The notes under the pieces: model-generated
Told to the model about the DNA's origin: nothing
Seen by the model: the letters and a program-made list of their open reading frames with translations, nothing else
The model's database searches: none
Program-made: the position numbers and the translations under genes
NCBI GenBank assembly: GCA_902782995.1
Contig: CACZPJ010000094.1
Location: 1-56,685 of the forward strand
Source of the DNA: an uncultured Lachnospiraceae bacterium
Lineage (GTDB): Bacteria; Bacillota; Clostridia; Lachnospirales; Lachnospiraceae
DNA: 56,685 bases
Direction of reading: 5' to 3'
Part shown: positions 1 to 56,685 of the stretch, one piece after another
How the letters are laid out: each line of letters begins with the position of its first letter
How positions within the stretch are numbered: the first letter of the stretch is position 1

Positions 1-19
1 AATTTTCCCGACCTCTCAC

Positions 20-53
20 ACCACCGTGCGTACCGTTCGGTACACGGCGGTTC
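20..53 (-). ncRNA. Group II intron catalytic domain V (IIC type, CGC triad)
   Basis: Minus strand GAACCGCCGTGTACCGAACGGTACGCACGGTGGT, followed by GTGAGAGG. Confidence 0.92.
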
Positions 54-60
54 AATCAAT

Positions 61-1365
61 TTAACAAGTAACACACCTTTTGGTGTAGTAATCTAACATT
101 GAGACTAATCCAAATCGAGTTAGTCTTTCTTTGTTTATTGCAAAATTCATAACTCTTCGCTGACACACATAAGCTATTCGACTACCTGTATATGCAGTAA
201 TCCAAGCTGTATCCTTATCAACTCCAAGTTTCATCAAATTCTTTATACGATTCTGCGGAGTTTTCCATTGCTTCCAGATACACATACGCAACCTATAACG
301 AATTCTTGCATCTAGTTCCTTACAGAGCGTTTTTATACTGCCTATCTTGAAGTAGTTAATCCATCCTCTTATAAGCTGGTTGAGCTTCTCCACCTTATAG
401 CTGTTGCTAACACCCCAACTTCGACAGGTGAGTTCTTTCATTCTTTTCTTGAACTTCGCTACTGATTTTACATGTGGTTTTGCCTTAAACTGATGTGCTT
501 TTAAATCAGAGTAGAAACCAAATCCAAGGTATTTAAGTCCTTGTGGTTTGTCTACTTTGCTTTTGGTCATATTGACTTTGAGCCCCAGTTTTTCTTCAAT
601 GAATCGTGAAATATTTCTCATGACTCTGTTGGCAGACATTTCACTTCTAACCATAATAATACAGTCATCCGCATATCGTACAAAATTAAGTCCTCGCTTT
701 TCCATTTCCTTATCGAGTTCATTTAGCATGATGTTTGCCAATAATGGCGAGAGGTTTCCTCCTTGTGGTGTTCCCACAATAGAATCCTCATATTCATCAT
801 CAATCATGATTCCGCTGACAAGATACTTTCTTATGATAGAAATAACATCTCCATCTTTGATTGTTCTTCCAATAATGGTCACCAGCTTGTCGTGGTTTAC
901 TGTGTCAAAGAACTTTTCCAAGTCGATGTCTACAATCCAATCGTTACCATCATTCATCATATCAAGTGCTGTTTGGATTGCTTGTTGTGCACATCTATTC
1001 GGTCTGAATCCATAACTATGCTCATGAAACTGTTCCTCGTAGATTGGTGTTAGTACCTGTGCAATGGCTTGTTGTACAAATCTGTCTGTTACTGTTGGTA
1101 CTCCTAGGTTTCTGACACCTCCATCAGGCTTTGGTATCTCCACTCTTCGTACTGGCTGAGGTTTATACTTTCTTGTCCTCAGCTGCTCCTTGATGCTTTC
1201 GTCGTTCTTTGCAAGATGTTCTCCCAGTTCTGTGTACTTCATTCCGTCCACTCCCTCTGCACCTTTGTTTCGTACGACTTGCAGATATGCTCTGTTTAGG
1301 TTATCGCTAGATAGTATCTGCTCCATAAGCGGTTGTTTTGTACCGCTTTGACTACTTGTGTCCAT
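61..1365 (-). CDS. ltrA: Group II intron reverse transcriptase/maturase (no endonuclease domain)
   Basis: RT motifs IPKPDGGVRNLGVPT, DLEKFFD, GTPQGG, RYADD; X domain RGWINYF; ATG at 1365 after GAAAGGAAAG (track start 1401). Confidence 0.96.
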   Translation of the reverse strand: MDTSSQSGTKQPLMEQILSSDNLNRAYLQVVRNKGAEGVDGMKYTELGEHLAKNDESIKEQLRTRKYKPQPVRRVEIPKPDGGVRNLGVPTVTDRFVQQAIAQVLTPIYEEQFHEHSYGFRPNRCAQQAIQTALDMMNDGNDWIVDIDLEKFFDTVNHDKLVTIIGRTIKDGDVISIIRKYLVSGIMIDDEYEDSIVGTPQGGNLSPLLANIMLNELDKEMEKRGLNFVRYADDCIIMVRSEMSANRVMRNISRFIEEKLGLKVNMTKSKVDKPQGLKYLGFGFYSDLKAHQFKAKPHVKSVAKFKKRMKELTCRSWGVSNSYKVEKLNQLIRGWINYFKIGSIKTLCKELDARIRYRLRMCIWKQWKTPQNRIKNLMKLGVDKDTAWITAYTGSRIAYVCQRRVMNFAINKERLTRFGLVSMLDYYTKRCVTC

Positions 1366-1855
1366 GCGTTCTTTCCTTTCCGCCTCGCTTGATTTGACCA
1401 CCCTTTACCCGATTGGTTACGGCAGATGTTGTCATTTCTGCAATACGAGACCTACTCAAACTTATTGATTGTTCGCCCCTTTGCTCCATATCCATTACAG
1501 AGACTTCCTCACTACTATGGGCTCGGCTGACTTCTCACAGTTCGTTGTTACTAGGCTAATGAAACCTCTGCGAGACCTCCACGCTTAAGATGCGCGCTCT
1601 TTCTCTCCATCTGCTCGCCACATTTACTCTGTTCCTACAAACGGTAACTTTACGGCTTCATCTTTTGTAGCAGACTTACCAAGCGGAACCTAGCCTTATA
1701 TGTGATTTCTGTTCGTCGAGCCAGAGATTTGCCTACAGCTTCCTTCAGATCCCATCTCACGATGGACACCCTTGCTGTTCAGCTATATACTTCCTTGTTA
1801 CCTAGGCGTATTCGGGACTTTCACCCGTTAGAGCACGCCCATGGCGCGCAAACTA

Positions 1856-1895
1856 CAAAAAACTCCATTCCGTATTCACTACAAGAATGGAGTTT
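1856..1895 (-). terminator. Rho-independent terminator, the intron target site
   Basis: AAACTCCATTC (1860-1870)/GAATGGAGTTT (1885-1895) stem, then a T-tract on the minus strand immediately before the intron 5' end. Confidence 0.85.
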
Positions 1896-1944
1896 CCCGC
1901 TTTTTGGAAAGCTGCACATATACATTCATATATAATCTAATTTT

Positions 1945-2064
1945 TCATAACCTTCCCGTGGTCGAATGCCTTGCGCAGCTACCTCGTAAAGACCTCCCAA
2001 TCGTCTTCACGATTTTCATTATACCAGATATGTTTTTCTTTTTCATCCAATAATAATCAACCAT
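1945..2064 (-). CDS. Possible small basic peptide (39 aa) overlapping the kinase stop
   Basis: ATG overlaps the kinase 3' end; MVDYYWMKKKNISGIMKIVKTIGRSLRGSCARHSTTGRL; lies upstream of the terminator; no clear RBS. Confidence 0.25.
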   Translation of the reverse strand: MVDYYWMKKKNISGIMKIVKTIGRSLRGSCARHSTTGRL

Positions 2065-3442
2065 TTTCGACATTTTCGATTTTTGTCCAGAATCCATTCT
2101 CGCAGATCTTCTTTGGCAAGACACGGACAGTATATAGTTCACGTCGGCACTTGCCATCAAAAACAAGATGGATTCCCTTTGTATAAGCACTAGACAAAGC
2201 ATCCTTTTCTTCGATCACCAGCGATCCATCATACATGTTTAACAGATCCACCAGATCTGCCAGTCCATTTCCTGTACCACCGGTAGTTACTCCGCGCTCA
2301 CCAAACTTCTCTAGCACCAGCTCCGGTATCATCTGCCCATTATCATATACAACAATTTCCATATCGGCTTCCTTCTTACCGATAATAACCAGTATCTTTC
2401 CATCTGTTTTGTTTACTCTCTCAATGGCGCGGATCGCATTTCGTATCATATCGCCCATAACGTTATGCACCTGAAGCTGTGCAATCTTTAATTCACGCAT
2501 ATCGTCCTCAATCGGTTCGGACACGAACACATCCATCACGATATTTTTTCTGGCACACTCCATGATATAATGCTGTAAATGTGAATCCAACAGCGTTATC
2601 CCAGTCGTTCCCATTAACTTATAATTCATATTTTCTCTCTTCCCCACAATCATCTGTTCCGCGTAAATCCGCTGAAATTCTTCCACAATCTGCGGATCTA
2701 ACAGTCCCTGATTTTCGTTGACCACTGACAATAAAAGTGGCATCAACTCCTTCGATCTATGTAAGTCGGCATTCATTCTGCTGCTATCCTGCTCTGCTTT
2801 CAGCTTACCCTTTGAAAGGCGGTAGTGGTCGATGAGCCAGAGGATGCCGAAGATCATAGCAAAAATTATAATTATCCCGATTAATATACCTATATCCTTA
2901 TGATTTTTATCATATGACTGCAATCCCAAATCTTTTAAGACAATCATTCCAATTCCTAACACATTACATATGATACAAATTCCCCTATTTTCAAATACAT
3001 GGTATATCTTCCATTTCTGACTATAAATCAAAATCAAAAAACCAACCAATATTTGAATCAAAACCAATAACTCGTTTCTTTGTTCTACCGTTATTGATGA
3101 TTGAAAAAGTGTATAAAGAAGTCCACTTGGAATTGCTAACGCAATAATAACAATCATATAAAGCGTGACTGTACACAACGCCCTAGAAAATAACATCAAT
3201 AATTTTTTCTTCTGTTTTCTAAAACATATACAATAATATATAAATATCCAAAATAAACATATTACAGTATGTATAAATTCTCTAACTGTGAAAAACTGGA
3301 TAACATATACACAAAGACCAAATAGTACTGAACATATTGACTTTTCTATAACGTTATCTTTATAGGATAAACTAAATATACAGTTTGCAATCGAAATATA
3401 TAAAATTACCTCAGCTATAATATAAAAAATTTGATATATCAT
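2057..3442 (-). CDS. Multi-TM GHKL sensor histidine kinase (AgrC-like)
   Basis: About 6-7 hydrophobic segments; putative H-box DLHRSKE; N-box DMIRNAI; G1 VYDNG; G2 GTGNGL; start MIYQIF after AAGGGTGA. Confidence 0.85.
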   Translation of the reverse strand: MIYQIFYIIAEVILYISIANCIFSLSYKDNVIEKSICSVLFGLCVYVIQFFTVREFIHTVICLFWIFIYYCICFRKQKKKLLMLFSRALCTVTLYMIVIIALAIPSGLLYTLFQSSITVEQRNELLVLIQILVGFLILIYSQKWKIYHVFENRGICIICNVLGIGMIVLKDLGLQSYDKNHKDIGILIGIIIIFAMIFGILWLIDHYRLSKGKLKAEQDSSRMNADLHRSKELMPLLLSVVNENQGLLDPQIVEEFQRIYAEQMIVGKRENMNYKLMGTTGITLLDSHLQHYIMECARKNIVMDVFVSEPIEDDMRELKIAQLQVHNVMGDMIRNAIRAIERVNKTDGKILVIIGKKEADMEIVVYDNGQMIPELVLEKFGERGVTTGGTGNGLADLVDLLNMYDGSLVIEEKDALSSAYTKGIHLVFDGKCRRELYTVRVLPKKICENGFWTKIENVENG

Positions 3443-3468
3443 GTCATCACCCTTTTTTATTTTATAGC

Positions 3469-3503
3469 AAAAAATTATGCATGGCAACTTTGCCATGCAT
3501 AAT
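3469..3503 (-). terminator. Terminator/attenuator hairpin between the peptide gene and the kinase
   Basis: Perfect 14-bp inverted repeat ATTATGCATGGCAA/TTGCCATGCATAAT (3474-3503) followed by a T-tract on the minus strand. Confidence 0.8.
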
Positions 3504-3506
3504 CCC

Positions 3507-3557
3507 TTATTTGTATCCTCTTAACCACTGCCAAAACGTATCCCAAAATGCATCCAT
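3507..3557 (-). CDS. Unannotated 16-aa Trp/Phe-rich peptide MDAFWDTFWQWLRGYK
   Basis: Strong RBS GAGGAGG about 9 nt upstream of ATG; TAA stop; hairpin immediately downstream; below the ORF-track length cutoff. Confidence 0.72.
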   Translation of the reverse strand: MDAFWDTFWQWLRGYK

Positions 3558-3637
3558 TCTCCGTCGCCTCCTCATCTATTGATGAGGCAAATTTAGCAAG
3601 GATCCGATATTTTTCCTGTCACGACAGATCCGTTGTT

Positions 3638-3680
3638 TTTCCGATTCTTTCCGATTTTGTCGAATGATTTTTACCGATTG
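3638..3680. promoter_or_regulatory. Tandem TTTCCGATT repeats plus a 0A-box (TGTCGAA) upstream of the peptide gene
   Basis: TTTCCGATT at 3638 and 3648 (10-bp period); TGTCGAA at 3658-3664; a further CCGATT at 3674. Confidence 0.45.
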
Positions 3681-3784
3681 TCCCAAGTTTCCTATATTCT
3701 TGCAAAAAAGAATGGTCGATTTTTTCTGAACGCTCTTTCGAACGAAAATTGATTCCAAACCACAAAATAAAGTGTGCGCTTAGC

Positions 3785-3830
3785 TTTTTGCTGTATAGGA
3801 ATTCCAACGGAATTTCCTATACAGCAAAAA
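3785..3830. terminator. Long inverted repeat/terminator downstream of the AAA-TOPRIM pair
   Basis: TTTTTGCTGTATAGGAATTCC-AAC-GGAATTTCCTATACAGCAAAAA; a second hairpin ATGGATAC/GTATCCAT at 3841-3860. Confidence 0.7.
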
Positions 3831-3924
3831 AAGCAGATAAATGGATACGCCTGTATCCATTCATCCGCTTCTTCTTTACAACTAACCGTTACATATATGT
3901 TACTGCAAGTTTTTCTCTTAGAAT

Positions 3925-4281
3925 CTATATTTTAATAAGATCTGTATCATTGTGTATAATAGAAAAACTGTCTCCCGGCTGTAACGCCCAGAATTTTGAA
4001 ATGTCAAATCCCTTCTCTTCCAGCTTTTTTGCCAGATTATGTACCCTGATCAGATCTGTCTTATATTCCTTATTAGACTTACTGCCAAGTAAGTCCTTAA
4101 TCTGCCTGATTCCATTGCAGCTACGTAATAATTCATCCTCCAGATTTTTTACCTGTGTGATACAGATCACGTCTGATACGCGATTACAGGACTTTAAAAA
4201 GTCTATATTGGTTTTTAACTCATCTATAAGTCTTTTCTCATCCTGTCCTTCTACATAATATTGTACATACTTATCTTTCAT
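3925..4281 (-). CDS. TOPRIM/RloB-like partner of the AAA ATPase, probably internally deleted
   Basis: N-terminal YVEGQDE (TOPRIM EG motif) and NLEDEL; no DxD motif; directly downstream of the ATPase. Confidence 0.55.
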   Translation of the reverse strand: MKDKYVQYYVEGQDEKRLIDELKTNIDFLKSCNRVSDVICITQVKNLEDELLRSCNGIRQIKDLLGSKSNKEYKTDLIRVHNLAKKLEEKGFDISKFWALQPGDSFSIIHNDTDLIKI

Positions 4282-4317
4282 CCTCTGTTCTCCCCCGCCA
4301 GATATATTCTGACAATT

Positions 4318-5436
4318 TTAAATCAATTCCTCCATTTCATAGATCAGATCCAGTGCCGGTGCAGTGGAAAACAGATCATTTTCAACTGCATGCTTGATCG
4401 AATCTGTACTTCTTTGCAGTAATGCTGATGCACTGATACAATTAATTGGCGTCTCGGTATCACTGGCATTCTTTTTAAAAAACGTAAATGTATGCTTGGG
4501 CAATGGCAGATCCAGAATCTCCGTATTGTGTGTTGTAAAAAAGAACTGGTCATCTGTTTTTATTGCATTGATCAATAGGGAAAGAACTGCTTTTTCCAAA
4601 TCACTATGTATGTAAGAAAACTTCTCATCACAATAGAAAAAGGTATTCTTACACTCTATCATCGTGTCAATAAAACATGCAACAGCGATTCCTGCCTTCG
4701 TTCCACTTGATAAAAGTTCTGTCGAAAGCTTCTCTCCGCTCTGAATAATCGCTGACCGATCCGGCATCCGGATCACGTATGCCTCATCGGAATCCTTGGA
4801 CTTTGTTACACTTAGGATGGATGGATCTAATGCCTTTAACATATGCTCTAAAATATAATTAAACGTTTTACTGTTCTTTGGCAGATCGAGAACTGTATCC
4901 GAAGAATCTGCCGGATATTCAAAGTACCAGTGCAATCCCTGTATCTTTTCCAGTTCACTGATATAGTTATAAGCTTCGGGACGCCTGATCTCATCTAACC
5001 GTTTTGCACACGTTTCATAATTGTCCTTTTGTGTAAGATTCACAGACTTCACGTACGCATCAATATAGTGCTCTTCCGCTTCATCAACCGGATGAGGTGC
5101 AAAACTGCACTCCAGACGATACATTTTCTTAGGATCTACAATAAAATCAATCGCAAAAGAAGCCTCTCTTTTGGTATCTGCAATCGCCTCAAGCAAACCG
5201 CTTGTTGTCCTGCGTTTTGCGAAATTAAAAATATTCATCAACATCTTTCCAAATGAAGTCTTTCCGGTCGCATTTGCTCCCATCAGAATATTGACCTTTT
5301 TATAACGGAAGTTCGGGAATTCTTCCAGATATTCATTCGGTATATAGGAATTTACTATTTTCTTGGGATATGACATATTGATATGAAAATTCTTAAATGC
5401 ATAAAAATTGTCGATCTTCACATCCATTACAATCAT
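4318..5436 (-). CDS. ABC-like AAA ATPase (AAA_21, RloA/AbiEii-type)
   Basis: Walker A GANATGKT, signature LSSGT, Walker B FYCDE, H-loop FTTHN; start MIVMDV after GGAGGA. Confidence 0.88.
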   Translation of the reverse strand: MIVMDVKIDNFYAFKNFHINMSYPKKIVNSYIPNEYLEEFPNFRYKKVNILMGANATGKTSFGKMLMNIFNFAKRRTTSGLLEAIADTKREASFAIDFIVDPKKMYRLECSFAPHPVDEAEEHYIDAYVKSVNLTQKDNYETCAKRLDEIRRPEAYNYISELEKIQGLHWYFEYPADSSDTVLDLPKNSKTFNYILEHMLKALDPSILSVTKSKDSDEAYVIRMPDRSAIIQSGEKLSTELLSSGTKAGIAVACFIDTMIECKNTFFYCDEKFSYIHSDLEKAVLSLLINAIKTDDQFFFTTHNTEILDLPLPKHTFTFFKKNASDTETPINCISASALLQRSTDSIKHAVENDLFSTAPALDLIYEMEELI

Positions 5437-5588
5437 GGTTCCTGTCCTCCTTCGTATTAGTTCGGATTTCACGAAGTAATCCTCCTTTCCATATCATACC
5501 TCTTGTACACAAAAAAAGCAATCTAATATATTTATATGTTACTTTCCCAAAAAAAGAACTATCATGGAATCCCATGATAGTCCTTCTC

Positions 5589-6383
5589 CTACTCTTTCAG
5601 CTTCGCTGCCATATTCTTGATAAACTCTGCATTGGTTGGACGTCCGGTGTTCGGGTCCCAGTAAAATGGATAGTAGGTTTTTAATAAGGCAAGCTCCGAA
5701 TTCTGCCAGACACGCTCGATTGCATTACGGATACACTTTTCAACACTGCCGATGGATGACTGGTGCTTTCTGGATATTTTCGGATAGATGTCGTTTGTGA
5801 CCTGTACGTTTTCCGGCACCTTTGCATCTAAAAGCATGCAGATTGCTTCTGATATAAAAATTGTCCCTTTTTTCTTCGGACGGAAACCCAGCTTTTCGAT
5901 CTCATGTTCGACATATGTCTGCCGGTATTCTTTTTCCCGTTCCACATTGTATTCGGCAGCCAGCCTCTGCTGTCTGTTGGAAAGCTTCCGCTTATAATAG
6001 GGCAGTGTCATCTCAATGATCTCTAAGACATTGACCGGTGAATAGGCACCGTTCTGCTTCTGATAGATGAAGTCCGAGCCTTTTTCCCTGACACAGCTTA
6101 ACACGGCTTCCGAACTGGTATTGGTTACGGTGATGATCTCCGGAAGCACCTTCAATGCACGCCGCATATCATCTAACAGATGGATGCCATCGCCTTCTTC
6201 CAATTCCAGATCTAAAAGTATCACGTCAATCTTTTCAGATTTTAGTATCTGCATTGCCTCCGTCTGGCTTCCTGTCTTCGCCACCAGCATAAACTTTGCA
6301 TGATTGTGGATTGCGATTTCAAACGCACTGCACACTGTTTCATCATCTTCCACCATTAATACCTTTATCATACGACGCTTCAA
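5589..6383 (-). CDS. Spo0A-like response regulator (receiver + Spo0A_C domain), paralog
   Basis: VEDD and ILLD receiver motifs; C-terminal IYPKI...VEKCIRNAIERVW...RPTNAEFI resembles Spo0A LYPDI...VERAIRHAIEVAW...KPTNSEFI. Confidence 0.88.
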   Translation of the reverse strand: MKRRMIKVLMVEDDETVCSAFEIAIHNHAKFMLVAKTGSQTEAMQILKSEKIDVILLDLELEEGDGIHLLDDMRRALKVLPEIITVTNTSSEAVLSCVREKGSDFIYQKQNGAYSPVNVLEIIEMTLPYYKRKLSNRQQRLAAEYNVEREKEYRQTYVEHEIEKLGFRPKKKGTIFISEAICMLLDAKVPENVQVTNDIYPKISRKHQSSIGSVEKCIRNAIERVWQNSELALLKTYYPFYWDPNTGRPTNAEFIKNMAAKLKE

Positions 6384-6502
6384 CTCCTAAAAAATTATGG
6401 TAAAATCTACCAAATGTAAATCTTACCATAACTATACCTTGTCAAATATTCTTTTTCAACACATTTTTTCGTATTTGAAGCACCTATTTTAGGAAGTTCT
6501 TC

Positions 6503-8263
6503 CTAATCATCCAGCAGGTTCTTTACATCTTCTGCGATCTGTCCGGCAGTCAGATGATTCTCCTCCATCAGCTTCGCCGCGTCATATCTGTCGTAAAATT
6601 CCTTCTTCAGTCCAAAGTTTTGTACCTTCATATCAGAAGCACCGTAGTATGCTGCAACGCGCTGGCCAAAGCCACCCTCTAAGATACCGTCCTCAAGTGT
6701 TACCACAACCGAATGATCCTTCTTTAAGTCCTCTAACAGCTCTAAGTCAAGACCGGATGCATAACGCGGATTAATCAGTGTGACCTGTCTGCCGGTCTGT
6801 TTTTCAATCTCACTGACTGCCTCTTCTCCAAGCTGGAAGAAGTCTCCCAGTGCCAGAACGGCAACGGTATCACCTTTTTTACATACCTGATACTTATTGA
6901 TCTGACTGTAATCAGATGCAACCGGATACTTTGCAGCATGTACTCCATTTCCCGGAATACTGATCACAACCGGATGCTCCTGCTGTTCGATACTCCAGTC
7001 AAGCATTGCAAGATATTCTTCCTTACAGGTCGGTGCAAGATAGACCAGCTCTGGAATATTACCAAGCATTGCGATCGTGTAAATACCAAGATGGGTCACA
7101 TCATTTAAGCCAAGCACGGATGTATAATTCATAATCATGGTAACCGGACTCTTATTGATACAGACATCCTGTGAGATCTGGTCATAAGTTCTCTGGATAA
7201 AGGTCGCATTTGTTCCAAAAATCGGCTTGCCACCATTTTTTGCAATACCGGAACACATGGCAACTGCCTGCTCCTCTGCGATTCCGACATCAATATACTG
7301 ATCTCCGGCTTTTTCCCTGTTTGCCTTCGGGAAGCCGACATTTGACGGAACAGCGGCTGTTACAAATACAACTGACGGATCTTTTTTCATTTTGCTTAAG
7401 ATCAGATCTTCGGTTAAGGTGCTGTAATCTTCGCCTGCAAAGGTAACGGTCGGCTGTCCTGTCGTGCGGTCAAACGGCATACACCAGTGCCATGCCTCCC
7501 GGTTCTCTTCTGCCGGTGCGTAGCCTTTTCCCTTCTGTGTATGGATATGCACTGCGATCGGGTGATCAATATCCTTTACTTTTTCAAATAATGCGATCAG
7601 TTTCTCGATATTATTGCCATCTTCCTCATAGATATAATCCAATCCCATAGCACGGAACAGATTGTTTTCTGCCTTACCGTTTGTATTACGGAGTTCGGTC
7701 AGATTCTTGTAGAGTCCTCCATGTACCTCTGCGATCGACTGCTCATTATCGTTGATCACAATGATCAGATTCGACTTCATCTCACCGGCATAATCCAATC
7801 CTTCTAATGCCTCGCCACCACTTAAGGAGCCATCACCGATCACTGCGATGATATTCTCTGTTCCACCGGTTACATCACGTCCCTTTGCAAGTCCGGTTGC
7901 AAGGCTGACGGATGTAGAGGTATGACCAACGGTGAAAAAGTCATGGTCACTTTCGGATGGTTCTGAATATCCGGAAATCTCATGGAATCTGTTTTCATCC
8001 AGACAGCCATATGCTCTTCCGGTGAGCATCTTATGCGGATAGGTCTGATGGGAAACGTCAAATACAAACTTATCGACCGGTGAGTTGAATACATAGTGCA
8101 TAGCGATCGTCATCTCAACCACACCAAAGTTCGGTCCAAAATGTCCTCCGGTATGTGTCAGTCTGTGGAACAATGCTTCCCGCATCTCTCCTGCTAAAGC
8201 ATGAAGCTCTTCCATGGATAATTTCTTAACATCTTCCGATCCGTTTATTTTCTCTAAATACAT
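6503..8263 (-). CDS. dxs: 1-deoxy-D-xylulose-5-phosphate synthase (short form)
   Basis: GGHFGPNFG, DVSHQTYPHK, GHTSTS, ThDP-binding GDGS...NDN, DVGIAEEQA. Confidence 0.92.
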   Translation of the reverse strand: MYLEKINGSEDVKKLSMEELHALAGEMREALFHRLTHTGGHFGPNFGVVEMTIAMHYVFNSPVDKFVFDVSHQTYPHKMLTGRAYGCLDENRFHEISGYSEPSESDHDFFTVGHTSTSVSLATGLAKGRDVTGGTENIIAVIGDGSLSGGEALEGLDYAGEMKSNLIIVINDNEQSIAEVHGGLYKNLTELRNTNGKAENNLFRAMGLDYIYEEDGNNIEKLIALFEKVKDIDHPIAVHIHTQKGKGYAPAEENREAWHWCMPFDRTTGQPTVTFAGEDYSTLTEDLILSKMKKDPSVVFVTAAVPSNVGFPKANREKAGDQYIDVGIAEEQAVAMCSGIAKNGGKPIFGTNATFIQRTYDQISQDVCINKSPVTMIMNYTSVLGLNDVTHLGIYTIAMLGNIPELVYLAPTCKEEYLAMLDWSIEQQEHPVVISIPGNGVHAAKYPVASDYSQINKYQVCKKGDTVAVLALGDFFQLGEEAVSEIEKQTGRQVTLINPRYASGLDLELLEDLKKDHSVVVTLEDGILEGGFGQRVAAYYGASDMKVQNFGLKKEFYDRYDAAKLMEENHLTAGQIAEDVKNLLDD

Positions 8264-8452
8264 AATAATCCTCATTTCTGCGCACGTTTTTGCCTGCGCT
8301 TATCTTTTACGCATATAGCTTAACACCGAAACCTGACTTTCAGTCGATTGAAGAATTTTTGCAATAACAGCCATTCCTGCTCCATCCTATATCCGGTAGC
8401 GGATTCGCACTTTCTTCATATATATAATATGGAAAAAAGAAATGGCAGTTCT

Positions 8453-10207
8453 ATGAATAGTTCAAAGCGTGAAAATCTTCTGAATCTGGCATTAGATGCC
8501 ACCGAACGCGAACGTGAAAAATCCTTAGAGCTTGATGTCGGGTACTCAAAGGAAGAAGATACGTGGGATGTGATCGTAAAATATTCCGGTGATATTGCTT
8601 CCATCTCCCGCGATTATCCGCAGATCTCCATTGTCATACTGAGCAACGAATATGCAATCGTCACACTGCCCCAGTCCCTGATGGATGTCCTGACTGACCG
8701 GATCGAAATTGAATACATCGAAAAACCCAAACGTCTGTTTTTCTCTGTCACGCAGGGAATCCGTTCCTCCTGCATTCTTCCGGTATACCGACCGCCATTT
8801 TCCCTAAGCGGGCGTGGCGTACTTGTCGCAGTCATTGACAGCGGCATCGACTACCTCCACCCGGACTTTCGCAATCCCGATGGGAGCACACGGATCGTTG
8901 CGCTCTGGGATCAGACCATTCCCGGCAACGGAAGCACACGGATGCCGCCGGAAGGCTTTCTGCTTGGAACGGAATTTAGTCAGGCACAGATCAACGAAGC
9001 GCTTGCCCAGCCGGAACGCGCGCGCTCTTATAACCTCGTTCCCTCCTATGATACCAGCGGGCATGGTACACATGTGACCGGCATCGCTGCCGGAAACGGG
9101 CGTGCTTCCGATGGACGAAACCGTGGTGTTGCGTATGAAAGTCCGCTTTTGATCGTAAAACTCGGCACGCCGCGCACGGAGTCCTTTCCACGAACCACCG
9201 AGCTGATGCAGGCAGTCGACTATGTGATAAGAAAAGCGCGTGCGCTTGCACTTCCGGCTGCGATCAACATCAGCTTTGGCAACAACTACGGCTCACACGA
9301 TGGTACTTCCCTCTTAGAAACCTATCTCAGTGACATTGCTAGCTACTGGAAAACTGTGATCGTAACCGGCACGGGAAATGAGGGAAATGCCAGAGGACAT
9401 ACCGCCGGTCAACTTGCGTCCTTTAAAAATACCATGACCGAGCTTTTAGTCGGGACTTATGAAACATCCTTAAATCTACAAATCTGGAAATCCTATGCCG
9501 ATGAATTCGGTATCCGTATCACACACCCAAACGGAAAAACTGTCGGAACAATCCAGCAGATCCAGGGAACACAGCGTTTTTCGATTGAAGGAACCGAACT
9601 GCTCGTCTACTACGGAGAACCAAGTCCCTACAGTCCCTATCAGGAAATCTATATCGATTTTCTTCCGCAGACAGACTATATCGACAGCGGTGTATGGGGC
9701 ATTGAACTTATTCCACAACGTATCGTCTACGGGGAATATAATATGTGGATTCCATCGGCTGCTGTTTTGAATGCTGCAACCGGATTCCTGCTGCCAAGTG
9801 AGCGCACGACACTGACGATTCCTTCCACCGCTGCCAAGGTGATCTCTGTAGGCGCATATGATGCCTACTACGATCAGTATGCACCCTTCTCCGGCAGAGG
9901 TTATACCAGACAGACCAACCAGATCAAGCCAGACATCAGTGCCCCCGGTGTCGATATTATCTCTGCCGCTCCGGGCGGTGGCTACGAAACACGCGACGGC
10001 ACCTCTATGGCAGCTCCCTTTGTCACCGGGGCTGCGGCACTTCTGATGCAGTGGGGCATCGTAGACGGTAACGATCCCTATCTGTATGGAGAAAAGGTAA
10101 AAGCCTATCTGATCCGTGGTGCAAGACACCTGCCCGGCTTTGAAACATGGCCGAATCCACAGCTTGGCTGGGGTGTACTCTGCGTAAGAGACAGTCTGCC
10201 TGTTTAA
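8453..10207 (+). CDS. S8 subtilisin-like protease, CspA/CspB germination family
   Basis: Intact catalytic triad IDSGID, HGTHV, GTSMA; jelly-roll insertion; C-terminal PNPQLGWG. Confidence 0.9.
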   Translation: MNSSKRENLLNLALDATEREREKSLELDVGYSKEEDTWDVIVKYSGDIASISRDYPQISIVILSNEYAIVTLPQSLMDVLTDRIEIEYIEKPKRLFFSVTQGIRSSCILPVYRPPFSLSGRGVLVAVIDSGIDYLHPDFRNPDGSTRIVALWDQTIPGNGSTRMPPEGFLLGTEFSQAQINEALAQPERARSYNLVPSYDTSGHGTHVTGIAAGNGRASDGRNRGVAYESPLLIVKLGTPRTESFPRTTELMQAVDYVIRKARALALPAAINISFGNNYGSHDGTSLLETYLSDIASYWKTVIVTGTGNEGNARGHTAGQLASFKNTMTELLVGTYETSLNLQIWKSYADEFGIRITHPNGKTVGTIQQIQGTQRFSIEGTELLVYYGEPSPYSPYQEIYIDFLPQTDYIDSGVWGIELIPQRIVYGEYNMWIPSAAVLNAATGFLLPSERTTLTIPSTAAKVISVGAYDAYYDQYAPFSGRGYTRQTNQIKPDISAPGVDIISAAPGGGYETRDGTSMAAPFVTGAAALLMQWGIVDGNDPYLYGEKVKAYLIRGARHLPGFETWPNPQLGWGVLCVRDSLPV

Positions 10208-10325
10208 AATGTCAGGAAATTTTTTGAAAACTGATAAATCTTCTCATTTATGGGCATCCTATTTTTAGTACGTGGTGCTATACTTAAGTTAGTTGCAGGT
10301 AACCCAGTCAGAAAGGATGTGTATT

Positions 10326-10562
10326 ATGGGCAGATATTATCATTTATCAAAAAAAGTAACAGACAATGAATCACAAAAGATCACAAAGGAACTCCAGTCA
10401 CTCGATGATGTTGCAAGTGTGGAGATCACAGAAGATCACGAATACCTCAAGGTCGTGACCAAGGATGATCAGTTTTCCGATGTTATGGGTAATGCAGTTA
10501 ATATCTGCAGCCGGATTGCAAAGGATGTGGAACTCTCTTTTGCCAGATTCGCATTTGAATAA
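10326..10562 (+). CDS. Small hypothetical protein (HMA-like fold, no CxxC)
   Basis: RBS AGAAAGGA; K-I-x-K-E-L-x-x-L-D-D-V-x-S-V-E-I pattern as in HMA domains. Confidence 0.65.
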   Translation: MGRYYHLSKKVTDNESQKITKELQSLDDVASVEITEDHEYLKVVTKDDQFSDVMGNAVNICSRIAKDVELSFARFAFE

Positions 10563-10588
10563 TCAGGTATAAAAATTTCCTATACAGT

Positions 10589-10630
10589 AAAAAGGATGTA
10601 CCACCCACCAGGTTGATACATCCTTTTTTT
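10589..10630. terminator. Bidirectional terminator
   Basis: AAAAAGGATGTA/TACATCCTTTTT stem between convergent genes. Confidence 0.8.
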
Positions 10631-11452
10631 CTATTCTTCTTCCGAAGCATTATCTAACTTAATTAACTTCGATATGATCTCTTCACAGATCTGTGTTACA
10701 TTCTTGCCATCGGTTGCAACCGTAACATCTGCAACCTCTTCATAACGTGCTCTACGTTTTTCCATCAGCTCACTGATAAATTCTACGTTCATGTTGCCAT
10801 TTAAGATCGGACGGTCTGTGCTGTCCTTGACACGCTCATAGATCGTCTCAGGCTTCGCTGTTAAAAGAACGATCCGTCCGTTCTTCTTCATATGATCCTG
10901 ATTCTCTTCTCGCATGACAACACCGCCGCCACAGGAAACGATCGTCTGCTTACGCTTCTGAAGCTCGATCAGTGTATTACTCTCAAGATTACGGAAATAT
11001 GCTTCGCCATATTCATCGAAGATCTCAGAGATTGACATGCCCTGCTTCTCGACGATCATCTGATCCATCTCGACACGATCCATCTCAAGCTTTTCCTTCA
11101 GTTCTCCGGCAACAGTACTCTTACCAGCTCCCATGAAACCGATCAGGAAAATATTGTAATCAAACAGGCTCTTTGCCTGGATCCTGCGGCTGTTTTTTAC
11201 AATGTATTTGAAAATATCAAGGATCTCTTCCTCGAATTCATTATCGCCTAGCTTTGCCTCTAACGCTGCCGTCTGCTTCTTTTCCTGCTCCGGCTGTAAA
11301 ATCGGGATACCGGTTGCCTTCTTATAAGCGATGATCTCCTGAATGTGTCCCATACGGATCGCAAGCTGCTCGATGATGATGTCATCACATGCTCCGATCT
11401 TCTCACGAATTGCATTTATCTTATCCATGTTCGTACCTGTTGCGTATCGCAA
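10631..11452 (-). CDS. aroK: Chorismate mutase type II (AroQ)-shikimate kinase fusion
   Basis: N-terminal IREKIGACDDIIIEQLAIRM...YKK...ILQPEQE; C-terminal GFMGAGKST, GEAYFR, SCGGG, RPIL; ATG at 11428 is an alternative start. Confidence 0.9.
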   Translation of the reverse strand: MRYATGTNMDKINAIREKIGACDDIIIEQLAIRMGHIQEIIAYKKATGIPILQPEQEKKQTAALEAKLGDNEFEEEILDIFKYIVKNSRRIQAKSLFDYNIFLIGFMGAGKSTVAGELKEKLEMDRVEMDQMIVEKQGMSISEIFDEYGEAYFRNLESNTLIELQKRKQTIVSCGGGVVMREENQDHMKKNGRIVLLTAKPETIYERVKDSTDRPILNGNMNVEFISELMEKRRARYEEVADVTVATDGKNVTQICEEIISKLIKLDNASEEE

Positions 11453-11535
11453 CCCTTTCTTCTCTGTTACAGTTCTTCCGCCATTATAACAAGCACGGAA
11501 AAAAGAATCAAGCAGAATTTTAACACGTTAAAGTG

Positions 11536-12561
11536 TTACTCTCCCAGATAGGAATCCACCAGTGCAGGGTCTACCTTCTTCTTGATCGCATCATAGACCG
11601 GCTGGCTGGCTTCGCGCATCTCTTCTCTTGTCTGCTCGTCTAAGGTAATGACCTCTGTACCGGAATCCCTGATCGTCTGGATTCTGGAAGCGATCCGTTC
11701 ATCCGACTGCTCACGCGCATAATCCTTTGCCGTCTGTGCTGCCTCACGGATGATCTCCTGCTTTTCTTCCGATAAGTCCTGCATAAAGCTGTCACTTACG
11801 ATCAGTGAAATCAGATGCGGCAGATGGTTCGTCTCAACCACATATTTCTGCTGCTCGTAAAGCTTATTCGAAACAATCACCTCGTATGGATTCTCCTGTG
11901 CATCGATCGTTCCCTGCTGTAATCCGATATAGACTTCTGAAAATGTCATCGGTGTCGGACTTGCAGACAGCAGCTTCCAGAACTGGATATGGTAAGAATT
12001 CTCCATGGTACGGATCTTCTGTCCCTTAAAATCAGCTATGGATTCGACCTTATCATTCGTTGTCATGACACGGAAGCCCTGATCCGCATAGCCTAACAGT
12101 TCATAACCGCCCTTCTGATAGACCTTCTGGATACGTGCTAAAAACTGCTCGTCATCCACATGGCTCCGCACCTCTTCCATCGTATCAAACGCACACGGAA
12201 GGTCAAAAACCGCGGTATCCGGCATAAAGGTTACCTGCGGAGCAGTGTTCTGCACAACAAACGGAATATCCCCGTCCTTACAGGACTCTAACAATTCACG
12301 GTCACCACCTAAGACACTGTTCGGATAAACTGCGATCTTCATTGTTCCGTCACTGAGCCGTTCGACTTCTTCGGCAAAGCGTTCTGCCATAAGCTGCGTT
12401 ACGGTATCCTCCGGGCTTGAAGTTCCAAGCGGCCATGCATAACGCTGTACTTCTTCTGTATTTTCCGTCTGATCCGATGTCTGTTTTGCCGAGCATCCGC
12501 TAAGCAGCAGACAAAATCCGACAAGCAGTACACCAATCTGTTTCATTTTCTTTTTTCTCAT
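11536..12561 (-). CDS. dctP: TRAP transporter substrate-binding lipoprotein
   Basis: Lipobox LSGC; KGQKIRT, EVYIGLQQGTIDAQENP. Confidence 0.92.
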   Translation of the reverse strand: MRKKKMKQIGVLLVGFCLLLSGCSAKQTSDQTENTEEVQRYAWPLGTSSPEDTVTQLMAERFAEEVERLSDGTMKIAVYPNSVLGGDRELLESCKDGDIPFVVQNTAPQVTFMPDTAVFDLPCAFDTMEEVRSHVDDEQFLARIQKVYQKGGYELLGYADQGFRVMTTNDKVESIADFKGQKIRTMENSYHIQFWKLLSASPTPMTFSEVYIGLQQGTIDAQENPYEVIVSNKLYEQQKYVVETNHLPHLISLIVSDSFMQDLSEEKQEIIREAAQTAKDYAREQSDERIASRIQTIRDSGTEVITLDEQTREEMREASQPVYDAIKKKVDPALVDSYLGE

Positions 12562-12582
12562 CTGCGCCTCCTTTTGCCCATC

Positions 12583-13872
12583 CTACAATAAAACCAGACT
12601 GATCGCAGGGATAAATGTGATCAGTAACAGTGCGAACAGGAAATATCCGATCATCGGCATTGCCTTTTTGGCAATCTTCATCACCGGTTCTCCGGTTAAA
12701 GAGCTTGCGACAAACAGGTTTACTCCGATCGGCGGGGTCACAAAGCCGACTGCGAGGTTGACGATCAGCATAACACCAAAATGAACCGGATTCATACCGA
12801 TCTGCATTACGATTGGAAGCAGAATCGGACTTAAGATCAGGATCGCCGGTGTTGTATCCATAACCATTCCCACCAGTAACAGGAACAGGTTGATTACAAG
12901 TAACAGGATGATCTGATTCGTAAAATGATCTAAGATCCAGCTGCTGACAAGCTGCGGTACCTGCATCAGTGTAAGTACACGCGAAAATGCGGTCGATGCT
13001 GCTAAGATAAATAAAATCGGTGCATAGGTACGCATTGCCTCTACAAGGATTCCCCAGATGTCACGGATACGGATTGTCTTATAGATCACAAGACTTACAA
13101 ACAATGCATAAAATACCGAGATTACCGCTGCCTCTGTCGGAGATGCCACACCGCTGTAGATACAGCCAAGTACGATCACCGGACTGATCAGTGCCCATAA
13201 GCTTTCTTTTAATACTTTAAAAAAGCCCTTTTCATGCAATGCATCGATCTTCGCATTGATCCGTTCCTTGTCCTCGCCGTATCTTCTGCAATGATAATAG
13301 GCATAAAACATCAGCATAAGTGCGATCATAACCCCCGGTATGATACCGGCCAGGAAAAGATCACTGACGGATTCCCCGGATGCCATCGCATACATGATAA
13401 ACGGGATACTAGGAGGGATGATAACACCCAGTCCGCCTGCTACTGCAACGATCGCAGTGGAGAAGTCCTTCTTATAACCAAGCTCTGTTAAAAGCGGGAT
13501 CGTCATACTTCCTACCGCAGCTACCGTTGCCGGTGCAGAGCCGGAAATTGCTCCATAAAAGAGGCAGGTTATGATGACCGCACACGGAATGCCTGCTGTC
13601 CGTTTTCCGAGAAAATAGGAAAATACATCAAACAGCTTCTTCGAAATTCCTCCATGTGCCATTAAGATACCTGCCAGTACAAACATCGGAACAGCCAGTA
13701 ATGGGAAGCTGTCGATTCCTCCTAACATGGAACGGATCACATAGCTTGCACTCGCAGTAAAGGAACCGTCAAATGCGCCCGGAAGCGTTGCAACCACGCC
13801 AAGTGAAATGGAAACCGGAACGGCGATCAACAGACAGATTACGAATAGTATAAAAATTACGATTGCTGACAT
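12583..13872 (-). CDS. dctM: TRAP transporter large permease
   Basis: SFPLLAVPMF, GAISGS, IIPPSIP, PTEAA, TPPIGVNLF. Confidence 0.93.
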   Translation of the reverse strand: MSAIVIFILFVICLLIAVPVSISLGVVATLPGAFDGSFTASASYVIRSMLGGIDSFPLLAVPMFVLAGILMAHGGISKKLFDVFSYFLGKRTAGIPCAVIITCLFYGAISGSAPATVAAVGSMTIPLLTELGYKKDFSTAIVAVAGGLGVIIPPSIPFIMYAMASGESVSDLFLAGIIPGVMIALMLMFYAYYHCRRYGEDKERINAKIDALHEKGFFKVLKESLWALISPVIVLGCIYSGVASPTEAAVISVFYALFVSLVIYKTIRIRDIWGILVEAMRTYAPILFILAASTAFSRVLTLMQVPQLVSSWILDHFTNQIILLLVINLFLLLVGMVMDTTPAILILSPILLPIVMQIGMNPVHFGVMLIVNLAVGFVTPPIGVNLFVASSLTGEPVMKIAKKAMPMIGYFLFALLLITFIPAISLVLL

Positions 13873-14393
13873 TCTGTTTCTCCTCCATTCCCTGTTTTTT
13901 CCACATTCTTCTTATGTCCGAAGGCAGTTTTCCACTCTCCGGCCCAACGCTGCACGATCCGGAATGCGGTAAGCGAAAAACAGATCAATGGTGCAGACTG
14001 TACATAGTACATTGGAATGCCACATGCCGGAGAAACCTGTCCGCTTTCGACCGTTGCCTTAAGGTACAGGAAGGCATATGGGATCAGATATACAAAAAAG
14101 ATAAACTCAACCGTAAGATTTAACACCTTAAACATCGCTTTCCCACGCTTTGGGAACATCTGGATAAACTGGTCAATCTTAATGGAAATACACTTTTTCG
14201 TACAATAACTGACACTTAAAAAGGCGGACCAGATGAAAAGATACCTTGTGATCTCTTCTGACCAAGACAGCGATATGCCAAGAACATAACGCGATAATAC
14301 CTGAATTCCCATGATGACTGTCATTCCGATCAGAAAAACAACCATCAAAAACTCTTCCAAATATTCATCCAGCCAGTGTAGTATCTTTTTCAT
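13857..14393 (-). CDS. dctQ: TRAP transporter small permease
   Basis: QVLSRY...SWSEEITRYLFIW; about 4 TM segments. Confidence 0.92.
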   Translation of the reverse strand: MKKILHWLDEYLEEFLMVVFLIGMTVIMGIQVLSRYVLGISLSWSEEITRYLFIWSAFLSVSYCTKKCISIKIDQFIQMFPKRGKAMFKVLNLTVEFIFFVYLIPYAFLYLKATVESGQVSPACGIPMYYVQSAPLICFSLTAFRIVQRWAGEWKTAFGHKKNVEKTGNGGETECQQS

Positions 14394-14425
14394 CTATAGT
14401 CCCCCTGCTATATTTTTACAAGTAA

Positions 14426-15190
14426 TTATAAACTTTCGTGAATCAGATGTAAAACCGTATTTAAGTCTGCTGCATTCATCTGTCCCGGAGCGGAAGCCTT
14501 TCCTACTGCACCAAAGGTCAGGGCAGAACCAAATACTTCACCGCACAGACGGCTGATTAAGCCTGTTCCTGCCATAGACATGGTAATGATCGGACGGTCT
14601 GCATGCTCAGATGCCATCTCTTCGGTTGCTGCAAGCAGTGTCAGTACATCCTTCTTATTCTGCGGCATCACTGCAATCTTCGGGATATCTGCACCAAGCT
14701 CCTGCATTTTTATGAGTCTGCGTACCAGCTCGTCCTTTTCCGGTGTCTTATCAAAGTCATGGTTTGACGCTACGACCTTGACACCATAGGAATGTGCTGC
14801 CTCAATGATCTCTTTTACCACGTCATCACCGGTAAATGCTTCGACATCCACCAGATCCACCAGACCGGTTGCTGCTGCACGCTCATTTAACAGTGCATAA
14901 TCTGCCGGAAGAATGGACTTTTCGCCACCCTCTTTTGAGGTACGGAAGGTAAACAGGATTGGTGTCCCGCCGAGTGCAGGACGAAGCTCTTTTAATACAT
15001 CCACCACCTGTGCGAAGTCAAACACGCCCTCGAACCAGTCTACACGCCACTCTACCACATCCTTTACAACACCTTCAAAAGACTTTGCTGCTGCAAGGAT
15101 TTCTTCTTTTGTCTTTCCAACGATCGGAACACAGATTTTTGGAACGCCTGCTCCGATCTTAATTCCTCTTACTTCTACATAATTGCTCAT
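14426..15190 (-). CDS. aroD: Type I 3-dehydroquinate dehydratase
   Basis: EWRVD, FRTSKEGG, SNHDF, KIAVMP, SAPGQ. Confidence 0.95.
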   Translation of the reverse strand: MSNYVEVRGIKIGAGVPKICVPIVGKTKEEILAAAKSFEGVVKDVVEWRVDWFEGVFDFAQVVDVLKELRPALGGTPILFTFRTSKEGGEKSILPADYALLNERAAATGLVDLVDVEAFTGDDVVKEIIEAAHSYGVKVVASNHDFDKTPEKDELVRRLIKMQELGADIPKIAVMPQNKKDVLTLLAATEEMASEHADRPIITMSMAGTGLISRLCGEVFGSALTFGAVGKASAPGQMNAADLNTVLHLIHESL

Positions 15191-15206
15191 ATTCGATTCT
15201 CCCTCA

Positions 15207-16427
15207 CTATTCTGTGTCTGCATTCTTTAATAATGTACCATATCTGACATTTACAAACAATGCCAGTACTACTCCGATTGCTGTGATCACAATGTTCATC
15301 ATCATAACACCGGAAGCACTCATCTTACCTGCTGCTGTTAAGATTGTGTAGTTAGACAGAGAAGATGCGATCATGATAATGGATGTGATCGTACCCTTAA
15401 ACTTCGGGAAAAGATCATTTACTGTTGCAGTTGCAAGCTGAAGTACACCACCTGCTGCAAAGAAGCCTAATAAAAATGCTCCTGCCATACACATTGTCTC
15501 TGACTTTGATACATATACCATGATCAGGGCTGCAAGTGAAACACCCGGGTATACGGCCAAAAATCTTACGGACTTGATCTTCATGGTAAAAATTGCGGTT
15601 ACGATGATCGCAACGATTGTTCCGGTAGAATATAAGGACTGCATTCTGGATGGATCTGCCACACCGGCAACATCCTTTGCAAAAGTCTGTGCACAGTTTA
15701 ACCATAACTGGAATGTAGCGGTACAGGTAAATCCAATGATGATCAGTGCAAAGCTTTCTACGGAAAAATGTGCCGACTTGATGTTCTCAATAAAGGACGT
15801 CTTTTTTCCGCCCTCTGTCTTTCCTCCGCTGACACTTGGTACAAAGAAAATGATGACACCGATAATGATGATTGCAACTGCCAGTGTATATAATACCGTA
15901 TGGGAGCGGCTCATCTCAAGTCCTTCCGATGCTGCGATAAATCCAACCACAAATGGAAGTGCTTTCTGTCCTAATGCTACAAAAAGCTTGGTTCCCATGG
16001 TAGCAAGTCCTGTTCTTGGAGCCATGATCTCAACGGTCTCCGGAATTACACCACAATCTAAGAAGGAGTTTGCAACACCACCAAGGATCGCTGCTGCATA
16101 TGCGACCTGCCAGTTTGGTGAAAGTGCAATTCCTGCAAAGAACATTGCATAGGTAACTACACCAATGATCGTACATACTTTACGTCCGAATTTATCGGAA
16201 ATCGGTCCGGAAAACGGAAGGGTGATCAGACGTCCGAGTCCTAATGCTGCGGATACGGTTGTTACGATACCGATGTTTGCTGCAATGTCCGAATAGCCCC
16301 ACTGTCCGACTAATACTTCCTTGATTGCCTGCTGTCCTAAGATCGCACATCCGATTCCGTGTATAAAATAGGTCAGGTATAAGATGATCGCTGCCGGATA
16401 ATATTTTGCCTTTGACTGTTTTTCCAT
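15207..16427 (-). CDS. MFS transporter (YdiM/YdiN-like, probably quinate/shikimate)
   Basis: 12-TM pattern; motif A GPISDKFGRK; YFIHGIG; lies between the shikimate dehydrogenase and aroD. Confidence 0.85.
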   Translation of the reverse strand: MEKQSKAKYYPAAIILYLTYFIHGIGCAILGQQAIKEVLVGQWGYSDIAANIGIVTTVSAALGLGRLITLPFSGPISDKFGRKVCTIIGVVTYAMFFAGIALSPNWQVAYAAAILGGVANSFLDCGVIPETVEIMAPRTGLATMGTKLFVALGQKALPFVVGFIAASEGLEMSRSHTVLYTLAVAIIIIGVIIFFVPSVSGGKTEGGKKTSFIENIKSAHFSVESFALIIIGFTCTATFQLWLNCAQTFAKDVAGVADPSRMQSLYSTGTIVAIIVTAIFTMKIKSVRFLAVYPGVSLAALIMVYVSKSETMCMAGAFLLGFFAAGGVLQLATATVNDLFPKFKGTITSIIMIASSLSNYTILTAAGKMSASGVMMMNIVITAIGVVLALFVNVRYGTLLKNADTE

Positions 16428-16450
16428 TCTTTTTCTCCTTTATTTTTGCA

Positions 16451-17329
16451 TTAATCGCCGTATTTGATATTTAAAACTTCTTTCATGTGCTCGATCGGCA
16501 TATCCCTGCCTGTCCAGAGCTTGAATGCTGCTGCACCCTGGAATAACATCATGCCAAGTCCGTTCTGTCTCTTACATCCGGCTTCTCTTGCCATGGCTAA
16601 GAACTTTGTCTCAAGCGGTGCATAAACGGTATCACAGCAGATCAGATCCGGTCTTAAATAAGAAGTATCCGGCAGCCATGTCTGTCCCTCTAATGGCTTC
16701 ATACCCATTCCGGTTGCATTTACTAACATATAGCTGTCTTCGATCTCTTTTCGTAACTGCTCTTTGTCATCTAAGTCATATAAGGCTGCCTTGCAGTCTG
16801 TTTTCTCATTGATCTTACGGACCGTCTCTACTGCATTATCCCAGAACTTGTCATGGATATTGAAAATTGAGATCTCTTTTACACCATCCAGTGCTGCCTG
16901 GATCTCAATTGCAGTTGCTGCTCCGCCTGCTCCGGCGATTGTCATCTTTTTGCCGATCGGATCAATGTCATAATCCTTTAATGCCTGCATGAAGCCGATA
17001 CCGTCTGTGATATGTCCGGTTAAAACGCCGTTATCATTTGTGATGGTATTTACTGCTCCACATAATTCTGCTGCCGGTGAAAGATGATCTAAGTACTGTC
17101 CGACAACGGTCTTGTTTGGCATAGATACGTTTGATCCGACCAGCTTTAATGCACGAAGTCCCTTTACGGCATCCTCTAAGGTGCTGTTGTCTACTTCGAA
17201 TGCAAGATATGCATAATCTAATCCAAGATATGCAAATGCTTCATTATGCATTGCCGGTGAACTGGAATGTCTGATTGGGTATGCCATTAATCCGATAAGT
17301 TCTGTGTGTCCTGTAAGTCTCTCTGCCAT
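16451..17329 (-). CDS. aroE: Shikimate/quinate dehydrogenase (YdiB-type)
   Basis: HSSSPAMHN, NVSMPNK, AVNT, TDGIG, GAGGAA, GLGMMLFQG; start MAERL after AAGGAG. Confidence 0.92.
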   Translation of the reverse strand: MAERLTGHTELIGLMAYPIRHSSSPAMHNEAFAYLGLDYAYLAFEVDNSTLEDAVKGLRALKLVGSNVSMPNKTVVGQYLDHLSPAAELCGAVNTITNDNGVLTGHITDGIGFMQALKDYDIDPIGKKMTIAGAGGAATAIEIQAALDGVKEISIFNIHDKFWDNAVETVRKINEKTDCKAALYDLDDKEQLRKEIEDSYMLVNATGMGMKPLEGQTWLPDTSYLRPDLICCDTVYAPLETKFLAMAREAGCKRQNGLGMMLFQGAAAFKLWTGRDMPIEHMKEVLNIKYGD

Positions 17330-17565
17330 AGTTTTGTTCTCCTTTTTGTTTGAAATGAATACGAATTTCTCTTTTGTTTTCTGTAACCATTTAACGATGT
17401 CTGCCCACATTGTTAAATTTATAACAACCTCTGTTACATTTATTATAAGCCATCTTCACCTATACTTCTAATGCTTATTTTGTTGTTTTTTAATAGCATT
17501 TATGTACTGGTTATGGTATCATTTAACCAAAACAGCGTATTCATATTGTTTATTTTATACATCCT

Positions 17566-17580
17566 ATAGACATTATCTAT
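17566..17580. promoter_or_regulatory. LysR box ATAG-N7-CTAT
   Basis: ATAGACATTATCTAT just upstream of the LysR gene in the divergent intergenic region. Confidence 0.6.
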
Positions 17581-17600
17581 TAATCAGGAGGTTTTTGATT

Positions 17601-18491
17601 ATGACGCTCAATCAATTGTCCTACTTCTATGAAGCTGCCACCTTGCAGCATTTCAATCAGGCAGCCGAAAAATTAAATATTTCCGAGCCGAGTCTCAGCC
17701 GCTCGATCGCATCCTTAGAAGATGAATTCGGCACCACTTTATTTGAAAAAAAGGGGCGCAATGTCATTCTCACCAAGGCAGGACAGATCTTCTTAGAACA
17801 TGTTTCCCTGATCTTAAATGAAGTAAACCGTGCAGAAGCGAAAATGCACCAGCTTGCAAGTGACGGCGGACACATCGATATTGCATATGTATCGCCGCTT
17901 GCCCGTACCTATATTCCGCATACCGTCCGCACTTTTCTCGCACAGGACGAGAACCGCAATGTTACCTTTAACTTTCATCAGGACATCACGTCTAGAAATG
18001 TTGCCGGCTTAAAAAACGGTTCCTATGATCTGATCTTTGGTTCTTATGCAGATAACGAACCGGGAATTGAGTTTGTTCCTATTATACGTCAGGAGATAGT
18101 TGTCATCCTGCCGCTCCACCATCCGCTCACCAAAAAAGACACCTTGGAATCAGGTGTCTTTGAACAATATCCGGTCTTAGGCTACGACCGTACCTCCGGT
18201 CTTGGCAAGTATACGCACAGCTTTTTCAAGGAACATGGAGTCAGACCGAACTTTATCTGCGAATCACCGGATGAAAACGGAATCGCCTCGCTTGTAGCTG
18301 AAAACTTCGGGATCGCCCTTGTCGCTGATGTGGAATCGATCCACCGGGATGACATCTGCATCCGTTCCCTGATCCCATCGGAAGCCATCTACCATACCGT
18401 ATACATGGGCTATATGCGCGGCAGATACCAGCTCCCGGCAGTACAGCGGCTGATCCAGTTTGTGCGTATGAACCGGCATTCGTTTTCGTGA
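17601..18491 (+). CDS. LysR-family regulator (QuiR-like)
   Basis: HFNQAAEKLNISEPSLSRSIASLEDEFG HTH; RBS AGGAGG. Confidence 0.93.
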   Translation: MTLNQLSYFYEAATLQHFNQAAEKLNISEPSLSRSIASLEDEFGTTLFEKKGRNVILTKAGQIFLEHVSLILNEVNRAEAKMHQLASDGGHIDIAYVSPLARTYIPHTVRTFLAQDENRNVTFNFHQDITSRNVAGLKNGSYDLIFGSYADNEPGIEFVPIIRQEIVVILPLHHPLTKKDTLESGVFEQYPVLGYDRTSGLGKYTHSFFKEHGVRPNFICESPDENGIASLVAENFGIALVADVESIHRDDICIRSLIPSEAIYHTVYMGYMRGRYQLPAVQRLIQFVRMNRHSFS

Positions 18492-18493
18492 CT

Positions 18494-18810
18494 AAAAGAT
18501 AGGGTGGAAAAAATACTATCTTAACTTATCCTTGTCAACATCCACAAAATTTATTTCTTTGCTCCGAATTCCGAATCTAACATTTTCTAAATGTTCTGCC
18601 AAGATATTATTCCCGACCGCAACCGCAAAAGACGTGACGTCCATGTCCCGGCTTTTGCTTGCGGCAACGTCCATGTTGCCGCATTGCTCATCACCCTACA
18701 GAACATTAAGAAAATCTAAGATTCTCCATAAGTCGCAAATTCATAAACTTTTGTGGATATTGACCGTTATATGTGAATAAGAAAGAATATCTTCTCCACC
18801 CTATATTTTT
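18494..18810. repeat. Nested inverted-repeat element (REPIN/MITE-like) between convergent LysR genes
   Basis: Arm pairs 18499-18508/18795-18804, 18534-18554/18743-18764, 18573-18598/18699-18724; two central GC-rich hairpins sharing GTCCAT. Confidence 0.7.
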
Positions 18811-19692
18811 CTAACGGAAGTGTGTTGTCACATACTCCGTAAATGCCTGGATCACCGGTGACTGATAGCGTTTTTTCACCTGTGCAAGGTATACGGCACG
18901 TTCGTATTCCGGACTTGTGATCGAAAGGGTCTTGACCGGAAGTGTCTTAAGGATCGGAATGTCCGGCATGACTGCGATACCGAAGCCCTGCGCAACCAGT
19001 CCTGCCATACTTCCATCCTCCTCCATCTCAAATGCGATCTTCGAAAAAACATTGATCTTCTCATAGAGCTGATCGATCACAGGTCTTAAACCACTGCTTT
19101 TGGAAAAATAGATCATCGGCTCGTCCACTGTATCATGCAGATCCACTGAATCAATCATCGCAAGCGGATGCTCCCTTGGAACGACTAACACAAGCTTCTG
19201 GCTTCCGATCTGTGTAAAAGAGATCTCCGGCTCCTTATCCTGATAGGAAGAAAAGACCACATCGTACTTATCCTCCTTTAACCCCTGCAGGATATCCGGT
19301 GTCGCACCGACCGTAAACCGGAACTCAATATGATAATCGGGATATGCATCTAAAAATTCCCGGACGATCTGTGGCGCAAAACGGCTGCCCATCGTATAGA
19401 TGTATGCAAGCCGGATCTCCCCCTCCCTGCTTCCGTTTAAAAAGCGGGTCCGCTTGATTCCATCCTCAAGCACCTTCAAGGACTCTTCTACATAAGGAAG
19501 AAATGTTCTTCCATACTTCGTCAAAACAACATTCCGTCCTTTTTTTTCAAACAGCCTGGTCCCAAGCTCCTGCTCTAACAGATTCATCGCGTGGCTTAAG
19601 CTTGGCTGTGTAATCGCTAACTGCTTCGCTGCTCTTGTATAATGTTCTTCCCTCGCTAATGTCACAAAATACTGCAACTGACTCAGATTCAT
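18811..19692 (-). CDS. LysR-family regulator (second QuiR-like)
   Basis: HYTRAAKQLAITQPSLSHAMNLLEQELG HTH; divergent from the oxidoreductase gene. Confidence 0.93.
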   Translation of the reverse strand: MNLSQLQYFVTLAREEHYTRAAKQLAITQPSLSHAMNLLEQELGTRLFEKKGRNVVLTKYGRTFLPYVEESLKVLEDGIKRTRFLNGSREGEIRLAYIYTMGSRFAPQIVREFLDAYPDYHIEFRFTVGATPDILQGLKEDKYDVVFSSYQDKEPEISFTQIGSQKLVLVVPREHPLAMIDSVDLHDTVDEPMIYFSKSSGLRPVIDQLYEKINVFSKIAFEMEEDGSMAGLVAQGFGIAVMPDIPILKTLPVKTLSITSPEYERAVYLAQVKKRYQSPVIQAFTEYVTTHFR

Positions 19693-19732
19693 CGAAAATC
19701 CCCCTTTTCCTGCATTCACCATAGCACAATTC

Positions 19733-19798
19733 ATAGTTAAAATCTATTGATTTTAACAAAAAAACCAATTAGACTTTTTTCTCTTTTCCGATTACAGT
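19733..19798 (+). promoter_or_regulatory. LysR box and sigmaA-like promoter of the oxidoreductase
   Basis: ATAGTTAAAATCTAT (19733-19747); TAGACT (19770)-N17-TACAGT (19793). Confidence 0.55.
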
Positions 19799-19991
19799 GA
19801 AGTTAGCTAAAAAATACGTTTGACAAAAAATTATCAAACATGACCGTCTCATAGATCTGCCCGAATTACATGAGACAATGCCACATCCCTTACTTCGACA
19901 CCTTTGGGATCACGGCATGTTTAAAGCAACCTCTTATGGTACATCCTAAGTAACCATACAACATCGATTCCATCGTAGAGGAGAAGATCAA

Positions 19992-21992
19992 ATGAAGAGT
20001 AAATACCATCATATTTTTGAACCAATGACAATCCGCCGCATGACCGTGAAAAACCGTATCGTTATGACACCAATGGGAACGAATTACGGTGAGCAGAACG
20101 GCGAAATGAGTTTCTTACACATCAACTATTATGAGCAGCGTGCCAAGGGAGGCACCGGTCTTTTGATCGTTGAGAATGCCAGCGTTGATTCCCCACAGGG
20201 ATCAAACGGAACCACACAGCTCCGTATCGACTTAGATAACTATATCCCGAGATTATTCAAATTATGTGAAAATGTACACAAGCACGGCGCATGTATCGCG
20301 ATCCAGTTAAACCATGCTGGTGCTTCCGCAATGTCTTCCAGAATCGGAATGCAGCCGGTATCCGCTTCTGATATTCCATCTAAGGCAAACGGCGAGATTC
20401 CTCGTCCATTAGAGAAGGAAGAGATTCTTCAGATCGTGAAAAAGTACGGAGAAGCTGCAAAACGTGCACAGATCTGTGGATTTGATGCAGTCGAGATCCA
20501 TGCCGGACACTCCTATCTGTTAAGCCAGTTCCTTTCCCCGCTTACCAATAAGCGTACGGATGAATTCGGCGGAAGCCCGGAAAACAGAGCACGTTTTACC
20601 AAGCTCGTGATGGAAGAAGTCCGTAAACAGGTCGGACCATTCTTCCCTATCTTCGTCCGCATCAGTGCTGATGAAATGATGGAAGGCGGTAATACCTTAG
20701 AAGATACCTTAGAGTACTTACAGTACTTTGAGAAGGAAGTCGATGTATTTGATGTTTCCTGTGGACTGAATGGTTCTATCCAGTACCAGATCGATGCAAA
20801 CTACTTCCCAGACGGATGGCGTTCTTATATGTCTAAGGCTGTTAAGGAAAAATACAACAAGCCATGTATCACCGTCGGAAATATCCGTAACCCACAGGTT
20901 GCAGAAGATATTCTTGCCCGCGGCGATGCAGACTTCATCGGAATGGGTCGTGGACTGATCGCAGATCCGGAATGGGTAAACAAGGTAGAATTCGGCAACG
21001 AATGCGATCTTCGGAAATGTATTTCCTGTAACATCGGTTGTGCAGGACACCGTATCGGTTTAAACCAGCCAATCCGTTGTACAATTAACCCTGCTGTTAA
21101 CAGCGGTGAAGATTATATGAAGAGAAAGATCACAAAGCCTTGCAACGTTGTTGTCATCGGTGGTGGTACTGCCGGACTTGAGGCTGCCTGCACTGCTGCT
21201 GAGGTAGGATGTACCGTATTCTTAATTGAGAAAAAGCCGGAGCTTGGCGGACTTGCTTCTGTGATCTCTAAGATCCCGGATAAGAACCGTCTTGCAGACT
21301 TCCCGAAGTATCTGATCCATCGTGCTTCTAAGCTGCACAACCTTTTTATCTTCAAGAATACCGAAGCAACGGTAGAGCTTGTAAAGAGCTTAAATCCGGA
21401 CATCATCGTAAATGCTACCGGTTCCGTACCGACACTTCCACCGATCACAGGTCTGCATGATCTTGTAGATAAGGATGATACACAGGTTGCTACTGTTCTT
21501 AAGATGATCGAGCGTCTGAATGAGTATCCGGAAGACATGAACGGAAAGAAAGTTGCCATCATCGGTGGTGGTGCTGTAGGTCTTGATGTTATGGAATACT
21601 TCGCACCGAAGGGCGCAGATGTAACCATGGTTGAGATGCTTCCGATGATCGGAAACGGCTTAGACCCTGTTACGAAAAATGATACCGCCTGCAAGATGCA
21701 GAAATACAATGTAAGACAGATGACAAATACGGCTCTCTTAGAGGTCAAAAACGACCGCTTCTTAGTAAAGAATCCGGAGGGTGTAGAAGAGGATGTTCCA
21801 TTCGATTACGGATTTATCTGTCTTGGTATGCGTGCAAACACACCGGTATTAGCTGACTTAGAGGAAGCCTTCGAATCAACAAATGTTGAGATCATCAACA
21901 TCGGTGACAGTAAGCGTGCAAGAAGAATCATTGAAGGAACTGAGGAAGGTAGAAATATCTTAAACGTTTTAGAGAGACACGATTTCTTCTAA
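19992..21992 (+). CDS. NADH:flavin oxidoreductase (OYE/BaiCD-BaiH/DCR-like, FMN+FAD+4Fe-4S)
   Basis: KNRIVMTPM, EIHAGHSYLLSQFLSP..NKRTDEFGGS, Fe-S motif CISCNIGC-x12-C, two GGGxxG motifs. Confidence 0.93.
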   Translation: MKSKYHHIFEPMTIRRMTVKNRIVMTPMGTNYGEQNGEMSFLHINYYEQRAKGGTGLLIVENASVDSPQGSNGTTQLRIDLDNYIPRLFKLCENVHKHGACIAIQLNHAGASAMSSRIGMQPVSASDIPSKANGEIPRPLEKEEILQIVKKYGEAAKRAQICGFDAVEIHAGHSYLLSQFLSPLTNKRTDEFGGSPENRARFTKLVMEEVRKQVGPFFPIFVRISADEMMEGGNTLEDTLEYLQYFEKEVDVFDVSCGLNGSIQYQIDANYFPDGWRSYMSKAVKEKYNKPCITVGNIRNPQVAEDILARGDADFIGMGRGLIADPEWVNKVEFGNECDLRKCISCNIGCAGHRIGLNQPIRCTINPAVNSGEDYMKRKITKPCNVVVIGGGTAGLEAACTAAEVGCTVFLIEKKPELGGLASVISKIPDKNRLADFPKYLIHRASKLHNLFIFKNTEATVELVKSLNPDIIVNATGSVPTLPPITGLHDLVDKDDTQVATVLKMIERLNEYPEDMNGKKVAIIGGGAVGLDVMEYFAPKGADVTMVEMLPMIGNGLDPVTKNDTACKMQKYNVRQMTNTALLEVKNDRFLVKNPEGVEEDVPFDYGFICLGMRANTPVLADLEEAFESTNVEIINIGDSKRARRIIEGTEEGRNILNVLERHDFF

Positions 21993-22025
21993 AAATCAAA
22001 TAAAATTATTTTAATTTTTTATACA

Positions 22026-22194
22026 GGTCAAATTACACCATAAATTCATAATTCATGGTGTAATTTGACCATTCTATACTATGAAATATAGACTCTAAAA
22101 TAAATGTTGGAGTAACGAATTATATTTGAGACGTATTCAAATCTCAAATAACAAAAATGCACAAATATGTAAAGCAAACATATTTGTGCATTTT
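22026..22194. terminator. Terminator hairpins between convergent genes
   Basis: GGTCAAATTACACCA/TGGTGTAATTTGACC (22026-22070) and AAAATGCACAAATATGT/ACATATTTGTGCATTTT (22154-22194). Confidence 0.75.
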
Positions 22195-22219
22195 GTCATT
22201 CTAATTTGTATAAATCTTC

Positions 22220-23089
22220 CTAGCTGAAAAACAGTTTCTTTACATCTTCTACCGGCATATCCTGTCCGGTATAGAGCTTGAAGGCTGCTACGCCCTGCCA
22301 TAAGAGCATGCCCTTTCCGTTGATGCAGGTACAGCCTGCTTCTTTTGCTTCTCTTAAAAGCTTCGTTTCTTCCGGATTGTAGACTGCATCTGCAACTACG
22401 AGTCCCGGACGGAATGCGCTTAAGTCCTTGACAACGCTCTCATTTTCCATTGGCTTCATTCCAACGATCGTAGCATTTGCAAAAATATCACTGTCTGCGA
22501 TCTCTTCTGTCATCTTCGCGGTATCTGCGATGTCATAGACATTGACTACGATGCCCGGTACTTCTGCACGGATCTTCTCTGCGGTCTGTAAGGTTCTCTC
22601 GAAAAATGCATCCTTGATATTGAAGATCGTGATCTCTCTTGCACCATCTAATGCACACTGTACCTGGATGGCTGTTGCAGCTCCGCCGCCGCCTGCGACT
22701 GTGATCTTCTTGCCCTTAATATCGATTCCGTGATCCTTTAAGTTATGTACGAAGCCTTCTCCGTCTGTGATATATCCGGTCAGCTTTCCGTCATCATTTA
22801 CGATCGTGTTGACTGCACCGATGATTCTTGCTGCCGGTGACAGCTCGTCCATATACTTTAATGCCTCTGTCTTACATGGCATCGTTACATTACAGCCACG
22901 CATCTTGAAGGTCTTCATTGCATCGATGGCAGCCTTTACTTCTTCTACCTTTATATCAAAAGCAACATAGGCATAATCTAAGCCCAGCTTCTCGAAGCTG
23001 TAGTTATACATCGCCGGTGAGCCGGAATGTCCGACCGGTGAACCAATTAATGCCAAAAGTCCTGTGTGCCCTGAAATTCTTTTCTCCAT
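22220..23089 (-). CDS. aroE: Second shikimate/quinate dehydrogenase
   Basis: HSGSPAMYN, NVTMPCK, AVNT, TDGEG, GGGGAA, GKGMLLWQG; RBS GGAGGA. Confidence 0.92.
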   Translation of the reverse strand: MEKRISGHTGLLALIGSPVGHSGSPAMYNYSFEKLGLDYAYVAFDIKVEEVKAAIDAMKTFKMRGCNVTMPCKTEALKYMDELSPAARIIGAVNTIVNDDGKLTGYITDGEGFVHNLKDHGIDIKGKKITVAGGGGAATAIQVQCALDGAREITIFNIKDAFFERTLQTAEKIRAEVPGIVVNVYDIADTAKMTEEIADSDIFANATIVGMKPMENESVVKDLSAFRPGLVVADAVYNPEETKLLREAKEAGCTCINGKGMLLWQGVAAFKLYTGQDMPVEDVKKLFFS

Positions 23090-23182
23090 TTTTTGTTCCT
23101 CCATTTTTTACTAAACCTATCATAAACTGTTTTTTGCTATCTGGCAAGACTTTTTTGCTTTAAACCGCGAAAGTGGATAAAT

Positions 23183-24436
23183 TTACTCCATTGCAGTCTC
23201 TGCGTCTACGATATTTCCTTCCGCTGAAATCGTAATACCTTCCGATATATTCTGCATATACTGATACAGGTTCTTCGCATCCGCATCGTCCATAAGCTTT
23301 GTACAGCCGCCTGTCGCATATACCGGGATCAGACGGTCTGTTTCCTCACCGGATGCGGTAAGCGTCACCTCAACGGCAGCGGAACGGTCGATCTGGGAAC
23401 CAAAAATAAAGTTGCCAAGACTGTAGCAGATCATACTTCCCTTATAATACTCGATGCCCTCTAAGCAGTGCGTATGTCCACCAATCACGAGATCTGCTCC
23501 TGAATCAATATAATTTTTGGCAAGACTCCTCTGATAATCCTGCGGATATTCCTCATACTCCACACCCCAGTGAACGAAAACAACCACATAATCACAGGTT
23601 TCTTTTGCTTTTTCAATCTCTGCGCACAGAGCAGTAGAATCATAGGTCGTAAAGACCCCCGGTGTCTGATTATCGACATTCCAGCCCTCGACCGGTATCA
23701 CACGCGATGCCGCAAGAATACCAATCTTATGACCACCCACGTTAAACACCTGAAGCTCTTTTGCACGCGATGCACTTTCTCCTGCCCCGACATAACGGAT
23801 ACCGGCCTGATCTAAGGTCGTAAAGGTATCACTTAAGGCTTCCTTTCCATAGTCTAAGATATGGTTATTGGCAAGGGATACAATATCTACACCTAACTCA
23901 TTTAAGGCTGATACATAGGACGGATCTGCACGGAAGGTGAACAGTTTATCCTCCATCTGTGTACCACGCGTACTGAATGGGAATTCCTCATTTACCATCA
24001 GAATATCTACATTCTCCATCTGCTGTCTGAGCTCCGGTGCTACGACCGCATCAATCCCGCCACCTTCATAGCAGGCAGAAAAAGAATTGGCAAACAGGAC
24101 ATCCCCTGTAAACATCATCGTGATCTGCTCCTGATCCGTCTCTTCTGCCTGTGGCTCCGTTTCGGTTGTTCCGCTTAGGTTCTCCTCTGTCTGATCGCCT
24201 TCTGTCCGGTTTTCTTCTATCTGATTTCCCCCGATCTGATTTTTTCCTGACTGTCCTTCTGCGGTTTTGCTCTGGTCCGTCTGCTCACTTTGCTCCTGCG
24301 TTATCCCTGCTTGGGATGTATCTGTCTTATTCGGAGTCCCGGTTTCATCCATCCGGCTTCGGATAACGAAAAATCCTGCTAAAACTCCCGTCAGTATAAG
24401 AACAAGTATACACGTAACAATGATATGCTTTTTCAT
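23183..24436 (-). CDS. CapA/PGA_cap family metallophosphoesterase with membrane anchor
   Basis: N-terminal TM and Q/E/T-rich linker; FTGD, LANNHILDYG, HWGVEY, GGHTH, YSLGNFIF. Confidence 0.9.
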   Translation of the reverse strand: MKKHIIVTCILVLILTGVLAGFFVIRSRMDETGTPNKTDTSQAGITQEQSEQTDQSKTAEGQSGKNQIGGNQIEENRTEGDQTEENLSGTTETEPQAEETDQEQITMMFTGDVLFANSFSACYEGGGIDAVVAPELRQQMENVDILMVNEEFPFSTRGTQMEDKLFTFRADPSYVSALNELGVDIVSLANNHILDYGKEALSDTFTTLDQAGIRYVGAGESASRAKELQVFNVGGHKIGILAASRVIPVEGWNVDNQTPGVFTTYDSTALCAEIEKAKETCDYVVVFVHWGVEYEEYPQDYQRSLAKNYIDSGADLVIGGHTHCLEGIEYYKGSMICYSLGNFIFGSQIDRSAAVEVTLTASGEETDRLIPVYATGGCTKLMDDADAKNLYQYMQNISEGITISAEGNIVDAETAME

Positions 24437-24593
24437 ATGTAACTCCTGTCATATTATGTTTATTTGTAATGATTCAGAACCTCTACACATATATTCGCAA
24501 AAAGCGCACGATAACTCGTACTTTCTTGCTGCTATCCGTTTCATTTTACTCATAAAGGATTATGGGTAAAGAAAATAGAATACTATTAGGGAT

Positions 24594-24732
24594 TCATTTT
24601 TTCGATGAGCCAATATGTTCCACCAAACCGTCTTTCTTCATTTTATTTACATGATAGCGAACTCCACCAATTTTCACGGAATACAAAATTTCCTTTCAGA
24701 TTGATTTTACCATCTGTAACCAGTGTTTTCAT
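24594..24732 (-). pseudogene. Remnant encoding a winged-HTH C-terminus
   Basis: One frame reads IGGVRYHVNKMKKDGLVEHIGSSKK*, resembling wHTH tails of Fic/RecG-C-type proteins; a short ORF from ATG 24732 is in another frame. Confidence 0.4.
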
Positions 24733-24893
24733 GGTAATCTTACCTCATTCGTGCATTCTCCTTCCATATTATCGTCTTACACGAAAGCTTCTCATAATCC
24801 GAACTTATCGGAAGTTGTATCTAAAAAAATATACTACTCTGATATAAAGTCGACGAGATTCCGGTAGTCTTATCTCAAATTTTGAAATCAGAT

Positions 24894-25904
24894 TTATTTA
24901 ATCCGTTTCTGAATATCTTCAACAGACGGCAGTTGCTTTTCCAGATCATCCGGCAGGCTGCTGGTTATTTTGTATTCGCTTACACCAATCGGCTTTGAAA
25001 TATCTTTAAGCGAATATTCTGCAACTACGTTATTCTTGCTTTTGCACAGAAGCAAACCAATGGACGGATTGTCTTGCTCTTTTTTCAAAATGCCGTCCAC
25101 CGCTGACAGATAAAAGTTTAGCTGACCGGCATATTCTGGCTTAAAATCGCCGGTTTTCAGTTCGATAACCACATAACAGCGTAGATTCAGGTTATAAAAT
25201 AGCAAATCAATGTAAAAATCATCGCCACCTACATTTAAGTGATACTGATTTCCCAGAAATGCAAATCCTGTTCCAAGCTCCAGAAGAAGCTTTGTGACAT
25301 CCCTAACAAGTGCCTGCTCAATATCCCGTTCAAGCATATCTTCCCGGAAAGGAATAAAATCAAAGACATATGGGTCTTTCATGGTCTGCATTGCAAGTTC
25401 ACTCTGTGGAGATGGCAAACGATGTTCAAAATTTGTGACTTTGTCCGCCAGAACCTGCCGCTGATACAAGTTGCTTTCAATTTGATGAACAAGAACATTT
25501 CGAGACCAGCCGTTCTCTACGGTTGCATTTGCATACCAGATATGCTCTTCCGCAGTTTTGACCTTATCCATCAAAGCAATATTATGATACCATGTAATTT
25601 GTGCAAGCACCTCTTGCACAATTTTTCTATCAGAAAAACGGGCGGCAAACTTTGCCATATACTTCAGATTTCGGACAGAATACCCCTTTCTCTCGGGAAA
25701 AGCTATCTGAATATCATAAGAAAGATTATCAATAAATTTATTTCCCCATGTTTTGTATTCGTTAATGACCGTTCCAATATCATAATAGAGGAGCAGCAAA
25801 TCCGAATTCGCATGAATCGTTGCACGATATTGTGCATCCTTGATTTCTTGCTTGATGTTTTCAATAACAGAAAGGTACTCCTGTGTATTCATTAGCACAC
25901 GCAT
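24894..25904 (-). CDS. yhcG: YhcG/DUF1016 PD-(D/E)xK nuclease family protein
   Basis: YYDIG...WG, GYSVRNLKYM, KDPYVFDF, LLELGTGFAF, IDLLFY, VIELK, GQLNFY. Confidence 0.92.
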   Translation of the reverse strand: MRVLMNTQEYLSVIENIKQEIKDAQYRATIHANSDLLLLYYDIGTVINEYKTWGNKFIDNLSYDIQIAFPERKGYSVRNLKYMAKFAARFSDRKIVQEVLAQITWYHNIALMDKVKTAEEHIWYANATVENGWSRNVLVHQIESNLYQRQVLADKVTNFEHRLPSPQSELAMQTMKDPYVFDFIPFREDMLERDIEQALVRDVTKLLLELGTGFAFLGNQYHLNVGGDDFYIDLLFYNLNLRCYVVIELKTGDFKPEYAGQLNFYLSAVDGILKKEQDNPSIGLLLCKSKNNVVAEYSLKDISKPIGVSEYKITSSLPDDLEKQLPSVEDIQKRIK

Positions 25905-26280
25905 CGCCTCGCTTTCAGATAATTTTTATCATTATTTTGTAGTAATATTATTCTAATCCTTGCTAACCCAAATATTCTGGCATACTTCAGGTCCTCCCAT
26001 AAGCACACGTTACCTCCAATACATCATCAAGTCTTTTTGATGAAATTTTCAATTTTGTATTTTTAACATTTAATATTTTTGGCATGATATAATGAGTCCA
26101 AAAGGACTCATAATGTGCAGAAAACGTGCACATATATATGATATAGTACATTTATAATAAGTATATTTCTTTATGAAAATAGTTTCAAGCTAAAATACAA
26201 TAGCGGAGTACATTGTTTACACCATCACTGAAGAATAAATTTCTGAAAAAAGATAAAGAAAAAACACCCAAAAGGTGTTC

Positions 26281-26411
26281 GTGTTACTTCCGGTGTTACC
26301 TCTAATTTAACGGTTCTAAGAGAAGTGCCATTCCAAGCTCCTTTCACCAGTAAAATCAATGGTTCCAACCGATATTCATTTTTTAATGAACAGGAAATGA
26401 GAGAATCGAAC
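26281..26411 (-). mobile_element. Possible att scar: tRNA 3'-end-like fragment plus GTGTTAC direct repeats
   Basis: Minus strand GTTCGATTCTCTCATTTCCTG (26411-26391) resembles a T-loop/acceptor arm; GTGTTAC at 26281 and 26293. Confidence 0.4.
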
Positions 26412-26440
26412 GCTTAGCCCCGATGGGATGCTAAGCGTTC
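26408..26440 (-). terminator. Hairpin downstream of purE
   Basis: GAACGCTTAGC/GCTAAGCGTTC imperfect stem. Confidence 0.55.
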
Positions 26441-26456
26441 TCCTGTAACCTTATCT

Positions 26457-26963
26457 TTATTTGGTATAATTCTTATATCCAACTTCCTGAAGCTTCTTAT
26501 CCTTGGCAACTACCTGCTCCTTTAAGTTCTTCGAATACGCTTTCAGACGCTCTAATAAAGCTGCATCTGAAGTAGCAAGGATCTTTGCTGCAAGAATTCC
26601 TGCATTTGCTCCACCGTTGATGGCTACTGTTGCAACCGGAATTCCGGTTGGCATCTGTACAATCGAATACAGGGAATCACGTCCACCTAAGGAAGTGGTA
26701 TGCATCGGGATACCGATTACCGGCATCGGGAAGATTGCTGCACACATACCCGGAAGGTGCGCTGCCATTCCTGCACCTGCAATGATCACCTTAAAGCCCT
26801 TTTCCTCTGCGGTCTTTGCATACTCAAAGAAAACATCCGGCTCACGGTGTGCAGAAATAATGGTCATCTCATAATCAATGCCTAATTCTTCTAAGATGTC
26901 TGCTGCCTTTGCCATAACCGGCATATCTGAATCACTACCCATAACAATTCCTACTTTTGCCAT
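26457..26963 (-). CDS. purE: N5-CAIR mutase
   Basis: MGSDSD, SAHR, AGAGMAAHLPG, SIVQMPTGIPVATV. Confidence 0.97.
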   Translation of the reverse strand: MAKVGIVMGSDSDMPVMAKAADILEELGIDYEMTIISAHREPDVFFEYAKTAEEKGFKVIIAGAGMAAHLPGMCAAIFPMPVIGIPMHTTSLGGRDSLYSIVQMPTGIPVATVAINGGANAGILAAKILATSDAALLERLKAYSKNLKEQVVAKDKKLQEVGYKNYTK

Positions 26964-27067
26964 GTCTCTATCTCCTTTTCCTCTGTGAATACTATTTGTT
27001 TTCTCTAGTATACACTGCTTTTCCTAGAAGGTGAAGTAATATATAATTATAGTAATTATTAGTTCTG

Positions 27068-29164
27068 CTAATCATTGGCAAGCAGTGGCTCATTCAGCTT
27101 CTCCGTTCCCGGTACAACAAACATACCATCCCGGATCACATCCTCGGTCGTTCCATCGCTTCGGATCACCGTGATACAGTCTAATTCATCATACGGGATC
27201 GTAATATCGGTATGACAGTTAAAATATGCCTTGCCCATATCTTCGCTGCGGAGTGCAGAGATCTCATTTTCCCTTGCAACGATCTCCTTGCCGTCCGGAT
27301 TATAGGTAGAAGTATCCTCTTCATGGGAGTAGCAGGTATCTCCGACTGCAAAGTGCGGTCCGGTCTTTTCTGCGATCAGAATCGGCAGCTTATCTGCGAT
27401 CTGATAATCACGAGCCATCTTATAGGCGGTCGTATTCGTTCCGATCGCGAACTCGCCCATTGGGAGTATCTCATGGAACATCAGCACATTTTCGTATATA
27501 TATTTCTTATTTTCTTCTTCACTGTCAAAGTTCTTACAGGTGTAATCCGTGATCCGACCATCGGTAAAGGTGATCTTAAGATCCACGTACTTCAATTCAT
27601 TCAGGTAGACCTGTGATACATGCAGGACTCCGTTCGTACCCTGTAAAACAGGGGAAGTAAATACTTCACCAACCGGGATATTGACATCTGCCACGCAGTT
27701 TTCAAAGATTGTCTCCTTTGTAGGATCGTTCAGATGATACAGACAGACCGTAAGATCCGTCTCGTTGTCTCCCTTTCCGGTGATATGCACCTTTTCGCCG
27801 GTGTCTAAGACATCGATCAGCTTCTGCTGCATGTCACGATAGAGCATATAGTCTAAGGTATTTAACTCTACCGTTTTGGCAAAGATCTCTTCAAACTGAT
27901 CCCCGATCGACGGAAGTGGGAATGCAATGATCGTGAAGCTGCGTTCCTCTCCCGGAATATATTCATTCGTGATCTGTCCTGCCATCGATGCATAATAGAC
28001 GTTCAGATGATTCTGCTTCTCATCATAATGCAGCACACCCGGTTTATTTTCCGGTTCAAACGGAGCTTCGCCAAACACTTCAATGACCGCAGGTCCGCCA
28101 TGCTTTTTCGCCATCTCCTTATGATGCTCATATGCCATCCGCAGCGTCTCTAAGCGGCGTTCCACGAATGCCTTATCCATATACAATGCCTTATCATCCT
28201 TATGATCATAGTCAAACTGCTTGTTGACCGCACGCGAATAACATCCGCGCTTTGCCTTGCCGCGATTTCGAAAAGAAGTCACTGCATCCCGGTAAATCGT
28301 TGGCTTTAAACCGATTTTTTCAAAGTTTTTTACCGCAGCACGTACCATCCGCTCCATACCGATCGGATATTCCACACAGACCGTTGCCTTTTTCGCAATG
28401 TCCTTCCCGGTTGTTGCAAAACCGATCCGGTATCCTTCCGTATAAGTATCTGCCATCTTCTGTATCTCATCTTCCGGAAGTGTATTCAGATACTGCGCTA
28501 ACCGGATCTCGTCCTCACTGATTGGCTCGCCATAGGCATACAGATAACGGATGTCACTTAAGTCGCTTTGCATTAAGATCGTTGTAAAAAAGTCATTCTC
28601 CGGCTCTACCATTTCCCGCACACTCTGTTCGGAAAACACCTCGCTGTAATCATGGAAAAACCAGTAAATTGCCTGCTGCACCTCACGCGGGGATGTTCCC
28701 ATCTCATCCTCAAAACAGGTATAAACCTGTGAAAAAAGTTCACAGAGGATCGTGTAATTCAACTTTCTTCCCTCATATGCGTAAGAGATCAGCGCGCGCA
28801 GCTCTGCATAGAGCATGCTAAGCATTGAACCATACTCTGTCCCTAATGCCTGCACGGCATATGCCGGATTGGCATAGCTCTTTTTATAATTTTCTACCGT
28901 AATATCTGCATACAGCTTCTGATTCGTATTCTGTAAGTCTTCTAAAGGACTTGCGGTGATCGTATCCGGCTCTAACTTTCCGTCCTGCTTCTGCATCAGT
29001 ACCTGATACGTGTCTAAGATAAACTGTGCTGTCTTTTTAAAATAATCTGCAAACGGTTCTTTTACGGTATGCTCCTCCACAATTCCGTGAATCCGCTCGA
29101 TGACCAGTTCTAACCGTTCTTCTACCTCTTCATTTTCCACTGCAAAAATCTCTTTATAGCTCAT
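27068..29164 (-). CDS. M29 (aminopeptidase T-like) metallopeptidase, long form
   Basis: NIPVGEVFTSP, GEFAIG, EKTGPHFAVG, HTDI. Confidence 0.88.
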   Translation of the reverse strand: MSYKEIFAVENEEVEERLELVIERIHGIVEEHTVKEPFADYFKKTAQFILDTYQVLMQKQDGKLEPDTITASPLEDLQNTNQKLYADITVENYKKSYANPAYAVQALGTEYGSMLSMLYAELRALISYAYEGRKLNYTILCELFSQVYTCFEDEMGTSPREVQQAIYWFFHDYSEVFSEQSVREMVEPENDFFTTILMQSDLSDIRYLYAYGEPISEDEIRLAQYLNTLPEDEIQKMADTYTEGYRIGFATTGKDIAKKATVCVEYPIGMERMVRAAVKNFEKIGLKPTIYRDAVTSFRNRGKAKRGCYSRAVNKQFDYDHKDDKALYMDKAFVERRLETLRMAYEHHKEMAKKHGGPAVIEVFGEAPFEPENKPGVLHYDEKQNHLNVYYASMAGQITNEYIPGEERSFTIIAFPLPSIGDQFEEIFAKTVELNTLDYMLYRDMQQKLIDVLDTGEKVHITGKGDNETDLTVCLYHLNDPTKETIFENCVADVNIPVGEVFTSPVLQGTNGVLHVSQVYLNELKYVDLKITFTDGRITDYTCKNFDSEEENKKYIYENVLMFHEILPMGEFAIGTNTTAYKMARDYQIADKLPILIAEKTGPHFAVGDTCYSHEEDTSTYNPDGKEIVARENEISALRSEDMGKAYFNCHTDITIPYDELDCITVIRSDGTTEDVIRDGMFVVPGTEKLNEPLLAND

Positions 29165-29206
29165 ATTCCTGCCTCTTTCTTTCTGCTGTCTGATCCCGTG
29201 TCGTTC

Positions 29207-29539
29207 CTACAGGATTCCACCCACATAAACTGCAATCCATATTCCAACCGAGACAATGGATAACACAAGTGATGTGTACGGAATCACCCGGAATGTTTCC
29301 GGCTCACGTACACTGCCGACCGCTGTTGCAAGTGCTGCCACCGACATCAGGAATCCAAACACACCGGCACTTCCGATATAGATGCCGGCATTGCCTCTTT
29401 CCAAAAAGGAAAGCCATGCCATCACACCAAATCCTGTAATTGAAAGTATTGCCAGAATCATTGCAAAAATTCCTCTGCCTGAATGTGTTTTCTCTGTAAA
29501 CTTGTAATTATGTCCACCACGATGTTTTTTACGTGTCAT
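29207..29539 (-). CDS. Small 3-TM membrane protein (DUF6142-like)
   Basis: YKFTEKTHS followed by three hydrophobic helices; overlaps the vanZ stop. Confidence 0.75.
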   Translation of the reverse strand: MTRKKHRGGHNYKFTEKTHSGRGIFAMILAILSITGFGVMAWLSFLERGNAGIYIGSAGVFGFLMSVAALATAVGSVREPETFRVIPYTSLVLSIVSVGIWIAVYVGGIL

Positions 29540-30005
29540 TTCTCTTTCTCCTCAGGTGATTGCGGATACAGTCTGCCAGCCAGAAGCAGAAATACCCGAC
29601 CGCGCCACCAATCGTATTTAAAATCAGATCATCTACATCAAAGCTTCCGACCTTTGAAACAAGCTGGATGATCTCCACCAGCAGGCTGAATTCCATACTG
29701 TAAAGCAGCACCCGCCAAAAGTTCCGGCTCCGGTGCGACAATAACGGGATCAGCATTCCATATGGTACAAAAGCGATCACGTTGCCTGCAAGATTAGCAA
29801 ATACCGCAAACGCTCCAAGAGTTCTGCGGTACTTTAAGAATCTTCCAATCTCCTTCAGTGGTACAAGATTATAGTGATAGGTTCTTCCTGTGTAGGTTCT
29901 TCCCGTTACCTCTGCAAAAAACAGGAAATAAGACAGTAGAATCAGATATATTCCAAATAGTACCCACGCAAGAATGCGGAGTACCTTCCGAGTTCTGTTA
30001 TTCAA
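29529..30005 (-). CDS. VanZ family membrane protein
   Basis: YNLVPLKEI, GNVIAFVPYG, EIIQ, FDVDDLILNTIG. Confidence 0.9.
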   Translation of the reverse strand: MNNRTRKVLRILAWVLFGIYLILLSYFLFFAEVTGRTYTGRTYHYNLVPLKEIGRFLKYRRTLGAFAVFANLAGNVIAFVPYGMLIPLLSHRSRNFWRVLLYSMEFSLLVEIIQLVSKVGSFDVDDLILNTIGGAVGYFCFWLADCIRNHLRRKRNDT

Positions 30006-30098
30006 AATTATTCCCCTATCCGTTTCGATAGAAAAGGCGGCATTTCAGCCACCTCCTATCTGATTATATGCACATATCCTGTCCGGACATCCATATAT

Positions 30099-30776
30099 TT
30101 ATTTTGCACCATACTGTTCATAATATTTATCGATCGCTGCCTTGATCTCATCGTTGATCACAACCTTGCCATGACATGGCTTGTTGTACAGGCACTCGGT
30201 TACTTCTGCCATGGATACGATCGCTCTTGCCGGGAATCCGTACTTATCCTGGATCTCATCTAATGCAGTCTTCTCTGTCTCTAAGCCCTTCTCCATACGG
30301 TTTAAGGAAACCATCAGACCTAAGATCTCGACCTTTGCCTGTGCCTGGATGATCGGGAAGGTCTCCGCGATTGATTTTCCGGATGTGGTAACATCCTCGA
30401 TGATCACAACGCGGTCACCATCCTTGATCTTGCTTCCGAGTAAGATTCCGGTGTCGCCATGATCCTTTACTTCCTTACGGTTCGAGCAGTAACGGATCTC
30501 CTTGCCATATAACTTATCAAATGCGATCGTGGTTGCCACACTAAGCGGAATTCCCTTGTATGCCGGTCCGAATAAAACATCGAAGTCTGTTCCGAAGTTA
30601 TCGTGGATCGCCTTTGCGTAATACTCACCTAAACGTGCAAGCTGTGCGCCTGTCACATACGCACCTGCATTCATAAAAAACGGGGACTTTCTGCCACTCT
30701 TAAGGGTAAAGTCACCGAACTTTAATACTTCACTATCTACCATAAACTCAATAAATTCCTGCTTGTAGCTTTCCAT
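30099..30776 (-). CDS. pyrE: Orotate phosphoribosyltransferase
   Basis: FTLKSGRKSP, FGPAYKGIPL, NRKEVKDHG, IIEDVTTSG. Confidence 0.97.
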   Translation of the reverse strand: MESYKQEFIEFMVDSEVLKFGDFTLKSGRKSPFFMNAGAYVTGAQLARLGEYYAKAIHDNFGTDFDVLFGPAYKGIPLSVATTIAFDKLYGKEIRYCSNRKEVKDHGDTGILLGSKIKDGDRVVIIEDVTTSGKSIAETFPIIQAQAKVEILGLMVSLNRMEKGLETEKTALDEIQDKYGFPARAIVSMAEVTECLYNKPCHGKVVINDEIKAAIDKYYEQYGAK

Positions 30777-30931
30777 TTATCAAAAACCTCCTGTGTATGT
30801 ACTTTGTAATTCAATTTCGTTCCTATTCTACCATAAAGATAGGGCGGTTTCAATGTGATTATGCAAGACAATGTATAAAAAGAAATAACATCCAACGGTG
30901 ATGTGGATGCTATCTCAAGAGTAATACTCAA

Positions 30932-33900
30932 TTATTTGTATTCATTTTCTTTCTGTTTCTTTTGCTTAACCACTAAACAAAGCAATCCTGCACCTGAAAT
31001 GCAAAGTACAATAAACCACAAGTCTGCACGACTGGTATCTCCTGTCTGGAGTGTTGCTCCTATCGTTCCTGTACCTGTATGATCCTTCTTATCCTTGTCC
31101 GCTCCGGTTGTACTTCCATTGTTTCCTCCATTTCCACTGACTTGTGCATTCTGTTCCTTTCCATTTTCCGGATTATCTGACGATTTATCTTTCTCTTTCT
31201 TAAAATCATCCGGCTCACTCTTTGCAACCGTAAAGGTTGTACCAGCCGTACCATCTGACCATACCATTTCAAATGTATGCTTACCTTCCGAAAGCGTATC
31301 CAGATAATCTGCCTTTAATGTGATAATGGTAGAACCCTCTTTCACTGTATAATTCTTACGATCAAGAGCTTTACCATCGACCCTGACCCCGACAAACTTC
31401 GCAAAATCTCCATTTCCCCGGATAGAAAGGTTTCCATCGGAATCTTTGATCCACTGACTGTCCGCTCCATCTATGATCTTATAGGATGTCTGCTCCGGTT
31501 CCGGCTTTGTTTCTGGTTCCGGTATCGGATCCGGCTCCGGTGCTGGCTCTGGTTCCGGCTTTGGTTCCGGCGTCGGGTCCGGACTGGTAATCTGTTTAAA
31601 AGCTGCTTCGATCGTATGATCTCCCACTACATTTGTGAATGTATAATCTTTTGCAGGTGCTTCTTCCTTACCATCTACTGTCAGTGCAGCAAGCTCATAT
31701 CCCTCGTCTGCCGTAACAGTAAACGTCTGATTCTCTCCTTCCGTTACGGTTACCGTACCATCCGGTGATATGCTGCCACCTGTTCCTGCCGCTGCCCGGA
31801 TCACATATCTGTTCGCCGGGATGCGGATCGTATAATGAAAAGCTGCTACCGGACTATCTGCCAATCCATCTCTTACTGCGATTGCCTGAATCGTTGTATC
31901 AACGCTTTGACCTGCAATCCCCTCTACGGCAATCGGTTCCGTATACCTGACCGTATTTGCAGCCGGCTTTCCATCTATCACTTCTGGGATTGTGCCGTCC
32001 GTTGTATAGTAAATGACTGCATCCGCTGTCGACGAAGAAAGCGAGATCCGCTGGTTTTCTGCATAGATACCTGCTGCCGGATTCGCAGCCGGAACTCCTG
32101 TGATGTCAGCTGCCTGAACTATGACATTGATCGTAACCTCTAACGGAAGCTGATCTGTATTGGCAACTTCCTCCGGCAAGGTTATGGTGCCTTTTACCGT
32201 AAAGTTCTGTTCTGTCCGGACATCCGGATCATAGCTTCCGCTGACCAGATCCGTAAGATTCCAGTTTACTTCCGCAGTTGTAATATGTTCTGACTCTGTT
32301 TCGATCGTAACCGTCTTTGGCAACCCAAGTGCTTCGGCCGTCCTTTCGGTACCGTTTGCAACACCGGATACCGACTGTGGTGCTGTAACCGCAATGAGCT
32401 TTGCCTGATTCGATGCATAGGAATTCGCAGCTATTAACGTTCCATCTGCATCTAATGCCTTCTCTTCTACACTACCATCATTGATACGTACATCGGTATC
32501 ATACGTCAGATAATATCCCATCTTCGGTGTCAGTATCATGTGTGCCTTATAGCACCATGGATAATAATTGGCATTCCCCCGGATCGGATTGTTCATCGTG
32601 TCTGTCCAGGCTAAGGCTGCATGTGCAATTCCCTTTGTCTGACAGTCTGCCTCGGTACGCAGTGCCTGCTCTCCCTGCGGCAGATAAATGCTGACATCCA
32701 CCTGTGGAATCCTCTGGTTCAGGGTGATCGTGCTTCCCTTCTGGATACCATAATCCTCTAAATCCGCCTGATTGCCCTGTGTATCCGCTTCTGTAAGTAC
32801 CTTGTCTTCAAATACCAGCTGCTGGTCTGCGGCAGCAATCCCTGTCTTGTCCGCAATTTCTTCCTTCAATCCAGTGATACTCTGTGCAGGATCATAGTTT
32901 GCATATGCCTGCTTTTGTGTATCTCCATCATAATATGAGACTGTAAGCATCGGCTTTTCGGTTGCATTTACTGCATAAGCAAGACCATCACTGTCTGTTG
33001 CCTCTAACCAGATTCGGCAGAAGGACAGATCTATTGTTTCAAGACTCACATTAAAATCTGAATGTGGATTTATATTTAATTTCTTTAATAATACAGACTT
33101 CATATCTGAAACTGATATGGTCTCTACCCCATCAATTTTCTTACTGTAGTACCAATCTAATCCACTATCATTCCCCTGTACGACCAAAGAAACTGTACCT
33201 GTTGCAGATGGATCTTTTTTTGCAAAAATCAACCCGGTTTCTTTTTCATAAGCAGCATCTCCGATCTTCTTATCTTTTCCGTCAAAACGTAATGTCATGG
33301 CACGTGATACCCATGGTTTTCTCTCACATTCATCTCCCTGACTATGAGCTCTCACCGCTCTTTCCTTCACAGTATCATCAAACATTTTTCCCGTATCTTC
33401 CTGATCTGTTGAGGCAGCATGTGCCGCGGAGGCAAAGAGGACATTTGACAGACTCAGGTTCGCTGCCGGATAAACATCTCCAGTAGAATTTGGAATCTTC
33501 CCTCCCTCACTATCCTGACCGAGTACATGTATATAATAGCTATTTCCCTTAACAAGAATATCACGCAACCAACACATCCGATCTATTTTCATCTCATAGG
33601 TGTAGTTAGATATAGAAAATTTTATATCATCACTATTTCCAACTTTAACCTTGTCACTATGTGACTTATCTGTTTCATCATCGACTGTTGGCAGATACAG
33701 CTTATCTGTGATACTGTACTCTGCTCCATTTTTCCGGTCAATGGTTTTCACCATCGTAGCATTCATCCGCTTCTGCTCTGCCTTTGAAAAATAACTGTCA
33801 TCTTCTGCCAGTGCTCTCAGGCTTGCACGCAGGCTGCTTGCCCCATAGTGATTTGCATATACTTCTATCGAACCTGCCTTGCTTCCATACCCTGTCCCGG

Positions 33901-34300
33901 CTGGATAACTGTATGTCCGGTTATTCGCATCGTTCTGAAACATCCGATCTGACAGGATCGGAGTTGCCGCAAGAATCGCAATATTATCTCCACTGATGCC
34001 GGAATCTCTTCCGAGAATATACCATTTTTCCGGATCTCCATCTTTATCCTTTCCCCAAAGTACCCAGTCAAGCTTATTCTGATCACCTTTCTGATCCGGT
34101 ATATAGTCATTCATCAACTCGTCCTTTGTTGCATAGGCAGTCACTGTGCCTCTATAGCTGTCTGCCGCCTGTACCTTCACATCCTTTGACAGGATCGGAA
34201 CTGCACCCAGTGTCAGTACAGTCGATAATACAAATGCAATGCCCTGCTTCCATCGTTTTCGATTTTTCATAATCATCCTCTTTTCTCCACGCGTTTTCAT
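30932..34300 (-). CDS. Sortase-anchored surface protein: signal peptide, DUF6273-like, ubiquitin-like, Ig-like, Fn3-associated, repeat domain, Pro-Glu linker, X2-like, LQTG anchor
   Basis: Signal ...VKVQAA; WYILG, DKLYLP, WLR; ubiquitin-like segment; IYYTTDG; GSTIITLKADYL; LQTGD + TM + basic tail; true start probably 34270 or 34276. Confidence 0.88.
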   Translation of the reverse strand: MKTRGEKRMIMKNRKRWKQGIAFVLSTVLTLGAVPILSKDVKVQAADSYRGTVTAYATKDELMNDYIPDQKGDQNKLDWVLWGKDKDGDPEKWYILGRDSGISGDNIAILAATPILSDRMFQNDANNRTYSYPAGTGYGSKAGSIEVYANHYGASSLRASLRALAEDDSYFSKAEQKRMNATMVKTIDRKNGAEYSITDKLYLPTVDDETDKSHSDKVKVGNSDDIKFSISNYTYEMKIDRMCWLRDILVKGNSYYIHVLGQDSEGGKIPNSTGDVYPAANLSLSNVLFASAAHAASTDQEDTGKMFDDTVKERAVRAHSQGDECERKPWVSRAMTLRFDGKDKKIGDAAYEKETGLIFAKKDPSATGTVSLVVQGNDSGLDWYYSKKIDGVETISVSDMKSVLLKKLNINPHSDFNVSLETIDLSFCRIWLEATDSDGLAYAVNATEKPMLTVSYYDGDTQKQAYANYDPAQSITGLKEEIADKTGIAAADQQLVFEDKVLTEADTQGNQADLEDYGIQKGSTITLNQRIPQVDVSIYLPQGEQALRTEADCQTKGIAHAALAWTDTMNNPIRGNANYYPWCYKAHMILTPKMGYYLTYDTDVRINDGSVEEKALDADGTLIAANSYASNQAKLIAVTAPQSVSGVANGTERTAEALGLPKTVTIETESEHITTAEVNWNLTDLVSGSYDPDVRTEQNFTVKGTITLPEEVANTDQLPLEVTINVIVQAADITGVPAANPAAGIYAENQRISLSSSTADAVIYYTTDGTIPEVIDGKPAANTVRYTEPIAVEGIAGQSVDTTIQAIAVRDGLADSPVAAFHYTIRIPANRYVIRAAAGTGGSISPDGTVTVTEGENQTFTVTADEGYELAALTVDGKEEAPAKDYTFTNVVGDHTIEAAFKQITSPDPTPEPKPEPEPAPEPDPIPEPETKPEPEQTSYKIIDGADSQWIKDSDGNLSIRGNGDFAKFVGVRVDGKALDRKNYTVKEGSTIITLKADYLDTLSEGKHTFEMVWSDGTAGTTFTVAKSEPDDFKKEKDKSSDNPENGKEQNAQVSGNGGNNGSTTGADKDKKDHTGTGTIGATLQTGDTSRADLWFIVLCISGAGLLCLVVKQKKQKENEYK
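31495..31585 (-). repeat. Pro-Glu low-complexity linker
   Basis: PDPTPEPKPEPEPAPEPDPIPEPETKPEPE. Confidence 0.85.
32711..32950 (-). other. Eukaryote-like ubiquitin domain inside the surface protein
   Basis: YDPAQSITGLKEEIADKTGIAAADQQLVFEDKVL...LEDYGIQKGSTITL versus ubiquitin [34 protein letters not shown]...LSDYNIQKESTLHL. Confidence 0.88.
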
Positions 34301-34302
34301 AC

Positions 34303-34342
34303 AAAAAATGCCTCTTTACAGAGCATTCCTGTAAAAAGGCAT
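34303..34342 (-). terminator. Terminator after the ATPase-nuclease pair
   Basis: ATGCCTCTTTACAG/CTGTAAAAAGGCAT stem followed by a T-tract on the minus strand. Confidence 0.65.
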
Positions 34343-34412
34343 CTTACTCTTCACAAGTAAGTTTAGCAGATTGTGATATGCTTGTCACTGGTTCTTCTGA
34401 TACATGATTCAA

Positions 34413-34841
34413 TTAATCTAAAGTCTCCGACAAACAACCCTCTTTCAACTCCAATCGTCCTGCACACTTTTCTTTGAACTTTCGAAATTTCGAGCTTTGA
34501 ATCTTATGTGTTCTTGCCTTACTACAGACAATCCGATAAAAGAAACTATACTCTTTTAATTCCGGTCTGCACTTTTGTTCTCCGGCTTCTAATTGTCCGA
34601 TAGCTTCATCTATATTTCCACCTTTTAATTCAATCAAATAGGCTTTTTTTCTACTATCATTAATCAGTATATAATCGCAGCATTTCTCTTGCTGAATCAA
34701 TCCACCATCAAGTCTATAATGTCTTAAATCAAATTGCCTCTTCGGATTAGTCGCCCGATGCTCCACCTGTGCACCTTTATCCCTCGAAACGACGATAGCC
34801 TGATTTTTTTCACACAAAGATTTTTCCCGGCTAAGAAGCAT
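34413..34841 (-). CDS. Putative PD-(D/E)xK nuclease-like protein
   Basis: CDYILI...LIELKG...A..QL motif; 1 nt downstream of the ATPase stop. Confidence 0.65.
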   Translation of the reverse strand: MLLSREKSLCEKNQAIVVSRDKGAQVEHRATNPKRQFDLRHYRLDGGLIQQEKCCDYILINDSRKKAYLIELKGGNIDEAIGQLEAGEQKCRPELKEYSFFYRIVCSKARTHKIQSSKFRKFKEKCAGRLELKEGCLSETLD

Positions 34842-34842
34842 C

Positions 34843-36144
34843 CTACTTCACCTCCGCTCCGGCACTATAGTATAAATCGACCATTTTCTCATAATCTGTA
34901 TTGATTGTCTCCGATGCGCCATCAATAATATCATTATTGATAGCTTCAAATTCATCATCCGTACACGAATCCATTTTACCATCCTGTACATAATATGCAG
35001 ACATCTTTTGGAAATCTAGCCATTTTAAAGGATCAATCACTTTACCAAGCTCAGTAAGATCCACTTTTTTTGAAATCCGATTTGCATACAACATATTATT
35101 AATTGTTCCTAAAATATATGGACTATGTGTTGTCAGAAGTATTTTATTGCCGTTGTTCTTAGCCAGCGAAATAAATTCTGTAATCAATTTCTGGGCATTT
35201 GGAAACAGATGTGATTCCGGTTCCTCAATAATAAAATATGATTTTTTATTATTGAGCAAATAGTAAAAGACTACGTTTAAAATCCATACTGCTTCCTGTT
35301 GACCGGAAGAAGCAAAATTGATCTTGACATACCGCTCTTTACCAACCTGCAATCTCTCTTCTCCATCAATATTTCTATATTCACCATGTAAAATCTGTTT
35401 CATTAGTTCAGCACTTTGTTGCAGACATTCTTTATCTATTTTTATATCCGTTAATTCAATCTTATTTTTTATCAGCTCCTGTAGGCTATTGGAAAAAGAA
35501 GGCTTTAATTGCATGATTCGTTCAAGATAGTTTTGTGTACAATAATCCAGACTCCTTTTTTGATCATCATTCATCACACTATACATAAACATTAGTTGGG
35601 AACTGAATAATGTCATCATACTTCTGCCAGCCGGAATATAAATAACTTCTTCACAATTTCCAAAAAACTCATCAATACTTTTCTTTAAATCTCCATTATT
35701 ACATATGTGAGATAATTCTCTCAATTGTAAATCATCATATTTATCAAGGAATTCCCTCAGTTCTTCACTAAATTCAATCCAAATATAATTCGGAGCAATC
35801 GGATCATTTTTTAAACAGATTTTTATATAGATTGAAGTCGTATAATAATATTCCACTGACATATGTTTATCCATACACCATGTAGAGCCAAATGTTTGTA
35901 AAAAGATAGAACGAATTTCCTTTATCAAGCGGTTTTTTGTAGATAATTCCAATGTATCCCCTTCACTAAAAAAACGCTTGTTCACCTGCATGGATATAAG
36001 ATTTTTCATATTCTTAAAGAAAAAAATACTTTTTGCAATTGTGCTTTTTCCGGATGCCTGTGGTCCTGTAAAAACCATAAAATCATTAATTTCCAGGCTG
36101 CAATAATCTATTGGACCCAATTTATTTATTACTATTTTTTCCAT
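34843..36144 (-). CDS. ABC-like AAA ATPase (AAA_15/AAA_21)
   Basis: NKLGPI, GPQASGKST, YIPAGRS, ASSGQQE, IIEEPESHLFP, LTTHSPY. Confidence 0.9.
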   Translation of the reverse strand: MEKIVINKLGPIDYCSLEINDFMVFTGPQASGKSTIAKSIFFFKNMKNLISMQVNKRFFSEGDTLELSTKNRLIKEIRSIFLQTFGSTWCMDKHMSVEYYYTTSIYIKICLKNDPIAPNYIWIEFSEELREFLDKYDDLQLRELSHICNNGDLKKSIDEFFGNCEEVIYIPAGRSMMTLFSSQLMFMYSVMNDDQKRSLDYCTQNYLERIMQLKPSFSNSLQELIKNKIELTDIKIDKECLQQSAELMKQILHGEYRNIDGEERLQVGKERYVKINFASSGQQEAVWILNVVFYYLLNNKKSYFIIEEPESHLFPNAQKLITEFISLAKNNGNKILLTTHSPYILGTINNMLYANRISKKVDLTELGKVIDPLKWLDFQKMSAYYVQDGKMDSCTDDEFEAINNDIIDGASETINTDYEKMVDLYYSAGAEVK

Positions 36145-36318
36145 AGTTCAACACCTCCAACACCTTGTTGTCTATTTCGTTCTATATTGAACCATTCTCT
36201 TTGCCATTTTATCATTGATATATTGGCAAATCAACACTGTTTTCTCTTGCACTCTGATCTCATATATACTATAGTGTAGACAATCTTTTTTACATATACT
36301 TTCATAGGGAGGGATTTT

Positions 36319-36537
36319 ATGATCACGATCATAGTTTGTCTTTTTATATTAACTCTGCTGCTCGGGCTGGCATTCAAGCTGACCGGGGCATTATTAAAAG
36401 CCTGTCTGTGGCTGTTTGTCTTTGTGCCGGTCGGGCTCTTTCTTGCCTGCCTTGGCATCATCTGCTGCTGTACGCTCATTCTGATCCCGGTTGGCATCTC
36501 ACTTCTTAAGACCTGTATGCGTGTGATCATTCCTTAA
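36319..36537 (+). CDS. Small hydrophobic membrane protein
   Basis: RBS GGAGGG; almost entirely hydrophobic 72 aa. Confidence 0.65.
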   Translation: MITIIVCLFILTLLLGLAFKLTGALLKACLWLFVFVPVGLFLACLGIICCCTLILIPVGISLLKTCMRVIIP

Positions 36538-37903
36538 TCTGTGCTTTTTGATATGCATGTGCCTTTTTTACAAAGTTTTTGGCAAATGCCGGATTTGACG
36601 GATAGTACAGATGCGGAAATCCCAGCCAGTAAGCATCCTTACTTAAGATACACGGATAGGATCTTCCGGTCACCGGCTTGGTTGCAATGCAATCGCTTCC
36701 GTTATCACTGCTGTCAAAATAATGGAATTCATGTGCTCTTATCTTCGTATGCTCCGGCAAAAAGTTACTGCACTTCTCCTCCAGTTCAATATAACCGAAC
36801 CGCACCAGTCTGCCCATGTCCTGACAGGTTCCGTTTAAAACCCCGGCCATCTCATATGCCTGATTCTTCTGATCGTTTAAAACCGTATGCAGATATAGAA
36901 AACCACCACACTCTGCTACTGTCGGCATACCATCTTCAAATGCTTCCCGGACTGCCTTTCGCATGGAATGATTCCTGCTTAACTCTTCCACATACAGTTC
37001 CGGATAACCACCACCAAGCAGAATGCCATCACAGTCTTTCGGCAGACTTTTCTCATGAAGCGGAGAAAAATACTGTAAAACTGCACCATATTCTTCTAAC
37101 AGCCGCAGGTTGTCTTCATAGTAAAAACAGAAAGCTTCATCCATGGCGACTGCAATCTTACAGGGATATTTTTCTCTGACCTGTTCCTGCTCCTTTCGGA
37201 TACCGCTTCCATCCTCTGCTTCTGCTGCAATTGCAAGTATGACATCCATATCAATAGTCTCACGCAGTCTTCCTGCCAGTTCCGTGATCTGTTCCTGGAT
37301 TCCATCCAGTTCATCCGGCATAACAAGTCCCAGATGTCTGCTTTCTAATCTGCAGTCTTTCTGCTCCGGAAAATAGCCTGCTACACGTACCGGAAGTTCT
37401 CTTTCCAACAATGGCTTTAGTATCTCATAATATCCCTTTGACATCCGGTTAAGCACAATGCCCCTGATCAGATGATCCGTATCATACTGTAGAAATCCTG
37501 CGATCAGTGCCAGCACGGATTTGCCCATCCCCTTTGCATCCACTACCAGTATAATTGGTGTCTGCGTAACCTTTGCCAGATGATAGGAAGATCCCTGCTC
37601 ATAGATACCGCCTAAGCCATCGTATAATCCCATCACACCTTCAAGCACCGCAAAATCTCCCGGCTGTCTTCCGGAAAAAAAGAGCTGTCTTGTCATTTCC
37701 TCATCCGTAAAAAAGGTATCCAGATTCTTCGATGAAACTTTCAGAACCTTCTTATGAAACATCGGATCTATATAATCCGGCCCACATTTATAGGAATACA
37801 CCGGCTTTCCCATATCTTTTAAGATCTGCAGCATTGCACAGGTAATCATCGTCTTGCCACTGCCGCTTTTCGGTGCGGCTATCATAAACCGGTTTATTTT
37901 CAT
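36527..37903 (-). CDS. cbiA: Cobyrinate a,c-diamide synthase
   Basis: SGSGKT, KCGPDYIDP, EGVMGLYDG, LESRHLGL, GGGYPE, AECGG, HEFHY. Confidence 0.95.
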   Translation of the reverse strand: MKINRFMIAAPKSGSGKTMITCAMLQILKDMGKPVYSYKCGPDYIDPMFHKKVLKVSSKNLDTFFTDEEMTRQLFFSGRQPGDFAVLEGVMGLYDGLGGIYEQGSSYHLAKVTQTPIILVVDAKGMGKSVLALIAGFLQYDTDHLIRGIVLNRMSKGYYEILKPLLERELPVRVAGYFPEQKDCRLESRHLGLVMPDELDGIQEQITELAGRLRETIDMDVILAIAAEAEDGSGIRKEQEQVREKYPCKIAVAMDEAFCFYYEDNLRLLEEYGAVLQYFSPLHEKSLPKDCDGILLGGGYPELYVEELSRNHSMRKAVREAFEDGMPTVAECGGFLYLHTVLNDQKNQAYEMAGVLNGTCQDMGRLVRFGYIELEEKCSNFLPEHTKIRAHEFHYFDSSDNGSDCIATKPVTGRSYPCILSKDAYWLGFPHLYYPSNPAFAKNFVKKAHAYQKAQIKE

Positions 37904-37986
37904 CTTATCTCCATTCCTGCGCTGCCTTTTGCGCATATCACTTGCGTGTGAAAAATCTATTTTTTCACACTAGCTCAAAGAACCTT

Positions 37987-40020
37987 TTACACATCTTCAA
38001 AGGAAAATGCACAGATCCAGACCGGATTTTCTGCCTGCATCAGATGATACTGTCCAATTTTACCAGAACGGCTTGCCTGTATCTGTACCAGGTCCGCATC
38101 CGCGATTCCATAAGATAAGAGTATCTCATGGATCTCACAGATAGTTTCCATGGATACCGCATTGATCACAATACGTATCCTTGGATTTTTCGATCTTAAA
38201 AAATCCAGGATCTCTTTTAGATTTCCACCGCTCCCCCCGATAAAGGCATGCGTCGGGGCTGGGAGATCCGAAAGTCCGTCCGGTGCCTTTGTGTGGAGGA
38301 TATGAATATTATCCAGTTCATATCTGTCCTTGTTTTTTTGGATCAGGGATACGGCATTCTCCTTTTGTTCCACCGCATAAACGGCAATATCATCTGATAA
38401 CAGAGCCGCTTCCACTGCGATCGAACCGGTTCCACTTCCGATATCATAAAGTATGGAATCCGATCTTAGATGCAGCTTACAGATACTTACCTGCCTTACT
38501 TCTTCCTTTGTCATCGGTACTTTTTCCCGGATAAAACCAGTATCACGCAGGTGCGGCGTGACATACCTGCCCTTTGGATTTGGATTCTTTACAAGGCAGA
38601 TATAAAGTCCCTCTTTTGTCAGTTCCATACACTCCTCCGGGGTAAGTTCCAGGATCCTTTCCTCCGGATAGGTAAGCTGATACCCGGCAATGACCTTACA
38701 GCTGCTTAAACCATACTGTCTGTCTTCCTCTAGCAGATGCCCCAATGCATTAACATCCGACACACCGGACATCAATAAGAATGTCTTTTCTGCCCTGCTG
38801 ATGCGCGCTGCAAGATTCGGAAGTTCTATGCCGTGAATACTGCAGATTTCTGCGTCACTATAGGACTCCCCTGCCGCTGCTGCAAGACAGGATACGGATG
38901 AGATACCTGGCAGAATCGTGATATCTGCATGAAGTTTTCCGGTATCGATTTCCTTTTTCATTGCCGGATAAAGATTTTTGCATCCACTGTAAAATCCGGT
39001 ATCACCGGAAAAAAGGATTACAACTTTTCCCTGTCCTTTTTCAATCAGATATGGAATGATCTGCTCTGCAAGATAATAAGGTTTTTTTTCAATTTTTGCC
39101 GTGTATGGCCCGATCATGCGTTTCGCACCAAGTAAGATATCTGCTTCCCGTATTGCTGCAACAGCATCTACCGTCATGCCCGTATCCTTTCCCATACCGA
39201 TACCGACAAGTGTGATATGCATCCCGCATGGATCCGTCTCCTTCTCCGCTGAATCAGCGGAATAATCCGGTATCAGATATTTACATACCTCCTGAAAGGA
39301 CATTCCCTCTTCCTTCTGTGGCTGCCCGATTACATATACCGGAATGTTCCGGTTCTTTGCGGCTGCAATTTTCTCCCTCCAGCCACCTGCTGCTCCACTT
39401 TTTTTGGTTACCAGACACCGGATATCATACTGTTCGAACAACGCTTCATTTAAGGCAGTATGAAAAGGCCCCTGAAGTGCTAAAATATGCTTTCCACGAA
39501 TCCCCTGTTCCATACACAGACGGATGCTTTCGATCCCCGGAAGCACACGTACATACAATCGTTCTTTTACCTGCTCATCTGCACAATAATCAGCAAGTTC
39601 CTTACTTCCCGTGGTAAGCAGAATATTCCCATCTATTTTTTTCAGTGCAGATGCACACGCTGCATGATCCTTAAAACAAGTGACCTGTTCATAATCCGCT
39701 TCTAAATCTGTTTCCCGCTTCAGACGGATATAGGTGATCTTAGCATCATCTGCAACTGCCGTCTTTATGTTTTCTGTAACTGCCGTCGCATATGGATGCG
39801 TGGCATCGATCACTACCTCATATCTGTTCCTGCGTATCAACTGCTCTATGGCAGCACAGTCCATACGTCCCATATGGACCTGTGCATATGGATGTTCCTT
39901 TAAAACAATTTCACCATATTCTGTTGCAACGCATATGGTATGTCTGATTCCGGCTGCACACAAAGTCTCTGACAGCTTTCTTCCCTCTGTTGTCCCTGCA
40001 AAAATCAGTATCTTACACAA
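37987..40020 (-). CDS. cbiJET: CbiJ-CbiE-CbiT triple fusion (precorrin-6A reductase + C5/C15 methyltransferases)
   Basis: AGTTEG, IDATHPYA, TKKSGAAGG (CbiJ); VGIGMG, SGDTGFYS, PGISS (CbiE); PMTKEEVR, DIGSGTGS, FIGGSGG (CbiT). Confidence 0.92.
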   Translation of the reverse strand: MCKILIFAGTTEGRKLSETLCAAGIRHTICVATEYGEIVLKEHPYAQVHMGRMDCAAIEQLIRRNRYEVVIDATHPYATAVTENIKTAVADDAKITYIRLKRETDLEADYEQVTCFKDHAACASALKKIDGNILLTTGSKELADYCADEQVKERLYVRVLPGIESIRLCMEQGIRGKHILALQGPFHTALNEALFEQYDIRCLVTKKSGAAGGWREKIAAAKNRNIPVYVIGQPQKEEGMSFQEVCKYLIPDYSADSAEKETDPCGMHITLVGIGMGKDTGMTVDAVAAIREADILLGAKRMIGPYTAKIEKKPYYLAEQIIPYLIEKGQGKVVILFSGDTGFYSGCKNLYPAMKKEIDTGKLHADITILPGISSVSCLAAAAGESYSDAEICSIHGIELPNLAARISRAEKTFLLMSGVSDVNALGHLLEEDRQYGLSSCKVIAGYQLTYPEERILELTPEECMELTKEGLYICLVKNPNPKGRYVTPHLRDTGFIREKVPMTKEEVRQVSICKLHLRSDSILYDIGSGTGSIAVEAALLSDDIAVYAVEQKENAVSLIQKNKDRYELDNIHILHTKAPDGLSDLPAPTHAFIGGSGGNLKEILDFLRSKNPRIRIVINAVSMETICEIHEILLSYGIADADLVQIQASRSGKIGQYHLMQAENPVWICAFSFEDV

Positions 40021-40744
40021 TCTGATATCCTCTCCTTGTCACAAGCTTTCCATCGATTATACGCGTTCCCATACTTCCGATAAACACCGTCGTAAACATA
40101 TTTACCTGTGCATCCTTTAACTCTCCTAACGTACATACCACATACTTTGTGCCTTCACGCCCGATATTTTCCACATAGCCACAGGGTCTCTCCGGTTCTA
40201 TGGTACGAAGCAGGATCTCACACGCACGCAGCAGATAATCTTTTCGCTTATGGCTCGATGGATTATAAAGTGCGATCACAAAATCACCCGCAGCTGCAGC
40301 CACCAAACGCTTTTCAATTTTTTCCCATGGAGTAAGCAGATCACTCAGACTTATCGTACAAAAGTCATGATTGAGTGGTGCCCCAAGCACTGCTGCCCCG
40401 CTGTTTGCCGCCGTAATCCCCGGTATAACTTCAAGCTCTGTCCCCGGATATTCCTGACCGATCTCATACATCAGGGATGCCAGTCCATAGATTCCCGCAT
40501 CTCCGCTGCATACAAGTGCCACCACTTTTCCCTTTGCAGCTTCCGCAAAGCACATATGACACCGCTTCCGCTCCTGACGCATCGGGGTCGTGAGCAGTTC
40601 CTTATGTCTGAAGGTATCTTCTAAAAGCTTGATATAGACCGTATAGCCGATGATCACATCTGCCTGTTTTAACACCTCAATTGCCCTTTTTGTCATCATA
40701 TCTTCACTTCCCGGTCCCATACCGACGATATAAATCCTGCCCAT
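40013..40744 (-). CDS. cbiH: Cobalt-precorrin-3B C17-methyltransferase
   Basis: VGMGPG, SGDAGIYG, GAPLNHDF, SLSDLLTPW, LYNP. Confidence 0.95.
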   Translation of the reverse strand: MGRIYIVGMGPGSEDMMTKRAIEVLKQADVIIGYTVYIKLLEDTFRHKELLTTPMRQERKRCHMCFAEAAKGKVVALVCSGDAGIYGLASLMYEIGQEYPGTELEVIPGITAANSGAAVLGAPLNHDFCTISLSDLLTPWEKIEKRLVAAAAGDFVIALYNPSSHKRKDYLLRACEILLRTIEPERPCGYVENIGREGTKYVVCTLGELKDAQVNMFTTVFIGSMGTRIIDGKLVTRRGYQIV

Positions 40745-40761
40745 ATATCTGCTCCCTTCTG

Positions 40762-41895
40762 TCAGTTCTTTGTAAAATCTTCCTTTCCATCCGCCACTTT
40801 TCCTGCAACCGCCACGGTCACACCATCATAAGCATGTTTCCGGTACACAAGTTCACCCTTCCCGTCACATGCCAGGACTGCTGCCCGCTCACATACATTA
40901 TCCGTACCCACATGCTCCCTTACAAACTCAGATGCCGTAAAATCTCCCTTTAACGTCATAAGCTCATCTGCCGTATAAGTGACAAACCGGATTCTGTTTT
41001 GTCTGCTCCATGTTAAAATCCCAGGCTCATCCTTTTTTGCATCAACCGATGCCACCACACCCAGCTGGTCTTTGGATATTCCGGTTTCTGCAAGACTCTG
41101 TGCAATCGCTTTTTCAATCTTTCTAACATCTGTGTTTTTCTTACATCCTATTCCAAGCACGTACCGCTTCTGCACCAGATACAGCAATACGTCCTCGGAT
41201 GCCAGGTCTTTTTCTGCGGATATACGGATATCTGCTGCCGCTGCAGACGGCTCCTCTATAAATTCCGTTTCCGGTGGAAACTCTTTTTTCCATTTATCTA
41301 TGGCATCTTTTCCACACCCCGGATCAACCGATACCGTAAGCTTCTCTCTGGCGAGAATTTTGGCCGATATTTTTGCAATCCCTTCTTTGTTTCTGATCGC
41401 AAGATCATTTTCTCCCGCAAAAATATCAACTGCAAAGCTGTCGTTTAGATCGGTTGCCGTTGTAAGTACCGCAACTGCATGAATCCACTCTGCGATCTGT
41501 ACCGCCAGTGCATTTGCACCGCCTATGTGGCCGGATAAAATCGGGATCACAAAATGTCCGAGTTCGTCTATTACGAGAACCGGACTGTCTGTCTGCTTAT
41601 CCCGCACTGCAGGTGCTATCGCCCTTACTGCGATTCCGCAGGCTCCAACAAAAATAAGGACATGTTTCTCCTGCATCCGGGCAGTCCCCCATTCCTCAAC
41701 CGGAGCCTCCACATAAACCGGAGCTTCTGCCAGATTTCCACATGCGGGATCTGCATGTTTCATCCGTGAACACTTGGTAAAGACCTTCACCTGCATACCG
41801 TGCTCCTGTAAGATTCGTGCAATCTCACAGGAGCATGTAAGTCCCTTACCGGTAAAACTGATCATACTGATTACCATGTTCTTTTTTTCCTGCAT
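40762..41895 (-). CDS. cbiG: Cobalt-precorrin-5A hydrolase
   Basis: GIAVRAIAP, LSGHIGGAN, TTATD, GIGCKK, NVCERAA. Confidence 0.93.
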   Translation of the reverse strand: MQEKKNMVISMISFTGKGLTCSCEIARILQEHGMQVKVFTKCSRMKHADPACGNLAEAPVYVEAPVEEWGTARMQEKHVLIFVGACGIAVRAIAPAVRDKQTDSPVLVIDELGHFVIPILSGHIGGANALAVQIAEWIHAVAVLTTATDLNDSFAVDIFAGENDLAIRNKEGIAKISAKILAREKLTVSVDPGCGKDAIDKWKKEFPPETEFIEEPSAAAADIRISAEKDLASEDVLLYLVQKRYVLGIGCKKNTDVRKIEKAIAQSLAETGISKDQLGVVASVDAKKDEPGILTWSRQNRIRFVTYTADELMTLKGDFTASEFVREHVGTDNVCERAAVLACDGKGELVYRKHAYDGVTVAVAGKVADGKEDFTKN

Positions 41896-41896
41896 A

Positions 41897-42670
41897 TTAC
41901 CTGTTTCCTTCTTCTTCCTTTGCTTTACGAAATTCTGTTGAAAAATCTGCGGCATATAGTCTGGACTTTTGATACTTCTGATGCGTGATGACATCACCCA
42001 CAAGCACAATCGCTGTTTTCGTTATGTTGTGTAAGCGGGCTGTTTCCTCTAAAGTTCCCACCGTACATACATATGCCTCTTCTTCCGGCCAGGTTGCCTT
42101 ATATACAAGTGCAGCCGGTGTATCCGCACGATACCCGCCAGCTATCAATCTTTTGCCAAGTTCTGCCAAAAGCCCTGTGCTTAAGTAGATCGCCATAGAT
42201 GTCTGATGTGCTGCAAAGCTTTCGATACTTTCCCGCGGTGGAACCTTTGTACGTCCTTCCATCCTTGTAATGATCAAGGACTGTGAGATATCCGGCAGCG
42301 TATATTCCAGATTCAGCGAAGCTGCCGCTCCAAAGCACGCACTCACTCCCGGACAGCTTTCATATCCGATACCAAGCCGGTCTAATTCATCCATCTGTTC
42401 CCTGACTGCTCCATAAATACTCGGTTCTCCGGTATGAAGCCGGACGGTACACTTCTTCTTAACCTCCGTCTGCTTCATGATTTCTATTACTTCTTCTAAT
42501 GTCAGCTTTGCACTGTTATAGATCTCACAATCCTCCTTCGCATATTCCAAAAGCTGTGGATTGACCAGTGAGCCTGCATAGATAATAACATCCGCGTGCT
42601 GCAACAGCCGCATTCCTCTTACGGTAATGAGGTCTGCTGCTCCTGTTCCTGCTCCAACAAAGTAAACCAT
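41897..42670 (-). CDS. cbiF: Cobalt-precorrin-4 C11-methyltransferase
   Basis: VGAGTGAADLITVRG, YAGSLV, RLHTGEPSIYGAVREQM. Confidence 0.95.
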   Translation of the reverse strand: MVYFVGAGTGAADLITVRGMRLLQHADVIIYAGSLVNPQLLEYAKEDCEIYNSAKLTLEEVIEIMKQTEVKKKCTVRLHTGEPSIYGAVREQMDELDRLGIGYESCPGVSACFGAAASLNLEYTLPDISQSLIITRMEGRTKVPPRESIESFAAHQTSMAIYLSTGLLAELGKRLIAGGYRADTPAALVYKATWPEEEAYVCTVGTLEETARLHNITKTAIVLVGDVITHQKYQKSRLYAADFSTEFRKAKEEEGNR

Positions 42671-43755
42671 TGTTCTGCCCCCCTGCTTCTTGCCAGTTCG
42701 CCAAATTCATTGGCATACATAATACAATCTATCTGAATCTTACCTCTTCCACGCTTATCTAAGTAAAAACATATACGTTCCATGGCATCTTCCATGACTG
42801 CCTCTGATTTTCTGCACTCCTTTAGTATCCGTACGGCTTCTTCTGTCGTAACACATGCTAATATCTTTCCTGCGGTCGGAAGATCTGCTCCATTTTTTAC
42901 AGCCAGAGCACATAACAGTTCCATCCGGCAGTCTGCCTCACGCGAATGTGTATTCATGATCCCGCCTGCCACTTTGATAAGTTTTCCGATATGCCCTGTG
43001 ATAAGCAGTCTCTGAAATCCCAGCTCTACTGCCATATCAATTGTTTTTCCAATAAAATTACTGCACTTTACACTTCTGTCAAGATCATATCCATAGGCTT
43101 CTTTCATAAAATCAAGTCCATAATTTCCCGGTGATACCGCAACATAATCATAACCGAGTGATCTTCTCTGGTTTAATTCCACCCTGATCGTATCAAGGAT
43201 TGCCTGATTGCTCATCGGCTCTACTACTCCACTTGTTCCAAGAATCGAGATTCCTCCCACAATCCCAAGTCTCGGATTGAAGGTCTGCTCTGCAAGTGTA
43301 TCTCCACCCGGTACTGAGATCTCGACAAAAATTCCGCCCTGATAATCCAAAAGCTCACAGACCTCCTGTACTTCTTTTTTGATCATCTCACGCGGAACAT
43401 GATTGATCGCGGCATTTCCAACCGGCTGATCTAATCCCGGCTTTGTCACTCTGCCAACACCAATCCCTCCGTCTATATGAATGGTAAGCTCCTTCTGTGG
43501 GTGTGATTTTTGGACACTTACCCTGGCATAGATCCGCATACCTGTCGTGACATCCGGATCATCACCACCATCCTTGATAACGGCACAGCTTACCTCTTTT
43601 TCATCCCTTTGAATATCTATGATATCGGCAGTATATGGGATTCCCTTAGGTGTCTCAATGGTAATCTGTTCTTTTTTCATTCCGGTTAACAGCATATAGG
43701 CTGCTGCCTTTGCTGCTGCAGCAGCACAGCTTCCCGTTGTAAAACCATACCTCAT
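42619..43755 (-). CDS. cbiD: Cobalt-precorrin-5B C1-methyltransferase
   Basis: GFTTGSCAAAA, KDGGDDPDVT, NPRLGIVGGISILGTSG, GHIGKLIK. Confidence 0.95.
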   Translation of the reverse strand: MRYGFTTGSCAAAAAKAAAYMLLTGMKKEQITIETPKGIPYTADIIDIQRDEKEVSCAVIKDGGDDPDVTTGMRIYARVSVQKSHPQKELTIHIDGGIGVGRVTKPGLDQPVGNAAINHVPREMIKKEVQEVCELLDYQGGIFVEISVPGGDTLAEQTFNPRLGIVGGISILGTSGVVEPMSNQAILDTIRVELNQRRSLGYDYVAVSPGNYGLDFMKEAYGYDLDRSVKCSNFIGKTIDMAVELGFQRLLITGHIGKLIKVAGGIMNTHSREADCRMELLCALAVKNGADLPTAGKILACVTTEEAVRILKECRKSEAVMEDAMERICFYLDKRGRGKIQIDCIMYANEFGELARSRGAEQWFTLLEQEQEQQTSLP

Positions 43756-43770
43756 GTCTGTCCACCTGTT

Positions 43771-44415
43771 TTATCCTTCCCGCTTCACCATAGAGTAAAT
43801 CAGTGCGTTACATATGGCTGCCGCAATGTTGCTTCCACCCTTTCTGCCACGGTTCACAATATATGGAACATCCGTTTCCATAATAAGTTCTTTGGCAGCT
43901 TCTACATTGACAAAGCCTACCGGAACACCGATCACAAATGCCGGCCGGTAGATCCCCTGTTGTATCATTTCATAGAGCCGGATCAATGCAGTCGGTGCAT
44001 TTCCCACTGCAAAGATCACAGGCTTTTCTATCTTAGAAGCCATTTCCATGCTGACTGCTGCCCTGGTTGTCTTCCGCTCTTTTGCAAGCTTTGCCACCGT
44101 CTCATCTGCCATGAAGCAGTGAGCCTGTCCGCCAAAGGCCGCAAGCAGTTTCTTATTTACTCCGGAAAGTGCCATGTTGGTGTCGGTTACAATATCCGCA
44201 CCTTCTGCAATCAGCTTTTTTGCCTTTGTAACTGCATCTTTCGAATAAGTCAGTGTCTTTACATATTCAAAGTCGGCACTTGTGTGTATGACTCTTTTTG
44301 TAATCGGTTCCTGCTCTTTTGGCAGGACAATATTCATCTCGAAAAGCTCTTTTGTTATGATCTCAAAACTTCTTTTTTCAATCTCCATCGGCTGTAAATG
44401 CTCTATCTCTTTCAC
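43771..44415 (-). CDS. cbiC: Precorrin-8X methylmutase
   Basis: IEKRSFEII, RVIHTSAD, GNAPTAL, PVGFV, GRKGGS. Confidence 0.95.
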   Translation of the reverse strand: MKEIEHLQPMEIEKRSFEIITKELFEMNIVLPKEQEPITKRVIHTSADFEYVKTLTYSKDAVTKAKKLIAEGADIVTDTNMALSGVNKKLLAAFGGQAHCFMADETVAKLAKERKTTRAAVSMEMASKIEKPVIFAVGNAPTALIRLYEMIQQGIYRPAFVIGVPVGFVNVEAAKELIMETDVPYIVNRGRKGGSNIAAAICNALIYSMVKREG

Positions 44416-44460
44416 TATACGCCCTTTCTGCCTTCCATAAACTGCACACTTTTCAAAAAA

Positions 44461-45942
44461 TCAGTGGATTTCTGCTTCCGTCAGCATCTCATAGATCTGA
44501 TCCATATTAAGATATTCGCGTAATGTATCTGCAAGCTTATCGTACTGCTTTTCCTTGAAGGTCTGATAATCCTCAAACACACCATCGGTGATACAGATAT
44601 CCTTCTTTTTTGCCAGAACTCTTATGATACATTCTGCAACCGCTGCACTGTCAAAAAGTCCATGCACGTACGAACCATATACATTTTTTCCATCCGTTAT
44701 CACATTTTCTAATACAGAATGCTCCTGTACCTGCTGTGCGGTGGTACTACCCATATGTATCTCGTAACCGCAAAAAGTAAGTCCGGACAGATCCTTGAAA
44801 ACACCTTCTAACTTTGCAATACTGCCTTTTACCTGACAGCGTTTTTTCTGTTTCTGTAAAACAGTTTTGGTTAAAAGCAGTTCCATTCCCCTGATCGCGC
44901 CGCCTTCTTCCACTGCATCCGGATCCCGGATGGTACTTCCAAGCATCTGATAACCACCGCAGATTCCAAATACAGGAATCTGCTTTGAAAGCTTTTTGAC
45001 CTCTGCTTCGATCCCATTTTGCCGCATCCACTTCAGATCTCCCATCGTATTCTTGCTGCCCGGAAGAAAGATCATATCCGGATGATGCAGTTCTGCAGCC
45101 GATGTGACATAGCGCACGCTTACCTCAGATATCTGTTCAAATACATTAAAATCTGTAAAGTTAGAGATCCTTGGATATCTTATGACTGCCAGATCAATGA
45201 GACCCTCACTTTTTTTCGTAAAGCGGTCTGTCAGGCTGTCCTCATCCTCCAGTGACAGATCCATATACGGAATAACACCTGCGACCGGCACCTGTCCTCT
45301 TTCCTCTAACATTGTAATGCCGGGATCTAAGATAGACTTATCTCCCCGGAATTTATTGATGATAAGACCTTTTACCCTGTTCTTTTCTTCCTCGGTAAGC
45401 AGCATCAGTGTTCCTAAAAGCTGTGCAAAGACACCTCCCCGGTCAATATCGCCGACCAAAAGTACCGGCGCATTTACCATTGCTGCCATCCCCATGTTTA
45501 CGATATCATTTTCCTTTAGATTGATCTCTGCCGGACTTCCCGCACCTTCGATCACAATAATATCTGTATCCGTTTCCAGTTCCCGGAACGCCTTTTTGAT
45601 ATCCGGGATCAGACTTGTTTTATACTGAAAATAGTCTTTTGCCGCCATATTTCCAAGCACCCGGCCGTTGACAATTACCTGTGACCCTACATGATTGGTT
45701 GGTTTTAACAGGATTGGATTCATACAGACCTTAGGACGGATGCCTGCTGCCTCTGCCTGCATGACCTGTGCCCTTCCCATCTCAAGACCCTCTTCTGTGA
45801 TATAGGAATTCAATGCCATATTCTGGGACTTAAACGGTGCCACCCGGTATCCATCCTGTTTAAAGATCCGGCAAAGTCCGGCTACCAGAAAGCTCTTACC
45901 GGAGTTTGACATTGTCCCCTGTACCATGATTACTTTTGCCAT
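44461..45942 (-). CDS. cbiP: Cobyric acid synthase
   Basis: [43 protein letters not shown]. Confidence 0.96.
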
Positions 45943-45948
45943 ATTTCA

Positions 45949-47064
45949 TTATCCCTTACTATCCATTTCATTGATCCGCTGTTTTCCGACACTGCCGGCA
46001 TACTCCCAGAGCTTACGGTTATAAGATTCACCTGTTCCGAAATCTTTCCTGCAGCAGATGACCTGCTCACAGGAATCAATCAGTTCCTTTGCAAGATGAA
46101 CCATCTCATCGCTGACCGGTTCAAAGCTCTGCGTGCAGACAGCCTTTGCGGACAGTGCCTTTGCCACCGGATAATCAAGATCATTTTCAGCAATGATCCC
46201 GGTATAAAACGGAATCCCCTGTCTCTGATAATGCCGGAATAAACCACGTCCGCTGCCTCCCCCTGCAATGATAAATACCCGTGGTGTTCCCTGCGCTTTT
46301 TCCAGTTCGATATCCTCATTTTCCTCATCATAATACCCTGTGTCTATGGAAAACAACTGCTTTATATATCCCTCCTGGAATATCTCATCCGGACTGCCAT
46401 ACCGGTCCACATATCTGCCATTCACACAAAGTATCTGATCAGAGATACGCTCTGCAAGTTCTAACTCATGCAAAGACATGATAACCGTAAGGTTTCTTTC
46501 CCTCTTCATGCGCTGTAGTATGGATAAAAATTCCAGTTTATACCGGATATCCAGATAAGAGGTCGGTTCGTCTAAGACAATGACCTGTGGCTTTTGACAA
46601 AGCGCTCTTGCTAGCAGGACACGCTGTCTTTGTCCGTCACTGATCCTTGTAAAATCCTGATCCCTGATCGCGGTAATATTTACAAGTTCCATTGTCTCAG
46701 ATACGATTTTTCTATCCTGTGTACTCAGCAGTCCAAACCTTCCGGTATACGGATACCGCCCCGTTGCCACCACATCTTCACATGTCATAAGCTCTGTCCG
46801 GATACCTTTTGTCAGGACAACTGCCATTGTCTGTGACAGTCTGCTTCCTGACATCTCCTTTAAACTCTCTTCTCCGATATATACCGTACCGCAAAGCATC
46901 TTCAGCTGACGCGTCAGACTTTTTAAAATCGTTGACTTTCCGGCTCCGTTTGGTCCGATCAGCGTCAGGATCTCTCCCTGCCTTAACGTGAGATCAATAT
47001 CCTGTATCAAAGGCTTTCCCTCATATCCAACTGTCATTTTTTCTACTTTAAGAAAATATTTCAT
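45949..47064 (-). CDS. ABC transporter ATPase (BtuD/FepC family)
   Basis: GPNGAGKST, ISDGQRQR, LDEPT; C-terminal extension. Confidence 0.92.
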   Translation of the reverse strand: MKYFLKVEKMTVGYEGKPLIQDIDLTLRQGEILTLIGPNGAGKSTILKSLTRQLKMLCGTVYIGEESLKEMSGSRLSQTMAVVLTKGIRTELMTCEDVVATGRYPYTGRFGLLSTQDRKIVSETMELVNITAIRDQDFTRISDGQRQRVLLARALCQKPQVIVLDEPTSYLDIRYKLEFLSILQRMKRERNLTVIMSLHELELAERISDQILCVNGRYVDRYGSPDEIFQEGYIKQLFSIDTGYYDEENEDIELEKAQGTPRVFIIAGGGSGRGLFRHYQRQGIPFYTGIIAENDLDYPVAKALSAKAVCTQSFEPVSDEMVHLAKELIDSCEQVICCRKDFGTGESYNRKLWEYAGSVGKQRINEMDSKG

Positions 47065-48080
47065 CCAGCATTTTTCTCCTTGTTACGTCTTATCATGACC
47101 CATAGAACCACCGGGGCACCAAAAACAGCCGTTACTGTACTGATACTAAGCTCTGTTGGTGCAAAAAGTGTTCTTGCAAGCAGATCACAAAACAGGCAGA
47201 ACACCCCTCCACCAAAAAAACATGCCGGAATCATAAGAATCGGCTTTGCTGATTTTAACATTCCCTTTGCCAGATGCGGTACTGCAATTCCGACAAAGGA
47301 AATCGGTCCGGCAAATGCGACAATACAGGCTGAGAGAATACTCGAAAGAATCACCATTGCTACACGAAGTGCCTTAATATTCACGCCCATGTTTTTTGCA
47401 TAGGACTCCCCTAACTGATACGCCTCTAAAGGCTTTGATAAGAAAAATATCACACACACGGTAACAAGTGTTACTACACTCATGACAAGCACATGATCCC
47501 ATGTCGTACCGGAAAAACTTCCTCTTGACCAGTTATGAAGGTTCACAATATCTGCATCCTCTGCAAAAGTAACCACAAGTTCTGTGACTGCCGAACAGAT
47601 ATATCCGATCATGACTCCGCTTACTACTAACATCGACATGCTGCTTACCCGTCTAGACATTAACAGGACAAATCCCATAGACAGCATCGCACCCACAAAA
47701 GCTGCCACGATCATTGCCGCTGAACTGACCTTCACTGCATGCCCCATAAGAAACACCATAACAAGTGCCACAACCATTTTTGCCCCGGAAGAAATACCAA
47801 GCACAAATGGTCCTGCGATCGGATTGTGAAAAAAAGTCTGAAGCAGATAACCCGCTAAGGCTAACGCACCGCCTAATACCATCGCAGCTATTGTTCTCGG
47901 CATCCGGATATCTCGGATGATACGCCCTGTCTTATCGGTTGGATCTGATAGTACTGCCAGAAAATCCGTAATTGAAATACGAACCGTTCCGATACATATA
48001 TTCAGGATCATAAATACGGCCACTCCGGTAATCAATACCGTAAATGCCGCAAAATATCTTCTCTTACGTCTTTGTTCCAT
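47061..48080 (-). CDS. FecCD/BtuC-family permease
   Basis: RMPR, NPIAGPFVLGISSGA, GPISFVGIAVPH. Confidence 0.93.
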   Translation of the reverse strand: MEQRRKRRYFAAFTVLITGVAVFMILNICIGTVRISITDFLAVLSDPTDKTGRIIRDIRMPRTIAAMVLGGALALAGYLLQTFFHNPIAGPFVLGISSGAKMVVALVMVFLMGHAVKVSSAAMIVAAFVGAMLSMGFVLLMSRRVSSMSMLVVSGVMIGYICSAVTELVVTFAEDADIVNLHNWSRGSFSGTTWDHVLVMSVVTLVTVCVIFFLSKPLEAYQLGESYAKNMGVNIKALRVAMVILSSILSACIVAFAGPISFVGIAVPHLAKGMLKSAKPILMIPACFFGGGVFCLFCDLLARTLFAPTELSISTVTAVFGAPVVLWVMIRRNKEKNAG

Positions 48081-48104
48081 ATTTTCTCCGTAATATTTTT
48101 CCTG

Positions 48105-49313
48105 TTACTTCAAACGAAAAAGGTACTTCATCTGATTCTCATCTGCACCGGTCAGCATCGCATGCATATCACCGATCATATATCCGATAGACATCGACTG
48201 CTGATACATATCGTTTGTCGTACACCATACATTGCCATTCTGCACTGCCTTAAAATCTGCAAGCACCGGACATTTTTCAAGCAATTGGTCAATATTATCC
48301 ACACCGCCATCAATCGCACTGTTATAGATCAGATAATCCACATCCTTTGCACCATTATAAAAATCTTCTAACTGCATATTCATGGTGGATCTGCCCGGTG
48401 TCTCATCGGAAAGATCTTCAAAGATATATTTTCCACCTGCAAGAGCGATCATCTTTGGCACATAGTCTGTACTCTTTCTTACCTGGGCAAGTCCATTGGA
48501 AGTAATATAGAAAAAAGCAACTGTATTATGTGCACGATCAATAGTATCCTTCTGATCCTCCTGTACAATCTGATCTACGATCTGAATCTGCTTTTGAAAT
48601 ACCTCTTCTGCCTGTTCTTCTCTTCCGGTCAGTGCACCGAAGAACTTCACCCATTCCATTCTGCCTAACGGCTCTGATTCATAACTGGAATATTCGATAA
48701 CGGCCGGAATATCAAAATCTGCAAGCATCTCCACAACTTCCGGAGAATGCGTGATCATTTTATTTTCGATCGCAAGAGAACAATTTTCAGAAACAAGCAG
48801 CTCATAATCCGGCTTGCTGTATTTTCCGGCATAGATCAGACTGCCATCCTCCATTGCCTTTCTTGCGCCGTCAATGTACCAGCCATCCTTTTTCTGTGCA
48901 GAAAACCGGATCTGACCAATCGCATCGATCTTATCAAACATATCCATTACGGCCGATGAAACCAGATACAAATTACCCACCGGTTCCTTTAAAACAATGG
49001 TATCGGAATCGATTCCCGCCGGAGTATCCTTGCCCTTTGGTACAATCAGAATCTTTGTACCATCCATCGTGGTAAGTATCTTGTATCCACCCTCATAATA
49101 GTCTGCCGAAAAATTTTCAGCATACTGAAGATCCATACTATGTTCATATACAAGCTTATTTTCTGCTGTATCTGCTACTTCAGATGTATATTTTTCTTCC
49201 GTGGAATTGGAAGAAGGACTGCCACAGCCAAACAGCCCCAGCAGTCCTATCAAAAATATACAGCATAATGTTGTTATTCTTTTTCTTCCTGTCATAATCT
49301 TCCTCTTATTCAT
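48105..49313 (-). CDS. ABC substrate-binding lipoprotein (BtuF/siderophore class)
   Basis: Lipobox LFGC; YAENF, PDYELL, EPLGRMEWVKFFG. Confidence 0.88.
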   Translation of the reverse strand: MNKRKIMTGRKRITTLCCIFLIGLLGLFGCGSPSSNSTEEKYTSEVADTAENKLVYEHSMDLQYAENFSADYYEGGYKILTTMDGTKILIVPKGKDTPAGIDSDTIVLKEPVGNLYLVSSAVMDMFDKIDAIGQIRFSAQKKDGWYIDGARKAMEDGSLIYAGKYSKPDYELLVSENCSLAIENKMITHSPEVVEMLADFDIPAVIEYSSYESEPLGRMEWVKFFGALTGREEQAEEVFQKQIQIVDQIVQEDQKDTIDRAHNTVAFFYITSNGLAQVRKSTDYVPKMIALAGGKYIFEDLSDETPGRSTMNMQLEDFYNGAKDVDYLIYNSAIDGGVDNIDQLLEKCPVLADFKAVQNGNVWCTTNDMYQQSMSIGYMIGDMHAMLTGADENQMKYLFRLK

Positions 49314-49336
49314 ACGACAATATGAAGCATCCGCTT

Positions 49337-50233
49337 TTACTCCGCTACAACCTGTGCTGTATCTGAGTGAAACGTAAGTGTATACGTAATCTCATGCGGT
49401 TTGCTCATTGCCACGGTATCACCAATTACATCCATCGGTGTATCAAGCGTAACCGGAATCTCAAACACAGAATTCCCATCTGTGTTTACCGGTGTATACT
49501 TTTCTCCATCTACAACCATATAATCATAATTCGGACTGCTCCACTCAACAGTAGCAATGACAGAATCTCCATTTACCGTGACCTTTGCCGGTGAGGAAAT
49601 ACTCGCCCTTCCGCTTCCCCCTTCAAAGTCAAGTTCCATGGTATAGGTGCCGTCTGTAAGTGCTGTCTCTGTCTGTGTGGTTTCTTCCTGTGGCTGTGGA
49701 TCCGATACCTTCACCTTATGATCGTACCACTTTCCCTTTTTCCCGATCAGTGCAAGATCAAATTCCTCATCAATTACAGGAACCGGCACATCAAATCCAT
49801 ACACCTCTTCTACTGTTCCATCCTCATAATTCACAGTATCTGTTGTTGGGTCTAAGAGTACTGCGCCATCCTTTTGTGCATCCTCTGCCGTTCCCAGGAA
49901 AAGATTCAGTACATTCTTAGATGGCAGTGTAATATGGATCGTTGCCTGGCCATCCTTTACGGTAAGAGTTCCTTTGTTGTCATATGCTTCATTGATATGA
50001 AACATTGCATTATCTGTTGTAAACTCTGCTGTATAGATGCCATCTGCCAGATCAATAGTACCTGCGTTTTGTATATCAGTTTCTGTATCCTGTACTTTTT
50101 CCGTAACAGCCTCTGCTACATGCTCTGTAGCAGGCTGTTTATCTGCCTGATCCTTCTTGTTATCAGAGCAGCCTGCCATCCCTACGCAAAGCATCGTTAC
50201 GATGGCAGCTGTATATAATGTATGTTTTTTCAT
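49337..50233 (-). CDS. Lipoprotein with two NEAT-like beta domains
   Basis: Lipobox MAGC; two units starting LADGIYT and LTDGTYT; GGSGRA, WSSPNYDYM, AMSKPHEITY. Confidence 0.7.
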   Translation of the reverse strand: MKKHTLYTAAIVTMLCVGMAGCSDNKKDQADKQPATEHVAEAVTEKVQDTETDIQNAGTIDLADGIYTAEFTTDNAMFHINEAYDNKGTLTVKDGQATIHITLPSKNVLNLFLGTAEDAQKDGAVLLDPTTDTVNYEDGTVEEVYGFDVPVPVIDEEFDLALIGKKGKWYDHKVKVSDPQPQEETTQTETALTDGTYTMELDFEGGSGRASISSPAKVTVNGDSVIATVEWSSPNYDYMVVDGEKYTPVNTDGNSVFEIPVTLDTPMDVIGDTVAMSKPHEITYTLTFHSDTAQVVAE

Positions 50234-50261
50234 AAAATCATTCCTGTTTCTTAACGTTCTG

Positions 50262-51509
50262 TTACTCATTCATGGCGTTTGCTGTGTGCTGTACATAGAT
50301 CTTCTCGATATCCTCGATAGAGCCAAGTCCGCTGATCTGTGCATCTACACTGTCAAACTTTCCGGAAGCCTTGAACATGCTGATCCATGAATCATCATCG
50401 CTTCCTGCCATGTCATTGTTTGCATGATCACCGGCTACAACCATAAGCGGACGAAGAACGATCTTCTTAAATCCTGCATTTGCAGCCTTCTCGATAACAG
50501 CGTCACATGCAGTATCCTCCGGCTCACCTTCAACGGTTCCGATAAATACATTGTCATATCCAAGATCTGTTATCTGCGCCTGCATCTGGCTGTAAGAGAT
50601 CTTTGCTGTATGACTTGTACCATGTCCCATAAATACAAATGCTGTTCCATCCTCTTTGGCTGCTTCGATGCTGTCATATCCGGCAACTTTAACTGCCTCT
50701 GCGGTAAGTGTCTCTGCAACAGCCTTTTTATCATCATTTACAGATGTTGCATCTTCACCAACTTCACCAAGTAATGGCTCTGCGATCTTAACAGAATCAA
50801 ACTTATCCTTATATGCTTCTACAGCTTCTACCATCTCATCATATTCTGCACCATGCATCAGATGTGTCGGCTGAACAACAAGATTCTTTACATGATTTGC
50901 AACTGCACGATCTAATGCCTGATCCATGTTATCAATCTTCTCGCCTTCTCTTGCCTGTACATGGTTGATGATGATCTGTGCTGTAAATGCACGTCTTACG
51001 GACCAGTCCGGATTTGCCTCTGCAATTGCATCCTCGATTCCCTTGATATCTGCTACACGGCTGTCATTAAAGGAAGTTCCAAAGCTTACTACAAGGATCT
51101 CATTGTCTCCGATCTCATCCTGGTTACGTGGATCATCCTTTGATGCATCGCCTGTATCTCTTCCGAAATATTCCGGATCTGCATTTTCGCCTTCTACAAG
51201 CTCTTTCTGTGTATCGGTAAGTGCATCCCATGCAGCTTTTGCTTCCTCACACTGCTTATCTGTGTCATCTGTTCTCTCCTGAACATAGATCGCATCGATC
51301 AGATCTGCCACATGATCTGCTGCCTTCTGGTCTGCATCTGCGTCAGCCTCGGTAGATTTCTCCGTATCTCCGGCTGCAACTGCTTCGCTTTCCTTCTGTG
51401 AAGATGCCTCTGTATTGCTCTTTGCATCACCATTGTTGCTTCCACATCCTGTTACAACTGTAGCAGCCATAACTGCGGACATAAATAATACTACGACTTT
51501 CTTTTTCAT
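50262..51509 (-). CDS. cbiK: Sirohydrochlorin cobaltochelatase with lipoprotein signal peptide
   Basis: Lipobox VTGC; VVSFGTS, RRAFT, MGHG, MVVAGDHANNDMAG. Confidence 0.92.
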   Translation of the reverse strand: MKKKVVVLFMSAVMAATVVTGCGSNNGDAKSNTEASSQKESEAVAAGDTEKSTEADADADQKAADHVADLIDAIYVQERTDDTDKQCEEAKAAWDALTDTQKELVEGENADPEYFGRDTGDASKDDPRNQDEIGDNEILVVSFGTSFNDSRVADIKGIEDAIAEANPDWSVRRAFTAQIIINHVQAREGEKIDNMDQALDRAVANHVKNLVVQPTHLMHGAEYDEMVEAVEAYKDKFDSVKIAEPLLGEVGEDATSVNDDKKAVAETLTAEAVKVAGYDSIEAAKEDGTAFVFMGHGTSHTAKISYSQMQAQITDLGYDNVFIGTVEGEPEDTACDAVIEKAANAGFKKIVLRPLMVVAGDHANNDMAGSDDDSWISMFKASGKFDSVDAQISGLGSIEDIEKIYVQHTANAMNE

Positions 51510-51587
51510 GTTTCCTCCTTTGCATTCTCATGCCTTGTAAATAAATGATATGAAATATGTAAGTCAGAAACATTTTACTGCATAACG

Positions 51588-51622
51588 AAAAAAAGCCCTT
51601 TCCAAATACAGGTAAAGGGTTT
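51588..51622 (-). terminator. Riboswitch expression-platform terminator
   Basis: Minus strand ACCCTTT...AAAGGGC followed by TTTTTTT, between the aptamer and cbiK. Confidence 0.7.
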
Positions 51623-51722
51623 GTACATCACAAATAGCGCGATAGATACTATCACGTTATGATATCTATAAACGTACAACCAATTCCTCGTGGTCTGAAA
51701 CAATTCATGTTTCTGTACAACT

Positions 51723-51905
51723 CCAAGGCAGGTCTCCCGGCTTAAAGATCTTTCTCCGGTCATCTTCCCAGTTTCCCAGTGATATATTGACCATCACTCC
51801 CTAATTACGGTGACGAGTTCGTACAGGACTTACACCTGTTTCCCTTTTCACCGGAGCCAGATATCTGCTTTGCTTCCATATCTGCTCCGACACCTTGTCG
51901 CTACA
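51723..51905 (-). promoter_or_regulatory. Cobalamin riboswitch
   Basis: Minus strand AAGGTG...GAAAAGGGAAACAGGTGTAAGTCCTG...CACCGTA...CACTGGGAAACTGGGAAG...AGCCGGGAGACCTGCC (B12 box). Confidence 0.95.
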
Positions 51906-51982
51906 TATTCATTTTAAAAATATTCAAATGATATACACTCAAATATTTGCAGTGCATATTATATTACAATCAGAATAATTAT

Positions 51983-52750
51983 TCAATCCCAATTTTTCTT
52001 TTCTGCCTGATACACGATCCTTCTAGGCTCCGCGCCATAAGGATGTGCCATGCACACGCCGCCAAACCATGTATAAGGCTCATCCCCTGCATTCATTCCA
52101 TGCGCGACCTCCCATACTGCCTGACGCTGTGCTTCACAAAGGGACGCATCCTCTAAGTGGCTGCTGTGACCGGTAAGGATATGATCAAATGACGGTCGCA
52201 GCTTCTGCACCTTATCTAATGACGCAAGCAGAACCGGAACCGGACACGCATCCTCCATCTGCATCCAGGTCTGCTCAATGATCGTATCCCCGGTAAAAAG
52301 AATCCGTTCCTTACGGTCTAGCAATACAATCCCGCCCGGTGTGTGTCCCGGTGTATCATAGATCTCAAGTGAGATACCACCAAGATCAATGACATCCCCT
52401 TCCTGTATCGCAGAAAATTCTGCCGGCCTGCGGTCAAGCTTCTCACACCATGCCACAAATTCCGGATCTGCAAAGTAATGCTCTGCGACTGCAATATCCC
52501 TCGGATGAATATACACACGGTCAAAATAGATATTTCCATAGACATGGTCAAAATGACCGTGTGTATTGACTACCATAAGCGGCAGATCCGTAAGTTCCCG
52601 CACGAATGCATGGATATCCTCCCTGCCATTTGCCGTATCGATCAAAAGTGCCTTGTCCGTTCCGGTAACAAGGTATGCCGTCGATTCATCATGATCGTTC
52701 ATAAGCCGGATATGACCGCTTATTTTTTCTTCCTTCATCCGTAAAAACAT
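51983..52750 (-). CDS. MBL-fold metallo-hydrolase
   Basis: LLIDT, THGHFDH, PGHTPG, FTGD, GH. Confidence 0.9.
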   Translation of the reverse strand: MFLRMKEEKISGHIRLMNDHDESTAYLVTGTDKALLIDTANGREDIHAFVRELTDLPLMVVNTHGHFDHVYGNIYFDRVYIHPRDIAVAEHYFADPEFVAWCEKLDRRPAEFSAIQEGDVIDLGGISLEIYDTPGHTPGGIVLLDRKERILFTGDTIIEQTWMQMEDACPVPVLLASLDKVQKLRPSFDHILTGHSSHLEDASLCEAQRQAVWEVAHGMNAGDEPYTWFGGVCMAHPYGAEPRRIVYQAEKKNWD

Positions 52751-54674
52751 TCTATTTCACCAGTACTTTCACTTTCTTTCTGCTGCGTGGTCTTATATGT
52801 AAGGAACGCTCCCTTGTCCTTCTTGCCCGTAGATGATATTTTTCCGTCCGGTACCTTTAAGGAAACAGCAGCACCTGCCTTCTCATTGCTTGTCGCTTTA
52901 TAACGGACAAGAACCTTACCGGCAGACAATCCGGTGATCGTTGTACCGGTAACTGCCTTCCATGTCTTACCGGAATTCAGCGAATACTCCATCTTCTTAC
53001 TTACCCCGGTGATCTTACCATTTTTGCCGCCCTTTGTAGTTGGTGCCGCTGCCTTTAATCCCTTTGGTGCTGCAACAGATCTCTTATGGATCTTAAAGCT
53101 CTGCACTGCACGGATGCCGTTTACTGACATTACCGCCCAGTAAGTGCCTGCATTCTTCGGAGCCTTTCCATCGGAGGCTGCACCATTCTTCGCCGGTGTT
53201 GTCTGCTTCGTACATGCTGCATTCGTGTAATACGTGATCAAAGGGACTGTGAGTCCTGCATTCTTCCACTTCGCTGTGTTATCAAGTGTGATTCCAATCG
53301 CCTTGCCGGAATAAGTCTTATTCCCCTGTACCATGGAAAGCGAAACGATTCCGTTTGTACCTAACTTACAGTTACGATTCTGACACTGTGCATAGAGTGT
53401 ATAAGGATCAACGCTTCCCACCGAATATCTCCAGTTATGTGCGGTTTCTTCACTCTCTTCATTTACCAGATAGAGATCACTTCCGCGTGCCTCAAGCTTC
53501 GTACCGGAATAATCCGCAAAAAAGGCTGCCTTCTTTGCTGCACCGCCTTTCACCGCTAACATCTCCTGATAAAGCCCGCTGCTTAATGGTGCAATACCAA
53601 TCTGTGATGATGTATCAAAGGTAGAACCTAAAACGATTGTATTTTCCGAATAGTTGTCCAGACAAAGATCACTTGCCCTGTTATCTTTGCGTACATTACC
53701 CTTGATGATATTTTTGCCTTCCAGGGTAATATCGACCGATGAACGGATTCCTCCAGCCTCACGTCCTTCTGAGTATGAAGATGTCTCAAGATTCTTATTG
53801 CCTGTGATCGTACAGTTCTTCAGGGTAGCTTTGTCATTATCATACAGCCGGATCGTAGCATCACTGCCTGTCACATTATTCCGGATAACCGTATTAATCA
53901 TGAAAAACTCTGCGCCCTTCACCCGGATCACTCCATCACATCTGGAAGAATTTCCTTCTATGATACAATCTCCAATCTGACACAGAGTGTTTCTTCCGGG
54001 ACTACTTGGCACATTCAAAATACCTGCCTGATTAAACTGTGTACTGTTATCATAAAATTGTGTATGGCTGATTGCTACTGAATTATAGGACCAGATACAG
54101 GAACCGCCATCCCCGGTCGTGATATTCTTATAGAACGTTCCACCAGTTACCCAAACCGCATGATCATGCATACTAAGAATGATACCGGACCTTCCACCGG
54201 AATACTGGGTTGCATGAAAGCCGGTAATAATACCGCCCTTAATCACTGTTCCACCCGAGGTAACATACTTCGATCCATGATCCGCATCCGGCCGGCTGTC
54301 TTTTACAATGTAATCCCCTTCAAAGCAGTTAATCGCATAAAACGGCTTTAAAGTGTCATACTCCGTATCATATGGCAGCCCGCTAAAATCCAATACGTGG
54401 CCATTGAGATCTACACATGACTTCCTATGCACGGTAATCTCGTCTGTTACCACAATATCCGCATTCAGACGGACATAGCCCTTACCTGCATAATCCCTCC
54501 ACTCTTCTGCGGTAGAAATCAGCCACGGATCCTCTGACGTACCGCTTCCCTCCGGAGTAGAAGCAGCATGAACCGTTATGCTGCCACCGGGCATCATGGT
54601 AAGAAGCATCATACATGCCAGTAAAAACATCCGATACGTCCAAAAATACTACTAGGAATCTTTTCCTTGTTCAT
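52735..54674 (-). pseudogene. Secreted beta-helix (pectin-lyase/Pmp-like) surface protein; frameshift in signal peptide, C-terminus apparently truncated
   Basis: GGAGG + ATG at 54674 gives MNKEKIPSSIFGRIGCF, which shifts frame at a T5 tract relative to the 631-aa ORF (52735-54630); GSGTSEDPWLI, beta-helix repeats, MBG-like APKNAGTY. Confidence 0.65.
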
Positions 54675-54729
54675 AACTCATACCTCCCTTTCTGTTGTAT
54701 GTTGTAAAAATGTATAGTTCTTCTTATAT

Positions 54730-56685
54730 TTAAAGATACTCCGTCAGAGCATCATATAAGACCTGTGGTTCAATCGGCTTTGACAGGTGTGCATTCATTC
54801 CAGCCGCCTTAGCAGCCTCTCTGTCTTCTTCAAATGCATTCGCTGTCATTGCCAGAATTGGAATCGTCTTCGCATCATCACGATCCATCTTGCGGATGAT
54901 ACGGGTTGCCTGCAAGCCGTCAAGCTCCGGCATACGGATGTCCATCAGGATCAGATCATAATAGGATACCGGTGAAGCTGCAAACATCTCACAACCAATC
55001 TTTCCATTTTCGGCGGTCTCCACCTCCATCTGCTGATTGTACAACAGCTTACATGCAATCTGCCGGTTCAACGGGTGGTCTTCACAGAGCAAGATACGCT
55101 TTCCGGCAAGCTTTTGCAGCTTGTCCTCCTGTTCTGCTCTCTTTGCTTCATCCTCTGACCGTTCTTTTGCTTCCTCGGCTAATGGAAACAGGAAACGGAT
55201 CGTAAAGGTCGTTCCTTTCCCTGTCCGGCTCTCACAGTTGATCGTTCCACCCATCAGATCAATGAGCTGGCGGGCAATGGCAAGACCAAGTCCTGTTCCG
55301 TCGTGATCCGGTGACTCCTGTGCAAACGGTTCATACATCTTCTTCTGGAATTCTTCACTCATCCCGACACCAGTATCTTTAATCACGATTTGATAACCAA
55401 GATGGTCATCCACATATACTGTTTCTGTCACAACAAGAGATACGCTTCCACCGTCCGGTGTAAACTTAACCGCATTTGACAACAGATTCACAAAAATCTG
55501 GTTCAGCCGCTGTTCATCTCCATACAGATAACGATCTTCCAGTTTCCGGATATCTGCCGTAAAACAAATTTCCTTCCGGGCTGCCAGCTCATCAATCATT
55601 GCAATGATCATATCCCAGAACTGTGTCGAAGAAAACGGTTCGATCTTAAGTTCCATTTTTCCACTGTCAATCTTTGTCATATCCAGCACTTCATTGATCA
55701 GTCCTAATAAATACTTTCCGGATCCATTGATCTTCGCAAGATACTCTAAGAGCTGCTCCTTTTCGCAGGCATTCGTCACTTCCGGTGAAGAAAATCCAAT
55801 AATCGCATTCATCGGTGTCCGCATGTCATGACTCATCCGGGAAAAAAATTCTGTCCGTACCCTTGTCTGGTTGATCGTCTGTGTCTTCGTCTCTAACGCA
55901 TCTATCAGCTGATCGATCTCCTTAATATTAATATGCTCTAACCCTTCTCCATCCTCCGGCTTCATATTTTTGACACGAAGTGCAAGGCGTTTGATCGGAT
56001 GCGTCAGAAGATGACTGATCAGGATCGATACCATGCATCCGATTCCGAGCATAACGAGTGTGATTACCAAAAGAGACTGCCTGATCTCATCGCTGACGGA
56101 CAACAGCACCTGATCCGGTGTGATTCCGACCAGTGCGAATTTTTCCTGCTCAAAGGGAGTATGCCGGTTATAGACCTTCATCGGACTTACCGCACAGTAG
56201 ACGTTCCTATCCTGCATGCCATGGTATTGATACAAATGCTCACTGTCTGCAAGCTTATCCTCAGCCTGTAAGCTGAATCTGCTCTTATCCAAAAATATAC
56301 GTTCAAACATCGTACCCGAATACGCAACCACATAACAATTCAGATCATCTCCCGCGTATTTCACCAGTGCATAGGCACCCTGTCCCTGCCCCTCTAATTC
56401 ACTATCCGGCAGAAGACTTGTAAGGTAATTCACGCTCAGTTCCACACCCATGACACCATACACCGTATGATCTGCACCAATCAACGGAATGGAATAGGAG
56501 ATCATCTTCGGACTGCTCTCTACAAAAGAATGCACCCCCGACAGATATGCCAGGTCTGCCGCATCTGCATCCGGTGTCTGATATGCCTGCTGCATCGGAC
56601 GATAGAAATAATCACCCTGATCGAAGCTGTCTGTATCAAAAGTATACCACGCTTCCCAGTAAGTGTCGAGTGGGCAGCGGATGTC
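54730..56685 (-). CDS. Hybrid sensor histidine kinase (HAMP-HisKA-HATPase-receiver), 5' end outside the window
   Basis: MSHDMRTPMN, NLLSNAVKFT, DTGVG, GTGLGL, LMDIRMP, HLSKP; frame stays open to the window edge. Confidence 0.93.
   Translation of the reverse strand, partial: DIRCPLDTYWEAWYTFDTDSFDQGDYFYRPMQQAYQTPDADAADLAYLSGVHSFVESSPKMISYSIPLIGADHTVYGVMGVELSVNYLTSLLPDSELEGQGQGAYALVKYAGDDLNCYVVAYSGTMFERIFLDKSRFSLQAEDKLADSEHLYQYHGMQDRNVYCAVSPMKVYNRHTPFEQEKFALVGITPDQVLLSVSDEIRQSLLVITLVMLGIGCMVSILISHLLTHPIKRLALRVKNMKPEDGEGLEHINIKEIDQLIDALETKTQTINQTRVRTEFFSRMSHDMRTPMNAIIGFSSPEVTNACEKEQLLEYLAKINGSGKYLLGLINEVLDMTKIDSGKMELKIEPFSSTQFWDMIIAMIDELAARKEICFTADIRKLEDRYLYGDEQRLNQIFVNLLSNAVKFTPDGGSVSLVVTETVYVDDHLGYQIVIKDTGVGMSEEFQKKMYEPFAQESPDHDGTGLGLAIARQLIDLMGGTINCESRTGKGTTFTIRFLFPLAEEAKERSEDEAKRAEQEDKLQKLAGKRILLCEDHPLNRQIACKLLYNQQMEVETAENGKIGCEMFAASPVSYYDLILMDIRMPELDGLQATRIIRKMDRDDAKTIPILAMTANAFEEDREAAKAAGMNAHLSKPIEPQVLYDALTEYL

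Follow-up and report, generated by a model that had tools for sequence, protein, structure and literature searches.

A divergent ubiquitin domain in a predicted surface protein of a gut Lachnospiraceae bacterium and its relatives among exported bacterial ubiquitins

RESULTS

A ubiquitin domain lies between the head and the stalk of a predicted surface protein

The window, that is, the whole 56,685-nucleotide stretch of Lachnospiraceae DNA that we analyzed, contains an open reading frame (ORF) of 1,122 aa, P0001 (positions 30932 to 34300, minus strand, as are all of its features), predicted to encode an exported, C-terminally anchored multidomain surface protein. Its likely true start is M9 or M11. 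A predicted Sec signal peptide (34166 to 34276), read by eye from the sequence, has a basic n-region, a hydrophobic core, and a V-Q-A cleavage site after residue 45. It is followed by a head region of the DUF6273 family (aa 46 to 448; 32957 to 34165), assigned through homologs, and then by a divergent ubiquitin domain (aa 451 to 530; 32711 to 32950), which is recognized by Pfam, by PDB sequence matches, and by its predicted fold. Next come an unnamed, likely Ig-like domain of about 100 aa that follows ubiquitin in homologs too (32405 to 32710), a Big_4-like Ig domain (32111 to 32404; a weak match below the cut-off, E 0.016), a CHB_HEX_C_1/Fn3_assoc domain (31832 to 32080; 50.4 and 42.2 bits), a Flg_new_2 (divergent InlB B-repeat) domain (31589 to 31807; 29.6 bits), a Pro-Glu repeat linker evident in the sequence (31487 to 31594), and a CBM_X2-like Ig domain (31241 to 31441; 26.1 bits, below the cut-off of 28.9). 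PDB sequence searches with the head and with the two domains downstream of ubiquitin returned nothing useful; for the unnamed domain, no match fell below E 0.8.

The protein ends in a sorting signal (30935 to 31054) composed of the sequence TLQTGD (aa 1083 to 1088), a hydrophobic stretch (aa 1094 to 1111), and a basic tail. An earlier note on this DNA had described the protein as sortase-anchored. The predicted surface display stands, but we infer anchoring rather than read it directly, since TLQTGD is without the proline of LPxTG. Wall anchoring is nonetheless likely because xxTGD-like tails end three other ORFs of the same genome (five matches in 2,156 frames, including a likely transporter), two sortase genes are present in the genome (PF04203 matches above the cut-off), and the homolog P0132 carries SPKTG.

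The head has 1,227 homologs, and PF19789 was found in 59 of the 119 non-self matches listed (counted by hand). P0132, which is 43% identical to P0001 overall, matches PF19789 at 27.5 bits, and in the Atlas the P0001 head falls with DUF6273 clusters at 0.93; P0001 itself gave no direct PF19789 match in the Pfam scan. Single-sequence fold prediction of aa 46 to 635, made with no alignment, reached a pLDDT of 33. In the available portions of two reports, DUF6273 is described as C-type-lectin-like and as a target of DGRs (PMC10743442, PMC11792537), and in those of a third it heads the IgA protease ThomasA, where it has little effect on catalysis (PMC12402451). Like tentaclins, DGR targets, and the ThomasA N-terminal domain, as far as the accessible text of these sources describes them (PMC10743442, PMC11792537, PMC12402451), P0001 carries a head assigned to the DUF6273 family above an Ig/Fn3 stalk; a signal peptide and a sortase-type motif are further features of ThomasA (PMC12402451, available portion). 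In contrast to these proteins, P0001 has a ubiquitin domain between head and stalk and, unlike ThomasA, shows no M64 peptidase match in the Pfam scan. Elsewhere in the same genome, a separate 516-aa protein (G000:C126:15260-16378) has two direct DUF6273 matches.

The domain is a heavily diverged member of the ubiquitin family

The ubiquitin domain scored 42.3 bits against Pfam PF00240 (E 6.5e-11; gathering cut-off, 25.4) and is predicted to adopt the beta-grasp ubiquitin fold, so both the profile search and the structure prediction bear out what the earlier note had recognized by eye. Ubiquitin ranked first in the Pfam and VIA comparisons, and the closest structures were ubiquitin. The best 60 of 322 matches in the PDB sequence search were ubiquitin, ubiquitin variants, or ubiquitin D, the sole exception being an unrelated designed protein (E 2e-6).

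The beta-grasp fold is shared by bacterial ThiS/MoaD, YukD/EsaB, and the Bil-type anti-phage ubiquitin-like proteins (Ubls). These are cytoplasmic and mostly conjugated or small, whereas the P0001 domain sits in a predicted exported protein. By rank among the matches listed, the domain does not group with these ordinary bacterial families: no ThiS/MoaD/YukD-type family matched at E<=1 in the Pfam scan, and ThiS/MoaD, YukD/EsaB, and Bil-type Ubls were absent among the 50 VIA matches listed.

As the reference for identity we used the animal-type ubiquitin unit of a polyubiquitin, P0209. Positions 17 to 50 and 56 to 69 have 22 of 48 residues identical, exactly the count first made by eye, and the whole domain has 26 of 72 (36%). 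The equivalents of K27, K33, K48, and K63, the DYxIQKxST segment, and the change of I44 to V all appear in the alignment as first described, as does a 6-residue insertion in the loop at 51 to 55, placed before L56 (32762 to 32779). The strand said to keep QQxLxF does not: it reads D-Q-Q-L-V-F, with only Q41 in register and R42 replaced by Q. Positions 73 to 76 are IPQV, so that there is no C-terminal LRLRGG, free or cleavable, and no Cys occurs within the 80 residues. The domain is a genuine, heavily diverged member of the ubiquitin family (PF00240). As the earlier note had held, lying inside a 1,122-aa protein without a terminal GG, it is not a conjugable ubiquitin; nor is it a toxin of the BfUbb type. 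It differs from eukaryotic ubiquitin and ubiquitin-like proteins of PF00240 in having no GG, a lost Ile44 patch, the 6-residue insertion, and a predicted extracellular location. No E2 (PF00179) match was found in the genome, which is 84% complete and in which the control search was also silent.

Eukaryotic contamination or a chimeric assembly was considered and rejected, given the single ORF, the clostridial flanks, an independent contig, and homologs with the same junction. The independent contig, of 5,447 bp and from another DNA run, spans 32490 to 34500 with one difference. The GC content of the ORF is 0.46, versus 0.447 for the genome.

The domain is a modular insertion, and its gene lies in a variable slot

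The earlier note had asked whether homologs lack the domain, and nearly all do. Among 120 homologs listed, 89 gave matches for both flanks of the ubiquitin domain; the flanks are 0 to 8 residues apart in 87 of these, 82 apart in P0001, and 76 apart in P0010. A local profile placed a ubiquitin domain between the flanks in P0001 and P0010 only.

The P0001 gene, a 142-aa ORF, and a low-GC AAA ATPase gene together fill a 5.4-kb variable slot (30868 to 36244). In the closest congener, G403, the slot flanks are 93 to 96% identical and the slot itself is about 42 bp. No att-like or terminal repeat was found at the slot ends. Only G403 among 13 congeners matched the ubiquitin-domain region, and none was found in the other 12 with this query. 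The G403 copy (L254; G403:C6:6832-10191) lies on a different contig from the slot site, has 65 to 70% DNA identity, and is broken: a deletion and frameshift run through the ubiquitin domain, of which only the C-terminal third remains, and a stop follows later. A 230-aa fragment, P0147, matches the broken gene; the break may therefore be real rather than one assembly error.

The other two slot genes form a low-GC unit (34413 to 36144, minus strand). The 433-aa AAA ATPase (GC 0.32) resembles AriA/PD-T4-4_A in PADLOC (E 1e-27); the 142-aa ORF that follows has no family match but contains a D...ELK segment that, on visual inspection, suggests a PD-(D/E)xK nuclease motif. On these similarities the unit is a candidate anti-phage system. 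A short element at about 37880 to 37975 of the window occurs at at least 17 places in G403 and is likely an interspersed repeat. Two RNA runs, X19 and X20, were counted as one since their contigs are identical; coverage was patchy (depth 3 to 5) on the P0001 gene and its neighbors alike, and DNA could be its source.

Ubiquitin-headed exported proteins occur in many bacterial phyla

A motif scan of 8 of 64 parts of a set of 185,579 species genomes yielded 123 loci, from which we estimate about 980 such stretches. We kept 121 ORFs (two duplicate loci were dropped; two loci were without an in-frame motif). In 87 of the 121, a hydrophobic leader lies just ahead of ubiquitin, with A, G, or S immediately before Met1 in 84 of 85 scored leaders; the others comprise 9 polyubiquitin, 16 truncated or free, and 9 other ORFs. 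The 9 polyubiquitin ORFs are on small contigs and are likely contamination. The C-terminal parts, scanned in 52 proteins, include autotransporter barrels, SLH domains, T9SS tails, dockerins, LPxTG-like tails, and Ig/Fn3 repeats. According to their records, the carriers belong to Pseudomonadota, Bacteroidota, Planctomycetota, Verrucomicrobiota, Cyanobacteria, Bacillota, Synergistota, and Actinomycetota. Judging by this sample, several hundred species-representative genomes would encode exported surface proteins headed by ubiquitin.

The 102 domains of this family that were compared share a median 78% identity with a eukaryote-type unit, and GG is kept in 4. GC3 of the ubiquitin domain tracks that of the rest of the ORF (rho 0.91, 46 ORFs). 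In 12 hand-picked pairs with 57 to 66 of 70 residues identical, just 3 to 12 of 14 to 19 four-fold sites are common. The GC3 tracking, together with four-fold sites that have diverged despite protein identity, indicates that the genes are resident and constrained; because about 80% identity is kept while synonymous sites are saturated, something selects for exported ubiquitin.

In HMM-based samples, with this genome counted, PF00240 exceeded its cut-off in 5 of 401 genomes from the bacterial family, 3 of 400 from the class, 5 of 401 from the phylum (two of these spurious), and 7 of 301 relatives, a set overlapping the 401-genome family sample. Weak PF00240 genome matches (L006, L007, L261, L262, L289, and L290) were left out of the family.

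Several loci stand apart. In two Dyella loci (L192:6638-7063 and L203:6698-7063), a signal peptide leads into a complete ubiquitin, and the ORF stops at its intact LRLRGG; L190 ends in LRLRGE. All three are exported free ubiquitin on long bacterial contigs. In L154 (5743-7299, minus strand), a GH18 glycosyl hydrolase is joined to a signal peptide plus ubiquitin, and four genomes have adjoining pairs of ubiquitin-headed paralogs (L130, L175, L216/L217, and L259/L263). L264 to L269, from G886 and G897 (small genomes of 1.4 to 1.7 Mb from the same taxonomic order), encode several paralogs in which divergent ubiquitin-like domains occur singly or in pairs. These proteins end in a transmembrane segment and carry no signal peptide, an architecture that differs from the others and is reminiscent of symbiont effectors.

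In the available portions of two reports, B. fragilis is treated as the sole bacterium with eukaryote-type ubiquitin (PMC6194340, PMC3352274). Searches of open-literature listings and abstracts, and of passages in PMC3417536, 10.1101/2025.07.29.667580, and PMC12663171, turned up no account of ubiquitin domains in anchored bacterial surface proteins.

Graded forms connect the P0001 domain with near-canonical exported ubiquitin

When 1.84 billion representatives were searched with a profile, multi-repeat ubiquitin proteins made up most of the best 150 of 2,150 matches; a word-index search with the domain alone, an insensitive method, returned only the domain itself among 98 candidates. The unnamed domain after ubiquitin is present in P0177, P0139, P0132, P0126, P0213, and P0010 as well as in P0001, and these proteins differ in the placement of their ubiquitin. 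In P0177, a signal peptide is followed by a ubiquitin with 60 of 72 residues identical; P0139 has two ubiquitin copies; P0132 has a DUF6273 head and then an internal ubiquitin; and P0213 is another graded form. The second ubiquitin copy of P0126 has a YYDG hairpin and a 6-residue insertion, of the same length and in the same place, in common with P0001. P0010 and four metagenome loci make up a further internal lineage. The P0001 copy is the far end of this series, which runs from near-canonical N-terminal through duplicated, internal, and eroded to broken forms. Four further proteins (L004, L191, L287, and P0140) have ubiquitin at the mature N terminus together with DUF6273-type domains; compared with the internal copies, ubiquitin is thus paired with DUF6273 in two different positions.

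Eight positions separate the gut subfamily from eukaryote-type ubiquitin. At these, the P0001 copy has neither state (0 of 8 of each), and five sister internal domains have 13 gut states and 5 eukaryote states. A tree made by a quick method (75 rows, 80 columns; BfUbb, NEDD8, and ThiS/MoaD left out) resolves only the grouping of the P0001 domain, the second P0126 domain, and P0010 (SH-aLRT 95, on long branches); with 50 of 72 inner branches open and long-branch warnings, it does not settle the origin. Given those branches and the lack of diagnostic states, we infer descent from architecture and relatives: the P0001 copy, which is internal rather than directly after the signal peptide as in the N-terminal family, likely descends from bacterial N-terminal exported ubiquitins. 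The ultimate origin is of eukaryotic type, in line with the first suggestion; the immediate source was likely other gut bacteria rather than a eukaryote, although the tree does not separate these two sources.

The history that we favor begins with a eukaryote-type ubiquitin fused behind a signal peptide in bacteria, which would then have spread across phyla. In gut clostridia, the cassette of ubiquitin plus the next domain may have been duplicated and shuffled behind DUF6273 heads (P0177, P0139, P0132, P0126, and P0001). In its internal position, ubiquitin would have retained the core but shed the surfaces turned toward eukaryotes. The series shows one of the best-conserved eukaryotic proteins turned into an ordinary bacterial surface module, and it offers a set of forms in which to look for the surface that matters and for its binding partner.

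The surface of the P0001 copy is eroded

None of the five residues that we take to form the Ile44 patch (L8, R42, I44, H68, and V70), the main contact surface for eukaryotic ubiquitin readers, is identical in the P0001 copy. R42Q, I44V (conservative), A46E, G47D, H68T, and V70N are seen, and the first hairpin has no Leu and hence no Leu8, in a stretch where the alignment is unstable. Across seven divergent domains, six internal and one N-terminal, core positions are kept in 6 to 7, R42, Q49, and V70 in none, and L8, I44, K48, and H68 in one each, K48 being private to the P0001 copy; Q62 is kept in three. D58 and K63 are kept in all seven, both being part of the pattern used to cut out the domains, yet no domain was dropped by it. 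The ubiquitin domain is 31 to 46% identical to its relatives and the next domain 37 to 55%; it thus diverges no slower than its Ig-like neighbors.

We lean slightly toward the view that the P0001 copy is an eroded member of the exported ubiquitin family that now serves as a compact stalk spacer and not as a mimic, on the grounds that the Ile44 patch and the tail are lost, that K48 is private, and that divergence is at least that of the neighboring domains. P0001 would be exported by Sec and anchored through the TGD motif and transmembrane tail, with the ubiquitin domain as the first stalk element holding out the C-type-lectin-like DUF6273 head, which would likely do the binding. Against the spacer view, the domain is still open and foldable in several lineages, and the D58/K63 conservation may mark a retained binding face; a domain that binds a variable partner could also diverge as fast as stalk domains do.

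Among known systems, the closest is BfUbb (BUbb) of Bacteroides fragilis, described in the available portions of the reports as an exported toxin that is free, measures 76 aa, shares 63% identity with human ubiquitin, and has no C-terminal GG (PMC3352274, PMC6194340, PMC11467351, PMC11901371), and that needs an intramolecular disulfide to bind a periplasmic PPIase (PMC11901371). Both are eukaryote-type ubiquitin sequences with a signal peptide and no GG from a gut bacterium. The P0001 domain, however, is 36% identical, has no Cys, and is internal to a 1,122-aa predicted anchored protein of a Gram-positive host. A BfUbb-like antibacterial role, one of the interbacterial functions raised earlier, is unlikely on sequence grounds because the domain is tethered and without Cys, whereas BfUbb is disulfide dependent according to the accessible text (PMC11901371).

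A domain working as a mimic, which ubiquitin receptors, deubiquitinases, or antibodies from the host or from ciliate grazers would recognize as eukaryotic ubiquitin, would fit a bovine gut habitat, the equivalents of K27, K33, K48, and K63, the strong constraint on the N-terminal relatives, and the fact that ubiquitin itself supplies the closest structures and sequences; in the portions available, anti-ubiquitin sera also recognize BfUbb, whose identity is 63% (PMC3352274, PMC6194340). The earlier proposal of mimicry does not hold up well for this copy, and we consider it quite improbable: identity is 26 of 72, the Ile44 and Ile36 patches, the F4 side, and the tail are altered, the Ile44 patch and the GG tail are lost in the sisters likewise, divergence is no slower than in the Ig-like neighbors, K48 occurs in one of seven divergent domains, and the internal position leaves no free Met1. 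A ubiquitin scaffold repurposed to bind something non-eukaryotic (another microbe or a phage, a glycan, or the DUF6273 head of P0001 itself) is also rather unlikely. D58, K63, and the segment at 56 to 66 are kept in all seven divergent domains, and the insertion and YYDG hairpin are common to P0126, but in ubiquitin that segment is mostly structural, Q62 persists in just three of the seven, and conservation does not exceed the stalk-domain level. BfUbb is a precedent for ubiquitin redirected to a bacterial target, a PPIase (PMC11901371, PMC11467351; available portions), although the P0001 domain is tethered and without Cys. That the domain is a neutral passenger on its way out, carried by domain shuffling, tolerated for no reason other than that it folds, and dropped wherever its deletion does no harm, we regard as very unlikely. 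The 87 of 89 homologs without it, the loss of most of it from the G403 copy, and its absence with this query from 12 of 13 congeners would agree with such a fate; on the other hand, six different proteins still have internal copies, with 31 to 46% identity and an intact core, and the break in G403 affects the entire gene rather than this domain alone and could be an assembly error.

For the family as a whole, a broader and rather doubtful proposal is that bacteria of many phyla coat themselves with C-terminus-anchored ubiquitin, its free Met1/Lys63 face outward, as a pre-attached tag or decoy for eukaryotes such as grazing protists and gut hosts, and that the internal clostridial copies, which keep Lys63 and Asp58 without the Ile44 patch, represent a binding module of a second generation, derived from the captured eukaryotic protein. 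Even among near-canonical copies, retention of the Ile44 patch (0.70) is below that of the core (0.90) and of other eukaryote-invariant surface positions (0.80); positions fixed by the scan pattern were excluded, and the permutation P value of 0.04 is weak, the sequences being nonindependent.
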